This document shows positions 1 to 64,000 of a DNA stretch of 64,000 nucleotides, one piece after another. The notes under the pieces are model-generated. The model searched no databases, was not told the origin of the DNA, and worked only from the letters and a program-made list of their open reading frames with translations. This DNA comes from an uncultured Spirochaetota bacterium (GTDB lineage Bacteria > Spirochaetota > Spirochaetia > SZUA-6 > Fen-1364), in the NCBI GenBank assembly GCA_963745235.1, contig CAVUXE010000091.1:1-64000 (forward strand), read 5' to 3'. Both the position numbers and the translations under genes were made by a program. Positions within the stretch are counted from its first letter, which is position 1, and every line of letters begins with the position of its first letter.

Positions 1-31
1 GGTGCTCCGCCCCCGACCAGTACGTATTGCT

Positions 32-139
32 CCTTATCTTTCGGAACGCTGACAACCGTTCCGCGGGACTTGGCACCTTCCCCTGCAGGGAGGTTGCCGC
101 GACTTCACAGGGCCCGTCCCTCAGTCGCTCTTGATAAGA
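32..139 (-). ncRNA. SAM-I (S-box) riboswitch aptamer
   Basis: Reverse complement reads CTTATCAAGAG..GAGGGACGGGCCCTGTGAA..CGGCAACC..GGTGCCAAGTCC..AAAGATAAG, matching the SAM-I consensus; P1 is CTTATC/GATAAG. The regulated gene lies beyond the left edge. Confidence 0.93.
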
Positions 140-157
140 AATCGTGCGAACACACAG

Positions 158-186
158 AGGCTACTGATTGTATCTGCAAAAGTCAA
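158..186 (-). promoter_or_regulatory. sigma70-type promoter for the SAM riboswitch leader
   Basis: TTGACT-17 nt-TAGCCT on the minus strand, about 20 nt upstream of the aptamer. Confidence 0.7.
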
Positions 187-193
187 CTTGGCT

Positions 194-230
194 CAGCAGT
201 TTGCGCAGCAGTTTTGGCGCAGCAGTTTGA
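194..230. repeat. three short direct repeats (CAGCAGTTT core)
   Basis: cagcagtttg / cgcagcagttttgg / cgcagcagtttga seen directly in the intergenic region. Confidence 0.7.
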
Positions 231-251
231 GCGGCGCCCGCGGTCGATCCC

Positions 252-2279
252 TCAGGCCTCCCGCAAAATGACGACGCCTTTCGCCGGAATCTGGATACTT
301 CCCTTCACGGGCTTCCCCGAGGCAAGCTCCGTGAGCTTCCCGTTCCCGAGACCCGCCGTGACCGGCTTATCCCCGTGGTTCAGGAGGAACAGGAACGACT
401 CGTCGCCTTTCCTCCGACGGGTCGCCTCCACTCCTGGCGGCACATTCGCCACCGGCTGGATTCCCTTCTCATGCGCCAGGGAGCGCACCAGAGTTGACAT
501 GAAGGCCGGCTCAGGGCTGCTTGCCACGTACCATGCCGACCCCTTTTCAAACCTGTTGCGCGTGACTGATGGCGTCCCGGCATAGAAGTCGGACCCGTAG
601 ACCGCAATAGGCTCGGCCATTTCGCAGTGGAGGATGTCACAAAGAATGCCGCACGCGTAGGAGCCTCTCAGGTCGCCGAAGGGGCTTTTCACGTGGATCG
701 AGTTTCCCGCGCCCGGCAGAAGGGCGTCGATCTCCTCTACCCAGATTCCGAGCAGCCTTCGAAGCTCCCCCGGGTACCCGCCCACGGTGACCAGGTCGGT
801 CTCATTCACGATGCCGCTGAAGAAAGTTGTGAGAAAAGTCCCACCGGCGGAAACGAACGACTCCAGCCGTTTTGCGAGCCCCGGCTTCACCATGTAAAGG
901 ACGGGGGCGATGACGATGTCGTAGCGGGAGAGATTGTCCTCAAGGCCCACAACGTCCACGGCGTAGTTCTGCTCCCATAGCGCGGCATGCCACCCCCGTG
1001 CCTGCTCCACGTACTTCAGCGCGATGCTGGGGCCGGAGGACATTTCGATTGCCCACCAGTTCTCCCAGTCGAAAAGGATGCCGACGCGGGCCTCCACCCG
1101 GGAATCGAGAAGCGCGGATCCCAGGGAGGCAAGCTCGGCTCCCAGCGCCGCCACCTCGCGGAACACGCGAGTGTTTTCGTGACCGACATGGTCAATGACG
1201 GCGCTGTGGTACTTCTCCGAGGCCCCGCGGCTGCGGCGAAGCTGGAAGAACATCACCGTGTCAGCCCCCCGGGCCACCGCCTGGAGGCTCATCAGGCGCA
1301 TCACCCCCGGCCGCTTCAGCCCGTTGTAGTCCTGCCAGTTCGTCTGGCTGGGGGTCTGCTCCATGAGCATGAAAGGCGCTCCCGCCTTCAGGCCGCGCAT
1401 GAGGTCATGGCGGAAAGCCACCTCCGAAGTCGGTGTGTCGAGGGCCGGGTAGTTGTCCCAGGAGACGATGTCCATCTCCTTCGCCCACCGGAAATAGTCC
1501 AGCTCCTTGTAGGCGCCCATCAGGTTCGTGGTGATCTTTATGCCGGGGGTGACCGCACGCAGCACATCGCGCTCCGCGCGGTAGCAATCGAGAAGGCTCT
1601 GGGAGGCAAAGCGATAATAGTCCAGCGTGATGCCCTGGAACGCCGTGTGGGTTTCATCAGTGTGCTCGCTCAGGATGTTGGGGACGACGACCTGGTCCCA
1701 GTCTGTGAACGTGTGGCCCCAGAACGCCGTCCACCATGCCGCGTTCAGCGCGTCAAGCGTTCCATAGCGCTGCCGGAGCCATGCGCGGAAGGCCTTCTCG
1801 CAGTTCTCGCAGTAGCAGCGGCCGCCGTATTCGTTGCTCACGTGCCATGCAACGAGCGCGGGGTGGGACGCGTAGCGCTCGGCGAGCTTGCGCGCGAGCT
1901 GCGTTGAAAGCCGGCGGAAGACCGGGCTGTTCGGGCAGGCGTTGTGGCGATGGCCGTATTTCCTGCGACGACCATCGAATGTCGTGCGCAGAACCTCGGG
2001 GTATTTCGTTGCCAGCCAGGGCGGGACCGCACCGGTGGAGGTGACGATGCATGCGAAGATCCCGTTCTTCGACAGGAGGTCCAGCGCCCTGTCCAGCCAG
2101 GCGAAATCCCACGTGTCTTCATCCGGCTGCAGCTTTGCCCAGGAGAAGTCGGGGATCGTCGCCACGTTGATCCCCGCCTTCCTGAACAGGCGCATATCCT
2201 CCTGCCAGATCTGCTCCGGCCATTGATCCGGGTTGTAATCGCCGCCGTACCAGATCCGGGGAAGCTTTTCGTTGATCAT
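252..2279 (-). CDS. beta-galactosidase, glycoside hydrolase family 42
   Basis: YGGDYNPDQW start, HVSNEY acid/base, Cys cluster CYCENC, LMEQTPS nucleophile, C-terminal trimerisation region. Confidence 0.93.
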   Translation of the reverse strand: MINEKLPRIWYGGDYNPDQWPEQIWQEDMRLFRKAGINVATIPDFSWAKLQPDEDTWDFAWLDRALDLLSKNGIFACIVTSTGAVPPWLATKYPEVLRTTFDGRRRKYGHRHNACPNSPVFRRLSTQLARKLAERYASHPALVAWHVSNEYGGRCYCENCEKAFRAWLRQRYGTLDALNAAWWTAFWGHTFTDWDQVVVPNILSEHTDETHTAFQGITLDYYRFASQSLLDCYRAERDVLRAVTPGIKITTNLMGAYKELDYFRWAKEMDIVSWDNYPALDTPTSEVAFRHDLMRGLKAGAPFMLMEQTPSQTNWQDYNGLKRPGVMRLMSLQAVARGADTVMFFQLRRSRGASEKYHSAVIDHVGHENTRVFREVAALGAELASLGSALLDSRVEARVGILFDWENWWAIEMSSGPSIALKYVEQARGWHAALWEQNYAVDVVGLEDNLSRYDIVIAPVLYMVKPGLAKRLESFVSAGGTFLTTFFSGIVNETDLVTVGGYPGELRRLLGIWVEEIDALLPGAGNSIHVKSPFGDLRGSYACGILCDILHCEMAEPIAVYGSDFYAGTPSVTRNRFEKGSAWYVASSPEPAFMSTLVRSLAHEKGIQPVANVPPGVEATRRRKGDESFLFLLNHGDKPVTAGLGNGKLTELASGKPVKGSIQIPAKGVVILREA

Positions 2280-2375
2280 GCGACATCGTTGCGGAGGCAG
2301 CCTTCCCTGTCAAGAAACCAGCGCCTTCCGCCCCCCCGCTTTGCCAATCCCCGCTGGCGTGGTAGCTTGAAACCG

Positions 2376-4116
2376 GTGAAGAGCAAGCTGCCGCTTGTCG
2401 CCTGCCTGATCGTCTCGATGGCCGCGCTGGCAGGGCGCCAGCGCGGGGTCCGTCGGGCAGGAGCAGGCCTCTTTCTCCTGGCGCTTTGCAACCGGCGGGC
2501 AGATACGAAGCAGGCCCGCCGTTGCCCCTGACGGCACAATCTATGCGATCTCCGAGGACGGCTATCTCTACGCCCTCTCTCCCGGCGGGGAGCTCGCATG
2601 GAAATGCGACCTGGGCTGGCTCCCCTGGGACTGCCTGGCCGTGGGCGCCGACGGGATGATCTACGTCGGCCTCAAGAATCGTGATCTCGTGGCAGTCAGC
2701 CCCCGCGGCGCAGTGGTCTGGCGCACCAGGTTTGACGGCCTCTTTGTCGGTGATCCCCTCATTGCCCCGGATGGCACCGTGTACGTCAGCATCTCCCCCG
2801 CTACAGTTGTCTCCCTGTCGCAGGTGGGACGCCAGCAATGGAGCATCACGCTTCCCGGCTCACTTCTCGCTGCACCCGTCATGGACGGAGTGGGAACGAT
2901 CTATCTCGTTGCCTCGGATCGAAGGCTGTACGCCCTCACGCAGTGGGGCGAGTTCAAGTGGTCGCTTCCCCTTCATGCCTCCCCCACCTCGCCGGCAATC
3001 GCCGCAGACGGCACCGTGCTGGTGGGAACGGGTGACGGCCAGGTCATGGCCGTCAGCCCCGACGGTGATATGATGTGGCACCGTGCAATTGGCGCCCCGG
3101 TCGCCGGGGTCTCCGTAGGCGCGGACCAGATCATTGCGGCAGCATCGGACGGTCTTCTCCTGGGACTGTCCGCCGAGGGCAGGGAGCTCTGGAGAGAGAG
3201 CACGATGGCAAGGCTGGATTCGCCTCCGCTGCTGCGAGGATCAAGCCTCCTTGCGCTTGCCCAGGACGGGACGCTTGTCATGCTCCACCTTCCCGCAAGG
3301 ACCGTTGAGCGCCTCTCTATCGGGACGCCGGGCGCGGCCGTCCTGGCTCGAGACGGCGCGCTGTATGTCGGCGGGCGTGACTGGGTCCTGTACGCCCTTC
3401 CCCGCCCGGCGGGGGCCGTGAGGGTCACCGGCTCCTGGCCGCAGCCGGGGCATGATGAGCAGCACTCGGGGCGCACCCCGTCAGCGCCGAAAGGCGGCAT
3501 CGAGGCCGCGCTGAACGCAAGCTCTGACTATCTGTACCTCCAGACACTTGCCGGCTCCGGCAGCCACGAGCAGGACCTTCTCTTTCTTGCCGATGTGCGC
3601 TCGCGCATTTCGCAGGGCACGCTGGGCAAAAGCACATGGTACGTGGTTCGGCTCCTGGAGCAGCTTGCCGGCACTGGCCTCATCAGCCCGGTCTACCAGA
3701 ACCAGAAAGTGATCAACGACTTCCCCGACCTGCGCGCCGAAGCAGCCGAGCTGCTCGGCATGGTCGGGTCCGCGGGGTCCCGCTGGGCCCTGATACGCGT
3801 CCTGGGCGCGGAATCCGACAGCCTCGCCCTGTCCGTCGAAATCAAGGCTCTCGGGGCCCTTTCCGTAGACGCGGACGGCGCCTCCGTGAGGGCCATTACA
3901 GCCGCCTTCGCGCGGGCTGAAGGTCTTCCGCCGGACAATCGCCTGGCTGCAGCCGCCGTGGGCGCGTTGGACGGCATTGCGGCCTTCATGAACGCCATGA
4001 GCCCGGCCGCTGCCGAGACCCTGCTTTCGATCTCCCGCGGCGCGTATTTCGAAGAGATTCGGATGGCCGCGCTGGCCTCGCTGCAGAAGGATCGAAGCCG
4101 CCCGCAGGCGCGGTGA
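2376..4116 (+). CDS. secreted PQQ-like beta-propeller repeat protein with C-terminal HEAT-like helical region (one frameshift near 2435-2460)
   Basis: Repeats of the type P.VAPDGT.Y....DG.LYAL...G...W. Signal-peptide-like MKSKLPLVACLIVSMAALAG from GTG 2376 is in a different frame from ORF 2641..4116. Confidence 0.75.
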
Positions 4117-4172
4117 TTCCTTGCGTTCCACGCTTTCAATGACTACCCTTATCTGTGTGAAGGGGGAGAGCC

Positions 4173-5789
4173 ATGAAAAAAGGAGTCTTCACGCTCCTCA
4201 CTCTGTTTGCCGCGACCCTCGCATTCGGCCTCCAGGTGGACAAGGATGAGCTCAACAAGGGCCAGGGCACCAACATCGTTTTCGTCAACTACGTGGGCCC
4301 GCACACCACCATTGATACCCTGGAGCAGATCCTGGGGATTGGCCAATCCCTGGGCCGGGGCCTGGGAGACAAGCCTGCCGAGCTTTCGTACAACGGCAAG
4401 TACCGGCTGATTCACGCCGTGGGGGCTCCCGAGGGCCAGAAGCTGGACGCTGACATCTTCATCATCGAAGCAGGCGCGGAGGTGGATGACGTCCTGAACA
4501 TCATGCGCATGGTGAGCGGATACCTGCAGGCCGCATATGCCTATTCGCCGGCGGACGCAATGGTGCTTGCGCGGTTCGTCGTGTACTACAACGCCGTCTT
4601 CCGAGGAGACATGAAATATTTCGGGGGGGTCTACAAGACCATCGTCATGAACAACGTCTCGGCGGACAACGCTGGAATCGCCACAACGTACTCGGATTGG
4701 CCGGGAAAGACCCGGATGCTGATTCCCCTCCTGGGCACCGAAAAGGGAAATCTCAACGCCGTGGGCGCGGGGCAGCTCACCAGCCCCCGGGTCGTTCAGA
4801 ACCTCCAGCAGCAGCCGGGCAAGGCGCTTCCCGAGCGCAAGCAGATCACGGAGCTCCAGCAAAGGGGTGTGGAGCAGGGACAGCAGAAGCTGGAGCAGCA
4901 GCAGGCCCAGCTGGAGCAGCAGAAGAAGGAGCTGGGCACACAGCAGCAGCAGCTTGAGAAGTCGAAGCAGGAGGCAGCGCAGGCGCAGGCCGCGGCGGCC
5001 GCCCCGGGAGCCACGGAGCAGCAGAAGCAGGCTGCCGCCCAGCAGCAGGCCCAGGTCCAGCAGCAGGAGCAGGCGGTTCAGTCCCAGCAGCAGAAAGTGC
5101 AGCAGCAGGAGCAGGCGGTCTCGCAGCAACAGCAGCAGCAGGCTGCGAGCCAGCAGTCCGTCCAGCAACAGAGGGCCGGCATTGCGGCGGACCAGCAGGC
5201 GCTCATCCAGCAGAAGCAGCAGCAGGCTGCCGCCCCTGCGCAGCCCGCGGCGCAAGCGGCGCCTCCGGCCTCGGTGCAGGCGCCGGGCCAGGTCTTGTTT
5301 GTCTATGACCTGGGGGAAGCTCCGGATCACCTGGGAAAGCTCGTCCTGATTGACAGGGTTTCCGGAAAGCTTCTTGCACAGTCAGACCTGAACTCCGTGC
5401 GGGGAAGGACCTACGTGACCGTTGGAAAGGTGATCGTGGTTGCCGCGGGCCGAACGGACCGCAACGGGGCAGTGAAGCTGGTGGCGGTGGACCCTGCAAG
5501 CCTGGCGGTGCAGCAGCAGGGCAAAGACAACCTTGTGCCTGCCAGCTACCTTGCGGCCGCGGAGGGCTCCGTCTACGCGGTTCTCGATTCCGGACACGGG
5601 GCCTTCCTGGGCAGATTCGACCAGGCACTCGCCCTGCAGGCGCAGTCGGAGCGCGCGGTCGACCCATATACCTACATTACGGTCTCAGGGACGGAGGTGT
5701 TCGTCCAGGATGATCAAGGCAACATCCTGATCCTGAACAAGGACGACTTGAAGGAGAAAAAGAGAGCGGCGGGCCAGCCGCCGACATGA
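4173..5789 (+). CDS. P83/100-family spirochaete protein with Gln-rich coiled-coil linker
   Basis: Signal peptide; VDKDEL..IVFVNYVGPH..IDT..QI.GIG and YYNAVFRGD..WPGKT motifs resemble the Borrelia/Treponema P83/100 N-terminal domain. Confidence 0.8.
   Translation: MKKGVFTLLTLFAATLAFGLQVDKDELNKGQGTNIVFVNYVGPHTTIDTLEQILGIGQSLGRGLGDKPAELSYNGKYRLIHAVGAPEGQKLDADIFIIEAGAEVDDVLNIMRMVSGYLQAAYAYSPADAMVLARFVVYYNAVFRGDMKYFGGVYKTIVMNNVSADNAGIATTYSDWPGKTRMLIPLLGTEKGNLNAVGAGQLTSPRVVQNLQQQPGKALPERKQITELQQRGVEQGQQKLEQQQAQLEQQKKELGTQQQQLEKSKQEAAQAQAAAAAPGATEQQKQAAAQQQAQVQQQEQAVQSQQQKVQQQEQAVSQQQQQQAASQQSVQQQRAGIAADQQALIQQKQQQAAAPAQPAAQAAPPASVQAPGQVLFVYDLGEAPDHLGKLVLIDRVSGKLLAQSDLNSVRGRTYVTVGKVIVVAAGRTDRNGAVKLVAVDPASLAVQQQGKDNLVPASYLAAAEGSVYAVLDSGHGAFLGRFDQALALQAQSERAVDPYTYITVSGTEVFVQDDQGNILILNKDDLKEKKRAAGQPPT
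4850..5230 (+). repeat. CAG-rich low-complexity tract encoding poly-Gln coiled coil
   Basis: Repeated cagcagcag/gagcagcag runs in frame with ORF 4173..5789. Confidence 0.85.
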
Positions 5790-5808
5790 GAGGGAACGCC
5801 GCGTCCGT

Positions 5809-7371
5809 CTACTCGCGAGCAAGCGCCAGAAGGTCCACCCGTTCGTCTGCGAGCTGGGCCGGGGAGAGGGGCACCTTCCTGGCCATCATCCACTTGACCG
5901 CGGTGAGCTCTGTCGGCATCCCCAAAGAAGCCGCGGCCAGGAGCGTCCCGGCGCCGTAGTATCCGGCAAGGAACTTCCCATTCTCCACGTCGCCCCTGTA
6001 AGCGATCTGATCCCATTCGCGGGCGAAACCCACGTATTTCAGGCTGACCCCCGTCTGCCGGGTCCAGAAGAACGCGGGCTCTTCGTACGGCGCCTCGGAG
6101 CCGAGCATGGCCCGAGCGGCGTGCTGCCCGTGCCGCTCGGCGACGACCCAGTGCTCCGTGCGGATGCCGGAGAGACCGTCCGGCAGAACCGCAATATCCC
6201 CGGCCGCGAAGAGGTCCGCGTACTTTGTTCGAAGCTGCGAGCTCACGGGGACGGCGCCATTCGAAGCGATGTCGGTGCCCTGGAGGTAGTCCACAACGGG
6301 CTGAACGCCGATGCCGGAGACAATGAAATCCGCCTCCAGGCACCTGCCGTCGGACAGGTCGATTGTTTTCGCCCCTTTCTTTCCCGCAATGCTGGAGACC
6401 GTTACCCCAAGAAAGAAAGAGACGCCCTCCGTCTCATGTCTTTTCAGCAGGTACGCGGCAACCTTGTCCCCGAGGATCCTCGCGAAGGGGAGTTTTTCCG
6501 GGGATACGACGGTGACCTCGATGCCTCGTTTTCGCAAAGCGCTGGCGAGCTCCATGCCAATGAATCCCGCCCCAATGAGAGCCGCCTTTTTTGCGGAGCC
6601 GGCCGCCTCAGCGATCTCACGCGCATCAGCGAAGCTTCGAAGCTGGTAGCAGCCCTCGCCGTCAGCCCCGGGAGCGGGAAGCTTGCGCGGCGCGCTCCCG
6701 GTGGCAAGCAGCGCTTTGTCGTAGGACATGCTCTGGCCGGTGGAAAAGGTCACCACCTTCTTTCGAGGGTCGATTGCGGTGACCGCGGTTTCCGTGAGGA
6801 CCTCGATCTTCTGGTTGGCATAGAACCTGGCGCTCCGCAGAGGCATCCACTCGGGCTTTGCTTCCCCTGACATGAACTCTTTTGAAAGATTGGGCCGGTC
6901 GTAAGGAAGGTCTGCCTCTCTTGTGACAATGACGATGCGGCCCGCAAACCCTTCCCTGCGAAGAGCCTCCGCCGCCGCGTTCCCCGCCGCCCCTCCTCCG
7001 ACTATGAGGAAAGTGCGCGGATCCGATCCTTCCGGTTTTGGGAACCTGGCCTTTTCAACAGGCCCGAGCAGGACGTCCCCGTCGGCTACGCGCACCGGGT
7101 AAACGGGCAGGTCATTCAGGGGGGGCGCGGAAAGCACTTTTCCTGTCCTGATGTCGAACCGGCCATCATGGCACCGGCAGGTCATGATGTGTCCAATCAA
7201 AGCGCCGTCGTTCATCGGGCACTCGTAGTGGGTGCACTTGTTGCCCACGGCGTGAATGGCGCCGTCCAGGAGAACGACGCATACATCGTCCTCCCCCGCC
7301 TTTACCTTTGCGGGGACCCCTTCCTTGAGATCAGACTGCCGACAAACCTTTTGCCATTCTGGCTCGCTCAT
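5809..7371 (-). CDS. Rieske [2Fe-2S] domain fused to FAD-dependent pyridine nucleotide-disulphide oxidoreductase
   Basis: CTHYEC...CRCHDG Rieske ligands; GGGAAG and GAGFIG Rossmann motifs; AAGD. Confidence 0.88.
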   Translation of the reverse strand: MSEPEWQKVCRQSDLKEGVPAKVKAGEDDVCVVLLDGAIHAVGNKCTHYECPMNDGALIGHIMTCRCHDGRFDIRTGKVLSAPPLNDLPVYPVRVADGDVLLGPVEKARFPKPEGSDPRTFLIVGGGAAGNAAAEALRREGFAGRIVIVTREADLPYDRPNLSKEFMSGEAKPEWMPLRSARFYANQKIEVLTETAVTAIDPRKKVVTFSTGQSMSYDKALLATGSAPRKLPAPGADGEGCYQLRSFADAREIAEAAGSAKKAALIGAGFIGMELASALRKRGIEVTVVSPEKLPFARILGDKVAAYLLKRHETEGVSFFLGVTVSSIAGKKGAKTIDLSDGRCLEADFIVSGIGVQPVVDYLQGTDIASNGAVPVSSQLRTKYADLFAAGDIAVLPDGLSGIRTEHWVVAERHGQHAARAMLGSEAPYEEPAFFWTRQTGVSLKYVGFAREWDQIAYRGDVENGKFLAGYYGAGTLLAAASLGMPTELTAVKWMMARKVPLSPAQLADERVDLLALARE

Positions 7372-7380
7372 GCTGCCGCC

Positions 7381-7812
7381 CTACTTCTTCAGCCTGGCGC
7401 TCAAAGTCATTTTTACGCTGGCAAGCGCCTTGGAGACCGGGCAGCCCGCCTTCGTCTCTTCCGCGAGCTTCTGGAATGTCGCATCATCTATCCCGTCAAC
7501 GGATGCCTCGGTTGAGATCTCTATTCCCGTGATTGCGAAACCGTCCCCCTGCTTCTCGATGCGGACCGAGTTCTCCGTCCGGACGGAGTTCACCTTGTAG
7601 CCTTTTCCTGAAAGCCCCCCGGAAAGCGCCATGGAATAGCAGGCGGCGTGCGCGGCCGCGAGCAATTCCTCTGGGTTTGTCCCCTTGCCCGACTCGAAGC
7701 GGGATGCGAAGCTGTAGGGCAACCCCTTCAGGGCGCCGGACTCCGTGCCGAGCGTCCCGCTTCCCTTCATCAGATCCCCGCGCCATTCTCCCTGACCCTT
7801 GCGAACCGGCAT
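7381..7812 (-). CDS. osmC: OsmC-family peroxiredoxin
   Basis: YSFASRFE..GTNPEELLAAAHAACYSMAL and CPVSKAL; ATG 7812 preceded by GGAG. Confidence 0.92.
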   Translation of the reverse strand: MPVRKGQGEWRGDLMKGSGTLGTESGALKGLPYSFASRFESGKGTNPEELLAAAHAACYSMALSGGLSGKGYKVNSVRTENSVRIEKQGDGFAITGIEISTEASVDGIDDATFQKLAEETKAGCPVSKALASVKMTLSARLKK

Positions 7813-7870
7813 GATATTCTCTCCTTTCCCTTCCAAAGATAGCTCTTTGGCGGGCACCGGGAAAGAATGC

Positions 7871-8917
7871 TCACCCGCGGAGGTCAGGGTTCAGAGAGTC
7901 CTTCAGCTTCTGCATGAGCTCGTCTTCGCTCATCTCGTGTTTGTTGATGAACTGCACGGTCCCGATCTGCAGCTTCATCCCCTCGGACAGCTCGACGGGC
8001 TGGAGGTTGACCACCATGATGGCCTTGTTCTCGCTGGAGGCGAGGTTGATCTCGTTCCTCACGTTGCGGGACTCCATGGCCTGCGGGCTCAGGAACACCA
8101 CGAAGAGCTGGCAGCCGGTCAGCGCCCTGCCGACCTCTTCCGGCCACTCGTTGCCGGGCTCTATCCCTTCGTCGTACCAGACCCGATAGCGGGAGTCAGC
8201 CAGCTTCTTGATGACGCCGAAAACCTCGCGCATGTTCTTGTGGGAGTAGCTGGCAAAGAGATACGGCTTTGAGCCGCTGTATGCCTCGATGGGAGGCTTG
8301 ACGGCCGGCGCCAGGCGCGATGCGAGGCGGCGAAGCGAGAAGCCGCGCCGGGAGACGGCGGCGGAGGGCGCCTTGGGAAACCGTGGGGCCGCGGGTGCAG
8401 CGGCCTTGCGCTTCTTTCGAGCGGGAGCCTTCCGTCGAACGGGCGCCCTGCGCCGGGCGGGCCCCTTGCGGCGAACGGCGGTCTTCCGGCGGGCGGGCGC
8501 TTTGCGGCGGCCCGCGCTCTTGCGTCGGGCAGTGGTCTTGCGGCGAGCCACGGGGCGGCGACGTGCGGTTGCCTTTCGCCGGGTAGCCTTCCTTGCCTTT
8601 CGCCGCGCCGGCTTCCTTGCCCTTCGTTTTGCGGGCTTCCGTGCTCTTCCTCTGGCGGGCTTCTTCGCTTTTCGCCGCGCGGGCTTCTTCGCGCCCCGGC
8701 GGGCCGGTCGCTTCGCCGCGCGCCTGGCGGTCTTCCGGGGGCGCCGCGTCTTGCTTCGCTTCACCGCCCGCCGGGCGGTCTTCCGTGCCGGTCGCGCGCG
8801 CTTTCGCCGCGCTTTTGTCCGCTTTGCCGCGGAAGCCCGCTTCGTCGTGCCCCTGCCGGTCCCCTTGCGCCGGGAGGCAGTCTTCTTTTTCTTCTGTTTC
8901 TTCCGTGTGGTCGCCAT
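7871..8917 (-). CDS. TIR-domain protein with N-terminal Lys/Arg-rich histone-H1-like tail
   Basis: C-terminal ~140 aa PYLFASYSH..VWYDEGIEPG.EW..FLSP..S.NVRNEI is a bacterial TIR with the putative catalytic Glu; the first ~207 aa are K/R/A/P/T repeats with no acidic residue. Confidence 0.88.
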   Translation of the reverse strand: MATTRKKQKKKKTASRRKGTGRGTTKRASAAKRTKARRKRARPARKTARRAVKRSKTRRPRKTARRAAKRPARRGAKKPARRKAKKPARGRARKPAKRRARKPARRKARKATRRKATARRRPVARRKTTARRKSAGRRKAPARRKTAVRRKGPARRRAPVRRKAPARKKRKAAAPAAPRFPKAPSAAVSRRGFSLRRLASRLAPAVKPPIEAYSGSKPYLFASYSHKNMREVFGVIKKLADSRYRVWYDEGIEPGNEWPEEVGRALTGCQLFVVFLSPQAMESRNVRNEINLASSENKAIMVVNLQPVELSEGMKLQIGTVQFINKHEMSEDELMQKLKDSLNPDLRG

Positions 8918-8921
8918 TTCC

Positions 8922-10856
8922 CTACCCTACTTCCGTCCTGCGTTTGATGTGGTAGATGGGGTAGCTCCCGAAGCTCTTCGGCAGCACGATGACCCCGACA
9001 TAGCGGCAGTCCAGCCGGTTCCTTGGATCAGTGAGAAGAAGCGCGGCAAAAGATTCACTGGCGTAGACGTTCCCCGGGCTTGTGATGGGCTCGATGCGCG
9101 CGGCCTGGTTCACGTGAAAGCCGAAGACGTTCAGCCGGTTCAGGAGCGGCTCCTGGACGCAGTACACGGGCCCCGCGTGGAGCCCGATCCTGACGCTCAG
9201 GGACCCGGGCAGGTTGAGACGGGCCCAGTCGGTCTTGCGCACCATGTCCCGCAGGGAAATTGCGCACTCGGCCGCCATCAGGGGATCATCGAACGCCAGG
9301 CAGATGGCGTCCCCCCACGTGTTCTTGTACAGGGGTTCCGCGCCAGAGGCTCGAAGCGTCCGCGATACGCCGGTGAGGAATCCCTTGACGTACGCGGGAA
9401 CCTGCTCCTCCGACAGCTTGCTGTATCCCACCATGTCGGCAAAGAGGATGGCCACCGTCTGGCGGCCTTTCCCGGACCCCTCGTGGTGAGGAACGGCCCC
9501 CGAGGAATCCCGTGCCTTTCCGCCACGTGATTGCACCCTGGCGGTCAGCGGATTGATGACGACATACGGGAAGCCGGTCTGCTGCCACAACGTGACGCAC
9601 TCCGATGTCCCGCCCGGCTTCCCGTTGTGCTTTCCGTCCCACACCGCAACCAGGAGCGTCTCGGTCTCCAGGAAACGACTGCGGAGGATGGCCTTGCCCA
9701 TGATGAGCTGGTTTGCGTAGGAGAACAGGATCTCGTTGCCGCTGCGATATCCCCCCCGGGTGGCTTGCTCGACCATCGAGCCTTTTGCAAGGACAGCCCG
9801 CGCGCGTTTCTTCCACGCGGCTCCGGCGAAGCTCACGCTGGTCTCGAAGAAGTCCTCCTTGTCGAAAGGAAGCACAACGTTGCTTTCTCCCCCGCGGGCA
9901 AGGAGGCATTCGTGAAACAGGATGTCGGCTCCGCAGGCAGCGGAGGCGTAGCCGATGCTCGCGTTCAGCTTCGAAAGAAGCGACGCAATCCGCTGCTTCA
10001 CAAGACCGGCTGAGGACTGCGGAAAATGGGGGTTCCCCTGGTCCGGGGCGTCGATCATATGGCCGGTGAAGGCGATAACCGGGGGGACCCGCAAGGTCTC
10101 CAGCACGCTCGGGTCGACCGGGGTATAGCGCGCCAGGAGCGAAAGCTGCCGCCGGGTGCTTGCCAGGTTGGAATAGTTTCGAACGCTTCTTGCCCGGGCG
10201 AGCCGGTAGAACTTTGCCGCCCGTTCCTGGCGCCCCAGGAGGACGAACGCCTCCGCCACCGTTGCCATGATCCAGTAGCCGCGCTGGGAAGGGTCTTTCA
10301 GGAGATCCGCGCAGATCCGCAGCACCTGCCGGGCAACCCGCCGGGAGAGGTCCTTGTCTCCCATGATCAGGCTCAGGCTTGCCGCGTTGATCCCGGAGTA
10401 GTACCCGCGGCTCCTGCGAAAGGCCCCGAGATACAGCTCGCGGGACTTCGCCAGGTGGGGATGTTCCGGCGCCCCCTCACCCTCTATCAGCCACATCTCC
10501 TTGTAGACCCTGCCCAGGATCCCCAGGGTCTCCTCGTCGTAGTGGCCGTCTTTCATCAGCCGGGTGAGCAGGTCCTTGGCAGTGAGAAGAAAACCGCACT
10601 TGATCAGGGAGAGGCAATAACGCTGCGTGATCAGGAGGTGCCCGGGGAAAACGCGCAGCCCTTCCCTCAGGATGTCGTGCGCAAACATCGACTGCCCCAG
10701 GGTGTCCGCCCTCTCTCCGAGACGGAGAAAATAGTACGGGTCCTTTGTCCAGAGCGCCTCGTCCTTCGAGTCCCACAGGACATGGATGACCTGGCCGAGC
10801 CGGCTCCTGTTGCGTTTCAGGAAACTGTCGAAGCGATCCCTGTTCTGTTCCTTCAT
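8922..10856 (-). CDS. TPR (DUF4071/TRAFs-binding-like) + SLOG-like + class III nucleotidyl cyclase
   Basis: ETLGILGRVYK..YYSGINAA..YWIMAT.AEA helical region; AFTGHMID..SAACGADILF..VVLPF..AVWDG..GGT Rossmannoid; ILFADMVGYS..WGDA..RIGLHAGPV..VNQAARIE cyclase. Confidence 0.85.
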   Translation of the reverse strand: MKEQNRDRFDSFLKRNRSRLGQVIHVLWDSKDEALWTKDPYYFLRLGERADTLGQSMFAHDILREGLRVFPGHLLITQRYCLSLIKCGFLLTAKDLLTRLMKDGHYDEETLGILGRVYKEMWLIEGEGAPEHPHLAKSRELYLGAFRRSRGYYSGINAASLSLIMGDKDLSRRVARQVLRICADLLKDPSQRGYWIMATVAEAFVLLGRQERAAKFYRLARARSVRNYSNLASTRRQLSLLARYTPVDPSVLETLRVPPVIAFTGHMIDAPDQGNPHFPQSSAGLVKQRIASLLSKLNASIGYASAACGADILFHECLLARGGESNVVLPFDKEDFFETSVSFAGAAWKKRARAVLAKGSMVEQATRGGYRSGNEILFSYANQLIMGKAILRSRFLETETLLVAVWDGKHNGKPGGTSECVTLWQQTGFPYVVINPLTARVQSRGGKARDSSGAVPHHEGSGKGRQTVAILFADMVGYSKLSEEQVPAYVKGFLTGVSRTLRASGAEPLYKNTWGDAICLAFDDPLMAAECAISLRDMVRKTDWARLNLPGSLSVRIGLHAGPVYCVQEPLLNRLNVFGFHVNQAARIEPITSPGNVYASESFAALLLTDPRNRLDCRYVGVIVLPKSFGSYPIYHIKRRTEVG

Positions 10857-10918
10857 GCCACGGCCCGGCGGCGGACTGTCAGGACACTATATCTGGTTTT
10901 TCCAGCGCGGACCATCTC

Positions 10919-11767
10919 TCAGGTCTTCGGCTCAGGGGAAAAGCTTACCGTGTTCTTTCCCCTCACTTTCGAGGAGTACATCAGGTCGTCCACCTGCTTG
11001 AGAAGCTCATCCACTCCCAGCTTCGGATCGGCGACCGTCAAAGCCCCGATGGACACGGTGACCGGCCAGCCCCGGCGGCCCATTTCGAGGAGCAGGCTTT
11101 CCCGCAGCTTCCCGATTGCCGGCTGTGCGGCTCTCTCATCCGCTTCGGGGAGGAGGAGCGCGAACTCGTCTCCGCCCAGCCGCGCAACGATGTCGGTGCT
11201 GCGCGCATGGCTCCGCATGACGGACACGACGGTCTGGAGGAGAAGGTCGCCCGTGTTGTGACCCTGGGAATCGTTGACCGCCTTGAAATTGTCCAGGTCG
11301 ATATACGCAAGTGTAAACGGCCGTTTGTACCTGCGGGAACGGTCGATCTCGGACCGCAGGATTTCAAGGAAAGATCGCGCGTTGGCCGCGCCCGTGAGAT
11401 GATCGATGCGGGCAAGGGATTTTTCATGCTCGATGGACCTTCGCAGCGCGGAAAAAAGGAGCGCCGTGGTGCTCAGAATGGCCGCGCGAGTTCCCGCGTG
11501 CCAGAAGATGTAGAAGGGGCTCGAGTACTTCTGTCCGGCCAGCAGGTCGGCTGACACCCACACCGCCGCGCTGAGCAGGGCCCCTGCCAGCCCGGGCCAT
11601 CTTCCGGTCGTCCACGCCACAAGGGAGACGGGGACAAGGTACAGGAGGGACAGGGACAGCTCGTAGCCGGTCGCGTAATCAAGGACGCCGATGGCCAGGA
11701 TGAGAGAGTAGCCCACAAGGAGGGCGGTGGATGTTCGCCACTGTGTGAGATCCTTTGGCGGCTTCAT
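10919..11767 (-). CDS. membrane-anchored diguanylate cyclase (GGDEF)
   Basis: About four TM segments, then DLDNFKAVND..GH..GD and RSTD..ARLGGDEF. Confidence 0.92.
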   Translation of the reverse strand: MKPPKDLTQWRTSTALLVGYSLILAIGVLDYATGYELSLSLLYLVPVSLVAWTTGRWPGLAGALLSAAVWVSADLLAGQKYSSPFYIFWHAGTRAAILSTTALLFSALRRSIEHEKSLARIDHLTGAANARSFLEILRSEIDRSRRYKRPFTLAYIDLDNFKAVNDSQGHNTGDLLLQTVVSVMRSHARSTDIVARLGGDEFALLLPEADERAAQPAIGKLRESLLLEMGRRGWPVTVSIGALTVADPKLGVDELLKQVDDLMYSSKVRGKNTVSFSPEPKT

Positions 11768-11827
11768 TCCGTTGGTTCATTGTCGGCAGAAAAGCAAAAG
11801 CGTCCAACCATGGTATAGTATTGAGAG

Positions 11828-12175
11828 ATGACGGCGCGCATGACGTTCCGGGCAGGGCTTGTGCTCTTTTCCGTCCTGCTTTCCGCCTGCCAGCTCCTTG
11901 GCGGCGGCACCCAGGTCCGCTTTCTGAACTCCACCACCTTTGTCCTGGCGACTATTCAGCTCGGCCCGCTGGTGGACAACTCCTCCCTCGCATCCATGGC
12001 GGAGACCAGCTACTTTTCCATCGTTCCCGGCCAGAACGTGCTGACCGCGGAAAGCCAGACCGGCACGTGGACCAATGGGATCCTGCTCTCCATCGTCGCC
12101 GGCCACAGCTACACGGTGACCTTTTCCGGTGCCGCCTTCTCATCCATGACCGTCGAGATGATGGCGGACAACTGA
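11828..12175 (+). CDS. small hypothetical lipoprotein
   Basis: Hydrophobic signal ending in LLSAC lipobox; beta-rich mature part; extended -10 TGgTATAGT 8 nt upstream of the ATG. Confidence 0.7.
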   Translation: MTARMTFRAGLVLFSVLLSACQLLGGGTQVRFLNSTTFVLATIQLGPLVDNSSLASMAETSYFSIVPGQNVLTAESQTGTWTNGILLSIVAGHSYTVTFSGAAFSSMTVEMMADN

Positions 12176-12216
12176 CAACTTCTGCCTTGCGCGAACCCAT
12201 GATTCATCGTACTCTT

Positions 12217-12408
12217 GGATGCGTTGCAGGAGAGCCCCCGACCCTGCGGGGAAGGGGCACCGAAGGGGCAAGCCCCGAGTGGGGGGCGAATCTCTCAGGT
12301 ACAAGGGACTGCAATGCGACGAATCCTGGAGAGCTCCGCGGCGCCGCGGACACCGAAGGGGACAAATCCCTCTGACGGAGGGATAATCTCTCAGGTCAAA
12401 AGACAGGA
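12217..12408 (+). ncRNA. tandem glycine riboswitch (two aptamers)
   Basis: Two copies of GGAGAG...CACCGAAGG.(G/A)CAA...AATCTCTCAGGT; P1 GCGTTGCAG/CTGCAATGC; leader GGAT complementary to the linker end ATCC (GACGAATCC). Confidence 0.94.
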
Positions 12409-12445
12409 GGAAGGCAGAGCCGACCGGCGCGCCTTCCTCTTTTTT
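12407..12445 (+). terminator. intrinsic terminator, expression platform of the glycine riboswitch
   Basis: GAGGAAGGC...GCCTTCCTC stem followed by TTTTTT; the 5' arm overlaps the 3' end of aptamer 2. Confidence 0.8.
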
Positions 12446-12470
12446 GTGCCGGTGGCGGAAGGAGAACCCG

Positions 12471-13769
12471 ATGGCAGTGCTGTCGAAACGGATCGGGCTG
12501 CTGGACACGGAGAACGCATTCAAGATCGGGCCGAAGATACGCGCAATCGAAGACCAGGGGAAGAAGGTCATCAAGTGCAACCTGGGTGAGCCCGATTTCC
12601 CGGTTCCGGGCTTCATCAAGGAAGAGGTCAAGCGACAGATCGACCTGGACAACACCCACTACTGCGATCCTCAGGGCATCCTTCCCCTGCGGGAGGCGGT
12701 CGCCAGGCATTTCCGTGAGACGCGGGGCATTGACGCTGACCCGGGAAGGGTCGTCGTCTTTCCGGGAGGAAAACCGCCCATTGGCCTGAGCCAGGAGGCC
12801 TACTGCGATCCGGGGGACGAGGTGATCTACCCCAGCCCCGGGTACCCCATCTATGAGTCGTTCACGCGGTACGTGGGCGCCCGGCCCGTGCCGGTTCACC
12901 TGAAGGAAGAGTCGGGATTCTCCCTGTCCGGAGCGGACATCGCCGCTGCAATCACCCCGCGGACCAGGATGATATTCCTCAATTTCCCCTCCAATCCGAC
13001 CGGGGGGGTCGCCTCGAAGGAGCAGCTTGCAGACATAGCGGGCGTCATACGGCGAAAGTGCTCCCCCGACGTGCGAGTCTATTCGGACGAAGTCTATGAG
13101 CACATCATCTTCGACGGGTCTCGCCACCAGAGCATCATCTCCATTCCCGGCATGGAGAAGATCACGGTGCTGGTCAGCGGGGCGTCGAAAAGCTTTTCCT
13201 GGACGGGTGGCCGCATCGGGTGGGCCCTTTTCCCGACGGTGGAAGAAGCCGAGACATTCAAGAACCTCAACATCAACTACTTCTCGTGCGTTTCCCCCTA
13301 CAACCAGGAAGGATCGCGGCTGGGGCTCGAGTCGCCGCTTGCGCGGGAGGCCATCCGGGGGATGGTGAAGGCGTTCCAGGAGCGCCGGGACATGATTGTG
13401 CCCGGACTTTCCTCCATTCCCGGCGTCCGCTGCCAGAACCCCGGGGGCGCCTTCTACGTGTTTCCCAACGTGAGCGGCATGTGCGAGCATCTGGGGGTTT
13501 TCGACGCGTACAAGGCCCTCTCCCCTGATGTTCGCGCTCTGACCACGCCGTCCACCCTGCTGCAGATGTTCCTGCTCTTCGAGTACCAGGTGGCGACCAT
13601 GGACAGGAAGTCCTTCGGAAGGATCGGGACGGAAAGCATGCACTACCTCAGGATCTCCATAGCCACTGACCTGGAGTCCCTGAAGCAGGCGGTGGCGCGC
13701 ATCCGGGAGGCCGCCCAGGACGTGAAAGGATTCGCGAAGTTCATGGAGAAAGGGCAAAACCTGTACTGA
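12471..13769 (+). CDS. PLP-dependent aminotransferase class I/II
   Basis: LGEPDF, NFPSNPTG, SDEVYE, SGASKSFSWTGGRIG (PLP lysine), GAFY; SD AAGGAG before ATG 12471. Confidence 0.92.
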   Translation: MAVLSKRIGLLDTENAFKIGPKIRAIEDQGKKVIKCNLGEPDFPVPGFIKEEVKRQIDLDNTHYCDPQGILPLREAVARHFRETRGIDADPGRVVVFPGGKPPIGLSQEAYCDPGDEVIYPSPGYPIYESFTRYVGARPVPVHLKEESGFSLSGADIAAAITPRTRMIFLNFPSNPTGGVASKEQLADIAGVIRRKCSPDVRVYSDEVYEHIIFDGSRHQSIISIPGMEKITVLVSGASKSFSWTGGRIGWALFPTVEEAETFKNLNINYFSCVSPYNQEGSRLGLESPLAREAIRGMVKAFQERRDMIVPGLSSIPGVRCQNPGGAFYVFPNVSGMCEHLGVFDAYKALSPDVRALTTPSTLLQMFLLFEYQVATMDRKSFGRIGTESMHYLRISIATDLESLKQAVARIREAAQDVKGFAKFMEKGQNLY

Positions 13770-13781
13770 CGGGAGGATGCC

Positions 13782-16133
13782 ATGGGAATCTCTTTCGCTC
13801 CTCGCAGGGGGATCTTCATCAACATCCAGGATGAAGCGAGCCCCGCGGTCTCTTCAGAAGAGCTTGCGGTCCTCGAGAGGCTGGACCTCATCTACCGGTC
13901 CCTGTGCGCCATGCTGTACAACTACGTCCCCACCTCGGGACACCCGGGCGGCTCAATATCTTCCGGCAGGTTCGCCGCAAGCCTCGTGTTCGACGCAATG
14001 GACTATGACGCCTCAGACCCCGACAGGGAGGATGCAGACCTCCTGGTTTACGCCGCGGGACACAAAGCGCTCGGGCTGTACTCGCTGTGGGCCATCCGCA
14101 ACGAGGTGCTGCGCGTCGGGGCCCCTGCCCTGCTCTCCCCGAATGAAAGCCGCCAGCTGCGCCTGGAAGACCTTCTGGGCTTCCGCAAGAACCCCGCCGG
14201 AATGACCCCCCTGCTCCGGAAGCTTCACGCAAAAGCCCTGGACGGGCATCCGACCCCGGCGACACCGTTCGTCCGTATTGCGACCGGCGCTTCCGGGGTC
14301 GGGCTTGCGGCCTCCGTCGGGCTTGCGTTCGGCGCGCTTGACCGCTACGGCCCCAACGCTCCGCGCATCCACGTGGTGGAGGGAGAAGGAGGCATGACCC
14401 CGGGAAGAGTGTCAGAAGCGATGGCCGCGGCCGGAACCTCGTCCCTTTCGAACCTGTTCCTCCATGTGGACTGGAACCAGGCCTCTATAGACTCGAACCG
14501 CGTGTGCAGGAACGGCGATATGCCGGGGGAATACGTCCAGTGGAACCCCATGGAGCTCGCCTGGCTGCACGACTGGAACGTCATCCAGGTCCCTGACGGC
14601 ATGGACTTGCTTCAGATCATTGCGGCGCAACGGAGGGCAAAGACCATAGACAACGGCCAGCCGACTGCAATTGTCTATCGGACCGTCAAAGGCTGGCGAT
14701 ACGGCATTGAAGGCCGGGCATCCCATGGTGCCGGGCACAAGCTGTGCGCTGACGGCTATTTCGACGCCCTGCAGCCTCTTCTCGAAGGGACGCGGATCCA
14801 GCTCCCCCGCTGCACCGCGGAAAACCAGAGATGCGCCGGCGGCAAGGAGGCAGGGGTCATGGATCACTGCTTCTGGGAAGCGTTGTCCCTCATTCGATCT
14901 GAGATCGAGAAACCGGGTCCCTTGGTGGGCATGCTGTCCGGGAAGCTCCTCCAGGCGCGGGACCGCCTGGAGGGCAGGAAGCGGGCCCCGCGAAGCAACG
15001 CGCCCGACGTAACGGCGGTCAATTCAGTTGCCAGGTCCCGAGGGAAAACGATGCCGGAAGAGCTCATGCTGCCGCCGGGCGGCATAACGACCCTCCGCGC
15101 GGAGCTTGGCCGGGCGCTGAACTTCTACAACAAGGCAAGCGGCGGCGCCCTGCTTGCAGCCTCCGCTGACCTCATGGGCTCGACGAGCAGCAACACGATA
15201 GGCGCCGGGTTCCCGCAGGGGTTTTTCAACGCGAGCGCGAACCCCGCGGCCAGGCTCCTTTCCCTGGGCGGGATCTGCGAAGATGCCATGGTTGCCACCC
15301 TCAGCGGGATCTCCGCGTTCGGGCACAACATCGGGGTCGGGTCCTCCTACGGAGCCTTTCTTGCCCCTCTGGGCCACGTGGCGGCGAGGCTGCACGCAAT
15401 TGGCGGCCAGGCCAGGCGCGCCGTCACCGGCGAGCCGTACAACCCCATGATCGTCGTGTGCGCGCACGCAGGACTGAAGACCGGGGAGGACGGGCCAACC
15501 CATGCGGACCCGCAGCCGCTCCAGCTCCTTCAGGGCAACTTCCCGCGGGGGACGATGATCACCCTGACGCCGTGGGACCCCCAGGAAATCTGGTTTCTCC
15601 TGGCAGCGGCGCTCGTGAAGCGGCCGGCCGTCATTGCGCCGTTCGTAACGCGGCCCAATGAAACGGTGATCGACCGAAAAGCGCTGGGCCTCGCGCCCGC
15701 GCACAGCGCGGCATCAGGCGTCTACAAGCTGAAACCCGCAAAGGGCAGGAGACCCGACGGGACTGTCGTGCTTCAGGGAAGCGAAGTTGCGTATGCTTTC
15801 GTCCAGGAAACCCTTCCCCTCGCGGAGAAGGAAGGGCTGGACCTGGAGGCCTACTACGTGGCCAGCGCGGAGCTCTTCGACCTGCTCCCGGCCGCGCAGA
15901 AGGAGAAGATCTACCCCCAGAAGACGGCTTCCGCGGCAATGGGGATCACCGGATTCACCCTGCCAACCATGGACCGCTGGATAACGGGCGAAAGAGGACG
16001 GGCCGCCACGCTGTATCCCTTCCAGAAGGGGCACTACCTGGGAAGCGGCCAGGCGGACAAGGTCATGCGGGAGGCGGGGCTCGACGGCGCAAGCCAGCTC
16101 AAGGCAATCAAGAGGTTCATCAAGACCCGATGA
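13782..16133 (+). CDS. transketolase-like ThDP enzyme (divergent)
   Basis: SGHPGG, AGH, GHP, GEG-x28-N ThDP motif, SADL, GICE, GEDGPTH; SD GGAGG, 12 nt after the upstream stop. Confidence 0.85.
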   Translation: MGISFAPRRGIFINIQDEASPAVSSEELAVLERLDLIYRSLCAMLYNYVPTSGHPGGSISSGRFAASLVFDAMDYDASDPDREDADLLVYAAGHKALGLYSLWAIRNEVLRVGAPALLSPNESRQLRLEDLLGFRKNPAGMTPLLRKLHAKALDGHPTPATPFVRIATGASGVGLAASVGLAFGALDRYGPNAPRIHVVEGEGGMTPGRVSEAMAAAGTSSLSNLFLHVDWNQASIDSNRVCRNGDMPGEYVQWNPMELAWLHDWNVIQVPDGMDLLQIIAAQRRAKTIDNGQPTAIVYRTVKGWRYGIEGRASHGAGHKLCADGYFDALQPLLEGTRIQLPRCTAENQRCAGGKEAGVMDHCFWEALSLIRSEIEKPGPLVGMLSGKLLQARDRLEGRKRAPRSNAPDVTAVNSVARSRGKTMPEELMLPPGGITTLRAELGRALNFYNKASGGALLAASADLMGSTSSNTIGAGFPQGFFNASANPAARLLSLGGICEDAMVATLSGISAFGHNIGVGSSYGAFLAPLGHVAARLHAIGGQARRAVTGEPYNPMIVVCAHAGLKTGEDGPTHADPQPLQLLQGNFPRGTMITLTPWDPQEIWFLLAAALVKRPAVIAPFVTRPNETVIDRKALGLAPAHSAASGVYKLKPAKGRRPDGTVVLQGSEVAYAFVQETLPLAEKEGLDLEAYYVASAELFDLLPAAQKEKIYPQKTASAAMGITGFTLPTMDRWITGERGRAATLYPFQKGHYLGSGQADKVMREAGLDGASQLKAIKRFIKTR

Positions 16134-16151
16134 GGCTCCGCTCTTATTCGA

Positions 16152-16181
16152 TTGACTGTCGGAGGAGGCGATCGCTATACT
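16152..16181 (+). promoter_or_regulatory. sigma70-type promoter of the sugar ABC operon
   Basis: TTGACT-18 nt-TATACT. Confidence 0.65.
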
Positions 16182-16238
16182 AGAAAGGGCGCGTTGTGCG
16201 CTCCATCTCATCAATTCCAAAAGGCAGGAGGTTTCGAA

Positions 16239-17174
16239 ATGAGCAAGAAACTGGTTCTGCTCCTCGTGCTGTCCCTGGCGCTTCCGCTGGCCGTTTTTGC
16301 GGGGGGACAGAAGGAGGCGGCTCCGGCGGGCGGGATGCTCAGGATCGGCCTGACGTTACCGGGACTGCAATTCCCGTTCTTCGTGACCATGAAGAAGGAC
16401 TTCGACCTGGAGGCGTCGAAGCTGGGGGTGGACGTCATTTACGTGGACGCCCAGAATGATTCCGCCAAGCAGCAGGCCGCCGTGGAAGGGTTCATCTCCC
16501 AGAAGGTGAGCGGAATCCTCATCTCCCCCATGACGGTGGACTCCCTCGTGCCGGCAATCGAGGAAGCGGCGAAAGCCGGGATCCCCGTTGCAACCGTTGA
16601 CCGCAAAGCCAACACGGACAAAGTGCTCGTGCACGTCGGCGCGGACAACGTTGAGGGCGGCCGCGCGGCAGCGCGCTACATTGTGAAGATGCTGAACGGC
16701 AAGGGCAACATCATCGAGCTGGAAGGGACCCCGGGAGCCTCTCCCGCCATCGACCGCAAGAAAGGCTTCGATGAGGTGATTGCCCAGAACCCCGGCATGA
16801 AGATCCTCGTCAGCCAGACCGCGCAGTTCGACCGGGCCAAGGGCCACGACGTCATGGAAAACCTCATGCAGGCGTACCCGAACTTTGACGCGGTGTTCGG
16901 CGCCAACGATGAGATGATCATCGGGGCCATCGAGGCGATGTCCGCGGGCGGCATCGATCCTTCAAAGAAAGTGACGGCCGGCTATGACGCAACTCCCGAC
17001 GCGTTGACCTACATCAAGGAGGGAAAGCTGGGGGCAACGGTGGACCAGTTCCCTGGGAAGCAGGCGGCTCAGGCTCTCGACTACCTGGTCAACTACATCA
17101 AGAGCAAGACCATGCCTCCCCAGCCGGTGATCTACATCCAGCCGCAGACTGTCACCAAGGATACCATGATGTAG
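16239..17174 (+). CDS. monosaccharide ABC transporter substrate-binding protein (RbsB-like)
   Basis: Signal peptide ending FAGGQKE; PFF, DAQND, VGADN, ANDEM, GYDA motifs; SD AGGAGG. Confidence 0.9.
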   Translation: MSKKLVLLLVLSLALPLAVFAGGQKEAAPAGGMLRIGLTLPGLQFPFFVTMKKDFDLEASKLGVDVIYVDAQNDSAKQQAAVEGFISQKVSGILISPMTVDSLVPAIEEAAKAGIPVATVDRKANTDKVLVHVGADNVEGGRAAARYIVKMLNGKGNIIELEGTPGASPAIDRKKGFDEVIAQNPGMKILVSQTAQFDRAKGHDVMENLMQAYPNFDAVFGANDEMIIGAIEAMSAGGIDPSKKVTAGYDATPDALTYIKEGKLGATVDQFPGKQAAQALDYLVNYIKSKTMPPQPVIYIQPQTVTKDTMM

Positions 17175-17205
17175 GGCGGCATCGCTTCCTTTCTGGACAT
17201 CTCAC

Positions 17206-17233
17206 GGCCGACGCTTGCGAGCGTCGGCCTTTT
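17206..17233 (+). terminator. hairpin/terminator between binding-protein and ATPase genes
   Basis: GGCCGACGCT-TGCG-AGCGTCGGCC followed by TTTT. Confidence 0.65.
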
Positions 17234-17256
17234 CGTTTACTATGCGCGGACACGAG

Positions 17257-18756
17257 ATGAACAGCCTTCTGCGGATGGTGGGCATCAGCAAGAGCTTCCC
17301 GGGGGTCAACGCGCTCACCCGGGTGGATTTCGACCTGCAACCCGGGGAAGTGCATGCCCTTGTCGGCGAAAACGGAGCTGGAAAATCCACGCTCATGAAG
17401 ATCCTTTCAGGCGTCTATCGCGCTGACGAAGGGGAGATCTGGCTCAAGGACAGGAAAATCACCAACACCGACCCGCGTGCCATGATTGACGCCGGCGTCA
17501 GCGTGATCTACCAGGAGCTGAACCTCGTCCCCTACATTTCCGTCGCGGAGAACATCTTCCTTGGCCGTGAGCCGCGCCGGCCCGGCGGCCTGATCGACTG
17601 GCAGACCATGAACCGGGACGTCGAGAAGCTCCTGGAGCCTTTCAAGCTCTCCCTCAACCCCCGGGGCAGGGTCAGCTCGATCGGTCCCGCCTACCAGCAG
17701 GTCGTGGAGATCGCCAAGGCGCTCTCCCTGAAGGCGGACATCATTGTGATGGATGAGCCCACCGCCCCGCTCACGGGAAGCGAAGTGGACCGGCTCTTCG
17801 AGATCATCAGGAGCCTCAAGGCGGGCGGCGTATCCATCGCATACATTTCCCATCGCCTGGAGGAGCTGCACGAGGTCGCGGACCGGGTCACGGTGCTGCG
17901 CGACGGGCGGAGGATGATCACCGCCCCCCTCGCTTCCCTCACGGTCGACGACATCATCAGGAACATGGTCGGCAGGCAGCTCACGGAGCAGTACCTGAAG
18001 GCCGGCTCCCCGTCTTCGGAGGAGGTCCTTCGGGTGGAGGGCCTTGCCAGGCGGGGGGTCTGCGCGGACGTTTCCTTCACCCTTCACCGGGGGGAGATCC
18101 TCGGGTTCGCCGGCCTCGTCGGGGCGGGGCGCACGGAGATCATGCAGCTCATCTACGGGTACCGCAAAAAGGATGCCGGGAGGGTCTTCGTCAAGGGAAA
18201 GGAAGTGAAGATCCGCGGCACTCGTGACGCGGTGAAGAACGGCATCGCCCTCATTCCAGAGGAGCGCAAGAAGCAGGGGCTCATCCTGGGCCTCTCCGTC
18301 CTGGACAACTCCGCCCTCACGATATTCGACCTGCATTCCCGCGGCGGTTTCATCCTGTGGCGGGAGATCGGGAAGCTGGTCCGGCAGATGGTCAGCAACC
18401 TGGGGATCCGCACGCCATCGCTCAGCCAGACGGTGCGAAACCTCTCCGGCGGAAACCAGCAAAAGGTCGTACTCTCCAAGTGGTTCGTGCGGCGATGCGA
18501 CGTGTATATCTTCGACGAGCCGACGCGCGGCATCGACGTCGGCGCCAAGGTTGAGATCTACAAGCTCATGGAGAGCCTCGCCGCGGAGGGCGCCGGGATC
18601 ATCATGGTTTCCTCGGAGCTGCTGGAGGTCATGAACGTCCCCAACCGCATCGCCGTGGTGTACAACGGCTCCATCGTCAAGGAGTTCAAGCGGGGAGAAG
18701 CAACGGAAGAGGAGGTGATGAGCTATGCCCTCGGGCTTGGCAGAAAGGTCTCCTAA
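17257..18756 (+). CDS. monosaccharide ABC transporter ATP-binding protein (RbsA-like)
   Basis: GENGAGKST, MDEPT, second domain LSGGNQQKV and FDEPTRGIDVGAK. Confidence 0.93.
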   Translation: MNSLLRMVGISKSFPGVNALTRVDFDLQPGEVHALVGENGAGKSTLMKILSGVYRADEGEIWLKDRKITNTDPRAMIDAGVSVIYQELNLVPYISVAENIFLGREPRRPGGLIDWQTMNRDVEKLLEPFKLSLNPRGRVSSIGPAYQQVVEIAKALSLKADIIVMDEPTAPLTGSEVDRLFEIIRSLKAGGVSIAYISHRLEELHEVADRVTVLRDGRRMITAPLASLTVDDIIRNMVGRQLTEQYLKAGSPSSEEVLRVEGLARRGVCADVSFTLHRGEILGFAGLVGAGRTEIMQLIYGYRKKDAGRVFVKGKEVKIRGTRDAVKNGIALIPEERKKQGLILGLSVLDNSALTIFDLHSRGGFILWREIGKLVRQMVSNLGIRTPSLSQTVRNLSGGNQQKVVLSKWFVRRCDVYIFDEPTRGIDVGAKVEIYKLMESLAAEGAGIIMVSSELLEVMNVPNRIAVVYNGSIVKEFKRGEATEEEVMSYALGLGRKVS

Positions 18757-19720
18757 TCCAGACACCGGCCGGGGCGTTGGTGCGGGACTCTCCGTCAGCC
18801 GCATCCTGCGCTCGTACGGCATTCTCATCGCGTTCGTTCTGATCTGCATTGCCATGACCATTCTCTCTCCGGTCTTCCTGACCGTGACGAACATCCTGAA
18901 CGTCATCCGGCAAAGCTCGATCTACGGGATCATGGCCATCGGGATGACGTTCGTCATCCTCACGGCCGGAATCGACCTGTCAGTCGGTTCAATCCTGGCG
19001 ATCTCGGGGGCCATCGCGGCGGGGTCCATCAAGGCCGGCCTGGGACTGGAGCTGGTGATCCCCATTGCCCTTGTCATTGGCCTGGGATGCGGCCTCGTGA
19101 ACGGCGTCCTGGTCACGATGGGCCGCATCACGCCTTTCGTCGTGACCCTCGGTATGATGAGCATCGCGCGCGGCCTCACCCTGATCTACACGCAGGGCTA
19201 TCCGGTCAGCGGCTTCCAGGGCGCTTTCCGCTTCATCGGCGGCGGGGACCTCCTCGCCATCCCCTTCCCCATCATCCTGTTCATCCTCACCACGGTCGTC
19301 GCCTGGCTCATCCTTGCCCAGACGCGCCTTGGCCGCTACACGTACGCAATTGGCGGCAACGAGGAGACGGTGAAGCTGTCCGGCATCAACTCGGACTTTT
19401 ACAAGACGATCGTGTACATGATCTCTGGCATCACCTCGGCCATCAGCGCGCTTATCCTCACGTCGCGGTTGAACTCCGCCGAGCCGGTGGCAGGGACGGG
19501 CTACGAGCTGGACGTCATTGCCGCCGTGGTCATTGGCGGGACCAGCCTCATGGGCGGCCGCGGGAGCGTGTGGGGCACCCTGATCGGCGCCCTGCTGATC
19601 GGCGTGATCAACAATGGGATGAACCTGCTGGGCATATCTCCGTATTTCCAGCTCGTCGTCAAGGGAGTCATCATCATTGGAGCGGTCCTGCTGGACCGCC
19701 TGCGCCAGGAACAGATCTAG
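18725..19720 (+). CDS. monosaccharide ABC transporter permease (RbsC-like)
   Basis: GIDLSVG, AIGGN, YELDVIAAVVIGG; multiple TM segments; exact start uncertain. Confidence 0.9.
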   Translation: MPSGLAERSPNPDTGRGVGAGLSVSRILRSYGILIAFVLICIAMTILSPVFLTVTNILNVIRQSSIYGIMAIGMTFVILTAGIDLSVGSILAISGAIAAGSIKAGLGLELVIPIALVIGLGCGLVNGVLVTMGRITPFVVTLGMMSIARGLTLIYTQGYPVSGFQGAFRFIGGGDLLAIPFPIILFILTTVVAWLILAQTRLGRYTYAIGGNEETVKLSGINSDFYKTIVYMISGITSAISALILTSRLNSAEPVAGTGYELDVIAAVVIGGTSLMGGRGSVWGTLIGALLIGVINNGMNLLGISPYFQLVVKGVIIIGAVLLDRLRQEQI

Positions 19721-19803
19721 ACATGGATGTCGAAACGCGGCGGAGCCAGGGATGGCGGAAGCCGCGCATAGACAGCCAACAGACTTTTGGCAGGAGGGAC
19801 GGC

Positions 19804-21018
19804 ATGTCAGTGAAAGCGTCAGTTGAAAAAGCCCTGGACCAGGGCAAGGGCATTGTCCGCCTGGCCCCGAACTGGGTTCCCCGTGCGTTCTGCGTACCGG
19901 GCCGCAGGATCAAGCTCCATCCGGCGGACTACTACTCGTTCGGCGGGGACCGCGGCGGCATCGACGAGCGCTGGTTCTCGTCGACCACGCCGGCGGACAA
20001 CGGGCCAAAGACCAGCCCGAACGAGGGGTTGAGCTTCATCGTGGTTGAGGACGGGAGCAGGACCGAGAAGGTCCTGCTGCGCGAGGCCATCGCGGAGCTG
20101 AAAGGCGCGATCATCGGAGAAAGGATCTGGAACACGTACAAGGCGTGGCCAATGTATTCGAAGTTCTTCGACAACAAGGGCGCGCTCCCGCACCACGTCC
20201 ATCACCGCGAGCAGCATGCAAAGCTGGTCGGGCAGAACGCGAAGCCCGAGTCCTACTACTTCCCGGTGCAGAACAACAACTATGGCGCTGACTACCCCTA
20301 CACGTTCTTCGGCCTGCGCCCCGGCACCACAAAGGACCAGGTGGCCGAGTGCCTGCGCAACTTCTCCAAGGGGGACAACAAGATCACCAACCTGTCCATC
20401 GCGGTCCGACTGGAGGTTGGAACGGGGTGGGACGTGCCGGCGGGAGTCCTTCATGCGCCCGGCAGCCTGTGCACGTACGAGCCGCAGAAAGCCTCCGACA
20501 TCTTTGCCATGTACCAGTCACTCACCGGAGACACTGTCATCTCGGAGGCGGACCTCTGGAAAAACACGCCTCCTGACAAGGTGGGCAACATCGATTACAT
20601 GATCGAAGTCCTCGACTGGGAGACGAACGTGGATCCCAATTTCGTCGCGAAACACTTCATGGCGCCACGGCCGGTCAAGGCCGTCGCGCAGATGGAAGCC
20701 GACGGGTACCGGGAGAACTGGATCACGTACAAGTCCACGGAATACAGCGCCAAGGAGCTGACCGTGTTCCCGGGGAAGACCGTGACGATCAAGGACGGCG
20801 GCGCGTACGGCATGATCATGCTCCAGGGCCACGGAAAGATGGGCGTGTGGGATATCGACACTCCCGCCTTGATCCGCTTCGGCCAGCTCACCCAGGACGA
20901 GCACTTCGTGACGGAGGACGCGGCTCGCGCGGGAGTTGTGATCTCCAACCCATCGCGGACGGACCCCATCGTCATGCTCAAGCACTTCGGCCCCGGGAAC
21001 CCGGATCTGAAGCTCTGA
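19804..21018 (+). CDS. cupin-fold protein, phosphomannose-isomerase-like
   Basis: ERW, KFFD..LPHHVH, KPESYYF, VPAGVLHAPG..YEPQ..SD parallel the type I PMI metal-site motifs; SD GGAGG. Confidence 0.6.
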   Translation: MSVKASVEKALDQGKGIVRLAPNWVPRAFCVPGRRIKLHPADYYSFGGDRGGIDERWFSSTTPADNGPKTSPNEGLSFIVVEDGSRTEKVLLREAIAELKGAIIGERIWNTYKAWPMYSKFFDNKGALPHHVHHREQHAKLVGQNAKPESYYFPVQNNNYGADYPYTFFGLRPGTTKDQVAECLRNFSKGDNKITNLSIAVRLEVGTGWDVPAGVLHAPGSLCTYEPQKASDIFAMYQSLTGDTVISEADLWKNTPPDKVGNIDYMIEVLDWETNVDPNFVAKHFMAPRPVKAVAQMEADGYRENWITYKSTEYSAKELTVFPGKTVTIKDGGAYGMIMLQGHGKMGVWDIDTPALIRFGQLTQDEHFVTEDAARAGVVISNPSRTDPIVMLKHFGPGNPDLKL

Positions 21019-21078
21019 GGCACACCGTATCGATTGACGGCGGCCGTTTTTGAAAGGATACTTGAGGAAAAGGGGGAA

Positions 21079-22827
21079 ATGGCCCTGGAGCAGCCCACCC
21101 GGACGGAGATAGAAAGAGAAGCTGACGACCACATCGCCCTCGGTCTGCTCCTGCGCAAGGATCGGGCCGAGCAGAAGAAAAGTGCCGTCACGAAAGTCCT
21201 TGCCAGTGAGCTCACCGTTTCCCAGAAGCTGGAGAAGATCAGGGAGATAGACGAGAAGGAGGACGCGGTCGGCCTCCTTCGCGTCCTGCGGCAGGTGAGC
21301 ACGCAGCTCCCGCGCAGCAAGGTGAGCCGGATGAGCCGGACCATCAAGCGTCCGCTCCAGCGTCTTTCCCATATCGCCTTCCTGCTCAGGGAATACTCCC
21401 GGATTCAGCAGTTCGGCAGACGCACTCACGTCCTGGAAGCCCGCGTCCTGCCCCCCGGGGTCAAAATGGATCCAAGGCTGCCCGGCAACCTGGTGCGAGA
21501 GCTTCAACCCTCCGCGGCGGACCTGTCCCGCAGGCTCAAACCCTTCCTGGAGCACGGCTGGCTGTACCTCACTCCCCGGCAGTACAACCTGGTGGTCCTC
21601 TTGAAGAGGCTGGCGGACCGTCTGCTGGCTTTCGATTTCATCCGCCTGAACTGGCGTGACCATGATCTCATTGACGGGTTCAGACGCATCGAAAGTCTCT
21701 TCCTCATGCTGCATTACACCCCGGATAGCACGGAGACAATCCTGGAGGCGATCCGCCTTTTCTTCGAGAAGCAGCATGAAGAAGAGGAAGAGATTGTGCG
21801 GACCAGCAGCCTCGTCCTCGAGGTCCTCGCGGAGGATTTCGCCCTGCCTTCTCTGTACAACTGCATTGTCGGGCTGAATATCTTCAAGTACAGGCGACTG
21901 CTGACCCTTGCGGACCTCATGCGCGAGGGCCTGGGGGAAATGGTGGACTCCGGCGGTTTTGACTGCGAAAACCAGGTCCGCGCGCGGGTTGACCAGTACA
22001 TCGATGAATCACTCCAGTCCATGAGGAAAGTCCACGAGCAGCTTCTCGAGACGCGGCGCATCAACAGCTTCATCGGCCACGACGAGGAGGGGGAAGTGGA
22101 CACCACGTCCCTTCGCAGGTTGTACGTCGCCCCCGAGTCCCCGGTGCCGATCGACTTCGAGACCGACCAGGAGAATGTCGTGCTCTTCCTGTCCCGCCTC
22201 ATTCACAGCTTCGACAGGGTCTTCAGGAACCTTCTGAACGGGCAATGCGTGTTCGAGGATGGAACACGAGCCGCGGTGTTCTCGCATTCGTTTTTCGAGC
22301 TGGATTTCTCGAAGATCAGGACGGTGGCGGAAAACCTGGACACGGGACCGTTTCACTTCAGCAGCTTCCCTCTCTCCCGCTATTTGCAGATCAAGGAGCA
22401 GAGACTTGGCACGGTGGGCAACGAGCTGGAGGGCAGCCAGCTGATCGCCGAAGGCGTGGGGTGCCTGGTGGACATCGGCAAGGCCCTGGTGAAGGTCCTG
22501 AGTCTCCGGTCTCTCGCCAGTGCGGCCAGCGAGGAGACGGAGCCCCTGCAGCCCATTGTCCTGCAGGGCAAGCCCTTCACGCTCCCCTTTCAGAGCCGCC
22601 GGCTCCAGGCTCGTTCGGTCCTCCTCCAGGGCAAGACGGTCCTGGAAACGCTGTCCACGGCGGTGTCCATCTGCTTCACCGTGGGGTTCCTTTTCCAGGA
22701 CGACTTTCTCTCCCTCTTCACCGGGAAGGAAAAGAAGCTCGTCACGGACCTTCAGGCGCGCATGAAGCTGATGGAAAACCTTCTGGACCCCGACAACTAC
22801 CGGGAGCTCACCACTCTGTACACCTAA
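21079..22827 (+). CDS. hypothetical helical protein (~580 aa)
   Basis: Long ORF with genome-typical codon usage and purine-rich SD; no recognised motif. Confidence 0.75.
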   Translation: MALEQPTRTEIEREADDHIALGLLLRKDRAEQKKSAVTKVLASELTVSQKLEKIREIDEKEDAVGLLRVLRQVSTQLPRSKVSRMSRTIKRPLQRLSHIAFLLREYSRIQQFGRRTHVLEARVLPPGVKMDPRLPGNLVRELQPSAADLSRRLKPFLEHGWLYLTPRQYNLVVLLKRLADRLLAFDFIRLNWRDHDLIDGFRRIESLFLMLHYTPDSTETILEAIRLFFEKQHEEEEEIVRTSSLVLEVLAEDFALPSLYNCIVGLNIFKYRRLLTLADLMREGLGEMVDSGGFDCENQVRARVDQYIDESLQSMRKVHEQLLETRRINSFIGHDEEGEVDTTSLRRLYVAPESPVPIDFETDQENVVLFLSRLIHSFDRVFRNLLNGQCVFEDGTRAAVFSHSFFELDFSKIRTVAENLDTGPFHFSSFPLSRYLQIKEQRLGTVGNELEGSQLIAEGVGCLVDIGKALVKVLSLRSLASAASEETEPLQPIVLQGKPFTLPFQSRRLQARSVLLQGKTVLETLSTAVSICFTVGFLFQDDFLSLFTGKEKKLVTDLQARMKLMENLLDPDNYRELTTLYT

Positions 22828-23435
22828 GGCTCGCGAAGGAGCCCCAGGAGCTCGCGGGCGCTCTCCTCCAGTTTTTCCAGGTTCAGCGGCTTGGACAGGA
22901 ACCGCGTGGACTTCTCGAAGGCGGACCCGGCCTGGACCTTGTACGGGGGGAGCCCGAGGAAGATGATGCGGATGCCCGGCTCGATGGCCCGGCAGATCTC
23001 GAAGTAGCGCGAGTACTCTTCTTCCGCGGACAGGACCTCGTTCACAATGACCAGCCGGGTGCGGAGGCTGGAAATCAGGTGAACAGCATCATACCGCTCG
23101 GCAAGGCGGGAGAATGAGAGGTCCCTCTTCAGCGAGCACTTCTTCAGGAGGCCGGCTATTTCCGCGCGCGCGTCCACGACCAGGGCGTTCTGCATCTTGC
23201 GTTTTCGTCGCGCGGCGGGCGCCCGCCCGGGACCGCCGTCCTGCGAGCTCTCCTCCCGGTCCAGCAGCATGTGCGCCCGCGTCACGCGCAGAATGGCCTG
23301 GATCTTGGCGTCCAGGTCCATGGAGCTTCGCACGATGCCGAGCACTTTTCTCTCCTGGGAGCCGAAGCGCTTTTTTTTGAGAAGAAGACCGTAGATCAGG
23401 TGCTTGTCCGCCTCGGAGAGGTTCCGGGGATCCAT
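22824..23435 (-). CDS. hypothetical protein with C-terminal degenerate receiver (REC) domain
   Basis: ALVVD..LVIVNE..IRIIFL..FLSKPL pattern; phosphoacceptor position appears to be Asn. Confidence 0.65.
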   Translation of the reverse strand: MDPRNLSEADKHLIYGLLLKKKRFGSQERKVLGIVRSSMDLDAKIQAILRVTRAHMLLDREESSQDGGPGRAPAARRKRKMQNALVVDARAEIAGLLKKCSLKRDLSFSRLAERYDAVHLISSLRTRLVIVNEVLSAEEEYSRYFEICRAIEPGIRIIFLGLPPYKVQAGSAFEKSTRFLSKPLNLEKLEESARELLGLLREP

Positions 23436-23501
23436 GACGTTCTGGACTGATGGTAGCGGACAGTCTGAGGATTGTCCAGTCTGCCTCTTTGCCGATCCCC
23501 A

Positions 23502-23897
23502 TCAATGAAAGAGGCGCTTCTCCGGCATGACGCTGTATCTTCCTGCCCCGATGAGGAATATCACGACGGCGGTGAGGAGGTAAAACGCCTCTGCCTCCAG
23601 GCCCCAGGCTCCCGTTCTCTGGATCACAAAGGTGTTGCGGTAGGCTTCCAGCAGGATCGCAACGATCATGTTGATGACTACCACGAGGGAGGCCGCGCGG
23701 GTCCACAGCCCGACGATGATGAAAAGGGGCGCCAGCACCTCGCCGATGTACACGCCGTAGGCGACAAAGGAGGGCACGTGCGCCCCGGCCAGCGCCGCTC
23801 CAATGAATGACACGCCGTGGAATATCTTTGCCGTTCCATGGAACAGGATCAGTCCGGCGGTGGTCAGGCGGAGGATGAGTTTTCCGATATCTTCCAT
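23502..23897 (-). CDS. DoxX-family membrane protein
   Basis: LILRL..G...FHG..K, GE...P..IIVGLWTR, GAGRYS. Confidence 0.88.
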   Translation of the reverse strand: MEDIGKLILRLTTAGLILFHGTAKIFHGVSFIGAALAGAHVPSFVAYGVYIGEVLAPLFIIVGLWTRAASLVVVINMIVAILLEAYRNTFVIQRTGAWGLEAEAFYLLTAVVIFLIGAGRYSVMPEKRLFH

Positions 23898-23990
23898 ACT
23901 CACGAAAATGCCCTCCGGGGGAAGCGGGAGTCAAGCTCAGGTCTTCACCAGTTTGCCCCGGTGCGCTAAGATGCTCGAAGACTATCACAG

Positions 23991-25431
23991 ATGAGAACAA
24001 ACGATCCATTGGACGTGCTCGTGATCGGCGCCGGTGTGAGCGGTGCGAGCATCGCGAGGAAGCTCTCCGCGTACGAGCTGGACGTCGCGCTGGTGGACAA
24101 GGAGTGCGACGTGTCTTTCGGCACCTCGAAATCCAACTCCGGGATCATTCACGGAGGGTTCCATCACAGCGTACGGCACCTCAAGGCGCGCCTGGAGATC
24201 CGGGGAAACGCGATGTTCGACCAGCTGCACAAAGAGCTGGGGTTCCCGTTTCGCAGGTGCGGCATCCTGGTCGTCGCGACGCACTCGGATGAGATGAAGG
24301 TGATCGGCCAGCTCTACGCACAGGGGGTGGAGAACGGCTCAGTCGGCATCGAGATGTGCTCCCGGGAGAGGATGCTGGAGCTGGAGCCGAAGCTCTCACC
24401 GGACGTGCTGGGCGGATTGCACGCCCCGTCGGGCGGCATTATCGAGCCCTACCGCTTCGTCTTCTGCCTGGTGGAGTCAGCGCGGAAGAACGGGGTGCAG
24501 CTGCACACCGACTTCAAGGTGGCGGCGGGAACCTTCGACGGGGCCTCGTGGCTGGTCCGCGCGGAGGATGGCCGGTCTCTGCGCGCCCGGTACGTCGTCA
24601 ACGCCGCGGGCCTTTTTGCTGACGAAGTCTCACGCGCCTTCCAGGCGGAAGAGATCCCGCTCACCCCGCGCAAGGGAGAGTACTTCCTTCTGGACAGGTC
24701 CACCCCCGCCTGCCCCGCGCGTGTGCTTTTCCCCGTCCCTTCACACAATTCCAAGGGCGTGCTGGTGATTCCCACCGTGGAAGGGACCGTCCTGGTCGGC
24801 CCCACCGCAAAGGATATCCACGACAAGACGGACCTCTCCACCACCGCGGAGGAGCTGGAGAAGATATTCGACTACGCCAAGAGGCTGGTCCCCCGGATCT
24901 CGCAGGGGGACGTGATCACCTCGTTTGCCGGCCTGCGCCCCGTCCTCAAGGATGAGGATTTCTTCATCGATTTTTCCAGCGTTGTCCCCCAGTTCATCCA
25001 GGTGGCCGGCATCCAGTCCCCCGGGCTGACGGCATCCCCGGCGGTCGGGGAATACGTCAAGGACCTGCTGCGCAAGGCGGGGGTCGCCCTGGTGGAGAAG
25101 AAGACTTCGACCCCTTCATCGAGCAGGTTCCCCGGCTCCGGGAGGCGGGCGCCGTGGGAAGCCGAAAGCCTGATCCAGGCGGACCCTCGCTACGGCAACG
25201 TCGTGTGCCGGTGCGAAAAGGTCTCCGAGGCGGAGATCGTGGCCGCCATCCGCAAGGGGCACACGACGATGGACGGGATCAAGTATTTCACCCGCGCCGG
25301 AATGGGCCGCTGCCAGGGGGGCTTCTGCACCTCCCGCATCCTGAAGATCCTCATGACGGGAGACGGGGATGGCGCCTGAGAGGATCACGAAAAAAGGGAG
25401 GGAGAGCTTCCTCCTGCGGGGGCGCCTGTGA
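23991..25431 (+). CDS. FAD-dependent oxidoreductase with BFD-like [2Fe-2S] domain (glycerol-3-phosphate dehydrogenase/oxidase-like); frameshifted near the 3' end
   Basis: [45 protein letters not shown]; garbled segment near 25105-25155. Confidence 0.82.
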
Positions 25432-26680
25432 AGGAGATCCATGTCGACGCGGCGGTCATTGGCGGCGGCGCGGCCGGCATGGCGGCGGCCCTGGAGATCC
25501 GAAAGCGCGGCGCCCGGGCGTGCATCATCGAGCGGGACGATGAGCTGGGCGGGATCCTGCTGCAGTGCATCCACAACGGTTTCGGCCTGCACGAGTTCAA
25601 GGAGGACCTCACCGGACCCGAGTACGCGGAGCGGGCCATGCGGGGCGTCGGCGGAGGCCGGGATCGCTGTATTCACGCGGACAACCGTCGGTGAGATTAC
25701 GGCAAACGGCGCGGCGCGTGAGCTGACCTGCTACTCCGCGGAGCACGGCGTGATGAGGATTTCCGCCAGGGCAGTGGTCCTGGCAATGGGCTGCCGGGAG
25801 AGGAACCGGGGCAACCTGCGAATCCCCGGGAGCAGGCCGGCAGGAGTCTACACGGCAGGCCTGGCGCAGCGGCTGGTCAACATGGAAGGCTACATTCCCG
25901 GGAAGGGACGTCGTGATCATCGGGTCCGGGGACATCGGGCTCATCATGGCGCGCCGCCTGCAGTGGCTGGGCTGCCGCGTGCACGCGGTGGTGGAGATCA
26001 TGCCCTACCCATCCGGGCTCACGCGGAACATCGTCCAGTGCCTGAACGATTTCTCCATCCCGCTGTACCTGAGCCACGTCGTCTCACGCATTCACGGCGT
26101 GGATCGGGTGGAGGGGCTGGACGTCACCCCCATCAGGAACGGCGCGCCTGACCCGGCGGGACAGTTCCACATCGCCTGCGACACCATCCTGCTCTCGGTG
26201 GGGCTGATCCCGGAGAACGAGCTCTCCAAGACGGCCGGGGTCGCCATCACCCCGGAGACGAACGGCCCCGTGGTGGACGCGACCATGATGACGTCTGTTG
26301 ATGGGATCTTCGCCACGGGGAACGTGCTGCACGTGCACGACCTCGTCGACAACGTAAGCGAGGAGTCGCGCCTGACCGGCGGTTTCGTCGCGGACTACCT
26401 CTCCGGGACGCGTCCCGCGCGGCAAGTCAGGGTCAAGCCGGGGTCCAATGTGCGATACGTCAACCCGTCACGCGTGGATCCAGGGCGCGGCAACCGCCTG
26501 TATCTCCGCCCGCTCATCGTGAAGAACAAGGCGGAGCTTGCCGTCCGGGCGGAAAGCCGGCAGCTCAGGAGAGTGGTCCTGAACCACGTCCAGCCCTCCG
26601 AGATGATCAGCCTCACGCTGCGGGAGCGTGACATGGCGGATCTCTCCCCTGACGCGGTGCTGGAGGTTTCCCTGTCATGA
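25428..26680 (+). CDS. NAD(P)/FAD-dependent oxidoreductase, partner subunit; two frameshifts (~25650, ~25900)
   Basis: [25 protein letters not shown]; AMGCRER..GSRPAG; [24 protein letters not shown] spread over three frames. Confidence 0.82.
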
Positions 26681-27030
26681 AGAAAGAGCTCACCTGCATC
26701 AGTTGCCCCATCGGGTGCGCAATGACCGCGGAATACCAGACGGATGGGTCCGTGGCGGTCACCGGCAACCAGTGCTCGCGCGGAGCCCAGTACGCGCGGG
26801 ACGAGCTGGTGGACCCGCGGAGGGTCGTGACGGCCACCTGCCGGACCGAATCGCTCTCCCACCCGAGGCTGCCTGTGCGAAGCAAGGGGCCGTGCCCGCG
26901 GGACCAGATCCCCTCCCTGCTCGAAGAGATCTACAAAATGAGCGTGAAGCTTCCCGTGCGGCTGGGGGACGTGCTTGGCGTCCTCGGCGGGGTGGAGATC
27001 GTGGCTTCGCGTTCCATGCCGCCGCGGTAA
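26677..27030 (+). CDS. DUF1667-family small Cys-rich protein
   Basis: CISCPIGC..GNQC.RG..Y...E...P.R; typical third gene of this operon; ATGA overlap. Confidence 0.85.
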   Translation: MKKELTCISCPIGCAMTAEYQTDGSVAVTGNQCSRGAQYARDELVDPRRVVTATCRTESLSHPRLPVRSKGPCPRDQIPSLLEEIYKMSVKLPVRLGDVLGVLGGVEIVASRSMPPR

Positions 27031-27145
27031 CGAAATTGGGAATTTTTGGGCTCGAACAGGCACAGGAAAGCATTTTTATGAGGGAACCGTATTCCCGGCG
27101 AAGGACTTGACAGTTATTATTAGTCCAACGGGAGACAAAAGAGGG

Positions 27146-28348
27146 ATGGAAAATGGGCAGGAAAAGGACCTCCGGAATTTGCGCCTGTTCCTGGACGAAA
27201 ACCCGAATCCGGTCCTTTGCGTAGCCCGCGAGGGCAACCTTCTCTACGCGAACAAAGGAAGCTGGCTGGTCCTCACGCACTGGAAAACCGAGGTCGGTCA
27301 GGACGTGCCCAAAGAATGGCAACTCATCGTCGAGGGAGCCCTCGACAACCGCCGGGAGCAGGAGGTGGAGGTCAGGATCGGCATCAAGACCCTCCTGCTG
27401 CAGGTGGTCCCGATCTGTGACAGGGGATACGCCAATCTGTACGGGATGGACGTCACTCATCGGCGGCACGTGGAGGAAAAGCTCCGCCTCAACGCGCAGG
27501 TCCTGGAGAACACCGCGGAAGGAATCATGATCATGGACACCGAGTTCCGGATCCTGGAGATCAACAAGGCATTCTGCTCCATCACCGGCTACGGGCGGGA
27601 TGAGGTCCTCGGAGAGTCCGTGATGAGCCTGCACTCGGGGCCCCAGGAGAACGGGTTCTACGAAGGGATCTGGGACACGGTCAGGAACCGCGGGAGCTGG
27701 CGCGGGGAGATCTGGGACCGCAAGAAGAATGGAGAGGTGTATCCCAAGTGGCTCTCCGTCAGCGCGGTTGCGGACGAGCGGGGAGAGATCAACCGTTTCG
27801 TCGCCTTGTTCTCCGACATCACCCCCATGAAGAAGACAGAGGAGCAGCTGTACTACCTGGCCCACTACGACCCCCTTACGGGGCTGGCCAACCGTCGCCA
27901 GTTCCAGGACCTCCTGGTGCGATCTCTGAAGTCCGCCCGGCGCAAGAATGAGACCCTGGCGGTCATGTTCATCGACCTCGACTCCTTCAAGGAAGTGAAT
28001 GACAATCTGGGTCACCGGGCGGGAGACCAGGTGCTCCAGGAAATCGCCAGGCGAATCCAGCGCAGCGTGCGGGAGACTGACACGGTGGCTCGCATGGGTG
28101 GAGATGAGTTCACTGTCATCCTGTCTCACCTCGCCGACTCGGAGAATGTGTCTCCCATTGCGCGAAAGATCATTCAGAGGATACAGGAGCCCGTGGCGCT
28201 GGACGAGCACGAAGTCCGCGTCACTTCGAGCATTGGCATCTCAGTCATGACGGACGAATCCGGGGACCCTGACAGCCTGATCCAGAACGCGGACCTCGCA
28301 ATGTACCGCGCCAAGGCGGGCGGAAGAAACTCGTTCCAGTTCTTCTAA
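27146..28348 (+). CDS. PAS-PAS-GGDEF diguanylate cyclase
   Basis: [27 protein letters not shown]; [27 protein letters not shown]. Confidence 0.9.
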
Positions 28349-28368
28349 GGCGGGAAGGAGTCAGAACC

Positions 28369-29112
28369 ATGAGCAACAACGTTGAAGGAAAAGTCGTGGT
28401 CATCACGGGCGCGAGCAGCGGTCTCGGCGAAGCAACCGCCCGGCTTCTCTCCGCGCAGGGCGCGCACGTCGTTCTCGGCGCTCGGCGCGCCGATCGAATC
28501 CAGAGACTGGCGGATGAGCTCCGCGCGGATGGCCGCAAGGCCATTGCCCTGGAGACCGACGTCACCCGGTGCGACCAGGTGAAAAGGCTGGTCGACGCGG
28601 CCGTGCAGGCATTCGGGCGCGTCGACGTGATGATCAACAACGCGGGGCTGATGCCGCTCTCCCCCCTGGAGCGCCTCAAGATCGAGGACTGGGACCGCAT
28701 GATCGACGTGAACGTCAAGGGAGTGCTGTACGGCATTGCCGCCGCGCTGCCGCACATGAAGCGGCAGAAAGCCGGCCACTTCATCAACGTGTCTTCTGTG
28801 GCCGGTCACAAAGTCCGCCCGGGCAACGCGGTCTATGCGGCCACCAAGCATGCCGTATTGGCGCTGTCCGAGGGGCTGCGAATGGAAGCAAAGCCTTACA
28901 ATATCCGCACGACGGTAGTCTCACCGGGCGCGGTCGCTACTGAGCTGCCGGGCAGCGTTACAGAGCCGGATGTCGCCGAAATGGTCCGAAAGTTGTATGA
29001 GACGGCGATTCCCGTCGAATCGTTCGCGCGGGCCGTAGCCTTCGCCATCAGCCAACCAGAAGATGTGGACGTGAACGAAATCATCTTCCGACCCACGCGC
29101 CAGGAGTTCTAG
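28369..29112 (+). CDS. short-chain dehydrogenase/reductase
   Basis: [17 protein letters not shown]. Confidence 0.93.
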
Positions 29113-29138
29113 CGGAGTGCTGAAAAAGCCGGATTTCT

Positions 29139-30494
29139 TCAGACGACAAGCATTATCTGAATGTCGCAGACATTGGTTCCGGTCGGTCCCGTCCTGAAGA
29201 GCCCGCCGAGCTTCGCCAATAGCGTGTAGGAATCGTTTTCCCGCAGCGCTTCGGGAATGCGCATCCCTTCGGCATGCGCGGCGCGGGCCATGGAGGGAAG
29301 GGCATACCCGCCGGCCGCGTCCGTGGGTCCATCCTCCCCATCGGTGGAGAAAGACAGGAAATGCGCGCCCGCAAGACGAGCCGGCTCGTTCTCCATCTCC
29401 CAGAGGAACGCTGCGGCCATTTCCTGGTTTCTCCCCCCTCTCCCCTTTCCTCGAAGCGTGACCGTCGTTTCACCGCCTGACAGGATGCAGGCAGGCCGCC
29501 GGCAGGGGAGATCCGAAGCGGCCACGTCCTTTGCCACCGCGGCCAGCACCCTGGCTGCCTCACGAGCCTCGCCGGCCAGGTGAGAGGTAAGGATGATCGG
29601 GTTGTATCCCAGGCGCCTCGCTTCCGAGGAGGCGCTTCGCAGGGCCAGGAGGTTGGTGCCCGCGAGGATGTTGGAACAGGAGAAAAACTCCGGCGCTCCC
29701 GGCTTGGGAGTCTCCGGGACCTTCCCCTCCGCGCCTGCACGGAGGAAGTCCATGACGGCAACCGGGAGGGTGGCCGCGATCCCGCGGTACTCGAGGAAGG
29801 AGAGGGCCTGTCCGTAGGTGGTCGTGTCCGGGCTGGTGGGCCCCGAGGCGATGGTCTGCAGGTCGTCACCCACGACATCGGAGAGCACCAGGTTGACAGA
29901 GGTTGCCGGGGAGATGTGCCGGGCCAGCCGGCCGCCGGCCAGCATGAGGAGGTGCTTGCGGACGCAGTTGAGCTCGGCAATCGGCGCGCCGCAGGCAAGG
30001 AGCTGCCGCGTGGTCTCCTGGATATCTTCCAGGGTGACCGGGGGCCGCTCATCGAAAAGCGGCGCTGCCAGGAGAGCGGAGCCGCCGCCTGAGATGAGCG
30101 TGATCACCAGCGTCCGCGCATCCGCTCCATCTGCAAGCGCCGCGATCATGCCGGCCGCGCGCACGCTGTCTTCATTGGGCACCGGATGCCCGCCGGGGGT
30201 CGTGCGGATCCTTTCCAGGGGAACTTCGTGACCCCGCTTCACGACAATCAGCCCCTCGTCGATTCGGGGCCCGAGTGCCTGCTCGACCGCACGCGCCATC
30301 GGCCCGGCAGCCTTTCCGAATCCCAGGACAAGGACCCTGTGAAACCGTGACAGGTCGAAATCCCCGGCCGCATCACCCGTCCCCGCGTGCAGGGTCCCGC
30401 CGCTGATGCGCATGTTCCTGGCAACGATTGTTTGCGGGTCCACGGAGGCAAGGGACGCGAGTGCGATCCTGGGAAGGTCGTCACGGGGTTCCAT
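29139..30494 (-). CDS. glycerate 2-kinase (DUF4147/MOFRL family)
   Basis: GFGKAA, HPVP, LISGGGSAL, SDVVGD..IASGPT, GGETTV..GGRNQE, TDG.DG, TGTNVCD. Confidence 0.9.
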   Translation of the reverse strand: MEPRDDLPRIALASLASVDPQTIVARNMRISGGTLHAGTGDAAGDFDLSRFHRVLVLGFGKAAGPMARAVEQALGPRIDEGLIVVKRGHEVPLERIRTTPGGHPVPNEDSVRAAGMIAALADGADARTLVITLISGGGSALLAAPLFDERPPVTLEDIQETTRQLLACGAPIAELNCVRKHLLMLAGGRLARHISPATSVNLVLSDVVGDDLQTIASGPTSPDTTTYGQALSFLEYRGIAATLPVAVMDFLRAGAEGKVPETPKPGAPEFFSCSNILAGTNLLALRSASSEARRLGYNPIILTSHLAGEAREAARVLAAVAKDVAASDLPCRRPACILSGGETTVTLRGKGRGGRNQEMAAAFLWEMENEPARLAGAHFLSFSTDGEDGPTDAAGGYALPSMARAAHAEGMRIPEALRENDSYTLLAKLGGLFRTGPTGTNVCDIQIMLVV

Positions 30495-30505
30495 GGAGCC
30501 GGGAC

Positions 30506-31243
30506 TTACCCGAGTCGGAAAACGGTCAGCGCCGTCTTCCCGAGGCACCATTCCAGCTCGCTCTCCGACAAGCCGATTGAGCGGTATTTTGCGAGCTCCA
30601 CGGGGATGTTGCTCACCAGGTCGCTGCCGAACATCACTCGATGTGGCCCGAGGGTCTCCACCATCGAGCGCAGATCATACACGGTGACCCACGACGTCTC
30701 CAGGTAGACATTGGGACATTCCCGCGCCGCCACTAGGGCATCCGCGCCGAAAGTCCCGCCGCCGGCGTGGGCAAGCACGATGCGCAGGTCCGGGTATTTC
30801 CTGGCCACGGGGATGCAAAGCGATGGGAGCGCGTTGGGCAGGCCGTTGCCAGTATGGATCATGGCAACGATGTCCAGCTCCTTTGCCAGGCGAAAGAGCT
30901 TGTCAGCCGCGGGATGTGAGGGAGACAGGCAGAAAGCGTTGGGGTGCAGCTTCACCCCCTTGAATCCGAGGTCTTTCACGGTCCACCGGACCAGGGAAGC
31001 ATACTCCGTGTCATCCATGAGGGGATTGAAGCAGGCAAGGCCAAAGGCGCGCCCCGGGTGCTCATCAGCGAACCTCTTGATCCTCTCATGGGCCTTTTTC
31101 TGATCCCGCGCAACGATGCCAGGCTGCAGGACCTGGGACGAAATGCCGTTGTCGTCCATGGCCTTCAGCACGACGTGTTCGGAATCATCCGTCAGAAACA
31201 GGAGATCTTCCCCCAGGTGCATGTGAGCGTCGATGATCCTCAT
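30506..31243 (-). CDS. amidohydrolase_2-family metallohydrolase
   Basis: IDAHMH, GVKLHP, IHTG, LAHAG, FGSD. Confidence 0.88.
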   Translation of the reverse strand: MRIIDAHMHLGEDLLFLTDDSEHVVLKAMDDNGISSQVLQPGIVARDQKKAHERIKRFADEHPGRAFGLACFNPLMDDTEYASLVRWTVKDLGFKGVKLHPNAFCLSPSHPAADKLFRLAKELDIVAMIHTGNGLPNALPSLCIPVARKYPDLRIVLAHAGGGTFGADALVAARECPNVYLETSWVTVYDLRSMVETLGPHRVMFGSDLVSNIPVELAKYRSIGLSESELEWCLGKTALTVFRLG

Positions 31244-31306
31244 GACTCGGACCTTGTTGTATACTGGATACTATCAGGACAGAGCAGCTGTCAAGGTTGG
31301 AGCGTC

Positions 31307-32617
31307 ATGAGAATCGAGCTTGCATACGGCAAAGCACGCCTTTCAGTAAACCTTCCGCAAGGCATCTCCGTGACCGTTGTGGAGCCGGCGTCAGTCCCGG
31401 CGTCACCCGACCCGGTGGATACCGTGCTTGCATCCCTGCGGACGCCCATTGGCTGTCCTGCTCTGCGCCGGACCGTCCGTCCCGCGGATTCCGTGGCAGT
31501 TGTATTCAGCGACATCACCCGGCCGACTCCCAACCGTGAGATCATCCCGCCCATCCTCAACGAGCTGAGGTCTGCCGGCGTGCCGCGGGAAAAGATCACG
31601 CTCTTCAACTCCACCGGCACGCACCGGCTGAACACGCGGCAGGAGCTGGAAGGCATGCTTGGCAGCGAGATTGTCGGCACCTTCCGCATCATCCAGAACG
31701 ACGCGCGCGCGCAGGGACAGCACGTAAAGATCGGTGTCACGACAAGCGGCAACGAGGTGAAGATCCAGAAGGACTTCCTTTCCTGCACGTACAAGATCCT
31801 CACCGGCTTCATCGAGCCGCATTTCTTCGCCGGATTCTCCGGCGGCGGCAAAGCCGTCATGCCCGGCATGGCGCACCTGGATACCGTGATGCGCAATCAC
31901 AGCGCCCGCAATATCGACCACCCCGGTTCGCAGTGGGCAATCCTCGAGGGAAATCCCATCCACCAGGAAGTGAACGAGGCCACGGCCCTCGTGAAGCCGG
32001 ACTTCCTGCTGAATGTCGCTCTCTCCACGGACAAACGGATAACCAGGTCATTTCCCGGTGACGTCGAGGCAGCCTTCCGTGAGGGGACGCGGTTCGTGAA
32101 GGAGAGCGCCATGCGCAAGGTGGAGTCCCTGTTCGACATCGTCCTCACCTCCAACTCGGGCTACCCCCTGGACCTGAACCTCTACCAGGCCGTCAAGGGA
32201 ATGAGCGCGGCGGCCCGGATCACGCGCCCGGGGGGATCGATAATCGTTGCCGCGGAGTGCTGGGACGGGATCCCTGATCACGGCTCGTTCGGAAAGCTCC
32301 TGCGGGAGGCCGGGGATGCTGATGAGCTCCTGGCGCGCATCCGGGCGGACGGGTTCATGATGGATGACCAGTGGCAGGCCCAGATCCTTGCACTCGTCGT
32401 GAAGAAGGCGCACGTCTTCGTCCATGCGGATGGACTGACCCCGCAGCAGATAACCGGTGCAAAGCTCACACCGTGCGGTTCAATCGAGGAGCAGCTGGGC
32501 CGGCTGCTGCGCACGTATGGGGACGCCGCGAGGGTCTGCGTTCTCCCCGATGGCCCGCAGACCGTGCCGTTTGTCGAGATGGCCGCGGCGCCGCGGGCGG
32601 CAGGGTCTCTCACCTGA
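31307..32617 (+). CDS. larA: nickel-pincer-dependent lactate racemase family protein
   Basis: SDITRP, TGTHR, IEPHFFAGFSGGGK, NH, GYPLDLNLYQAVKG. Confidence 0.88.
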   Translation: MRIELAYGKARLSVNLPQGISVTVVEPASVPASPDPVDTVLASLRTPIGCPALRRTVRPADSVAVVFSDITRPTPNREIIPPILNELRSAGVPREKITLFNSTGTHRLNTRQELEGMLGSEIVGTFRIIQNDARAQGQHVKIGVTTSGNEVKIQKDFLSCTYKILTGFIEPHFFAGFSGGGKAVMPGMAHLDTVMRNHSARNIDHPGSQWAILEGNPIHQEVNEATALVKPDFLLNVALSTDKRITRSFPGDVEAAFREGTRFVKESAMRKVESLFDIVLTSNSGYPLDLNLYQAVKGMSAAARITRPGGSIIVAAECWDGIPDHGSFGKLLREAGDADELLARIRADGFMMDDQWQAQILALVVKKAHVFVHADGLTPQQITGAKLTPCGSIEEQLGRLLRTYGDAARVCVLPDGPQTVPFVEMAAAPRAAGSLT

Positions 32618-33574
32618 GGGGACGATACCTCTCCGGATGGGTCACATATTCTTCCGCGAAGTCCTCGATCATGCGGGGCAGCGTATACTCCGCCTTCCAT
32701 CCGAGCTCCCGCCGCGCGTTCTCTTCGTCAAACGGCATCCCCTGCAGCTTCTCGTGGAAGTCCATGGAGAACTTCTGCGGCGTGAACCCAACAACGGCCT
32801 GCGGGAACCGCGCCCGGATTGCGGAAGCCAGGTCCCCCGCGGACGGCACGGGCTGGATGCCGGACAGCGTGTAGCAGAAGGTCTGCACCGCCGGCCGGGG
32901 GGCGGCGTCCAGCACCAGGAGAGAGCGGGCGGCATCCTTGAAGTAGAGGACCGGGCACCGGATGCGCGGTTCGACAAAGATGTCGTACGGCTCTCCCCGA
33001 ACCGCCTTTTCTATCGCCCAGGAGTTGTAGATGGAGACGTGGCGGACTGTGGCGCCCGGACCCACCACCGAGGGAAAACGCACGGCCCTGAAATCGATGC
33101 CAAAGCGCGTCCCGTAGAACCTGCCCAAGAGCTCCCCGAACACCTTGGTCGTCCCGTACAGCGTGGAGGGCCGCTGCAGGGTCAGATCCCCGATCGAGGA
33201 CTGCCCCTCGAGGTCGAGCCCATACGTGGCAACGGAGCTGGTGAACCGCACCGCCTCCACCTCGAGCAGACGCGCTGCTTCGAGCACATGAAAGACGCCC
33301 TGGACGTTCGCCGCGAAAGCTGCCGGAGGGTCGTCGTTGGCGGGAATGGAGAGCATGGCACCCAGATGATAGATGACTCTTGGGCGGGCCTGTTTCACGG
33401 CGTCAAGCACGTGGGAGAAATTGCCAAGCTCTCCGCAGATGGTCGTGATCCGGTCCTCGATCCCGGAGAAACGGGCCGGGACGATGGCGCGGTCAAAGAC
33501 GAAACACGTCTCATCCCTGGCGGCAAGCATGCGGACCAGCGTGGAGCCGATCAACCCGGACCCATCACCGCCAT
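32610..33574 (-). CDS. NAD-dependent epimerase/dehydratase family (threonine-dehydrogenase-like); 5' end appears frameshifted
   Basis: GSGLIG, HLGAMLS, SSVA, YGTTK, RFPSVVG; ATG 33574 with SD GGAGG is out of frame. Confidence 0.78.
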
Positions 33575-33588
33575 GACTGCCTCCGGAA

Positions 33589-34443
33589 TCAGTGAGCGTT
33601 GATGTGCATGCGGCTGTAGAGGGAACGGAATTTTTTCGGTGAGAGGCCGGTCAGCCTCTTGAACATGCGCCGGAAGTAGCCCGAATCCGTGTAGCCGCAT
33701 GCGAAAGCGATCTCGTTGATGTTCTTGCGGCCCTCGGTGCGCAGCATGGCGCGGGCCACGCTGATGCGCTTGAGGTGCACGGCCTCGAGGATGGAAACAT
33801 CATGGTGCCTGTGGAACACCCGCTCCAGGTAGTCAGCGCTGCGGCGCAAGTCATGGGCAATGGAAGAGGTCGTGATGGGTCCCCGGAAGTTCCTGTCGAT
33901 ATAGGCCCCGATCTCCTGGGCCAGCGGCACCTGCTGCTGCGCCCGGGCTCGGGACGCCGCGCCGCGGGCAGTCCATTCCCTTTCCGTCGAGCTTGCCTCG
34001 GACAGCATCAGGGCAACCAGGTGCGCAGCGCTCACGGGATCCAGGATCCCTGATTCCTGGTCCGAGATGAAACGGCAGAACATCTCGGTGAGGAGCTCGG
34101 GGTCGCGCACCTCCGTCAGGCGCGGGACACGCATGACGGATCGGGGAGCCCCGCTCGGGTGGAGGCGGAAGTGGACCCAGTAGAAGTGGACATCAGGGGA
34201 GTAGGGAAGGGCGCCGCCATGGCGCTTGCCGGGGAAAAGCAGCAAGGTCTGGTTTGCGGCAACGTGGAAGCTCTCCTCCCCCTCGAACATGTCAAGGCAT
34301 CCCTGCCCGACGAAGATCAGCTCGTGGGAATCGATGACCCGCGTCGGATGGGTCCCGAAGCCCGGGGAGACGAACAAGCCGCCGTTCAGCGCCTCGATGC
34401 CGTTGGAGAGCGTGAACCGGAACCGATTGTCGGATCTCTCCAC
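33589..34443 (-). CDS. AraC-family transcriptional regulator
   Basis: N-terminal cupin (HELIFV..FYWVHF); C-terminal YLERVF..INEIAFACGY.D..YFRRMFK..G.SP. Confidence 0.92.
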   Translation of the reverse strand: MERSDNRFRFTLSNGIEALNGGLFVSPGFGTHPTRVIDSHELIFVGQGCLDMFEGEESFHVAANQTLLLFPGKRHGGALPYSPDVHFYWVHFRLHPSGAPRSVMRVPRLTEVRDPELLTEMFCRFISDQESGILDPVSAAHLVALMLSEASSTEREWTARGAASRARAQQQVPLAQEIGAYIDRNFRGPITTSSIAHDLRRSADYLERVFHRHHDVSILEAVHLKRISVARAMLRTEGRKNINEIAFACGYTDSGYFRRMFKRLTGLSPKKFRSLYSRMHINAH

Positions 34444-34458
34444 GCCTGTTCTCCCGTC

Positions 34459-35285
34459 TCAGCCCGCGCGCACGCCGGAGTTGATGGTGCGGAAACGGAC
34501 CGGCGTCATGTTGGTGGTGCGCTTGAAGACGCGGCGGAAGTATGCCACGTCCCCGTAGCCGCACTGGGCTGCGATCTCGGATACGTGCGTTTCCCGCTGC
34601 AGGAGCAGCTGTGCCCTCGCCTCCCTGATGCGCCGCATGTGGATGGCGCTCCTCACGGAGACGCCTCTCTCCCGACGGTACGCCCTCTCCAGGTAGCCGG
34701 GGCTGTACCTGAGCTCCCGGGCGATGTCGAGCGTCCCGATTGCCTCCCGGTAGTGCGCCGCGATGTATGCGTCCACCATGGAGGCAATAGTCTCCAGTCC
34801 CGAGCTCACGGGACGGGCTTCCAGTGATCCTCCGGCGGCCGCGGAAAACTCGCACAGGATGAGCACAAGGAGGTTGTAGAGCACCCACGAGGTGGACCCG
34901 CGGCGCCTCTGCTCCGTCGTGTAGCGGCGCAGCAGGTCGGTAAGTCTTTCCGGACAGCTCACGGTCCCCCGCCCAGGGATGAAAAGCGGAGGCGCGCTCC
35001 CCCGCGTTGCATTCGGGGCAACCCTGAACTTCAGGGCGTAAAACTCAGCCCCGCTCTCATGGTGGAAAACAACGGAGCGCGCGGCGCCGCAGCGCAGCAG
35101 GACGGCCTCACGAGCCTCCACGCGGGTTTCGGATCGCTCGGCCACCATGACGAGCTCCCGCCGTGCGACAAACACAAACAGGTGGGAGTCGTTGAGCCGG
35201 AGCACCTGGCCGTCGCAGGAATCCGGGGGGACGAAGAGCGAGCCGGACGGCTCCAGGGACCATGCCAGACCGAGCTCCAGGCCGC

Positions 35286-35289
<4 letters not shown>
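34459..35289 (-). CDS. AraC-family transcriptional regulator (paralogue)
   Basis: YLERAY..VSEIAAQCGY.D..YFRRVFK..MTP; ATG 35289 overlaps the upstream stop. Confidence 0.88.
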
Positions 35290-39574
<4,285 letters not shown>

Positions 39575-39578
<4 letters not shown>

Positions 39579-40495
39579 TCGCCCCTCCGGAAGCGCAGCA
39601 GGCGCAGCTGCAGAATCGAAGTGACCAGGATCAGGACGAACAGGGCAATCGAGATCGTGGATGCATAGCCCCCCCGGTATCTCGTGAAGGCCTGGATGTA
39701 CATGTGCATGAGGACCACGATGGTGGAGTTGAACGGCCCGCCGTTGGTGAGCAGGTACACCTGGTTGAAGATCTGCCACTGCAGGATCAGCTGCAGAACA
39801 AGCACGAGGGATGTCACCGGCCACAACAGCGGCCAGGTGAAATAGCGGAACACCTGGAAGCCGCGCGAGGCTCCATCAAGGGAGGCCGCCTCGTAGTACT
39901 CGGTCGGGATTGCCTGGAGCCCCGCAATGAACATGAGGATGTTGAAACCCACCGTCCACCAGATGGTGACGAACGCCACCGCCGGCATTGCCCAGACGGG
40001 ATCCTGGAACCAGTTCACCTTGAGGTGGAACAGGAAGTTGATGATCCCGTAGGCGGCGCTCAAGACCCACAGCCAGACGTCGGTCACCACGCTCACGGGG
40101 AGAATATAGGGAAGGAACATGAGCGCCATCACCAGGCCGCGCAGCCGGTGAAGCCGCACGATCATGAGCGCAAATACCAGTCCCGCCGCCGTGTTCGGAA
40201 CCACGCTGAGCAGGATGAAGTACACCGTGTGCCACAGGGAGGCCCAGAACAAGGTGTCCTGTGCGAGGTGCACGTAGTTCTCGGTCCCGATGAAGTGTCC
40301 CCTGCCGGCGATGTCCGCGTTGGTGAAGCTCAACATGATCACCCGGGCCGTCGGATAGATGAGGAAAATGCAATAGACGACGACAAAAGGCAGGACCAGC
40401 AGGAGGACCATGGCCCATGGCGTCTTCCTTGGCCTGCGGCGGAGATTCAGGGCCGTCACTTTCTCGCCGGCCTGGTCGATGACCGCACTGCTCAT
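39575..40495 (-). CDS. carbohydrate ABC transporter permease (MalF-like)
   Basis: FIGTENY, AGLQAIP..YYEAASLDGA. Confidence 0.9.
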
Positions 40496-41717
40496 GTCAC
40501 CCCCGGGAGAGAGAACCGGCCCCGCGGAGAAACGCGGGGCCGCTGGTGTGTGAAAGACCCCCTACATCGAAAGGCTCTGCAGGTCCGCTTTGAACTTCGC
40601 GATGGCGTCAGCCACCGTGAGGTTCCCGATCAGGGCCGGGGACAGGAAGTTGCCCGCCGCGTCGTATGTCGGCGCTCCGACCCCGAAGATGGGGTTCACG
40701 GGCTCGAGCCTCACGTCCTTGGCCGCCTGCGCGGCATACTGGTTGACCGGGTACAGCTTTGCAAGGGTCGGCCCGTTGAGAACGGGCAGGTAGGCAGGCA
40801 GATGCCCGCCGCTGGCCCACTCCGCCGCGTGCTTCTCCACGAACGCGATGAAGGTCAACACCGCGTGGAGCATATCGTCCGAGATCGGCGTCTTGGTGTT
40901 GTTCGGGATGGCGAGGTTGTGGGAATCAGCCCATGTCTCCTGGTTCTCGTAGAGCTTCGGGAATGCCATCACGCCGAACTTGAAGGGGAGCTTGCCGGAC
41001 TTTTCCAGGTCTACCATCGTGGGGACTTCCCAGTTGCCGTTGAACATGAATGCCGCCTTCCCGGAGCTGAACAACGCAACCGACCCGGGATAGTCCACGT
41101 TGGCGGGGACGAGACCCTTGGTGGTCCAGTCGGTCATCGCCTGCAGCGCGGTCTTGCCGAGGGTATCCACCTGGTCCAGGGTCACTTTTCCTTCGCTCGC
41201 CAGGTTGCCGCCCTGCTGGTAGAAAAGCGTGCTCCACATGCGCCACACCGTTGCGGGGTCATTGGCGGAAGACATTGCCATGGGGAGCATTCCCGTCCTT
41301 GCCTTGATCCTCTCCAGAGACCGCGTGAAATTGGCCATGCCGGTGAACGCGGAAGCAAGAGGCCTCCCGTTGGAGCCCAGGAGCCCCGCCTTGCGCAGGA
41401 TGTTCTTGTTGAAATAGATGATGGAGGTGTGCGTATCGAGAGGGATGCCGTACAGGACTCCCTCTGTTCCGTACGCCTTGCTGATTGCGAGCGATGTATC
41501 CACAAGGACTGGATTGAAGTCCTTGTAGGAAAGACCCACGGTCTTGAGCTCATCTTCCGTGATCGGGCGGAGATCTCCTGCCTGGATCCCGGCGGGAAAG
41601 TGCGACAGGTGATAGGTCATGACGTCAGGAGTCTCACCCGCCACCACAGCGGTGTGCACCTTTGTATAGAAGGGATCTCCCCACGTCAGGGTGGTGCCCT
41701 GTATATTGATATCGCTC

Positions 41718-43500
41718 GAGCTATTCGCGTAGCGGCTAATTTTCATTGTGGCAATGATTTGGAGAGAGGCCGGATTTCGATTACCCCGAAGAAGGTAGGC
41801 TTTTCGCAAGATACAGCTTGAGATGCCTGTTTTCCTTGGAAATTGACCCCATTTACAGAAAAAGGCGCCCCTGGCGGTCGCGATCGTGCTACGATGAATC
41901 ATCACAAGCACCGTGCACAAGACCTGGGAGGGGCGCGATGGCAACTATAGCACAAAGGCCGCTGTTTGGGTGGGACCAGATCGAAGCGTTAGGAGACCTG
42001 AAGCGCCTGCGGTTGGTGCTGGAGAATCTGCCCGACGAGCCTGTGGTGAGCAAGCTGGAGCAGGAGCGGGATCGGGGCCGCGACCGATACCCGATCCGTG
42101 CGATGTGGAACGCGTTGATCGCCGGGGTGGTCTTCCAGCATCCGACGGTGGAGTCGCTGCTGCGGGAACTGAGACGCAACGCTCAGCTACGGCAGGTCTG
42201 TGGCTTCCAGCTGATCAAGGGATTGAAGGCAGTGCCGAACTCTTGGGCATTCTCGCGGTTCCTGGCAAATGTCATCAGACACCTGGAATTGATCGAGGCG
42301 ATGTTTCATGCGTTGATTGATCGGCTCACCGAGCTTCTGCCCGACTTCGGCACCAGCCTTGCGGTGGACGGGAAGGCGTTGGCGAGCTACGCGCGAGGCA
42401 AGAGCGAGAAGGAGCACCCGGACGGTCGGGGCGACAGCGACGGGGAATGGGGGATTCACGAGTACCGCGGTACGCACGCCGACGGAACGGCCTGGCAGTC
42501 GGTGAAGAAGTGGTTCGGATATACGATCCATCTGCTGGTCGACAGCCACTACGAATTGCCGGTGAGCTTCTCGGTGACAAAGGCCAACGCCAGCGAGGTG
42601 GTCGAGGCCCACAAGGTGCTGGACCGACTGGAGGAGCAGCATCCGCAGCTCGTCGAGCGGTGCCAGGAGGTGGCTGCCGACCGCGGCTACGATGATGGGA
42701 AGCTGATCTGCAAGGTCTGGGATGAGTGGCAAGCGCTGCCGATCATCGATATCCGCAACTGCTGGAAAGATGGGGAGGCCACGAAGCTTGTCAGCGGGTT
42801 TGAGAACGTGGTCTATGACTTTCGGGGGACGGTGAGCTGCGTGTGCCCGAAGAGTGGCACTCAGCGCGAGATGGCCTACGGAGGATTCGAGCGGGATCGT
42901 ATGACGGTGAAGTATCGCTGTCCCGCCCAGCACTACGGCTACCCCTGTGCAGGGGCCGGGTGCTGCGAGCTGGGCAAGGCGGTGCGCATCCCCCTGGACG
43001 AGGATCGGCGCGTGTTCACGCCCTTGGCGCGAAGCAGCCTGAAGTGGGAGCGCTGCTACGATCGGCGGACGGCGGTGGAGCGGGTCAATAGCCGCCTGGA
43101 CGTGAGCTTCGGGTTCGAGAAGCACACGATTCGGGGACTAAAGAAGATGAGCACCCGTTGCACTCTGGCGCTGGCGGTGATGCTGGCGATGGCCGTGGGG
43201 CGGATCAAAGCCAACCAAGCGGAGTCGATGCGGAGCCTGCTGAAGGCAGCCTGAACGGCGCTCGGCTGCCTGGTCGCCTCCGACGGGGGTCGGGGTAGTC
43301 TGTCCTCAGGGGGCGGGGCCCAGTGCAGCCGGCGCTTCCGCGGAAACGCGCCGGCCTGCCGAAGGTGGTTTTAGGGTTCAGGGAAGGCACAGCGCGGTAC
43401 TCAACCACCCCATAGCCCCCGCGGTAACTTTCGACCTGCTCCTGGCGACGTCCGGTTGGGTGGCCTCGGCGGCTCCCAACGGGCACAGCGCAAATGCCTC
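41718..43500 (+). mobile_element. insertion sequence (~1.78 kb, DDE transposase, IS1182/IS5-like)
   Basis: Flanked by direct repeat GCTC (41714-41717 and 43501-43504; extendable to TCGCTC); imperfect terminal inverted repeats GAGCTATTCGCG / GAGGCATTTGCG (9 of 12). Confidence 0.85.
41938..43254 (+). CDS. DDE transposase
   Basis: GR..YP..AM N-terminal (DUF772-like) region, AVDG, WFGY..H, ADRGYD, Y.RRTAVERVNSRL; SD GGAGG. Confidence 0.9.
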   Translation: MATIAQRPLFGWDQIEALGDLKRLRLVLENLPDEPVVSKLEQERDRGRDRYPIRAMWNALIAGVVFQHPTVESLLRELRRNAQLRQVCGFQLIKGLKAVPNSWAFSRFLANVIRHLELIEAMFHALIDRLTELLPDFGTSLAVDGKALASYARGKSEKEHPDGRGDSDGEWGIHEYRGTHADGTAWQSVKKWFGYTIHLLVDSHYELPVSFSVTKANASEVVEAHKVLDRLEEQHPQLVERCQEVAADRGYDDGKLICKVWDEWQALPIIDIRNCWKDGEATKLVSGFENVVYDFRGTVSCVCPKSGTQREMAYGGFERDRMTVKYRCPAQHYGYPCAGAGCCELGKAVRIPLDEDRRVFTPLARSSLKWERCYDRRTAVERVNSRLDVSFGFEKHTIRGLKKMSTRCTLALAVMLAMAVGRIKANQAESMRSLLKAA

Positions 43501-43859
43501 GCTCTGGCTCGTGTTGAACTCATTGATGATCGCCTTCCATCGCACGCCGTCGCCGCCGCTCAGGAAGTCCCAGAGAGTGACATTGGTCTGGGCCCAGACG
43601 ACGAACGGGATGAGAAGAAGAACCAGGAAGACAGCAATCGTTGCGAACGTTCGCTTCATGCCTTCAACCCTCCTCGTGATAGAATATTTATCCAAGATTC
43701 AAGATGCCATCCGGCAGCGAGCATCATCAAGGAACAAATTCCGAACAAAATCGGGACAATGCCGACCTTGTCGACCGGTTTTTCGGGAGGAGAGCCACGG
43801 CTTCCCAAGCCACCTTGACCTGCACGCGGACATCTGCTTGTATTGAGCAAAGCACAATC

Positions 43860-45053
43860 ATGATTGACATCCCGGACAGTGCCACCAGACGCCTGTATTT
43901 TCTTCTGCTCCTGGGATTTGCAACTTTCGGCGCTGTTTTCACGATCATTGGCGCCGCCCTGCCGAGCATCATCCGCACGTTTCACTGGTCATACACGCTG
44001 ACAGGCGCCGTGCTTGCCGCCAACGCCGTGGGCTACTTCGTCTCCACGTTTTTGTGCGGCATCCTGGTCCAGAGGATAGCACCGAAGAAGGTCCTGGTTT
44101 TCGGCCTGGTCCTCGGCTCTCTCGCCATGTCCCTTTTCATCCGCTGGCCGTCACCCGCGCTGAACCTTGCGCTGAACTTCTGCATCGGGTTGTGCCAGGG
44201 GACCATCGAGGTGGTCACGAATCTCGAGGTCATTCACATGGAGCGCAAGGGCCAGAGCAGGCTCCTCAACCTCGTGCACGCGGCGTTCAGCGTGGGCGGG
44301 ATCATCGGGCCCGCCTCGGTAGGCCTTCTCCTGGGCGCCGGCACCGGGGGCCTGGCCGTCTTTGCGACAACCGCCGCGGTCCTTGCCCTGATGGCCGTGC
44401 TTTTCGGAACCTCCCGCTTCCCGACAATACGCCAGCAGGAGGAGCATCAGCCCCGGCAGGGGCTCTCGCTGATGTTCCAGCCCCTCCTCCTCCTGATCAC
44501 CCTCTTCCTCCTCCTGTACGTGGGCGCCGAGTTGGGGGTATCCACCTGGATAGCGGAGTATTTCGTGCGGGCGCACGGCGCCACGACGTCAATGGGGGCA
44601 TTCGCCGTGTCCCTTTTCTGGATCGGGCTCCTCGTCGGGCGCTTCTCTCTTTCCGTCGGGTACCGGGGCTCCCGCCAGGAGTACCCTGTCCTCGCATTGA
44701 CCATCCTCGCGGCGGCGTCCCTGGGCATGGTGCTCCTGGTGACCTCCCCCTGGGCGTCGGCGCTTGCGGTGTTCCTCACCGGCCTGGGCTTCTCCGGCAT
44801 CTATCCCCTGTCAATCGCCATCGTCGGCCGCTACCACAAGAGCGGCGTCGCGGTGGGCGCTGTCACCACGGGAGGAGGCGTCGGCTCCTTCACGTTCCCG
44901 TTCCTGATGGCGGTGCTTGCCCAGACCATGGGTATCCGCGGCGGATTCTGGTTCTACCTCGGCCTGGCAGCCGTGCTGGTGGCGTTTGCCGCCGCAATCG
45001 TCAGGATGACGCGGCCGCGGCCCCAACCGGAGAAGAGCGCCCACTCGGCCTAG
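43860..45053 (+). CDS. MFS transporter (FucP/TsgA-like)
   Basis: About 12 TM segments; LNLVHAAFSVG, LYVGAE..W. Confidence 0.85.
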   Translation: MIDIPDSATRRLYFLLLLGFATFGAVFTIIGAALPSIIRTFHWSYTLTGAVLAANAVGYFVSTFLCGILVQRIAPKKVLVFGLVLGSLAMSLFIRWPSPALNLALNFCIGLCQGTIEVVTNLEVIHMERKGQSRLLNLVHAAFSVGGIIGPASVGLLLGAGTGGLAVFATTAAVLALMAVLFGTSRFPTIRQQEEHQPRQGLSLMFQPLLLLITLFLLLYVGAELGVSTWIAEYFVRAHGATTSMGAFAVSLFWIGLLVGRFSLSVGYRGSRQEYPVLALTILAAASLGMVLLVTSPWASALAVFLTGLGFSGIYPLSIAIVGRYHKSGVAVGAVTTGGGVGSFTFPFLMAVLAQTMGIRGGFWFYLGLAAVLVAFAAAIVRMTRPRPQPEKSAHSA

Positions 45054-45063
45054 CGCCTCGGCC

Positions 45064-45092
45064 TTGCATTCGACGCCGACCGCTACTATAGT
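45064..45092 (+). promoter_or_regulatory. sigma70 promoter giving a probable leaderless mRNA
   Basis: TTGCAT-17 nt-TATAGT, 7 nt before ATG 45100, no SD. Confidence 0.7.
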
Positions 45093-45099
45093 GCCTCTC

Positions 45100-46344
45100 A
45101 TGGGCAAAACAGCACTCACGGCGTATCGCTATCGATGGCTCATGCTGTGCGCGTTCATGTTGATCACGGGGATCAACCAGGCGCTCTGGATCACCTTCGC
45201 TCCCGTCACCAGCGAGGCAATGAAGTTCTACTCCACCACAGACCTCGCCATCGGGCTCCTGTCCCTGTGCTTCATGGCAATCTATATCCTGATCTTCCTC
45301 CCCTCCGCGTGGCTGATCGATACGTGGGGAATCCGGCGCAGCGTCTCGCTCGGCGCCATTCTCACCGCAGTGTTCGCCCTGACCCGGGGGATCTTCGCCT
45401 CCAGCTTCACCCTGGTGATCATCTCGCAGGTGGGAATCGCAATCGGTCAGCCGCTGGTCCTCGGGGCGACGACAAAGCTTGCGGGTCGATGGTTCCCTGC
45501 CGACGAGCGCGCCACGGCCACGGGGCTCGGGACCCTCTCCATTTACCTGGGGGTCCTGCTCAGCCTCATCGTGACGCCAATCCTCACCGCCGGGTACGGC
45601 ATGAAGGGAATGCTCCTCGTCTCGGGCGTTGCCGCCGTGGTGGCGGCCTTGTTCTTCATCCTCGTGGCGCGGGAAAGCCCGCCCACGCCGGTCGGCAGGC
45701 CGGAGGATGAGGTGCGTTCACTCATGTTCGACGGCCTTCGCAGCATGATCCGCAAGCGGGAGTTCATCTTCCTCCTTGTCATCTTCTTCGTCGGCCTCGG
45801 GATGTTCAACGGGATCACGACATGGATCGAGGAGATCGTCGGGCCCCGGGGGTTCTCCACCTCCCAGGCGGGCCTCGCCGGCGGGCTCATGCTGATAGGC
45901 GGGATCGTGGGAGCCGTTGCGCTTCCGCTCGTCTCGGATTCGCTTCGCCGCCGAAAGCCCTTCATCATCGTTGCCCTCGTGGGGCTGATCCCGGGCCTGC
46001 TCGGCGTGACCTTCGCGACCAGCTACTGGCTCCTCCTTGCATCATCCTTCGTGTTCGGCTTCTTCCTTCTCAGCGCGGGTCCCATCGGGTTCCAGTACGG
46101 CGCGGAAATGACGCTCCCTGCGCCGGAGGGGACCTCCAATACCCTCCTGATCGTCATGGGCCAGATCTCCGGGATCGTGTTCATCTTCCTGATGGACGCG
46201 CTCAAGGCGCCGGGCGGATCCATGACCGCGTCTTTGCTCGGCCTTCTTGGCCTTGCCGTGGTGGGCCTCCTGCTCGCTTTCTTTCTCAAGGAGTCCCCAA
46301 TCCACGCGGCCACCGTGGCCAAGGCGAGTCAGACGGCGAAGTAG
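45100..46344 (+). CDS. MFS transporter
   Basis: YRYRW..WITFAP, IDTWGIR, WFP..ERATA; about 12 TM segments. Confidence 0.88.
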   Translation: MGKTALTAYRYRWLMLCAFMLITGINQALWITFAPVTSEAMKFYSTTDLAIGLLSLCFMAIYILIFLPSAWLIDTWGIRRSVSLGAILTAVFALTRGIFASSFTLVIISQVGIAIGQPLVLGATTKLAGRWFPADERATATGLGTLSIYLGVLLSLIVTPILTAGYGMKGMLLVSGVAAVVAALFFILVARESPPTPVGRPEDEVRSLMFDGLRSMIRKREFIFLLVIFFVGLGMFNGITTWIEEIVGPRGFSTSQAGLAGGLMLIGGIVGAVALPLVSDSLRRRKPFIIVALVGLIPGLLGVTFATSYWLLLASSFVFGFFLLSAGPIGFQYGAEMTLPAPEGTSNTLLIVMGQISGIVFIFLMDALKAPGGSMTASLLGLLGLAVVGLLLAFFLKESPIHAATVAKASQTAK

Positions 46345-46349
46345 AAAGC

Positions 46350-47117
46350 TCAGGGCCGTCGGGCCGGTTGCAGCCTGACCTGCATGCACTGGTTCATGGC
46401 CTCCGCGACCTCAGCGAAAACGCCAAGAATGGCCTGGACGAGCTCATGGCCCGTGCAGGCGCGCACCTCGCTGGCGCCCATGGGATAGAAGAGCTGGAAC
46501 CCCTCCCACTGGTCGGGAGGGGCTTTCCTTGCCGCCTGCCGGATCTGCCGGGAAGATTCCCAGTTCTCTGCGGTGAACGAGGCGGTGGTCCCCCCGGTCA
46601 GCCGCGCGGTGAAGCCTTCCCGCCGCACAAGCCGGCCAATCTCGCGGTCCAGCACGGTCCCGCTCTCGCATTGGCGAATGAGCCTGTGCCAGTCCCAGTC
46701 TTTCGCAAGCGTTCCCGGGATTCCGGAGTCCACCCGGACGGAGCCGCGCTCGATCTGCAGCCCGCTCTGGAAGATCGACGCTTCCCTGTCCGCTGAGATG
46801 AAGAACTTGGCGCAGCCGAAGTTGACGCGGCTGGAAACAGGCTTGGCCTCCCGGTTGGCGCGCGGAAGCCAGCAGATCCATTGCCAGAACACGCCCCTTC
46901 CCCACCTGTCAGTCACGAACGCCGTGCCATACCTTTGCTCCAGGCCGAACTTGAGGATCTGCGTGATCCGCTCGTGCGGCTCGAGGTTTCCCACCCGTAT
47001 CCCGTGATCGAAATCGATCCATGCCACGCGGAATGCCTCACCCGTGGGCACCTCGGCGGCAACCCTCTCCGCCTTCGAGAGAGGGAGCCAGTCCTTCTGG
47101 GTGGGGCGTCGCTTCAC
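46350..47117 (-). CDS. hypothetical Trp-rich protein (~255 aa)
   Basis: GTG 4 nt after the upstream stop; globular-looking sequence without recognised motif. Confidence 0.65.
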   Translation of the reverse strand: MKRRPTQKDWLPLSKAERVAAEVPTGEAFRVAWIDFDHGIRVGNLEPHERITQILKFGLEQRYGTAFVTDRWGRGVFWQWICWLPRANREAKPVSSRVNFGCAKFFISADREASIFQSGLQIERGSVRVDSGIPGTLAKDWDWHRLIRQCESGTVLDREIGRLVRREGFTARLTGGTTASFTAENWESSRQIRQAARKAPPDQWEGFQLFYPMGASEVRACTGHELVQAILGVFAEVAEAMNQCMQVRLQPARRP

Positions 47118-47121
47118 CGGC

Positions 47122-48841
47122 CTACCTTGCAGTCCTTCCGCTTGAGTACAGGAAGGGAATGAGGTCCTGTTCCGTCGTGGAGAGCTCCGCCTCCGAAAAC
47201 CTCTGCCGCAGGGAGTGCGAAAGACTTTCCGCCTCACGGAGGTAGGCCGCGAAGAGCGCCTCCAGCGGGGACTCCTCTGCGGGGGCGTCGGGAAGAGCCT
47301 CGGTCCCGCCCGCCGAACCGTTGGACCCGATGTCCAGCCCGAAGGAAACTCCGGGGTGAGCGTGCTCCCTGTGCCTCCACGCCCCGGTGTGGATGTCGAA
47401 GTCGTACAATGGAAGAAACGCAACTCCGTGATCTGCGACGAACCTGATGGCCTGGCAGATGAATGCCACTTCCGAGTCGGTGTGCAGGAAATGGAAGTTG
47501 ACCCGGGTCCAGCCCGGCTTCAGCCCGACGTTCCCCTTGATGATCGTGCGTTCCAGCCTGCGGGACAGGAGCTCGTCGATGCCGAGGAGCCGGTGGCCGT
47601 ACGGAGCCGCGCATGAGCATCCGGCCCTGCTCTGGATGCCGAACAGGTCATTGAGAAGCACGGTCACGAACCGGGGATGCAGCCACGAGGGGCCGACCTT
47701 CACGGTGAATGAGAAGATGGGAAGACGATGCTCCAGGCTCGCTTCCCCCATCAGCTCGATGCCGGGATGCCCCGCGAGCATCCCGTGGGCGGTCCGCGCG
47801 AGCTCCCCTTCCCGCGCCGCGATCCTGTCCGGGTCCAGCTTTTCCTTGAGCTCCAGCGCAAGCGCCGCGCGAAGGGTCTGGAGGATCCCCGGCGTGCCAG
47901 CCTTCTCCCTGGCCTCAATGTCGGGGATATAGGATTGGCCGTCGAAGTTGACGAACTCCACTGTTCCTCCCGCGCCGACAGTGGGAGGCAGATCGCTTCT
48001 GTAGATCCTGTCATGGATGAGGAGGAGCCCGGTGCTGCCGGGGCCGCCAAGCAGCTTATGGGGGGAGAAGTAGAGCGCGTCGAAGAAGGACTCAGGATCC
48101 CTGTTCATGTCGATGCGCTCGTACGGAGCTGCAGCCGCGAAGTCGAAGAGCGCAAGCGCGTCGTGCCGGTGAAGGATCCGCGCCACCTCGTGGACTGGCG
48201 TCTTCACGCCGGTCACGTTGGAGGCGGCGGAAAAGGCCCCGATCTTCCGCCTGCCGACGTACTGCGCGCGCTCGAGCTTTTGCGCAAGGTCGTCCAGGTC
48301 AAGGAGGCCGTTCCGCGTGAGATCGATCTCCACCACCTCCGCGAAGCATTCCCTCCAGGAGACCTCGTTCGAGTGATGCTCGAAAGGCCCCACGAACACG
48401 ACGGGTCGCTTGCCGTTGATCCAGCTCGTGAAGCTCTCCATCTCCTCAGGAGAAAAACGTTCGCGCAGGAGCGAACGGAAGAAATCCTTCCCCGCCGGGC
48501 GGCACGTAGATGCCGAGGATCTGCTGGAGCTGATGGACGGCGGCGGTTGTTCCCGCCCCCGCGGAAATGAGCCTGTGCCGCGGCCCCGCATTCACCAGGC
48601 GCTTGATGGCGAGCTCGGCCTGGTGAAGGCACTCCGACGTGATGATCCCCGTTGCGTCGTCCTCCGTATGGGTATTCCCGTACGTCTCCATCAGGCGTGA
48701 AAGGTAGTCTTCTATGAACGTGACTCCCCGTCCGGAGGCGGTATAATCCGCATACGTGAGACGGCGCACGCCGAACGGCGTGGCAAGCTGCCTCCTCCCC
48801 CCGATGATTGAGCCGCGAACCAGATCCCACAGGTCTTGCAT
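47122..48841 (-). CDS. aminotransferase class V / cysteine-desulfurase-like; frameshift near 48500
   Basis: YADYTASG..NTHTE; EHHSN, SAASNVTG, FSPHK (PLP lysine), RAGCSCA. Confidence 0.85.
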
Positions 48842-48870
48842 TCCATCCTCCCGGACCGTACTACTGTACC

Positions 48871-49451
48871 ATGACGAAAGGAGAAATGCGCGCCGGGATG
48901 GAGAGGCTGCTCGCCGGCCTGGAACCGGCGGACCTGCGCCGGCGCAGCGAGCTGGCGGCGCGGCGGCTCGCCCAGACGCAGGCCTGGAGCGGCTCACACG
49001 TGGTCCTCTGCTTCCTCTCGATGCCCCACGAGCTGGACAGCGCGCCGCTCATCTCCGCCGCGCACGGCTCGGGGCGGCGCGTTGCAGCTCCGCGGATCCA
49101 GGGAGAGGTCATACGCTTCTTCTACCTTCCCCGCGATCCGGGGAGCTCCCCCGCGACCGCTGGGGCATCCCCGTTCCTCGAGCTGACTGGGAGCCCTTCG
49201 AGCCGCGCCCGGGGACACGCGTCCTGGTGGCCGCGCCCGGGCTGGCATTCGACAGGCGGGGAAACCGGTTGGGCAGAGGCAAAGGATACTACGACAGGTT
49301 TCTGGGAGAGGCGCGCGCCGCGCTCGGGAGGGAGCTCACCGCTCTCGGCATCTGCCTGTCCGAACAGCTCGTCGCCGAGGTGCCCCACAATGAGCGGGAC
49401 CAGCGCCTGCAGGGCGTGGTGACCGAGCAGGAATCGATCGCGGCGTCTTGA
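48871..49451 (+). CDS. 5-formyltetrahydrofolate cyclo-ligase; frameshift near 49145
   Basis: MTK.EMR.., FLSMPHE, RWGI; PGLAFD..GNRLGRGKGYYDRFL and VPHNERD. Confidence 0.85.
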
Positions 49452-49496
49452 TTCGCTCACGGCGTGGGGGTTACATTTCAGCAGGAGAACGACACG

Positions 49497-50093
49497 ATGG
49501 GAGTCATCAAATCCGCGTACCAGATTGCAATGGAGAACTCGAAGGACATCGAAGCGAACAAGGAGCTGGTGGAAACAAACCGCCTTCGTGACGAGGGCAA
49601 AAAGCTCGTTTCGAAGCTCCTGGATGAGGCTTCCTTCGACCTCAAGGCGGCGCTCAAAGCCTATGAGAAGGAGCCGCTCGCGTCCGTCAGGGATGGCCTG
49701 GTCCAGTCCCTCCTGGCAAACCTCGTGCTCCCGGCAGACGAGTTCTCCCTCAAGAACAACAAGAGGATCGGGGACGCGTTCGGCGCCACCGTCTCCGACG
49801 CCCGCAAGGTGAACATGATCTTCAGCCAGCTGGAGAGCTTCTTCAAGGAGTACCTCGCGGAGCGCAAGCGCCTGGTGGAGGCGGTGGAGCGCCAGTACGC
49901 GCAGATCAGGAAGAAGAAGGAAGAGGAGCTTTCCCGCCAGATGGGCAGGCCGGTGAAGATCAATCCTGCCGCGGATCCCGAGTACCAGGCCATGGTCCGC
50001 CAGTACCTCTCCCAGCTGGACATCAAGTACAACGAGGTGCTGGACGGGGCAAAGGAAGAGCTCAGGACGGTCTTCACCAAAAGCCCGGCATGA
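49497..50093 (+). CDS. hypothetical helical protein
   Basis: MGVIKSAYQIAME start with SD AGGAG; coiled-coil-like. Confidence 0.75.
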   Translation: MGVIKSAYQIAMENSKDIEANKELVETNRLRDEGKKLVSKLLDEASFDLKAALKAYEKEPLASVRDGLVQSLLANLVLPADEFSLKNNKRIGDAFGATVSDARKVNMIFSQLESFFKEYLAERKRLVEAVERQYAQIRKKKEEELSRQMGRPVKINPAADPEYQAMVRQYLSQLDIKYNEVLDGAKEELRTVFTKSPA

Positions 50094-53000
50094 GGCTCGT
50101 CGCCGACCTGCACGTCCATTCCCGGTACTCACGGGCGACGAGCAGGGAGGCTGACCTCGAAGGCTACTTCCGCTGGGCGCGGCTCAAGGGAATCAACGTC
50201 GTCGGAACGGGGGACTTCACGCATCCCCGGTGGATGGAGGAGATCTGCGGAGAAGCTCGTAGAGAAAGACGGGCTTTTCGCGCTGAAGGAGCCGCCCCGG
50301 GACTTTCCCCTGGAAGACGCGCAGCCCGCGGACGCCCCGGTGCGGTTCATCCTCACCGTGGAGATCAGCTCCATCTACAAGAAGCGCGGGGAGACCCGCA
50401 AGGTGCATAGCCTCGTCGGCGTGCGGACCCTGGAGGAAGCCCGGAAGCTCTCCGCGCGGCTGGCGGCCATCGGCAACATCGCCTCTGACGGAAGGCCCAT
50501 CCTCGGGCTGGACCCCAAGGACCTGCTGTCCATCCTCCTGGAGGTTGCTCCGGAAGGGTTTCTCATCCCGGCGCATATCTGGACGCCCTGGTTCTCCCTC
50601 TTCGGCTCCAAGTCGGGATTCGATACCATCGAGGATTGCTTCGAGGAGCTCACCGCCCACATCTTCGCGCTGGAGACCGGCCTCTCCTCCGATCCTCCCA
50701 TGAACTGGCGCTGGAGCGCCCTGGACCGCTACCGGCTGGTCTCCAACTCCGACGCCCACTCCCCGCCGAACCTCGGGAAGGGAAGCCAATCTTCTCGATG
50801 CCGAGCTGAGCTGGGAAGGGGTGGTCGGAGCGCTCCGGACGGGCGACGGCTTCGCTGGGCACGTGCGAGTTCTATCCCGAGGAAGGGAAATACCACTTCG
50901 ACGGCCACAGGAAGTGCGGCGTCTGCATGGACCCCGAGGAGACGCTGAAGACGGGAGCCGCGTGCCCTGCCTGCGGCGCGCCGCTCACCATCGGTGTCCT
51001 GCACCGCGTGCTCCAGCTTGCGGACCGGCGGGAGCCTCGCCAGCCGGACCGGGCCGGAGGACTACCGCTACCTGATCCCCGTGCCGGAAATCCTCTCCCA
51101 GCTCACCGGGAGCGGGCCCGGCTCACGGGCCGTGGTCGCCCTCCACGCAAGGGTCATACGGGCATTCGGCAACGAGTACGCGTTTCTCTTCGACTCCGAC
51201 CCGAAGCAGATAGAGCGCGCCCTCGGACCCCTTATCGCGGAGGCGGTGCGAAGGATGCGGGAAGGCAGGGTAACGCCCAGTCCCGGGTACGACGGTGAGT
51301 TCGGCATCATCCGGATGTTCGACGAGCCCGAGCTTGTCCGCCTGCGCGGGCAGGACGAGCTCTTCCCGACACGGCCTGCACGAGCCGGTCGCGTGAGCAG
51401 GGAAGGCACCATTGCTCGAGCACCAGGGGCTCCTGCGGGACCGGAGCTCGACCTTGGGCTGCCCTTTCTGGACCGGGAACAGCAGGCCATCCTCGAATCT
51501 CCGCCCGGAAGAATCCTGGTCTTTGCGGGTCCCGGCACCGGGAAAACCCGACTTCTCACGAGCTGGATCGCGCGCCAGATCGAGTCCGGGTCAGCAGGCC
51601 CGGACCAGGTTCTTGCTCTCACGTTCACGGCAAGGGCCGCCGCGGAAATGCAGGAGCGTCTTCTCGATCTCCTGGGCAGACGGGCAACCTCCATCACAGT
51701 CGCGACCTTTCATGCCTTCTGCTTCGGCCTGTTGAGGAAGCGCAATCCCGCCTTGCTCACGGTTTACAGCGCGGCCCAGCGCGCCTCGCTGCTCTCCCTG
51801 CTTCCCCAGATCGCGTCCCTGGGGCACGCGCGGCAGGCGGCGGAGCGCCTGGAGCGGTACTACGAGGGCATGGAAGAGCCGGATGAGGAGCTGCGCGGAA
51901 CCATTCGCGCCTACGAAAAGTTGTGCGAGGAGACGGGGGGCGTGGACGTCTCATCGCTTGTCACGAGTGCCCTGGAGATCCTTGCAGGGGATGAGGACTT
52001 TCTGGCGCTGCAGCGCGAAAGGTACCGCGTCATGGCCGTTGATGAGCTGCAGGACATCAACAAGCCGCAGTACGAGCTCCTGTCTCTCCTGGGCCAGTCG
52101 GCGGCCGGGCTCCTGTGCATTGGAGATCCCGACCAGGCCATCTACGGGTTTCGAGGCTCGGATCGGGCTCTCTTTTCCCGGTTCAAAGACCAACCCGGGG
52201 TCAGGTCGTTTGCCCTGGCAACCAACTATCGTTCCTCGGCAACGCTCGTGAGCGCGTCCGGTGCCATCATCGCTCCCCAGCGATCGCCGGGCATACCGCC
52301 TCTGAGACCGGCCAGGCCCGACGGCCCTGTCATCGGCGTGTTCAAAGCGGAGGACCCCGCAAAGGAAGGAGACTACATCGCCTCCCGTATCCGCGACCTC
52401 GTCGGTGGAGTCGACTCGGTATCTGTTGATGCAGCGCGAACGCGCTCCGTCGGCAGGTACTCCTTCGCCGACATCGCCGTGCTCTTTCGCACGCGGGCCG
52501 TCCGCGACGCCCTTCTTCCCTCCCTGCTGCGGGCCGGCCTTCCCCTCACGCTGAGGGATGACATGCCGCTTGCGCGGGAGCCGCCGTTTCGCTTCCTGGT
52601 GGCCGCGCTGCGGCTCATCGTGAACCCCGCTGATCCGGTTTCCCGCAGGGAGCTGACCGAAAAACCGGGCGCCGAATCCCCCCAGGAATCGCTTGAGGCG
52701 TTTGTTGGAAGGCTCCCTGAGCTTCGCGACATGGCGGCATCCCTCGGGATCGAGGCCGTCATCAACGAGCTGGAAAGCAGTCTTGTCGACGTGGACGACT
52801 CCGTGCCTGAAACAGGGCTTGCAAACGAGGTCATCAAGGAAAGCGCCCGCGAGCACGGGAAGGACCTTTCATCGTTCCTGGTCCGCCTGTCCCTGCTCAC
52901 CCGTGAAAGCGAGGGTGCGCGCAGGGTGGAGAGAGTGACGCTCCTGACCTTCCATGCCGCGAAAGGCCTGGAGTTCCCCGCCGTTTTCATCGCCGGCGCT

Positions 53001-53234
53001 GAGGACGGCATTGTTCCCCTTGCGGAGGAGCCCGAAGAGGAACGGCGGCTCTTCTACGTTGCCATGACCCGGGCGCGGGACACCCTCCATATTACGCACT
53101 GCGCCCGGCGCACCGTGCACGGAACGCTCCGCCAATGCCGCCCGAGCCCGTTCCTGGCCGAGATGCCGCCGGGCTGCAGGGAAGATGTCTCTCCTCCCGC
53201 GCGAGTGAGCAGCCAGCTCACGCTCTTCGGTTGA
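50090..53234 (+). CDS. endonuclease Q-like PHP domain fused to UvrD/Rep-like helicase; several frameshifts
   Basis: ADLHVHSRYSRATS, GTGDFTHP, PAHIWTPWF, ETGLSSD, SNSDAHS, GKYHFDGHRKC..CP.CG, PGYDG.FG; then AGPGTGKT, VDELQD, IGDPDQAIYGFRG, NYRS, TFHAAKGLEF, EERRLFYVAMTRA. Confidence 0.85.
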
Positions 53235-55777
53235 GCCTCTTTCTCCAGAGAACCTTCGCCGTCTCGAACCAGGCGATGCTCACGAGCCCGGCGCCGAGCG
53301 CTATGGCAATGTCCAGGACGTGCATCGGGGCAAAGTGGAACAAGCCGCGCAGGCCGGGAACGTAGACCACCAGCCCCAGGAATGCGAGCGCTCCTCCCAA
53401 CACCCAGAGAAGGGCTGGATTGCCGGCGCTGAAGGCGGAGACAGCGGATCGGGACCAGTTGCGGTTTGTCAGGATCAGGCAGAGGTTGGACACGATGAGC
53501 GTGATGAACGCGAGGGTCCTGGCCTCCGCGGTGCTCTGCCCGATGGCCAGGGCTGCGGAGTACACGCCCATCACCGCCGCGAACGAGACGAGCCCCTGGA
53601 GGCAGCTGATGAGGAGGCTCATTCTTCCAAACAGGCGCTCCCCCGGCCCTCGCGGCTTCCGTCTCATGACATCCGCTTCCGCGGGCTCGGCCTCGAAGAC
53701 AATGGAGCAGGCGGGGTCGATGATGAGCTCGAGAAACACGATATGGACGGGGAAGAGGACCATTTCTTTCCACTGAAGGAGCACCGGCAGCAGCGACGTC
53801 AACGCGATGGGGATATGCACGCTGATCACGTACGCCATCGCCTTCCTCAAGTTGTCGAAAATGCGGCGCCCCATCCTGACGGCCTTCACGATGGAGGAAA
53901 AATCGTCGTCGAGCAGGACAAGGTCCGACGCCTCGCGGGCGACATCCGTGCCTCGGCTCCCCATGGCCACGCCGATGTGGGCTGACTTCAAAGCGGGGGC
54001 GTCGTTCACGCCGTCACCGGTCATGGCAACGATCTCACCACGCGCCTTGAAAGCGTCCACGATGGCGAGCTTCTGCTCGGGCACCACGCGCGCAAAGATG
54101 CTCGCCCCTTCCACTCGTCCCGTGAGCTCTTCCGCGGACAAGCGGGCAAGCTCCGGCCCGGTGATCGTGTCCCCGGGGCCGAGGCCGATCTGGCGCGCTA
54201 TCTTCTGGGCCGTGGCCGGATAGTCTCCCGTTATCATGACGACCTTGATCCCCGCATTGTTGCACTCATTGACGGCCGCGGGCACCGTCGGCCGCACGGG
54301 ATCCTCCAGGCCGATGATGCCGAGGGGCTCGAAAGGAAAATCATGGGCCGCGTCCGGCAGGTTGCCGCTGCCGAACGACGCCTTTGCGACCCCGATCACC
54401 CGCAGGCCCTTGTCCGCCATCTCCTGCACCTGGACGGAAAGGAGCGCCTGGCGCTCCGCGTCCAGGTGGCAGAGATCCGCGATAGCCTCGGGCGCGCCTT
54501 TCGTCGCCACCACGTACCCGTGGCCCTCCATGGACCTCCAGGCATGGGAGAGGGCCAACAGGTCACGGGACAGGGGGTACTGCTGCGCGAGGGTCCACGT
54601 GGAGTGGATGTGCTCCGTGTTGGTGAGCTTCCCGGCGCCCACCTCGAGGATTGCCTTTTCCATGGGATCGAAAGGGTCCTGCTGGCACGCCAGGACCCCG
54701 TATTCGAGCAGCTCGTGGAATGCTTCCGGAAGATCGCCCGGCTCTTCCGTCACGTCGATTGATTTCTCTCCCGCGCGGAGCATGCGGATGCGCATCTGGT
54801 TCTGCGTCAGGGTGCCCGTCTTGTCCGTGCACAGCACCGTGGCTGCCCCGAGGGTCTCCACTGCCGCCATCCTGCGGGCCAGCACGTTGTTGCGGGAAAT
54901 GCGCCACGCCCCCAGGGCAAGGAATATGGTGAGCACCACGGGGAACTCTTCGGGAAGCACGGCCATGGCAAGAGTAATTCCCGAGAGCAGGCCGTTCAGC
55001 CAGTCCCGGCGGGTGAGGCCGTACACGACGACGAGCGCTGCGCACAGGACAAGGGCTCCCACGAAGATTGCGCGGACGATGGAACCGGTCTCCTTCTGCA
55101 GGGGCGTCTGCTCCTGTTCCACGCCCTGGAGGGCCTTGCCGATGCGCCCGATCTCGGAGAAAGCGCCAGTCTCCTTCGTGACGGCCACCCCTTGCCCATG
55201 GACGACGAGAGTCCCCGAGAAGACGCACGGAAGGTCATCCCCGCCAGGTCTTTGCATGCCGGGCAGAGTCCTCCGCCGCGGTCTTTCGAACAGGCACTGA
55301 CTCTCCCGTGAGAAGGGATTCGTCCACGGACAGGTTGATCTCCCAGAGCAGAACGGCGTCCGCCGGGACCCTGTCTCCTTCCGCCAGCACAAGCAGGTCG
55401 CCGCGCGCGACCTCCCGCCCCGGGATCCGCCGCCGCTCTCCCTCGCGGATGACGAGCGCGCGCGGGCTCGCAAGGTCCCGCAGCGCCTGCAGGGTGTTCT
55501 CCGTCTTCTGCTCCTGGTAGATCGTGATCCCCATGATCACGACGACGAAACCGAGCAGCATGACCGCTTCCTGGACGTCCCCGAGGATGAGGTACAGCGC
55601 TCCGCAGGCAAGGAGAAGGAGGAACATCGGCTCCCGTACCACCCCCGCGGCAATGGAGAGGATGCCCCGTTTCCCGGCGGAAGGAAGCTCGTTCCACCCG
55701 CTTTCCCGCAGTGCTTCCTGCGCCTGCGCCTCCGTCAGGCCGCGAAGGCCTTTTACCTGCTGGTCAGTCAGTGCCAT
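53218..55777 (-). CDS. cation-transporting P-type ATPase (type II, Ca2+-like); frameshift near 55250
   Basis: LTGES, PEEFP, DKTGTLT, KGAPE, MITGD, TGDGVNDAPALK. Confidence 0.9.
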
Positions 55778-55789
55778 ATGAGTCCAGCG

Positions 55790-55867
55790 ACTGTAGGTCG
55801 CCCGCACGGTGGTGTCAACAGTTTGCGGGACGGCTGCGTTGACTCCTCATGGCGGTGGCGTTATCCT
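55790..55867. promoter_or_regulatory. back-to-back sigma70 promoters
   Basis: Minus strand TTGACA-17-TACAGT (55818-55790); plus strand TTGACT-17-TATCCT (55839-55867). Confidence 0.7.
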
Positions 55868-55875
55868 GCGCTGCA

Positions 55876-57009
55876 ATGGCGTCTGATCTGGAAAGCTCAC
55901 AGGCAAGCGCATTCCTCAAAAGTCTCGGTTTCCCGGACGTGAAGGTGCACCGCTCGTTCAACCATTTCGACTTTTCCCGCCCCTCGCGCAGGATCCTTGT
56001 CATTGGCTCCATGGGCTCGGGGAAGACCGAGTTTTCAGCGCGGATATGGAGAGACTCAGAGGTGGCCCGAAAGAAGACGGGCAGGGCCGCGGAAAGCACG
56101 CGGACGGACGGCGCTGACAGGCGGATCGTGTTCTTCATCCGTTCCGCCCTGGATGTCTCCCGGTTCCCCGACTACCCGGCAGACGCCTTGCCGTTTCGAG
56201 GCGGGTTCGTCCGGTGCGGAAAGAACATCGCTTCCATCACCAGCTCCTTCGACCTGGAGCGGATCATGGCTTTCAACCCCGGTGTCGGGACCTGGGTCAT
56301 CGACGAGGCCTCGTTCTACGAGGAGAGACTGGCATACGTGGTGGAAAACGCCTCCCGCACCCGGGGGCTGACTTTCATCTTCCCGTCCCTGATTCTGAAC
56401 TTCCGCCGGGAGATCTTCAACACGACGGCGAAGCTGCTCCTGGATACGGCAACCGACGTGTTTCCCCTCACCGCGTATTGCGAGCACCCCGAGTGCCTGC
56501 AGGACTCCTACTACACCTACCGCTATTACACCGTCGACGGCCGCGAATGTCCCGCCCTGTATTTCGACCCGTTGATCGTGATCGGGGGAGACAGGGAGTC
56601 TGATGATCCGCGGGAGCCCAACTACTGCACCCGTTGTGACGATCACCACTATCTTCCCGGCAAGGAGTACACGTACCTCCACCTGAAACCCCTCGGTGAG
56701 GAAGCGTCGCGGGGGGACCCGGCGCCGCTCGCAAAGGAAATCTCCCTCCTCCGTGACAACCTGGAGAAGTCGCGGCTGCATCGCCATTTCAGGGAAATGC
56801 TCGCCGATGCGCCTTTCGGCGAGGTGATGATGAACTCGCTCCGCGTCTCCTGTATAGCGGAAAAGGCGCTCCTGTTTCTCTTCACGGAGCAGAACCTCCT
56901 GCCCAACGATCTTTTCCGCGGGCTCGTCAGGGATCTTCACCTGGACCTGGATTACCTGCGCCGCCGCCTCTCCGACTGCCGGCGCACCGCCGCCCTGGAG
57001 GACGCGTGA
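55876..57009 (+). CDS. tdk: thymidine kinase (type II, extended)
   Basis: GSMGSGKT P-loop, IDEASF, LNFRRE.F, Zn ligands YC...C and IGG..Y...C..H. Confidence 0.75.
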   Translation: MASDLESSQASAFLKSLGFPDVKVHRSFNHFDFSRPSRRILVIGSMGSGKTEFSARIWRDSEVARKKTGRAAESTRTDGADRRIVFFIRSALDVSRFPDYPADALPFRGGFVRCGKNIASITSSFDLERIMAFNPGVGTWVIDEASFYEERLAYVVENASRTRGLTFIFPSLILNFRREIFNTTAKLLLDTATDVFPLTAYCEHPECLQDSYYTYRYYTVDGRECPALYFDPLIVIGGDRESDDPREPNYCTRCDDHHYLPGKEYTYLHLKPLGEEASRGDPAPLAKEISLLRDNLEKSRLHRHFREMLADAPFGEVMMNSLRVSCIAEKALLFLFTEQNLLPNDLFRGLVRDLHLDLDYLRRRLSDCRRTAALEDA

Positions 57010-57725
57010 GGGGAGCGCTTCGGATGATTGCTGCGGCAGTCGCGTTGCTGGCCCTGGCAACCGGGTGCTCGAACAAGCCGCCCGTGATCTCGCGCGTCTA
57101 CGCCCGGGTCATCTACCAGCATGACACCGGCACGGATGCGACCTCGGAGGGATTGAGCGTTTTCCTGGTGGCAAGCGACCCCAATGGGATTGAAAACCTC
57201 AGCAGCTTCTACGTGATCAGCGACACCGCAGAGCTGTTCTGGAAGGTGGACAGCACCTCCTGGGTCTCCTCCACCGCCGAAGGAGAGACGTGGATCGGCT
57301 CCAACAACCTCTTCATGCCCGGCGGAGCGGCGGTGCCCGCGGGGGACTACCGGGTCATCCTCCAGAACGCCGGCGGTGACACGGTGGAGGAGACCTTCAC
57401 CGTTGCCTCGCGGGAGACTTCCGCTGCCGCCGCGGCCTACCCCACCGCCTCAGTCAGCGAGGGAGCGATCCACCTGGGCGGCGCCTATCAGTCGGCAGAC
57501 GTATGGACCTACGGGAAGGACGGCAGGTTCGTTGCCACCTTCACCGCGTCGCGAAAAGGCCCCGCGCTTGATGCGCAGAAAATGGCGGCAGGAGTGCCGG
57601 CCCTGGCCCCGGGTTTCACGTTCCGCGTCTTCGCGAACAATGCGAAAGGCGGGTACGGGGCCCTTTCGGGCCCCTACACGGTGGGCCCGGTGTCCCCTCC
57701 ACCCGCAACCTTGCCTCCGCGATAG
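57006..57725 (+). CDS. hypothetical lipoprotein
   Basis: LALATGC lipobox; beta-rich; GTGA overlap with the upstream gene. Confidence 0.72.
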   Translation: MRGALRMIAAAVALLALATGCSNKPPVISRVYARVIYQHDTGTDATSEGLSVFLVASDPNGIENLSSFYVISDTAELFWKVDSTSWVSSTAEGETWIGSNNLFMPGGAAVPAGDYRVILQNAGGDTVEETFTVASRETSAAAAAYPTASVSEGAIHLGGAYQSADVWTYGKDGRFVATFTASRKGPALDAQKMAAGVPALAPGFTFRVFANNAKGGYGALSGPYTVGPVSPPPATLPPR

Positions 57726-57739
57726 TCGGGCCCTATACT
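57711..57739 (+). promoter_or_regulatory. sigma70 promoter giving a probable leaderless glpK mRNA
   Basis: TTGCCT-17 nt-TATACT, 7 nt before ATG 57747, no SD. Confidence 0.7.
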
Positions 57740-57746
57740 GCGCCCC

Positions 57747-59241
57747 ATGGACACCTACATTCTTGCGCTTGACCAGGGGACGACCAGCTCTCGCGCCATT
57801 CTTTTCGACGGGGCAGGCCGGGCAGTCTCGGTGTCGCAGAAGCCTTTCAGCCAGTTCTACCCGAAGCCCGGCTGGGTGGAGCATGATCCGCTGGAGATAT
57901 GGTCCAGCCAGATCGGGGCTGCGCGGGATGCAATAGCGGCTGCCCGGGTCAGCCCCTCCCAGATCGCCGGCATCGGCATTGCAAACCAGCGGGAGACGGC
58001 GGTCTTCTGGGACCGCAAGACGGGTGACCCTGTCGGCCCCGCCATCGTCTGGCAGGACAGGCGCACGGCGGAAATCTGCAGGCGGCTCTCCGCGGAAGGA
58101 CTGGAGAAAACAGTCGTGGAACGGACGGGGCTTCTCCTTGACCCCTATTTTTCCTCCACCAAGATCATGTGGGTCCTGGAGTCGGACGCCGGCATTCGGG
58201 CCAGGGCCATGGGCGGAGACATCTGCTTCGGCACGGTGGACTCGTGGCTCCTGCAGCAAGCTCACCGGGAGGCACCTCACGGATCCGTCGAACGCCTCAC
58301 GGACACTGCTTTTCGACATCCACAAGGGAGAATGGGATCCCGAGCTCGCCTCGGCACTGGGCGTCCCGCTTGCCATGCTGCCGCGGGTCTGTCCTTCGTC
58401 CTCTGATTTCGGCGTGGCCCCCAGCAGCCTCCTGGGCGCGGACATCCCGGTCCGCGGCGTTCTGGGAGATCAGCAGGCCGCGCTCCTGGGCCAGGCCTGC
58501 CTGGAGCCCGGTGACGTCAAGGTCACCTATGGCACCGGATGCTTCTGCCTCCTGGCGACGGGAACCAAGCCCGTGGCTTCCCGCAACCGGCTCCTCACCA
58601 CTGTTGCATGGGATCTCGGCGACGGGGCTGGAGTACGCCCTGGAGGGCTCCGTGTTCATCGGCGGCGCGGTGGTGCAGTGGCTGCGAGACGAGCTTCGCA
58701 TCCTGTCCTCCTCGGCGGAATCGGAAACCATGTCGCGCTCGGTGCCCGACACCGCGGGGGTCTACTTCGTTCCCGCTTTCGTCGGAATGGGGGCGCCCTA
58801 CTGGGATCCCGATGCGCGCGGCGCCCTCTTCGGAATCACGCGAGGGACGCGGCAGGAGCACATCGTGCGCGCGGGGCTGGAAAGCATCGCGTTCCAGACG
58901 CGGGACCTCGTGGAGGCCATGGAGCGGGACGCCGGCCGCTCCATCCGCTCCGTCCGCGTGGACGGAGGGGCGTCGATCAACGCTTTTCTCATGCAGTTCC
59001 AGTCCGACATCCTGGGCATGCCGCTCGTGCGGCCGCGAAGCCTTCGAGACCACTGCCCTGGGCGCCGCGTTCGCCGCGGGACTTGCCGCCGGGGTGTGGG
59101 AGAGCCGGGAGCGCGCTCTCCGCGATCTGGCAGGCGGATGCCATTTTCGAGCCGGGCATGCCGGATGTCGCGCGGGGGTCCCTCGTGGAGGGATGGAACG
59201 CAGCCGTGCAGGCGGCACGGTCTTTCGGCAGGAGAGCGTAA
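57747..59241 (+). CDS. glpK: glycerol kinase; several frameshifts
   Basis: [27 protein letters not shown]; TD.SNASRT, GDQQAAL, TYGTG; YALEGS, VPAF.G.GAPYW, VDGG..N.FLMQFQ across frames. Confidence 0.9.
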
Positions 59242-59268
59242 GGGACCATTCAGGAAGCAGCTGGCTAT

Positions 59269-59341
<73 letters not shown>

Positions 59342-59454
59342 GATTATCGGCACATATCTACGGGCGGTCGGGAAAAAGTCAAGGGGGACGGCGGACGGAC
59401 CGCGTGCGCGAAGGCCTGGTGATTCCAGCCCGTGATTCATGCTATCTTCCCGGT

Positions 59455-60487
59455 ATGCCCTCACACTTCACTCACCTCCTGTTCGCCGAGGAAGCGCTGC
59501 AGGCCGCGCTCGGGGAGAAGGCGGAGACAATCCTGCACGCGCACGGCAACCTATTCCGCTTCGGGGCCCAGGGCCCGGACTTCTTCTATCACAACCAGCG
59601 CACCATGCCAACCGGCCTGCGCTACGGCGTTGCGCTGCACCGCCGGGGATACGGCAGCCTTGTGGAGCAGATGGCGCGGGAAGCCCTGCGCCTGGCCGCT
59701 GGTCCCGGTTCGGACCTGTCGGCGTTCATCCTTGGTTTCGCCACGCACGGCCCGCTGGACCGCTCGACCCACCCGTTTATCGGGTATTTCTCCGGCTGGG
59801 TGGACCCGCGCGATGCCGGCACGAAGCGGTATTTCCACTCCCATCCTTTCCTGGAGCGCATCCTCGACGTCCTGGTGCTCACACAAGCGTTTCGGAAAGT
59901 CCCTTGAGGATTTCGACTTTCTTTCCCAGGTCCGGTGCGGAAAGATGCTCCCCTATCCCGTCATCAAGGCCATGGTGAAGGGGTTGAACGCAATCTACCC
60001 CTCCTACAATTACAAGAGCCGTGACAGGCTGCGGGTGCAGAACGCCTACCACGACTCCATCTTTTTCTACAAGCTCACCAACCATCTCAATCCGGACATC
60101 ATTCGCCTCGCCTACCGGAAGGACCGCAAGGACGGGTTCACACAAAGGCGCCTTGCCCTCCTGCATCCGCGGGAGATACCGGCGGGTCATGATTTCCTGA
60201 ACCTGGGCCATGCAACCTGGTGCCATCCCTGCGATTCCAGGACGGTTTCCACCGCGAGCTTCGTTGACCTGTACGAAGAGGCCCTGGAGAGCTGCATCGG
60301 CATGTTGAAAGGACTGTATGCGGTCCTCTCCGGCCAGACTTCACCGGAGGGGCTGGCGGAGCTGGTGGGGGACCAGAACCTGGATACCGGACGGGAAAGC
60401 TGCCTGCCCGAGCATGCCAATCCCTTCCCCCTGGCGGAGATCCTGGACTCGATGTACGCCCAGCTGGAAGGCGCGGAGTCCCGCTGA
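59455..60487 (+). CDS. zinc-dependent phospholipase C family protein; frameshift near 59885
   Basis: [24 protein letters not shown]...HP, H..LE..LD. Confidence 0.75.
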
Positions 60488-60490
60488 GCC

Positions 60491-62478
60491 CTACCTGCCG
60501 GTGACCCCGAGGTTGCGGAGCATGACAGCCGGATCGTTTGTCGGAAGCTCGCACGCCCAGCCCGAGCACACGTACGCCGTGGCTTTTCCGTTGAGGAGGC
60601 CTTGCCGCTCCGTGTACGGAGCCAGGCGGGCGATCTCGGGCCGCTGCTCCTGCGCAGGCCGAAACACTGCTGACACATTCGGCAGGTAGTGCCGCGCAGC
60701 TCATGGAACATCGCGAGGGCCTGCGGATCCTCGGATGAGGCCGCAATGACGACCTGGTGCGATGGGCCGACAAAAAAGTCCAGCGCCGAGAGAAAAAACG
60801 CGAATGATATCCCGTTGGATTCCGCCTCCTTCGGATAGAGACGGATGATGGATGCGGCAAGCGTGCGGTATTTCTCCTGGGCGGTGATCTCTGCGAGCTT
60901 CGTGAGCGCAAGCAATGCCACGGAGTTCGCGGAGGGGATGACGCCGTCAACGAGGTCCTTGACGCGGCTGCCGGGAACTCCGGTCGCGTCGCCAGCCGTC
61001 TTGAAGAATCCTCCCCCGCTCTCGTCCCAGAAAAGCCGAAGCGCTTCGTCCATGCACCGGATGGCCTCCCCGAGCCAGCGGGGCTGGAAGGTGGCCTCGT
61101 ACAGCTCGATCAGGCCCCAGGTGAGAAACAGGGAATCGTCGGCAAACGCGTTGATTGCCGCTTCCCCGTCCCGGTAGCGATGGAGGAGCCGCTTGTCGCT
61201 TCCTGTCGCGCGCTGGAGAAGAAAATCAGCAGCCCGCGAAGCGGCGTCACGGAAAGACTGCTCCTCCAGGGCGGCTCCTGCCCTCGCAAGAGCGGCAATC
61301 ATGAGCCCGTTCCAGTCCGTCAGCACCTTGTCGTCTCGTGAAGGCCGTTGACGGGTCTGCCGGCGCTGAAAAAGGACTCCCTCGGCGCGCCCGGGAGGCT
61401 GTGTTTGCGCCGGGTCCCGATACAGGATCCCTTCTTCCAGCGTGAGCCTCTCCAGCTCCCCCCAGCCGAGGGCGGACTGGAGCTCGGCGTGCGTCCAGAG
61501 ATAGAACTTCCCCTCTTCGCCGTCGCTGTCGGCGTCCTCTGCCGTGAAGAACCCACCCTCCGGGGACGTCATATCGCGAAGCACGTAGGCGCAGATCTCA
61601 CGGGCGGTCCGGCTGTAGAAGTCATTCCCGGTTGCGCGCCATGCATCGACGTAGGCGATGCAGAGGAGCGCCTGGTCGTACAGCATCTTTTCGAAATGCG
61701 GCACTCGCCAGGCGGCGTCCGTGGAATACCGGTGAAAGCCGAATCCGAGCTGGTCATAGATGCCTCCGTTGCGCATGGCCAGCAGGGATCGTTCCGCCAT
61801 GACGAGCGCCCGCTCGTCACCCCTGCGCCACGCTCGCAGGAGGAGCGGGTAGATGCCGGCCATGGGAAACTTCGGGGCGGAGCCGAATCCCCCGTTCGCG
61901 TCGTCGAACCGCCCCGCCAGACCGCGGGCTGCGTTCATGGCCGCCGTGTGGTCGAACGCCGCGTCGTGGGCGACCTTCTCCGCCTCTTCTTCCAGGGCAG
62001 CCGCGACCGTGGCGGCAGAGGAGACAAGCTCGTCCCGCCGGTTGCCCCACAGGTCGCGTACCCGCGGGATGAGATCCAGCATCCCCATCCGGCCGGAGCC
62101 GGACTCCCGGGGAATGTAGGTCCCGGCGAAGAATGGCGTACCCTCCGGTGTCATGATGATCGAGAGGGGCCAGCCACCCGACCCGGTCATGAGCTGGCAC
62201 GCGGTCATATAGTGCGCGTCCACGTCGGGACGCTCCTCGCGGTCGACCTTGATCGACACGAAAGTCTGGTTCATGAGGGAGGCGACCTCGGTGTCCTGAA
62301 AGGACTCGTGCTCCATCACGTGGCACCAGTGGCACGTGGAGTATCCGATGGAGAGGAAGATCGGACGACCCTCCTCCCGGGCCCTCCGAAATGCCTCGTC
62401 TCCCCAGGGCCGCCAGTCCACGGGGTTGTCCGCGTGCTGGAGGAGATAGGGGCTCTTCTCGAATTGCAGAGCGTTCAC
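60491..62478 (-). CDS. thioredoxin-domain protein YyaL/DUF255 (SPATA20-like); frameshift near 60680
   Basis: [61 protein letters not shown]....C.LP. Confidence 0.92.
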
Positions 62479-62795
62479 TTCTTCTCAGGTCTCTTCAGCT
62501 TCCTCAGCGCCGCGACGACCTGATCTTTGTATTCCGACAGGAACCCTTCGGGGTTCTCGTTGCTTCGCGAGAACGAGGGTCCGGAGAAGGTCAGCGCCTG
62601 TGATCTCTTTCCCATGTAGATTGTCAGAATGCAGACTGTCTGGTTGAGCGTGAGCTCATGCTCGGGGAGGACCAGGTCATGCTGAATATCCCATTTGAAC
62701 AGGATCTTCTTCGGATCCACCTCGTTCTTTTCAGCCCACTCGGCAACGAAGTCCTGCACCCTTTTTTTCGCCCGCGTCCAGGGACCCTCACTCAT
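62475..62795 (-). CDS. small hypothetical protein (106 aa)
   Basis: ATG 62795 with GAGG upstream; stop overlaps the start of the downstream gene. Confidence 0.6.
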
Positions 62796-62940
62796 GACAG
62801 GTTGACCTCTCTCGACTCCGCGACAAACATAACCTTGCCACAAACATATCATAGAAGGGGACGCGCCAATAGTTCTCCCGGCCGTCCCGTCTCCGGCCGT
62901 GCTTGGCAATCCACGGCAGGAAAGGCTAAGATAGGCGTCA

Positions 62941-64000
62941 ATGGCCAGTCGCGAGGATCGGCGCAAAGCCCGCAGGTCGAAACAAGCGCCAGCTAAGAAA
63001 TCCGGACCGGATCCCTCCATTCGGGGCTTCATCAAGGAAACCAGCCGCGACGCCGGATACCGCAAGGCAGCCCAGTTCCTCATGCTCCTCGGGAAGGACG
63101 AGGCGTCACGAGTCCTGAAGCACATGGCCCCCGAAGAGATAGAGGGCATCACGCGGGAGATCGCCCGCACCCAGCGAATCGAGGAAAGAGAGGCCTCCAA
63201 AGTCCTCGAAGAGTTCGGGTACATCAAGGAGACCAAGAGCCTCATCGCCCTGGGAGGAATCGAGAAGGCCCAGGAAATGCTCACCGCATCCATTGGGGCG
63301 GAGAAGGCGGAGAAGATCCTTTCCAAGGTGCGCAAGGACATGGCGCCGCCGCCGTTTTCCTTTCTCCAGGATATCGATGCTCACCAGGCCATCTCCCTGG
63401 TGCGGGAGGAGTCCGTGCCCGTGGCCTCCCTGATCCTTGCCCACCTGGAGCCCAAGCTGGCCGCGCGCATCCTGACGGCCCTTCCCCCCGAGGTGCAGCG
63501 CGAGGTGGTCCCCCGCATCGCGCGCATGAGAAAGGTGGACTCGGAGGTTGTCCGCAAAGCCGAGGAAACACTGCGAAGCAAGGTCCGTGAGCACAGCACC
63601 CCTGTCACGCAGGAGATCGACGGCAAGGCAGCGCTCACGGAGATCCTTCGATTCATGGACCCGGGCAGGGAGCAGGCCATTCTCCAGACCCTGGAGCCGA
63701 ATGTCTCCAACGAAATCAAAAAGAAGCTGTATACCATCGATGTCGTGTTCCAGATCCCGGACAAGGAATTGCAGAAAGTGCTGCGCGACCACTCCGACAG
63801 GGAGATCGCCATGCTCACCAAGGGCGTGGAGGAGAAGGCGAAGCTGCGCATCCTGGCCTCGCTGTCGGAGCGCAGGAGAGACCTGATCCGCCTGGAGTCC
63901 GACGCCCTTGGCGCGGTGCGGAAGAGCGAAGCGGAAGCGGCGCTCCAGGATTTTCTGGAGTATGTGCAGCTCCTCGAGCAGAAGGGCGAAATCACGATCC
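62941..64000 (+). CDS. fliG: flagellar motor switch protein FliG paralogue (runs off the window end)
   Basis: My translation from ATG 62941: ..RKAAQFLMLLG..ASRVLKHM..EEIE.ITREIA..GG...A..ML..PFSFL..ASLILAHL..DG...L.EIL..EIKKKLY; absent from the ORF track because no stop falls in the window. Confidence 0.88.
   Translation, partial: MASREDRRKARRSKQAPAKKSGPDPSIRGFIKETSRDAGYRKAAQFLMLLGKDEASRVLKHMAPEEIEGITREIARTQRIEEREASKVLEEFGYIKETKSLIALGGIEKAQEMLTASIGAEKAEKILSKVRKDMAPPPFSFLQDIDAHQAISLVREESVPVASLILAHLEPKLAARILTALPPEVQREVVPRIARMRKVDSEVVRKAEETLRSKVREHSTPVTQEIDGKAALTEILRFMDPGREQAILQTLEPNVSNEIKKKLYTIDVVFQIPDKELQKVLRDHSDREIAMLTKGVEEKAKLRILASLSERRRDLIRLESDALGAVRKSEAEAALQDFLEYVQLLEQKGEITI

Follow-up and report, generated by a model that had tools for sequence, protein, structure and literature searches.

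A gene pair for a TPR-S/SLOG/class III cyclase protein and a polybasic TIR protein in Spirochaetota: a candidate relay between two nucleotide messengers

In Thoeris defence, NAD derivatives made by bacterial TIR proteins trigger killing effectors. Type I Thoeris follows a simple logic: a signal maker, then a SLOG sensor, then a fused output domain, as set out in a preprint (bioRxiv 10.64898/2025.12.03.692087). In type VIII Thoeris the effector ThsI responds to cADPR; its TPR-S domain, which was earlier predicted to function in TIR signalling, is the presumed cADPR perceiver (2025 preprint). For the BcTpr-type core, known from the BcTir/BcTpr pair of Bacillus cereus, a preprint reports YspA, patatin and LSDAT as further partners. 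The family-tree legend of PMC6459960 includes an abbreviation for adenylyl/guanylyl cyclase among the YpsA-family architectures and gene neighbourhoods shown. A literature search, whose scope did not extend to Burroughs et al. 2015, Burroughs and Aravind 2020 or supplementary tables, found no paper on a TIR/SLOG/cyclase module.

The window analysed here is a stretch of 64,000 nucleotides from an uncultured Spirochaetota bacterium (GCA_963745235.1, CAVUXE010000091.1:1-64000). ORF listing, Pfam searches and structure prediction identify two genes on its minus strand: one (8922..10856) encodes a 644-aa protein with TPR-S, SLOG and class III cyclase domains, and the other (7871..8917) encodes a 348-aa TIR protein with a polybasic tail. 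A 4-nt spacer, GGAA (8918..8921, minus strand), separates the cyclase stop codon TAG from the TIR start codon ATG. Two co-directional genes so arranged (TAG-GGAA-ATG) had been described in an earlier sequence-only reading of the window, and both the ORFs and the minus strand across the junction (...GGG TAG GGAA ATG GCG...) agree with this. Nothing resembling a terminator is found between them on the minus strand. The genes form a syntenic, single-copy pair surrounded by housekeeping genes, and the operon includes no dedicated cyclic-nucleotide receiver. Two further co-directional genes are given for context only. A GGDEF diguanylate cyclase gene (10919..11767, minus strand; Pfam GGDEF, E 1.4e-36) lies 62 nt upstream of the cyclase gene and is possibly on the same transcript; it is not counted in the module because no loci but the closest four (L001-L004) retain it in that position. 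An OsmC-like gene (7381..7857, minus strand; Pfam OsmC, E 4e-19) starts 13 nt past the TIR stop codon and is kept only in L002-L004 and L011.

The 644-aa protein is composed of TPR-S, a SLOG-fold middle domain and a class III cyclase, in that order. Its full-length AlphaFold2 model has a pLDDT of 94.7 and a pTM of 0.93. It has 434 relatives at E<=1e-3 among 7999 candidates scored, and its family comprises 3479 cluster representatives at E<=1e-3; of the best 150 of these representatives, 106 have the same three domains. The TPR-S helical repeat region spans residues 1 to ~245 (10122..10856, minus strand; Pfam and model) and consists of 14 helices, H6 to H241, in the AlphaFold2 model. TPR-S (PF20308) matches residues 71-161 (E 1.4e-17, 64.5 bits against a cut-off of 27.6), and MAP3K_TRAF_bd matches residues 105-214 (E 1.1e-6). 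The region had been read simply as TPR-like repeats; repeats are indeed present, but the label is generic and the specific domain is TPR-S. Since this domain is presumed to perceive cADPR elsewhere, the cyclase protein has two candidate sensors, TPR-S and SLOG, and not one.

The SLOG-fold domain occupies residues ~258-445 (9522..10085, minus strand; structure model and structural matches). No Pfam or NCBIfam model matches residues 240-455 at E<=0.1, and SLOG membership therefore rests on structure. The model has a mean pLDDT of 94.6 over residues 240-455. When the model is searched against the PDB with Foldseek, YpsA (2nx2) scores best (E 2.7e-7) and DprA chains come next. YpsA is also the best match in an exhaustive VIA-align search (Z 18.6, rmsd 2.3 over 155 aa, identity 19%); other Z scores are 12.8 for DprA, 12.0 for ShosA, 11.1 for LOG, 10.2 for a Moco carrier and 9.6 for TRPM2, and the SLOG domain of ThsA is a distant structural match (Z 6.7 and 6.2). 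Going by entry titles, and in part by general knowledge of the superfamily, we take the top VIA-align matches to be SLOG members. A SLOG call made by eye is thus confirmed at the level of the predicted structure. The likening to the SLOG domain of Thoeris ThsA stands as regards the fold but not the branch; by the model, the domain belongs to the YpsA/DprA branch, rather than being ThsA-like.

The sequence motifs on which the by-eye call relied are located at residues 263 (FTGHMID), 305 (SAACGADI), 327 (VVLPF), 406 (WDG) and 415 (GGT). The conserved SLOG motifs are F-x-G-H-M-I-D, G309-x-D311, E316, R351 and G415-G416. Among 79 family members, G309, E316 and R351 are each kept in 79/79, H266 and D311 in 77/79, and D269 in 76/79. 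LOG proteins are characterised by the motif PGGxGTxxE; E419, at the position of its Glu, is kept in 26/79. The GxD/E motif is the predicted substrate-binding signature of the YpsA clade, according to PMC6459960. Judged from sequence, G309-x-D311 corresponds to this motif, at the predicted nucleotide-binding site. The pocket keeps His266, Asp269, Asp311, Glu316 and Arg351, residues that would befit an enzyme too, and not only a passive sensor. At L018, an actinobacterial locus, a patatin lipase is joined to this SLOG domain, and NERD, HNH and trypsin-like genes lie beside the fusion, which has a sensor-plus-effector layout.

The class III nucleotidyl cyclase domain covers residues ~465-640 (8937..9464, minus strand). 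Pfam Guanylate_cyc matches residues 466-612 (E 5.7e-11, 42.8 bits against a cut-off of 21.9), and the best Foldseek matches are class III cyclases with TMt values of 0.75-0.83 (CyaB, Cya2, Ma1120 and Rv1900c). The domain had been called intact; D474, D516, N583 and R587 are all found when it is aligned, residue by residue, with Rv1264 and with chains of soluble guanylyl cyclase. In line with the class III literature, we take Asp474 and Asp516 to be metal-binding residues, and Asn583 and Arg587 to be transition-state residues. The four are kept in 78/79, 79/79, 51/79 and 79/79 family members respectively. The base-specifying positions are occupied by an unusual pair, Asn512 and Asn576. Asn512 aligns with Lys of Rv1264 and Glu of guanylyl cyclase; Asn576 aligns with Asp of Rv1264 and Cys of guanylyl cyclase. 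Neither canonical pair (Lys/Asp for ATP, Glu/Cys for GTP) is found at 512/576, and with Asn/Asn in its place the base of the cyclic nucleotide is not predictable. Asn is kept at 512 in 71/79 and at 576 in 56/79 family members, and this conserved pair might indicate a second messenger other than cAMP or cGMP. A 1017-aa paralogue from another spirochaete family has a cyclase followed by a cNMP-binding domain and a SpoIIE/PP2C phosphatase.

The TIR domain lies at residues ~216-340 of the downstream protein (7898..8272, minus strand; Pfam TIR_2 and alignment). TIR_2 matches residues 221-332 (E 9.8e-16, 58.8 bits against a cut-off of 28), and ThsB_TIR matches residues 258-306, a stretch of only 49 residues (E 2.4e-5, 25.1 bits against 21.2). 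Glu289 (codon 8051-8053) lines up with a Glu in Cat1 and another in the TIR domain of 7uxr, each of which we take to be catalytic. It is kept in 70/72 TIR ORFs adjoining family members and is invariant in a 32-sequence alignment (A5). The N-terminal tail, residues 1 to ~190 (8348..8917, minus strand), is of low complexity and is encoded by imperfect tandem DNA repeats of 18, 24, 36 and 48 nt. Residues 1-190 are 49% Lys+Arg and 0% Asp+Glu, and no Pfam family matches the tail. The description of a TIR protein with a catalytic-position Glu and a polybasic tail, as first given, is borne out on both counts. The length and sequence of the tail vary; its composition is kept in 25/31 spirochaete TIR ORFs. 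Composition suggests that the tail is histone-H1-like and a putative polyanion binder. TIR proteins of the spirochaete clade have this N-terminal tail and no membrane segment, so a soluble protein of this kind would suit biochemistry. Among TIR partners of at least 250 aa in other lineages, 23/36 have one hydrophobic segment after the TIR domain, and several TIR partners there carry TPR, Sel1 or WD40 repeats, not a basic tail.

The sequence-only reading had made its proposal depend on the two genes being adjacent in other genomes, and they are. In 15/15 related Spirochaetota loci the next gene downstream of the cyclase gene is a TIR orthologue. The cyclase protein is 56-84% identical in these loci, some of which differ in their other neighbours; the TIR domain is 67-94% identical across loci with this range. 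In a phylum-wide sample of 17 more distant loci, 15 have a TIR ORF, one has a fragment only and in one none was found. The module is present in 16/20 other genomes of the genus and 18/24 of the family, related genomes being non-independent samples. Metagenomic loci were taken from the best 80 of at least 557 matches, and are therefore best-scoring loci and not a random draw. Within this set, a TIR ORF is found in 37/79 loci at 33-40% identity, and Pfam TIR_2 is confirmed in 39/40 TIR ORFs; 32/37 lie within 250 nt of the cyclase gene or overlap it, 5/37 lie 0.8-2.3 kb away, and pairs occur in all four orientations. The other 42/79 loci of these best-scoring matches have no TIR gene in the available sequence, and many of the contigs are short. 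Where at least 2.5 kb is available on both sides, 14/25 of the best-scoring loci have a TIR ORF; as 11/25 do not, the cyclase protein may also take other inputs. There is no recurring partner family among 105 other (non-TIR) immediate neighbours, in which the commonest family occurs only 5 times. The 5.85-Mb genome of the window has only 2 TIR_2 matches and 20 cNMP_binding matches. The cyclase/TIR pairing is not chance.

Likely sensors of an NAD-derived signal and a cyclic-nucleotide synthase are thus encoded beside a TIR enzyme, and one small-molecule signal is therefore probably passed on as another. We consider it somewhat probable that the gene pair is a signalling relay which chains two nucleotide messengers, from a TIR product through SLOG/TPR-S to a cyclic nucleotide. 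The TIR protein would be switched on when copies of it are brought together. In the spirochaete clade the trigger would be binding of the histone-H1-like tail to a polyanion, e.g. DNA, RNA or polyphosphate. A repeat sensor located outside the cytoplasm, behind the membrane segment, would take that part in most other lineages. The TIR domain would then cleave NAD+ and release an ADP-ribose-derived signal such as a cADPR isomer, a step suggested by the conserved catalytic-position Glu and by known TIR enzyme activity. Fold, conserved pocket motifs and gene linkage suggest that either the YpsA-like SLOG domain or TPR-S, or the two together, would bind this signal. Binding would activate the C-terminal class III cyclase, whose catalytic residues are intact, and cNMP-binding proteins whose genes lie elsewhere in the genome would read the cyclic nucleotide produced, with an output that would be regulatory, rather than suicidal. 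A relay from TIR to SLOG-like domain to cyclase had been proposed from the sequence, and with conserved adjacency and a SLOG fold it is now the best-supported reading.

If the relay is true, it joins two large second-messenger systems in one pathway and extends the use of TIR signalling beyond mobile defence islands. The conserved TIR partner here is a cyclic-nucleotide synthase belonging to a family of thousands of sequence clusters; the relay would also give a function to this abundant family, which is annotated as 'TRAFs-binding domain' or 'class 3 adenylate cyclase'. A fuller picture can be offered tentatively, and we regard it as possible but doubtful: the NAD-derived TIR signal is converted to a cyclic nucleotide, two messengers in series, for ordinary sensing, with a membrane TIR receptor in other phyla and a polyanion-sensing tail in this spirochaete clade. 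The input in most phyla would be a receptor that crosses the membrane once and has its TIR domain on the inner side, much as Toll-like receptors do. In the spirochaete clade the receptor part is replaced by the histone-H1-like tail, and the TIR protein would therefore report polyanion state, for example free or damaged nucleic acid, or polyphosphate.

The same wiring could instead serve anti-phage abortive infection of the Thoeris kind, in which the TIR protein senses infection and the cyclase is the effector, either draining an NTP pool or producing a cyclic nucleotide as the trigger for a killing effector whose gene lies elsewhere. Types I and VIII of Thoeris both pair a TIR protein with a partner that bears SLOG or TPR-S; the SLOG-patatin fusion in L018 lies beside NERD, HNH and trypsin-like genes; and TIR partners elsewhere have variable repeat domains, as is often the case in immune sensors. 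However, PADLOC gives only weak matches for the window pair (PycC, E 2.6e-4; ThsB1, E 0.013; TIR defence models), and while these can be counted for defence, they also mean that known defence models fit poorly. Only 12 PADLOC families, one member each, are matched among the 105 non-TIR neighbours, and no gene for a toxic effector is linked to the pair. Conservation is higher in the TIR domain than in the cyclase protein, which is not typical of genes in an arms race, and the paralogue ending in a PP2C phosphatase has a regulatory output. A defence role had been suggested from the sequence. The context does not support it: the pair is single-copy, syntenic, widespread in the genus and set amid housekeeping genes. 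We hold abortive infection to be unlikely, and are inclined to see the pair as a pathway for sensing stress or the state of the envelope, fixed and inherited vertically, and not as a mobile anti-phage system.

Other explanations change the role of one protein. The SLOG domain may be an enzyme and not a sensor, processing a nucleotide such as the TIR product or another N-glycosidic substrate; shaping or ending the signal would then be the task of the cyclase protein, with the cyclase itself under other control, e.g. by TPR-S. Relatives of the domain include true enzymes (LOG, Z 11.1), the polar pocket residues (H266, D269, D311, E316, R351) are near-invariant, and SLOG domains range from enzymes to non-catalytic sensors, according to a review by the group that defined the superfamily. 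Yet the two proteins nearest in structure, YpsA and DprA, are binders and not established enzymes, the Glu of the LOG-type motif is not conserved, and fusion to output domains (cyclase, patatin) is the usual layout of a sensor; this explanation is quite unlikely. It is very unlikely that the TIR protein is a protein-protein adaptor which docks on the TPR-S repeats and activates the cyclase by contact, in a stable complex with no diffusible product. An adaptor would not need the near-invariant Glu of the TIR partners, the receiving protein contains a nucleotide-binding SLOG fold, and among the best 80 of at least 557 metagenomic matches the partner gene is found in any orientation and sometimes at a distance. 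TPR repeats are nonetheless typical protein-binding modules, the 4-nt spacing would permit coupled translation and so favour co-assembly, and the B. cereus TIR/TPR pair is reported to work as a complex (preprint). That the genes act independently and their adjacency has no functional meaning is extremely improbable: the lack of a TIR gene in over half of the best-scoring metagenomic loci, as far as sequence is available, fits this, but adjacency is kept down to 33-40% identity in varied orientations, no other neighbour family recurs, and TIR genes are rare in the window's genome.

The signalling relay can be compared with several known systems. Type I Thoeris (ThsB TIR with ThsA SIR2-SLOG) likewise has a TIR gene beside a SLOG-fold protein placed to read the TIR product. 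The output in ThsA is a SIR2 NADase, whereas here it is a class III cyclase; the SIR2 domain, a hallmark of ThsA, is absent from the window's cyclase protein in Pfam searches. The SLOG domain here is YpsA/DprA-like (Z 18.6 and 12.8, against 6.7 for ThsA), there is an additional TPR-S domain, and the pair lies in a housekeeping context that looks vertically inherited. Type VIII Thoeris (a TIR protein with ThsI, a 'CMP hydrolase' plus TPR) likewise combines a TIR protein and a TPR-domain protein, a likeness drawn from the preprint's description of ThsI. The window's protein has TPR-S on its N-terminal side, with SLOG and cyclase domains after it; these are in the place of any CMP-hydrolase, glycosidase or deoxyribosyltransferase-like domain, none of which is found by Pfam.

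Pycsar (a PycC cyclase with a cNMP-activated effector, some with TIR) likewise encodes a class III-type cyclase and a TIR domain together. The PADLOC match of PycC to the cyclase protein is weak (E 2.6e-4, 18.2 bits, residues 552-615). The TIR protein has no cNMP-binding domain (no PF00027 match), so that membership in Pycsar is rejected and a Pycsar-type flow from cyclase to TIR is unlikely. To our knowledge, N-terminal sensor domains such as those of the window's cyclase are not known in Pycsar cyclases. YpsA of Bacillus subtilis, on which the 'YpsA proper' group of SLOG proteins was founded, gives the best structural match and shares the GxD/E motif; it is, however, a stand-alone protein of 178 residues linked to cell division, its identity to the middle domain is 19%, and Pfam models miss the domain here. 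The nearest likeness in both proteins is to pairs of a TIR-membrane-repeat receptor and a TPR-S/SLOG/cyclase protein in other phyla, which have the same three-domain cyclase protein and the same TIR linkage. Their TIR partners have the hydrophobic segment and repeats, whereas those of the spirochaete clade have an N-terminal polybasic tail instead.

Two co-directional genes lie almost end to end on the minus strand of the window. One (8922..10856) encodes a 644-aa protein with TPR-S, SLOG and class III cyclase domains; the other (7871..8917) encodes a 348-aa TIR protein with a polybasic tail. Both ORFs were recovered as the sequence-only reading had placed them, and the junction of cyclase stop and TIR start does read TAG GGAA ATG. 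No terminator-like site was found between the two genes on this strand. A gene for a GGDEF diguanylate cyclase (10919..11767, minus strand) lies upstream of the pair; its product has a hydrophobic N-terminal part and a weak DUF4118 match. Since it shares the strand of the cyclase gene and precedes it by only 62 nt, the transcript of the pair may also encode a third nucleotide-messenger enzyme. Downstream of the pair, Pfam identifies an OsmC-like gene and then a Rieske/FAD oxidoreductase gene, both on the minus strand. The first intergenic minus-strand terminator-like hairpin downstream of the pair is at 5765-5783, just past the oxidoreductase gene, so the genes from GGDEF through Rieske/FAD oxidoreductase may form one transcription unit. 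The GGDEF and OsmC genes were rejected as parts of the module because they are retained in the closest loci only; the upstream GGDEF gene is retained in just the four closest loci (L001-L004). The pair is flanked by aminotransferase and transketolase-like genes on the plus strand (Pfam), and GC content stays even throughout. A Borrelia P83/100-like protein of 538 aa is encoded at 4173-5789 (plus strand; E 9.8e-88); it has a long Gln-rich central stretch and is syntenic in the closest relatives.

In the cyclase protein, Pfam places TPR-S (PF20308) at residues 71-161 (E 1.4e-17), and the related MAP3K_TRAF_bd model also matches. Residues 240-455 have no match in Pfam or NCBIfam. Queried against 1.84 billion representative proteins, they have 3479 relatives at E<=1e-3, of which 1859 reach E<=1e-10. 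BLASTP against the three query parts found all three in 106 of the best 150 of the 3479 relatives; most of the others in this set look like fragments. These best relatives supplied the alignment for an AlphaFold2 model of the middle domain (mean pLDDT 94.6). Against the PDB, Foldseek ranks Bacillus subtilis YpsA first (E 2.7e-7) and DprA next. Exhaustive VIA-align gives YpsA a Z of 18.6 (rmsd 2.3 over 155 residues), followed by DprA (12.8), ShosA (12.0), LOG (11.1), Moco carrier protein (10.2), TRPM2 (9.6) and the ThsA SLOG domain (6.7). The SLOG assignment, originally made by eye, is thus right, and the modelled fold falls on the YpsA/DprA side of its superfamily. A passage of the YpsA paper (PMC6459960) gives GxD/E as a predicted substrate-binding signature; its counterpart here is G309-x-D311, with G309 present in 79/79 family members and D311 in 77/79. 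The whole protein is modelled as a single compact unit (pLDDT 94.7, pTM 0.93). A sequence search of solved structures with the whole protein matched cyclase chains alone; Foldseek with the full-length model likewise returned only cyclases, and is uninformative on the TPR-S part.

The Guanylate_cyc domain covers residues 466-612 (Pfam, E 5.7e-11). Its active-site residues were read from alignments to Rv1264 and guanylyl cyclase chains, together with an alignment of 79 family members. Asp474 (78/79) and Asp516 (79/79) occupy the positions assigned to metal binding in class III cyclases; Arg587 (79/79) and Asn583 (51/79, most others having Thr or Ser) occupy the transition-state positions. All four are present, as expected from the earlier claim of an intact class III cyclase, and judged by these residues the enzyme looks active. 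At the two base-setting positions, normally Lys/Asp or Glu/Cys, the family instead has Asn512 (71/79) and Asn576 (56/79).

The TIR protein has a TIR_2 domain at residues 221-332 (Pfam, E 9.8e-16). Glu289 aligns with the counterpart Glu in both Cat1 and a bacterial TIR structure, which bears out the proposed catalytic-position Glu; it is invariant across a 32-sequence alignment and kept in 70/72 TIR ORFs that adjoin family members. The tail (residues 1-190) is 49% Lys+Arg, contains no acidic residues and matches no Pfam family. Its DNA consists of imperfect tandem repeats of 18, 24, 36 and 48 nt. Basic tails are found in 25/31 spirochaete TIR ORFs; they are 121-343 residues long, with 28-50% Lys+Arg and at most 4% Asp+Glu. 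The tail sequences cannot be aligned among these ORFs; conservation is strong in the TIR domain and in the short linker that precedes it. In two TIR partners from another spirochaete family (L053:7407-8696 and L055:3869-5173) the TIR domain is N-terminal, the basic tail is absent, and the C-terminus is extended by about 300 aa that include a hydrophobic segment. The change to a basic tail therefore took place within the phylum. The genome of the window (5.85 Mb) has two TIR_2 matches; the other one is at G000:C9:5067-5435 (plus strand), within a 407-aa open frame.

The linkage of the two genes is far beyond chance. A scan of a genome collection found a TIR gene directly downstream in 15/15 Spirochaetota loci with 56-84% identity in the cyclase protein, including loci whose remaining neighbours differ. 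The same scan found three non-spirochaete loci, in which tblastn detected no TIR; one of these is a cyclase domain only, and one is SLOG fused to patatin. Across the phylum, the SLOG domain is present in 17 of 401 sampled genomes, mostly in a few families. Of 17 loci taken from these genomes, tblastn finds a TIR in 14; another carries two TIR ORFs on the opposite strand, one shows no more than a 66-residue TIR fragment, and in one none was found. Within its own order the domain occurs in 36/92 genomes, counting that of the window. Excluding the latter, it occurs in 16/20 genomes of the genus and 18/24 of the family; it is found in 15/21 of a sister family and 0/24 of another.

More distant relatives came from a metagenome scan with a 26-sequence alignment, using the best 80 of at least 557 matches, 79 of them at 33-40% identity. 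An iterated TIR profile matched ORFs of at least 90 aa in 37 of these 79 loci, 40 ORFs in all, and Pfam confirmed TIR_2 in 39/40. Where at least 2.5 kb of flank was available on both sides, 14/25 loci in this set have a TIR ORF. The ORF overlaps the cyclase gene or lies within 250 nt of it in 32 of the 37, and all four relative orientations are seen. The 105 other immediate neighbours in the same best-80 set show no comparable recurrence: the commonest family has n=5, and only 12 PADLOC families appear, with one member each. Linkage is thus TIR-specific and old enough to outlast rearrangement, and the adjacency proposed from one genome holds both in close loci and at 33-40% identity.

Outside the clade, the usual TIR partner begins with the TIR domain and continues in a long extension with TPR, Sel1 or WD40 repeats, or DUF4062. 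A crude hydropathy scan found one hydrophobic segment directly after the TIR in 23/36 partners of at least 250 aa; judged from sequence, this layout is receptor-like. The polybasic tail is accordingly a clade-specific substitute for the presumed input part, with TIR and cyclase protein unchanged. A 1017-aa paralogue from another spirochaete family (L050:5407-8460, plus strand) combines TPR-S, a SLOG-homologous middle region (tied to SLOG by its match in the phylum-sample search), cyclase, a cNMP-binding domain and a SpoIIE/PP2C phosphatase. Just upstream is the 66-residue TIR fragment; the related locus L051 has an intact 253-aa basic-tailed TIR gene upstream. The fusion points to an ordinary cNMP-binding domain as the reader of the cyclase product, driving a regulatory phosphatase. 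The genome of the window has 20 cNMP_binding matches, all potential signal receivers. Other proteins have an N-terminal RyR (ryanodine-receptor) domain ahead of TPR-S/SLOG (P0172, P0240) or an AAA_16 ATPase added to TPR-S, SLOG and cyclase (P0272-P0274, 1212-1231 aa). A search for longer fused forms returned only three proteins, all with AAA_16, which is weak evidence either way. P0165 (555 aa) joins SLOG and cyclase to a TIR piece within a single frame, but a garbled stretch links the parts; it is more likely a frameshift-joined adjacent pair, and was accepted as adjacency only.

The most economical reading is a four-step relay. The TIR protein would become active when its copies cluster, in this clade by binding of the tail to a polyanion, and would turn NAD+ into an ADPR-type signal. 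That signal would be bound in the neighbouring protein by SLOG, TPR-S or both, and the cyclase domain would then make a cyclic nucleotide to be read by receivers whose genes lie elsewhere. Directly observed are the identities of the domains, the preserved catalytic residues, the linkage of the genes and the cNMP receiver fused in a paralogue; each biochemical step and the part played by the tail are inferred. We infer a flow from TIR to cyclase from two features of the TIR partner, its lack of a cNMP-binding domain and its variable input part. TPR-S is a second candidate sensor beside SLOG: in type VIII Thoeris, as reported in a 2025 preprint on TIR systems (bioRxiv 10.64898/2025.12.03.692087), the effector ThsI combines a CMP-hydrolase with TPR and responds to canonical cADPR, which its TPR domain is presumed to perceive. 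A 2023 preprint has a related TIR/TPR pair working as a complex, which keeps alive a model of direct contact between the two proteins in place of a diffusible product. A complex prediction for residues 1-455 of the cyclase protein with TIR residues 203-348, using separate alignments, scored 0.01 against a mark of 0.32, which speaks neither for nor against contact.

The relay logic of the sequence-only reading thus stands as the best interpretation; its nucleic-acid trigger and its defence label are unproven, and the latter fits less well with a housekeeping gene context and weak defence-model scores. A defence system would explain the Thoeris-like layout, the variable input domains of TIR partners, and an actinobacterial relative (L018:5980-6888, plus strand) in which SLOG (34% identity) and a patatin-like phospholipase form one protein. 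The neighbours of that gene encode NERD, HNH and trypsin-like domains, and its context looks more defence-island-like. However, PADLOC returned only weak matches to the known defence models. The pair is also single-copy and common in the genus, identity across loci is 67-94% for its TIR domain against 56-84% for the cyclase protein, and the fused output of the paralogue is regulatory. A regulatory role is therefore ahead of a defensive one, but not by much.

In the literature searched, no description of a conserved pair of TIR and TPR-S/SLOG/cyclase was found, nor the idea of a cyclic-nucleotide output of TIR signalling; an earlier mention of the pair is possible. A figure legend of the YpsA paper (PMC6459960, 2019) includes cyclase among the YpsA-family architectures and neighbourhoods depicted, and the main text of bioRxiv 10.64898/2025.12.03.692087 uses 'cyclase' in other senses only. 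All four kinds of domain are already known, as is signalling from TIR to SLOG.

Follow-up and report, generated by a model that had tools for sequence, protein, structure and literature searches.

A gene pair of an uncultured Spirochaetota bacterium, encoding a TIR domain protein with a long polybasic tail and a putative sensor-cyclase, suggests a second-messenger pathway of two steps that is so far undescribed. The pair lies in the window, the whole stretch of 64,000 nucleotides that was analyzed. To our knowledge, nearly all TIR domains described in bacteria belong to anti-phage systems, in which they either deplete NAD+ or produce a signal that sets off a killing effector. The new element in the present unit is that the TIR signal is apparently handed to a nucleotide cyclase, which would chain the NAD-derived and the cyclic-mononucleotide messenger systems. 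The unit is also new in behaving like a chromosomal pathway that an entire lineage of free-living spirochaetes has conserved, and in the regulatory appendage of its TIR domain, a polycationic and probably disordered tail that is swapped for a membrane anchor in relatives. The TIR gene and the spacer preceding it comprise the following features.

7871..8917, minus strand: tail-TIR gene, 348 amino acids, ATG start, unbroken frame (ORF list and translation)
8288..8917, minus strand: polybasic low-complexity tail, residues 1-210 (composition: 99 Lys plus Arg, no Asp or Glu)
8569..8687, minus strand: 24-nt (8-residue) repeat array in the tail (Tandem Repeats Finder, period 24, 4.2 copies)
8418..8530, minus strand: 18/36-nt (6/12-residue) repeat array in the tail (Tandem Repeats Finder, periods 18 and 36)
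8258..8401, minus strand: Ala/Pro-rich linker, residues ~173-220 (60 residues before the TIR domain compared in 42 orthologues)
7922..8257, minus strand: TIR domain, TIR_2 PF13676, residues 221-332 (Pfam E 9.8e-16, 58.8 bits for a cut-off of 28)
8051..8053, minus strand: codon of Glu289, a catalytic-type glutamate (the same in all 41 TIR domains of the alignment)
8918..8921, minus strand: 4-nt spacer between the partner stop and the TIR start (sequence)

The tail-TIR frame is a real gene. It is open from 7871 to 8917 and is also open in the orthologues, in agreement with the sequence-only reading, which had placed the tail and the TIR domain in one uninterrupted frame. The GC content at third codon positions (GC3) is 0.82, compared to 0.75-0.86 for the neighbours. 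The frame was checked on Logan contigs instead of raw reads. Run X1, which is possibly the source sample, covers positions 7700-9300 with three substitutions and no gap. Run X2, from a different study, covers 7700-8538 and run X4 covers 8212-8405, both gap-free. None of the runs had an insertion or deletion listed, and the segment 8250-8420, where an artefactual junction between the tail and the TIR domain had been a concern, was free of indels in the contigs of independent metagenome runs. In an RNA run (X20), a single 173-nt contig was found over positions 7857-8029; the library is a metatranscriptome, so this contig is no sign of transcription. An open reading frame of 413 codons on the plus strand (8289-9530) was rejected as a gene since it is antisense to two minus-strand genes with domain support and conservation.

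The first 210 residues of the protein comprise 61 Arg, 38 Lys, 47 Ala, 19 Pro, and 15 Thr, and the absence of Asp and Glu initially noticed in this region proved exact, the first acidic residue being residue 211. The remaining 138 residues contain 16 Lys plus Arg versus 20 Asp plus Glu. At the frequency of acidic residues in four neighbouring proteins (0.108), the probability of a run of 210 residues free of Asp and Glu is ~4e-11. The most extreme polybasic 80-residue segment of the whole genome is located in the tail (26,675 stop-to-stop frames of at least 100 amino acids compared). The succession of an 8-residue and a 6-residue repeat period, also proposed from the letters, was recovered both by periodicity analysis and by Tandem Repeats Finder, with period-8 self-identity within residues ~56-124 and period-6 self-identity within residues ~116-172. 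Tandem Repeats Finder additionally reported a 48-nt array in the tail, at 8708-8803.

The tail is a constant feature of the family. All 87 distinct full-length tail-TIR orthologues located beside a partner gene, which all belong to uncultured Spirochaetota, harbor a tail of 108 to 286 residues (median of 201). The carriers are spirochaetes of soil and peat. The fraction of Lys plus Arg in these tails ranges from 0.25 to 0.56, and Asp and Glu are absent from 44 of the 87. The proportion of Lys among the basic residues is negatively correlated with GC content (r = -0.76 for the 87 orthologues). Tail identity is only 42-60% where TIR identity is 81-94%. Charge and length are thus kept and the sequence is not, which is in keeping with selection on polycationic character and not on a folded domain. 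In the linker, a short hydrophobic-basic motif is conserved in the genus of the window (42 orthologues compared), and another family displays a different short conserved element at the same position. In a broader set, a basic N-terminal stretch was present in 117 of 121 proteins (the query and 120 homologues among the matches listed). Close homologues therefore generally keep the tail, the absence of which was to count against the fusion. The tail is missing from some public records, of 120 to 190 residues. The 17 short records that could be checked all lie within a longer open basic frame and are start-codon miscalls. Public gene calls thus often remove the tail, so that protein databases do not reveal the architecture. 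The suggestion that this architecture is undescribed has held so far, as a literature search returned no account of a tail-TIR fusion, the papers of Burroughs et al. (2015) and of Burroughs and Aravind (2020) being outside that search.

The AlphaFold2 (AF2) model of the TIR domain has a pLDDT of 88.2. The best Foldseek matches of this model, which has the flavodoxin-like TIR fold, are the TIR domains of SARM1, BtpA, RPS4, SPARTA, and AbTir (E of 5.6e-6 to 2e-4, TMq of 0.6-0.77). A single TIR sequence compared to PDB sequences by phmmer gave no match at E 0.01, and the alignment to SARM1 and Cat1 required a profile built from 41 TIR sequences. In that profile, Glu289 is aligned with the glutamate of the helix-C motif of SARM1/TIR-1 and Cat1, which we take to be the catalytic residue of these enzymes. 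The motif surrounding Glu289 is, like the residue itself, invariant in the 41 sequences. The presence of a catalytic-type glutamate makes it reasonable to regard the TIR domain as a putative enzyme.

The tail-TIR gene is the second gene of the pair and directly follows the partner gene, which had gone unnoticed in the sequence-only reading and has the following features.

8922..10856, minus strand: partner gene, 644 amino acids, with TPR-S, SLOG, and class III nucleotide cyclase domains (Pfam; SLOG by predicted structure)
10374..10646, minus strand: TPR-S domain, PF20308, residues 71-161 (Pfam E 1.4e-17, 64.5 bits for a cut-off of 27.6)
9522..10139, minus strand: predicted SLOG-fold domain, residues 240-445 (AF2 pLDDT 90.6, structure comparison)
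9021..9461, minus strand: class III cyclase catalytic domain, PF00211, residues 466-612 (Pfam E 5.7e-11)

The middle domain of the partner, submitted alone to Pfam, had no match even at E 10, and its fold was thus taken from structure prediction. The model matched YpsA (2nx2) with a Foldseek E of 2.7e-7, and VIA-align superposed the two structures with a Z of 18.0 and an rmsd of 2.5 Å for 157 of 178 residues. The next matches were DprA (Z of 13.2), ShosA (13.0), LOG (~11), and the ADP-ribose-binding region of TRPM2 (~10). These comparisons indicate that the predicted middle domain has a SLOG fold, closest to that of YpsA. For the N-terminal domain, searching the literature for "TPR-S" retrieved unrelated papers only. 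No match to the CMP-hydrolase family was found in the partner by Pfam.

Alignment of the cyclase domain to solved cyclases revealed the two metal-binding aspartates and the transition-state asparagine and arginine. Residues D474, D516, R556, and R587 are kept in all 117 locus sequences, which come from overlapping sets with duplicates kept, and N583 is kept in 113 of them. A Lys/Asp pair at the base-specifying positions marks ATP cyclases and a Glu/Cys pair marks GTP cyclases. The corresponding positions are occupied by N512 (117/117) and N576 (115/117), a pair that fits neither the adenylate nor the guanylate pattern. The base of the cyclase product may therefore be unusual.

For 86 of the 87 orthologues, the spacer between the two genes lies between -4 and +36 nt; for the remaining one, it is 90 nt. 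No terminator-like site was present on the minus strand between the two genes of the window, and promoter and terminator scans near the gene borders revealed nothing above shuffled sequences. The partner and tail-TIR genes were adjacent and co-oriented in the 20 related genome loci that were fetched. Among testable loci, the pair was present in 44 of 47 from genome contigs and in 39 of 42 from metagenomes. In the 92 genomes of the order, 34 contained both genes, three the partner alone, none the TIR gene alone, and 55 neither. Two of the three partner-only cases are at a contig edge and the third is a 37%-identical paralogue. Together, these results indicate that the two genes probably form an operon that is conserved within an uncultured clade of free-living Spirochaetota. 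Conservation of the partner gene suggests that the likely role of the tail-TIR protein is that of the signal-making half of a relay rather than of a stand-alone NAD-depleting suicide enzyme. Four tail-TIR genes with 51-57% TIR identity, at loci L102 (Anaerolineae), L135, L163, and L182, have no partner gene nearby, indicating that a tail-TIR protein can exist without the relay. Structure prediction for a complex of partner residues 1-445 with the linker-TIR segment (184 amino acids; 19-row alignments) gave a score of 0.00 (mark 0.32), which counts neither way.

Relatives of the partner are associated with TIR proteins of other designs. In Leptospirales loci, the partner is paired with a protein composed of a TIR domain, a linker, and a transmembrane helix, and in one genome with a 942-residue protein harboring an N-terminal TIR domain. 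The link between TIR and partner thus appears to survive exchange of the TIR appendage. When metagenomes were scanned with multi-transmembrane TIR relatives as seeds, the scan retrieved TIR-region matches only, mostly from tail-TIR loci. A paralogue of 1017 residues in G098 combines TPR-S, SLOG, cyclase, cNMP_binding, and SpoIIE/PP2C domains in one protein, and the tail-TIR gene located upstream from it is decayed. The genome of the window contains 20 matches to cNMP-binding domains.

Our preferred reading, to which we give a little less than an even chance, is a Thoeris-like relay in which a TIR domain tethered to a polyanion makes an NAD-derived signal, the TPR-S and SLOG domains pass this signal to the cyclase, and the output is a cyclic mononucleotide messenger rather than a killing effector. 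The polycationic, disordered tail would hold the TIR domain on a cellular polyanion, most likely nucleoid DNA, although RNA, polyphosphate, or the surface of an anionic membrane would be possible. The tail would thereby set the local concentration of the TIR domain. Self-association is required for the activity of TIR enzymes, and we propose for this reason that the state or amount of the polyanion gates NAD+ cleavage. The sequence-only reading had proposed that clustering or condensation might turn the TIR domain on, or that breakdown of the chromosome might set it free. The TIR domain would then produce a nucleotide of the cADPR/ADPR type, and binding of this nucleotide by the TPR-S domain, the SLOG domain, or both, in the co-translated partner would switch the cyclase. 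The resulting cyclic mononucleotide, possibly with an unusual base, would be read by cNMP-binding proteins encoded elsewhere in the genome. The wiring, from TIR to SLOG, would be Thoeris-like. We infer the direction of signalling only from domain logic, and the binding events and all the enzymology of the relay are inferences as well. Given the transmembrane-anchored relatives, a tether to an anionic membrane deserves consideration beside one to the nucleoid: the appendage may serve membrane placement and not nucleoid binding. A bolder version of the relay would be a core regulatory TIR circuit, the first in bacteria and unrelated to defence, in which a TIR domain, held on the nucleoid or another polyanion by a histone-H1-like disordered tail and gated by its density or condensation there, would turn the state of that polyanion into an NAD-derived nucleotide and act through the TPR-S/SLOG relay and the cyclic mononucleotide controls PP2C-type regulators. 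The latter may be cNMP-binding proteins, such as PP2C partner-switching phosphatases, and the base of the second messenger may be non-canonical. We regard this version as possible and on balance doubtful.

The same wiring could instead serve anti-phage defence of the Thoeris type. The tail would sense invading nucleic acid or a phage-changed nucleoid, the TIR signal would activate the SLOG-cyclase, and the cyclic mononucleotide would act on effectors encoded at other loci to arrest growth or raise an alarm. A TIR protein with a SLOG-bearing partner is indeed the Thoeris plan, of which a recent preprint lists 29 putative types (10.64898/2025.12.03.692087). The TIR domain scores above the cut-off of the Pfam ThsB_TIR model, a domain model and not a system model (25.1 versus 21.2 bits), and the swapping of the non-TIR part between lineages resembles the variable sensor parts of ThsB. 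The distribution is also patchy above the family level, with carriers in two classes, in 3 of the 8 families of the order, and in 19 of the 401 genomes of a phylum sample, a pattern that would equally fit a defence system. However, no defence or mobile genes were found around the pair in the window, the neighbours encoding a GH42 galactosidase, BamB-like and Borrelia_P83 proteins, a Rieske-FAD reductase, OsmC, a GGDEF protein, a transketolase-like protein, and a sugar ABC transporter. The pair keeps its place in the chromosome: the flanking genes are in synteny inside each sub-lineage, and all sub-lineages have only the pair in common. The pair is single-copy and present in 15 of the 20 genomes of the genus, many of which are incomplete. 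TIR identity across the order (59-94%) is high for a defence gene. In addition, the unit has a cyclase as its output domain instead of a killing effector, and in one paralogue this output goes to a PP2C phosphatase. Among curated Thoeris models, those of PADLOC gave no match and the NCBIfam model ThcB4 (Thoeris type III) scored 18.6 bits, far below its cut-off of 220. The distribution of the pair thus looks like that of a lineage-conserved regulatory pathway rather than of a mobile defence island, and we consider a defence role unlikely, if worth keeping in view.

The wiring could also be reversed, the TPR-S/SLOG-cyclase acting as the sensor and the tail-TIR protein as an NAD+-depleting effector that is parked on the nucleoid or the membrane and activated by the partner, either by contact or by means of its cyclic mononucleotide, as TIR effectors are in Pycsar and CBASS. 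In these systems, according to the same preprint, TIR domains act as NAD-depleting effectors downstream of nucleotide cyclases, and translational coupling would fix the stoichiometry of the two proteins. The cyclase also has a weak PADLOC match to PycC (E 2.6e-4), but no stretch of this match passes by itself. Moreover, the TIR protein has only a low-complexity tail in place of a cNMP-binding, SAVED, or other nucleotide-sensor domain, whereas the partner has two domains of kinds tied to NAD-derived ligands. In the 1017-residue paralogue, it is the cyclase protein that contains the cNMP receiver, and the tail-TIR gene upstream is decayed. These observations make the reversed order quite improbable. 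Less probable still is a generic tail, that is, a disordered spacer, a solubility tag, or an RNA- or ribosome-associated extension, attached to a non-enzymatic TIR scaffold that assembles with the partner. Fast evolution of a repeat-built tail and lineage-specific linker motifs that could dock the TPRs of the partner are in line with this proposal. In contrast, charge and length are kept and acidic residues excluded over the 87 orthologues, and a pure scaffold would have no need of a glutamate and motif that are invariant in 41 of 41 sequences.

Thoeris is among the closest known systems. According to the main text of the preprint of Yirmiya et al. (2025; 10.64898/2025.12.03.692087), type I comprises the TIR protein ThsB and the SIR2-SLOG protein ThsA, in which SLOG is the receiver of TIR-made 3'cADPR, type III comprises TIR proteins and a SLOG effector, and type VIII comprises a TIR protein and ThsI, a CMP-hydrolase-TPR protein. 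This cADPR-responsive type VIII effector holds a TPR predicted by Burroughs and Aravind. The TIR gene of the window likewise adjoins a gene encoding SLOG and TPR-S domains, the kinds that receive TIR-made cADPR isomers in these accounts, its TIR domain has a catalytic-type glutamate, and the non-TIR part varies between lineages. Compared by description to ThsI, the partner has TPR-S and no Pfam match to a CMP-hydrolase. The unit differs from Thoeris in that a class III cyclase is its sole domain for output, with no killing or growth-arrest domain, and no cyclase effector is mentioned in the main text of the preprint. The TIR domain also bears a polybasic tail of ~200 residues. Finally, the unit is lineage-conserved, single-copy, and surrounded by housekeeping genes, a difference that is not decisive since the deeper distribution is patchy. 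Pycsar and CBASS, in which the preprint describes TIR as an NAD-depleting effector downstream of cyclases, resemble the gene pair in that one operon encodes both a nucleotide cyclase and a TIR protein. However, the TIR protein of the window has no cyclic-nucleotide sensor domain and its cyclase protein has sensor domains of its own, the PycC match being marginal. YpsA of Bacillus subtilis, the closest solved structure to the middle domain of the partner, is a non-defence SLOG protein, for whose clade a link to NAD or ADP-ribose is proposed in an excerpt of PMC6459960. It is a stand-alone domain with 19% identity and has no TPR-S, cyclase, or TIR partner.

The tail itself is comparable to those of the histone H1-like polycationic proteins of bacteria, namely Chlamydia Hc2, Pseudomonas AlgP, and PhaF, as a long acid-free low-complexity region built from tandem repeats rich in Lys, Arg, Ala, and Pro, whereas these proteins have no TIR domain. 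The tail of the window had no match to the Pfam HC2 model (PF07382) at E <= 0.01, and a precomputed match to that model was found in only 6 of the 120 homologues among the matches listed. The partner of the AlgP tail is polyphosphate granules (excerpt of PMC9239181) and that of the PhaF tail is RNA (excerpt of PMC12818456). The known ligands of such tails thus differ (DNA, polyphosphate granules, RNA), and composition does not name the ligand. Eukaryotic counterparts, from different kingdoms, have appendages that are not homologous and no partner cyclase. TIRAP has a polybasic N-terminus that binds phosphoinositides, and plant TIR-only proteins are activated by condensation, as described in parts of PMC5796906 and PMC10972746. 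In these proteins, as proposed for the tail-TIR protein, the activity or the place of the TIR domain is set by a basic or disordered element or by condensates.

The ORF at positions 7871-8917 of the reverse strand opens with an ATG codon and runs uninterrupted for 348 codons, the ORF list and the translation reproducing the earlier description exactly. A composition count likewise bore out the claim of an acid-free N-terminus, residue 211 being the first Asp or Glu. Residues 1-210 contain 61 Arg, 38 Lys, 47 Ala, 19 Pro, 15 Thr and no acidic residue, and the last 138 residues are mildly acidic (20 Asp or Glu versus 16 Lys or Arg), with a TIR_2 match at residues 221-332 (Pfam, E 9.8e-16). At the Asp and Glu frequency of four neighbouring proteins, the chance of 210 residues devoid of both is about 4e-11. 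The tail is the most extreme polybasic window among the 26,675 stop-to-stop frames of at least 100 aa in the whole genome; most of the next-ranking windows are rich in Arg and poor in Lys, and probably arise where GC-rich DNA is translated out of frame. The GC3 of the ORF (0.82) is similar to that of neighbouring genes. The two repeat periods proposed by the sequence-only reading are real at the protein level, self-identity at period 8 extending over approximately residues 56-124 and at period 6 over approximately residues 116-172. DNA-level repeat analysis located the following arrays.

8418-8530, reverse strand, 18/36-nt repeat arrays
8569-8687, reverse strand, 24-nt repeat arrays
8708-8803, 48-nt repeat array

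Continuity of the frame across the tail was checked on contigs assembled from public runs rather than on raw reads. A peat run, possibly the source sample, showed three substitutions across 7700-9300 and was gap-free; a soil run of another study covered 7700-8538, and a third run 8212-8405, both again without a gap, in agreement with the single frame first described. We do not regard the 413-aa antisense ORF (8289-9530, forward strand), which overlaps the tail and the partner gene at its 3' end, as a gene, but as a by-product of repetitive GC-rich DNA.

Used as a query, the TIR region matched 328 proteins of 191-609 aa (E ≤ 1e-3). Inspection of N-termini showed that the fusion is a family: a basic stretch (N-terminal, at least 40 residues, at least 25% Lys plus Arg, at most 5 Asp or Glu) was present in 117 of 121 proteins, namely the query and 120 listed among the 328 matches. 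The four misses were one two-TIR protein and three proteins narrowly below the thresholds. Where named, the sources were Spirochaetia or Spirochaetota metagenome-assembled genomes (MAGs), and the nearest ESM Atlas cluster (55 members, mostly Spirochaetota) is unnamed and annotated "hypothetical protein". Eighty-seven distinct full-length orthologues located behind the partner gene were recovered from DNA instead of gene calls. Their tails span 108-286 aa (median 201), with a Lys plus Arg fraction of 0.25-0.56 and 0-8 acidic residues (zero in 44/87); the proportion of Lys among basic residues drops with rising GC (r = -0.76, GC 0.42-0.70). Tail identity is only 42-60% where TIR identity is 81-94%. 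Thus, the charge and length of the tail are kept, but its sequence is not.

A search for shorter proteins returned 105 "TIR-only" records of 109-190 aa. Seventeen of these were letter-identical to fetched loci, and in all 17 the frame extended upstream through 104-386 basic codons, identifying them as start-codon miscalls. Records of 120 aa begin 228 residues short of the 348-aa length, ahead of the TIR_2 start at residue 221 (Pfam). Gene callers often place the start codon within or beyond the low-complexity tail and so produce records of 120-190 aa (public protein records P0264-P0366). As every one of the 17 checkable starts lay within a longer basic frame that was open, the fusion is under-reported in database architectures. 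The tail frame was odd or broken in three of 20 related genomes (G064, G070 and G072; loci L032, L038 and L047), and in L038 the partner was split into three; frameshifts from the assembly of repeat DNA seem the likely cause, the alternative being real decay. A short motif of hydrophobic and basic residues immediately precedes the TIR in the linker (8258-8401) and is kept within the window's genus; orthologues of another family carry at this position a different conserved pair of short helix-like elements. These elements may be docking or amphipathic elements.

The TIR gene has a conserved neighbour. The stop codon of the partner (ORF 8922-10856, reverse strand, 644 aa) is separated by 4 nt from the TIR start codon. 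Pfam assigned two of its domains.

Partner residues 71-161, reverse strand, TPR-S
Partner residues 466-612 (positions 9021-9461), reverse strand, class III cyclase domain

No Pfam family matched the 200 residues in between. Their predicted model (pLDDT 90.6) has a SLOG fold, aligning with YpsA at Z 18.0 (rmsd 2.5 Å over 157 residues) and with DprA (Z 13.2), ShosA (13.0), LOG (about 11) and the ADP-ribose-binding region of TRPM2 (about 10). Both metal-binding Asp residues, the Arg, and the transition-state Asn and Arg of the cyclase are kept in 113-117 of 117 locus sequences, which were drawn from overlapping sets without deduplication. In the same overlapping sets, the base-specifying positions are Asn512 (117/117) and Asn576 (115/117), a pair that fits neither the ATP (adenylate) nor the GTP (guanylate) pattern. 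The product may therefore be an unusual cyclic nucleotide.

The partner lay directly upstream on the same strand, with 55-84% identity, in 20 of 20 loci from related genomes. OsmC, GGDEF and Rieske-FAD reductase genes were common to the nearest kin only, and clustering of flanking ORFs revealed synteny inside sub-lineages, only the pair being common to all of them. Among 92 genomes of the order, the TIR gene was found in 34 and the partner in 37: both in 34, the TIR alone in none and the partner alone in three. In two of the latter, the contig breaks off next to the partner, on the side where the TIR would lie; the third contains a 37%-identical paralogue, in a genome with some bases withheld. 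By family, the TIR occurred in 17/24, 2/2 and 14/21 genomes, and in 0/24, 0/2, 0/5, 0/8 and 0/5. The cyclase gene was just upstream in 44 of 47 testable loci of species-representative genomes (exceptions: a downstream partner, an Anaerolineae locus and a doubtful tail) and in 39 of 42 metagenomic loci (three exceptions, at 51-57% TIR identity). These counts and the 20-locus count are not independent, since the sets overlap. Elsewhere in the window, 4173-5789 (forward) encodes a homologue of Borrelia P83/100 (Pfam, E 9.8e-88), in agreement with a spirochaete origin, and the adjacent large ORFs 19087-21018 and 21034-22827 (forward; 643 and 597 aa; GC3 0.72 and 0.81) had no Pfam match at E 1e-5.

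The AF2 model of the TIR domain, built from a 41-sequence alignment (pLDDT 88.2), matches the TIR domains of SARM1, BtpA, RPS4, SPARTA and AbTir, and the profile of these sequences matches PDB TIR sequences (best E 1.2e-5). Glu289 is invariant in the 41 sequences; its aligned counterpart in the SARM1/TIR-1 and Cat1 motifs is the catalytic glutamate of those enzymes. The surrounding TIR_2 radiation is very large (15,700 representatives, E ≤ 1e-3). Matches in genome_contigs with at least 55% TIR identity were all from Spirochaetota and all tailed; below 55%, most were N-terminal TIRs on longer proteins.

In a sample of 401 Spirochaetota genomes, a partner homologue was present in 19, chiefly members of one family (13/17). 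The same TIR subfamily adjoined it in 14 of 17 fetched loci; in one locus, no TIR partner was found. Two of the 14, from Leptospirales MAGs, lack the tail; their TIR is N-terminal and precedes a charged linker, a single transmembrane helix and a C-terminal helical part. The variant loci are as follows.

L112:7001-8293 and L115:6983-8293, Leptospirales MAGs, anchored TIR protein of about 430 aa, downstream of the partner
L211:666-3494, genome G230, 942-aa protein with N-terminal TIR_2, convergent to a TPR-S, SLOG and cyclase gene
L212:2968-6021, genome G098 (contig 10), second partner copy of 1017 aa with TPR-S, SLOG, cyclase, cNMP_binding and SpoIIE/PP2C
L102:4604-5716, Anaerolineae MAG, tail-TIR gene

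About 800 residues beyond TIR_2 in the 942-aa protein had no Pfam match. Upstream of the 1017-aa paralogue (about L212:2200-2967), the tail-TIR persists only as stop-ridden remnants. In more distant relatives, at about 50% identity, the same TIR is preceded by several transmembrane segments and a stretch of basic residues adjoining the membrane. The fetched flanks of four tail-TIR genes at 51-57% TIR identity (L102, L135, L163 and L182) contained no TPR-S/SLOG/cyclase gene, reflecting either independent use of the fusion or transfer without the partner; some of the four have Lys-Pro-Ala-Ala-type repeats.

The most economical wiring would lead from the TIR product through TPR-S/SLOG to the cyclase and a cNMP, because the partner has two candidate nucleotide-sensor domains together with an output enzyme, and the TIR protein lacks any such domain. 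The PP2C fusion shows one predicted way of reading the cNMP, and 20 matches to cNMP-binding domains were found in the genome of the window. PMC6459960 proposes that the YpsA clade is linked to NAD or ADP-ribose. Since the TIR appendage is a polycation in some proteins and a membrane anchor in others, it may serve to position the TIR on a surface or polymer. Nucleic acid is the likeliest predicted ligand of a 200-residue acid-free tail of Lys, Arg, Ala and Pro; comparable tails reportedly sit on polyphosphate granules (AlgP; PMC9239181) and on RNA (PhaF; PMC12818456).

A regulatory pathway seems likelier than a defence island, since the neighbours are housekeeping genes, synteny is stable and conservation is high. 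The defence reading is kept alive by the patchy deep distribution.

A literature search found no description of the fusion of a TIR to an H1-like tail, or of its pairing with TPR-S, SLOG and a cyclase; its scope excluded the supplementary tables of a preprint on Thoeris types (10.64898/2025.12.03.692087; 29 putative types), Burroughs and Aravind (2020) and Burroughs et al. (2015). Since these three sources might describe the pair, we place it under already known TIR-to-SLOG signalling and not as categorically new. In type I Thoeris, SLOG receives TIR-made 3'cADPR, and the cADPR-responsive type VIII effector bears a TPR tied to TIR signalling by Burroughs and Aravind (10.64898/2025.12.03.692087).

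Follow-up and report, generated by a model that had tools for sequence, protein, structure and literature searches.

A tandem glycine riboswitch upstream of an aminotransferase and a transketolase-like gene: a candidate route for glycine and serine carbon in uncultured bacteria

Organization of the locus

The DNA analyzed here is a stretch of 64,000 nt from an uncultured Spirochaetota bacterium of peat or soil (contig CAVUXE010000091.1 of assembly GCA_963745235.1), hereafter the window. On its plus strand, a tandem glycine riboswitch is followed by two genes, which encode a 432-aa class I/II (AspAT Ib-like) aminotransferase (AT, or AT1 in the comparisons below; 12471-13769) and a 783-aa transketolase-like ThDP protein (TKL; 13782-16133). 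The ATG start codon of AT (12471) lies 24-25 nt beyond the T-run of the leader, and the AT stop codon (13769) is separated by 12 nt from the TKL ATG (13782), which is preceded by GGGAGG; both spacings agree with the preliminary description of this DNA. No terminator was identified between AT and TKL in a terminator scan of the window. Given the 12-nt gap, the ribosome-binding site and the absence of a terminator, transcription of TKL independent of AT, which that description had raised as an objection, is unlikely.

Three short RNA-library contigs from two metatranscriptome runs match the leader (12237-12422), AT (12753-13022) and TKL (15806-16061). These contigs are weak evidence of operon transcription because such libraries can contain DNA; they show neither strand, ends nor level, and the parts that they leave uncovered carry no meaning.

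Two further candidates for membership in the unit were considered and rejected. A ribose-type ABC transporter lies downstream of TKL, its binding protein starting at an ATG near 16240, 106 nt after TKL, with a signal peptide. The window scan found no terminator between TKL and the transporter; a promoter-like site (10-of-12 match, 16152-16181) precedes the binding protein, and the transporter is not conserved beside TKL, being absent from that position in the nearest relative (L012). We therefore judge it to be a separate unit. A possible connection to a glycerate 2-kinase (DUF4147 + MOFRL; 29139-30551), mentioned in the preliminary description, did not hold up, as this gene is on the minus strand, 13 kb away, with several unrelated genes around and between.

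The glycine riboswitch and its expression platform

Both aptamers exceed the gathering score of the Rfam glycine riboswitch model RF00504 (32 bits; cmscan at gathering thresholds): aptamer 1 (12217-12321, plus strand) scores 63.4 bits (E 8.4e-11), and 87.4 bits with our own model R1, and aptamer 2 (12316-12416, plus strand) scores 52.5 bits (E 1.3e-10), a value taken from a scan of aptamer 2 alone since clan competition masks it in wider scans. Both were also recovered in a whole-genome RF00504 search, bearing out the complete two-aptamer riboswitch that had been read from the sequence. The variant model RF03166 (glycine-GGAnGA) reaches 64.3 bits, below its gathering score of 110, and the riboswitch therefore belongs to the standard glycine class. 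An RNAalifold consensus of 11 aptamers from the window and loci L010, L014, L015, L025, and L026 contains 20 pairs, of which 10 show compensatory changes, giving covariation support to helices P1, P2, P3, and P3a; this test is not fully independent because the sequences were gathered with the Rfam model. Upstream of aptamer 1, a possible promoter (TTGCGC, 17 nt, TACTCT; 12187-12215, plus strand) can be read as a weak match in the sequence; a consensus promoter scan of the window did not report it, and the leader of L012 has a similar promoter-like motif at the corresponding place.

The putative expression platform (12405-12446, plus strand) consists of an intrinsic-terminator hairpin at about 12406-12440 followed by TTTTTT at 12440-12445, seen both in the sequence and in the minimum-free-energy fold (z = -3.59; none of 200 shuffles folds as well). 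The simple terminator scan of the window did not list this hairpin because its loop exceeds the 3-8 nt limit of the scan. The 5' arm of the hairpin shares AGGA with the 3' strand of aptamer-2 P1 (CAGGA, 12404-12408), so that the terminator overlaps the riboswitch in the ON-switch geometry noted earlier, and the same platform design occurs in five other loci (L014, L015, L025, L026, and L092). Glycine binding is predicted to affect termination at this site, and the riboswitch would switch ON at high glycine. Since the overlap of P1 with the terminator is only 3-4 nt, this direction rests mainly on analogy: glycine cleavage-system operons are glycine-induced in the cases studied.

Sequence features of TKL and AT

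TKL matches the transketolase domains PF00456 (65 bits) and PF02779 (45 bits) weakly, and every curated transketolase model scores it far under its cut-off, including TIGR00232 (104.6 bits, cut-off 682.25) and NF004559 (142.2 bits, cut-off 488). Profile alignment with the genome's own canonical transketolase (hhalign probability 99.5, 28% identity) places H54, H94, H156, H315, E500, H562, D570, H574, R439, S467, and R624 of TKL at transketolase sites that we take to be the catalytic histidines, the cofactor glutamate, the aspartate and four phosphate-binding residues, and each of these positions is kept in 53-55 of 55 TKL family members. In the ThDP/metal motif, E202 and N232 align with the motif aspartate and asparagine of the canonical enzyme, and P207 stands where that enzyme has glutamate. 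R209 is invariant (55/55), a four-cysteine motif in the linker, with C322, C344, C351, and C363, is present in 46-47 of the 55 members, and TKL is about 75-120 residues longer than canonical transketolase. Against PDB, the family profile matches transketolases at E 3.4e-21 and DXS chains only at E 2.6e-4 or worse; neither DXS (TIGR00204) nor phosphoketolase (XFP) is among the Pfam or NCBIfam matches of TKL. An AlphaFold model from the 15-sequence alignment A1 has a mean pLDDT of 51 and is therefore unusable for fold search. At E 1e-3 or better, 4511 database proteins match the family, and identity between its best loci in different phyla is 60-82%; on these sequence comparisons it is large, tightly conserved and without a name. 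Our literature search, which stopped short of the supplements of PMC2211319 on riboswitch-regulated genes, found no paper on the TKL family or the AT-TKL operon. Overall, TKL appears to be a ThDP enzyme of the transketolase type that is divergent but catalytically intact.

TKL is not the housekeeping transketolase, a role that the preliminary description had held against a specialized function: the genome contains a canonical transketolase on contig C59 (775.5 bits, cut-off 682.25) as well as split transketolase genes. In addition, none of 400 other genomes sampled from the phylum has a TKL match at E 1e-100 or better, and TKL is therefore an accessory trait in its host phylum, probably transferred.

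AT covers the whole of PF00155 (positions 2-361 of 361; 155.2 bits, gathering 19.7). In both NCBIfam (222 bits for the best match, cut-off 617) and PDB (5wmh, E 3.4e-57), it is most similar to aspartate and prephenate aminotransferases, and it falls under the cut-off in all 25 of the families listed among 63 matched, including aspartate aminotransferase equivalogs such as NF004769. The 120 best relatives listed share at least 71% identity and are 407-466 aa long, mostly 432 aa. The predicted substrate of AT is serine or glycine.

These features could also be explained by ordinary functions with nothing in common but their switch, with TKL as an extra sugar-phosphate transketolase isozyme and AT as a general Asp/Glu aminotransferase redistributing nitrogen under glycine excess. 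The complete set of catalytic and phosphate-binding residues and the best matches of AT are consistent with this explanation. However, the genome is already supplied with canonical and split transketolase genes, TKL is only 28% identical to the canonical enzyme and far under every transketolase cut-off, and, as described below, two unrelated aminotransferases have been recruited beside TKL, where genes of glycine, serine and glyoxylate metabolism recur. We regard ordinary functions as improbable.

Conservation of the gene pair and its neighborhoods

Gene neighborhoods were counted in the best 80 of 572 confirmed TKL loci. In 21 of these 80 loci, an AT1 orthologue (51-84% identity) lies directly upstream of TKL in the same orientation, with gaps of 11-109 nt and under at least eight phylum-level labels, so that the pairing proposed from this one locus is conserved across many phyla. 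A distinct class-I aminotransferase (AT2; 32-34% identity, separate clade) takes the upstream position in four of the 80 loci and is convergent just downstream of TKL in two more. TKL does not depend on AT1, since no AT1 orthologue was found at an identity of at least 61% in 37 of the 46 searched genomes without an adjacent AT1, which are incomplete genomes.

By direct rescans of the loci, the riboswitch precedes AT-TKL in four of the 80 loci in addition to the window, and these loci are split between two AT1 subclades. It was not found in 17 of the 21 related AT1-TKL loci, including the nearest relative L012, and a search by nhmmer and short motifs recovered exactly the four loci identified with the covariance model. 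In genome G030, a riboswitch with a nearly identical platform heads AT-gcvH-gcvPA-gcvPB-LplA-Lpd, the AT orthologue being the first gene of this riboswitch-controlled gcvH-gcvP operon. In the window's own genome, the other RF00504 site precedes gcvT-gcvH.

The genes beside TKL point to the same area of metabolism. GcvT-SHMT fusions are directly upstream of TKL in two loci (L023 and L053), and contig-cut SHMT-like ORFs occupy this place in two others (L021 and L076). GlcD/E/F-like oxidases are directly upstream in L020 and L033, a GlcF-like gene is adjacent in L032, and a Gcl-like (glyoxylate-carboligase-like) gene, at 724 bits against a cut-off of 791, is adjacent in L029. Other neighbors are a glutamate dehydrogenase (L017), an amino-acid permease (L028) and, near TKL in L020, LarA-like racemases.

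The racemases would suit a reverse, biosynthetic pair, in which a keto sugar (phosphate) made by TKL is aminated by AT with glycine as donor or signal, or a pair that handles alanine/pyruvate or aspartate/oxaloacetate. We consider such roles very improbable, as the annotated TKL loci show cleavage-system, SHMT and glycolate-oxidase-like genes and none for sugar nucleotides or glycans, and an operon for glycine cleavage begins with the same AT.

A proposed route for glycine and serine carbon

What a riboswitch controls is among the more dependable guides to the roles of uncharacterized genes. In the present case, a glycine switch and glycine cleavage genes point to a ThDP family that is very large, highly conserved and without a name. 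We suggest that AT and TKL probably form an undescribed disposal route for glycine and serine carbon. When glycine is abundant, the tandem riboswitch with its terminator platform would turn the two-gene operon ON, acting together with the second glycine riboswitch on gcvT-gcvH. AT would then turn an amino acid derived from glycine into the corresponding 2-oxo acid, most likely serine, formed from glycine via the cleavage system and SHMT, into hydroxypyruvate, or alternatively glycine into glyoxylate. TKL would bind the 2-oxo acid, decarboxylate it irreversibly and transfer a glycolaldehyde unit to an aldose phosphate, and amino-acid carbon would thus reach the pentose-phosphate pool. We give this model as a whole, from glycine induction to ketol transfer, about an even chance. 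As for phosphoketolase as a next step, an XFP_N search of the genome, which is 85.7% complete, gave no match. The link that the preliminary description drew to glycine and serine is strengthened by the riboswitch-AT-TKL arrangement in two AT clades, by AT heading gcvH-gcvP and by the GcvT-SHMT, GlcDEF-like and Gcl-like neighbors; the activities that it assigned (glycine or serine for AT, hydroxypyruvate or glyoxylate for TKL) keep the standing of predictions from sequence.

Hydroxypyruvate and glyoxylate are indistinguishable from sequence, and the GlcDEF-like and Gcl-like contexts suit glyoxylate at least as well. It is conceivable that AT forms glyoxylate as a glycine:2-oxo-acid aminotransferase and that TKL removes it, with glyoxylate serving either as a DXS-like decarboxylating donor, whose C1 hydroxymethyl unit goes to a sugar phosphate, or as an aldehyde that accepts a ketol unit. 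The riboswitch effector is glycine itself, GlcD/E/F-like oxidases and a Gcl-like gene lie next to TKL, and glycine riboswitches have been reported from metagenomes in front of glcB, whose product, malate synthase, likewise consumes glyoxylate (PMC2211319). By contrast, GcvT-SHMT beside TKL and AT within a gcvH-gcvP operon suggest serine as an intermediate, a Gcl adjoining TKL would compete for glyoxylate, and TKL retains the full residue set aligned with ketol-donor transketolase. We consider the glyoxylate route unlikely. A search of the genome analyzed here for glyoxylate carboligase gave six TPP-enzyme matches, none above the cut-off.

Returning to hydroxypyruvate as the favored 2-oxo acid, we tentatively put forward a broader and more doubtful proposal, namely that AT1 and TKL constitute an undescribed "serine/hydroxypyruvate-transketolase shunt" that is widespread in uncultured bacteria, mostly from sediment, peat and soil, and is also fed from glycolate/glyoxylate. 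In such a shunt, the cleavage system and SHMT would convert glycine to serine, transamination of serine would yield hydroxypyruvate, and a transketolase devoted to 2-oxo acids would place the C2 unit irreversibly on sugar phosphates. In organisms with reductive glycine synthesis, the shunt could act as an assimilatory branch downstream of glycine. Should TKL prove to be a 2-oxo-acid-dependent transketolase, it would represent a new exit from glycine/serine metabolism into sugar phosphates, and a naturally optimized biocatalyst for C-C bond formation.

Comparison with known systems

Among the closest known counterparts of this leader is that of Bacillus subtilis gcvT-gcvPA-gcvPB, a glycine-induced operon of glycine catabolism in which a tandem glycine riboswitch is combined with a terminator that competes with aptamer-2 P1. 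The window likewise has two aptamers followed by a terminator overlapping aptamer-2 P1, but the cargo is an aminotransferase and a transketolase-like enzyme rather than cleavage-system genes; the classical arrangement is present in the same genome before gcvT-gcvH.

The serine cycle and the glycerate pathway employ serine-glyoxylate aminotransferase, hydroxypyruvate reductase and glycerate kinase. As in these steps, the proposed route would transaminate serine to hydroxypyruvate and lead into central metabolism. Unlike them, AT belongs to class I and not class V, the glycerate 2-kinase of the window is unlinked, and hydroxypyruvate would undergo ThDP-dependent ketol transfer with loss of CO2 and not reduction to glycerate.

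TKL shares with canonical transketolase (TIGR00232; EC 2.2.1.1) its domain order, the ThDP/metal motif and the catalytic and phosphate-binding residues, and differs from it in its greater length, in P207, the invariant R209 and the four-cysteine motif of the linker, and in its model score (104.6 vs 682.25 bits). The use of hydroxypyruvate as an irreversible transketolase donor is known mainly as a laboratory trick, and the proposed route, if true, would give this reaction a physiological role.

A glycine riboswitch before the malate synthase gene glcB has been described in marine metagenomes (PMC2211319). The two arrangements are alike in placing a glycine switch before an enzyme that consumes a glycine-related 2-oxo acid, a role that is predicted in the case of TKL, whereas AT-TKL involves another enzyme family and chemistry, and the glcB unit is described there without an aminotransferase. 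Finally, no DXS model is significant for TKL, yet DXS belongs to the same transketolase superfamily, and its decarboxylation of a 2-oxo acid and addition of the resulting unit to glyceraldehyde-3-P provide a precedent for the reaction proposed for TKL.

A glycine riboswitch with unusual cargo

The tandem glycine riboswitch of the preliminary description was recovered with Rfam as two RF00504-class aptamers, the first at gathering thresholds (12217-12321; 63.4 bits, E 8.4e-11) and the second when the adjoining stretch was scanned alone (12316-12416; 52.5 bits, E 1.3e-10), and both were found again by the whole-genome search. The tandem variant model RF03166 scored 64.3 bits, far short of its threshold of 110, and the riboswitch is thus of the standard glycine class. 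The 3' strand of P1 in aptamer 2 (CAGGA, 12404-12408) merges into a GC-rich hairpin followed by TTTTTT (12440-12445). This terminator hairpin is present in the minimum-free-energy fold, where it pairs those P1 bases (z = -3.59; none of 200 shuffles as stable), so that the overlap of riboswitch and terminator is seen in both sequence and fold; a simple terminator scan does not list the hairpin because its loop exceeds the limit of the tool. Given this geometry, and since the same platform drives cleavage-system genes elsewhere, the regulatory part is probably a standard glycine ON switch. A strain variant with a 3-nt insertion (CGC) at 12341, within the P2 hairpin of aptamer 2, leaves the stem intact; it occurs in one RNA-library contig (X20) and one DNA contig (X2).

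The riboswitch itself is textbook, but its cargo is not. Just 3' of the switch lies a full-length class I/II aminotransferase (AT; ATG at 12471, end at 13769; 432 aa, PF00155 155 bits), and a transketolase-like protein (TKL; 13782-16133, 783 aa) starts 12 nt past its end, preceded by GGGAGG, as had been described correctly throughout. Downstream, 106 nt past TKL, a ribose-type binding protein with a signal peptide begins at an ATG near 16240 and has a strong terminator-like hairpin (17206-17229) behind it. Between it and TKL stands a promoter-like site with 10 of 12 matches, and the adjacency is absent from L012, the locus of the nearest relative. On the opposite strand just upstream of the riboswitch (7871-11767), three genes of signalling type stand in a row that is syntenic in L012, encoding a TIR-domain protein, a TPR-S and adenylate/guanylate cyclase protein, and a GGDEF protein. 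The window also holds a SAM (S-box) riboswitch (31-140, minus strand; 96.5 bits) whose regulated gene lies beyond the window start, and a DDE transposase (DUF772 and DDE_Tnp_1; 41818-43254, plus strand) marking an insertion sequence. A Borrelia P83/100-family protein and the closest TKL loci point to a spirochaete as the host.

Seven DNA runs from five soil and peat studies each contain half or more of the words sampled from the window, and runs X1 and X2 cover it mostly at ≥99% identity. Contigs from two peat metatranscriptome runs fall over 12237-12422 (leader only), 12753-13022 (AT), and 15806-16061 (TKL); they are a weak sign of expression, as such libraries can hold DNA and the contigs show neither strand nor ends.

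TKL is a separate transketolase-type family

Pfam matches to TKL are weak (transketolase ThDP domain, 65 bits; pyrimidine domain, 45 bits), and the protein falls far below every transketolase equivalog model (104.6 vs. 682.25 and 142.2 vs. 488). All 41 of its PDB matches are transketolases (E 7e-21 or weaker). The family is large and tight: 4511 of 7998 scored proteins match at E ≤1e-3, and the best 120 relatives are 66-97% identical and 776-822 aa long, named "hypothetical protein" at NCBI and "transketolase" at JGI. Among 50%-identity representatives, 217 match at ≤1e-30 (mostly fragments) and 2324 at ≤1e-3. In a sample of 400 other genomes from the phylum, none had a TKL match at E ≤1e-100, which is consistent with acquisition by transfer.

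Transketolases are defined by catalytic histidines, a cofactor glutamate, an aspartate, and four phosphate-binding residues. Profile alignment with the canonical transketolase of the same genome (probability 99.5, 28% identity, 613 columns) gives their TKL counterparts as H54, H94, H156, H315, E500, H562, D570, H574, R439, S467, and R624, each kept in 53-55 of 55 family members. With these residues retained, TKL appears to be an active enzyme of the transketolase type, its binding of phosphorylated sugars preserved, yet it belongs to a separate family. E202 occupies the position of the metal-motif aspartate and P207 that of a glutamate in the canonical enzyme, and R209, adjoining the ThDP/metal motif, is invariant (55/55). 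The linker is extended, and its four cysteines (322, 344, 351, and 363; kept in 46-47 of 55) may form a metal site.

TKL is not the housekeeping transketolase, since the genome (104 contigs, 85.7% complete) carries a canonical one on contig C59 (775.5 bits vs. a cut-off of 682.25) as well as split transketolase genes. Two more divergent transketolase-like ORFs, on contigs C35 and C54 (L004:1210-3366, minus strand, 718 aa; L005:1420-3492, plus strand, 690 aa), reach 277 and 259 bits against the NF004559 cut-off of 488, and lie outside both the canonical transketolases and the TKL family.

The gene pair is conserved, the switch in few loci only

We compared the best 80 of 572 confirmed TKL-related loci, 13 of which have <1400 nt of sequence upstream of TKL. 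In 21 of the 80, TKL is preceded at a distance of 11-109 nt, on the same strand, by an orthologue of the window's aminotransferase (AT1; 51-84% identity). The phylum-level labels in the record titles of these 21 are Spirochaetota, Thermodesulfobacteriota, Krumholzibacteriia, Planctomycetota, Gemmatimonadota, Verrucomicrobiota, Schekmanbacteria, Pseudomonadota, and Acidobacteriota. Our covariance model, built from 11 aptamers and run over the window and the 80 loci (1.04 Mb), gave hits in the window and in just four loci: L014 and L015, both Spirochaetia, plus L025 and L026; nhmmer returned the same four loci, and Rfam identified no glycine aptamer in 21 directly scanned loci (17 AT1-TKL, 4 AT2-TKL). 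In every riboswitch-bearing leader the terminator overlaps P1 of aptamer 2. These loci form two separate subclades in a quick AT tree, with L025 and L026 basal and the spirochaetes inside a Thermodesulfobacteriota-rich clade.

Loss of the switch can be seen in L012 (TKL 82%, AT 84%), whose leader (L012:5560-5700) corresponds to window 12205-12446 minus ~175-180 nt. Both aptamer cores are gone, the missing stretch is flanked by two CAGGAG repeats, and the terminator hairpin and T-run are still there. L012 is a natural riboswitch deletion, in which the terminator should be left unopposed.

Four further loci have another class-I aminotransferase (AT2; 32-34% identity) directly upstream of TKL, and in two it is convergent just downstream; a quick tree sets AT2 apart from AT1 by a very long branch. 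The recruitment of two different aminotransferases to one position speaks for TKL acting on a 2-oxo acid or an amino acid. TKL can clearly do without AT1: among 46 searched genomes (incomplete) without AT1 adjoining TKL, an orthologue was found elsewhere in nine (61-75% identity) and none in 37. The closest solved relatives of AT are aspartate, prephenate, and aromatic aminotransferases (5wmh, E 3.4e-57); no NCBIfam cut-off was reached among the 25 families listed of 63 matched (best 222 vs. 617), and the best 120 database relatives (≥71% identity; 407-466 aa, mostly exactly 432) all bear generic names.

Gene context and proposed chemistry

The other RF00504 site of the genome, on contig C10, precedes gcvT-gcvH; it is also tandem (L010:1357-1622, minus strand), with a weak second aptamer (29.6 vs. 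71.8 bits, our model). In another genome, G030, a tandem riboswitch with a platform almost identical to that of the window lies ahead of an AT1 orthologue (75% identity), followed by gcvH, gcvPA, gcvPB, lipoate-protein ligase, and dihydrolipoyl dehydrogenase; its TKL begins at a contig edge (L013). Unlinked AT1 copies adjoin Lpd and gcvT (L097), Lpd (L098), or lipoyl synthase (L096).

Neighbors of TKL were annotated from crude ORF calls, one scan taking 120 ORFs ≤1.7 kb from TKL of 213 ≤3.8 kb. An 883-aa GcvT-SHMT fusion (L023:131-2782, L053:430-3081) precedes AT2-TKL, as in the order GcvT-SHMT, AT2, TKL of L023, or TKL directly. Its GcvT half is bona fide, above NCBIfam cut-offs, and its SHMT-like half is divergent (244 bits vs. 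335). Contig-cut SHMT-like ORFs hold the same position in L021:2-583 and L076:2-1501, the latter 1 nt before TKL. A glyoxylate-carboligase-like gene occurs in L029 (724 vs. 791) and xylose-isomerase-like TIM barrels in L033 and L042; single cases are glutamate dehydrogenase (L017), an amino-acid permease (L028), and a D-2-hydroxyacid dehydrogenase (L045). Overall, these contexts point to one kind of compound, a 2-oxo acid derived from glycine, serine, glycolate, or glyoxylate.

Hydroxypyruvate is a known irreversible ketol donor of transketolases, and as the TKL substrate it would explain more than any other candidate: the SHMT fusions would supply serine, carboligase followed by isomerisation would give hydroxypyruvate, and TKL retains every residue of the ketol-transfer and phosphate-binding set. 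Glyoxylate is a serious rival, as it could arise from glycine via AT directly or from glycolate via GlcDEF: LarA-GlcD-GlcE-GlcF-like genes precede TKL on the same strand in L020, L033 has GlcD/E/F-like genes, and L032 a GlcF-like one, although GlcD, at 530.8 against a cut-off of 567.9, is "GlcD-like" only. The evidence makes the conserved AT-TKL pair a well-supported candidate for a step in glycine/serine catabolism or assimilation that is new to the literature searched. The suggested tie to a glycerate 2-kinase was not borne out, this gene being unlinked on the minus strand (29139-30551). It shares the interval 29139-32617 with a LarA-like gene of the lactate racemase family, and another such gene heads the GlcDEF-like-TKL row (L020:1105-2385), a recurrence that may be coincidence or a 2-hydroxy-acid link.

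A full-text literature search found no paper on the TKL family or the AT-TKL operon. The genomic contexts in the available part of PMC6944388 mention neither an aminotransferase nor a transketolase, and PMC2211319 reports glcB and serC as riboswitch cargo. GlyXL/GlyXS, described in section 6 of PMC13759103, is an unrelated glycine route.
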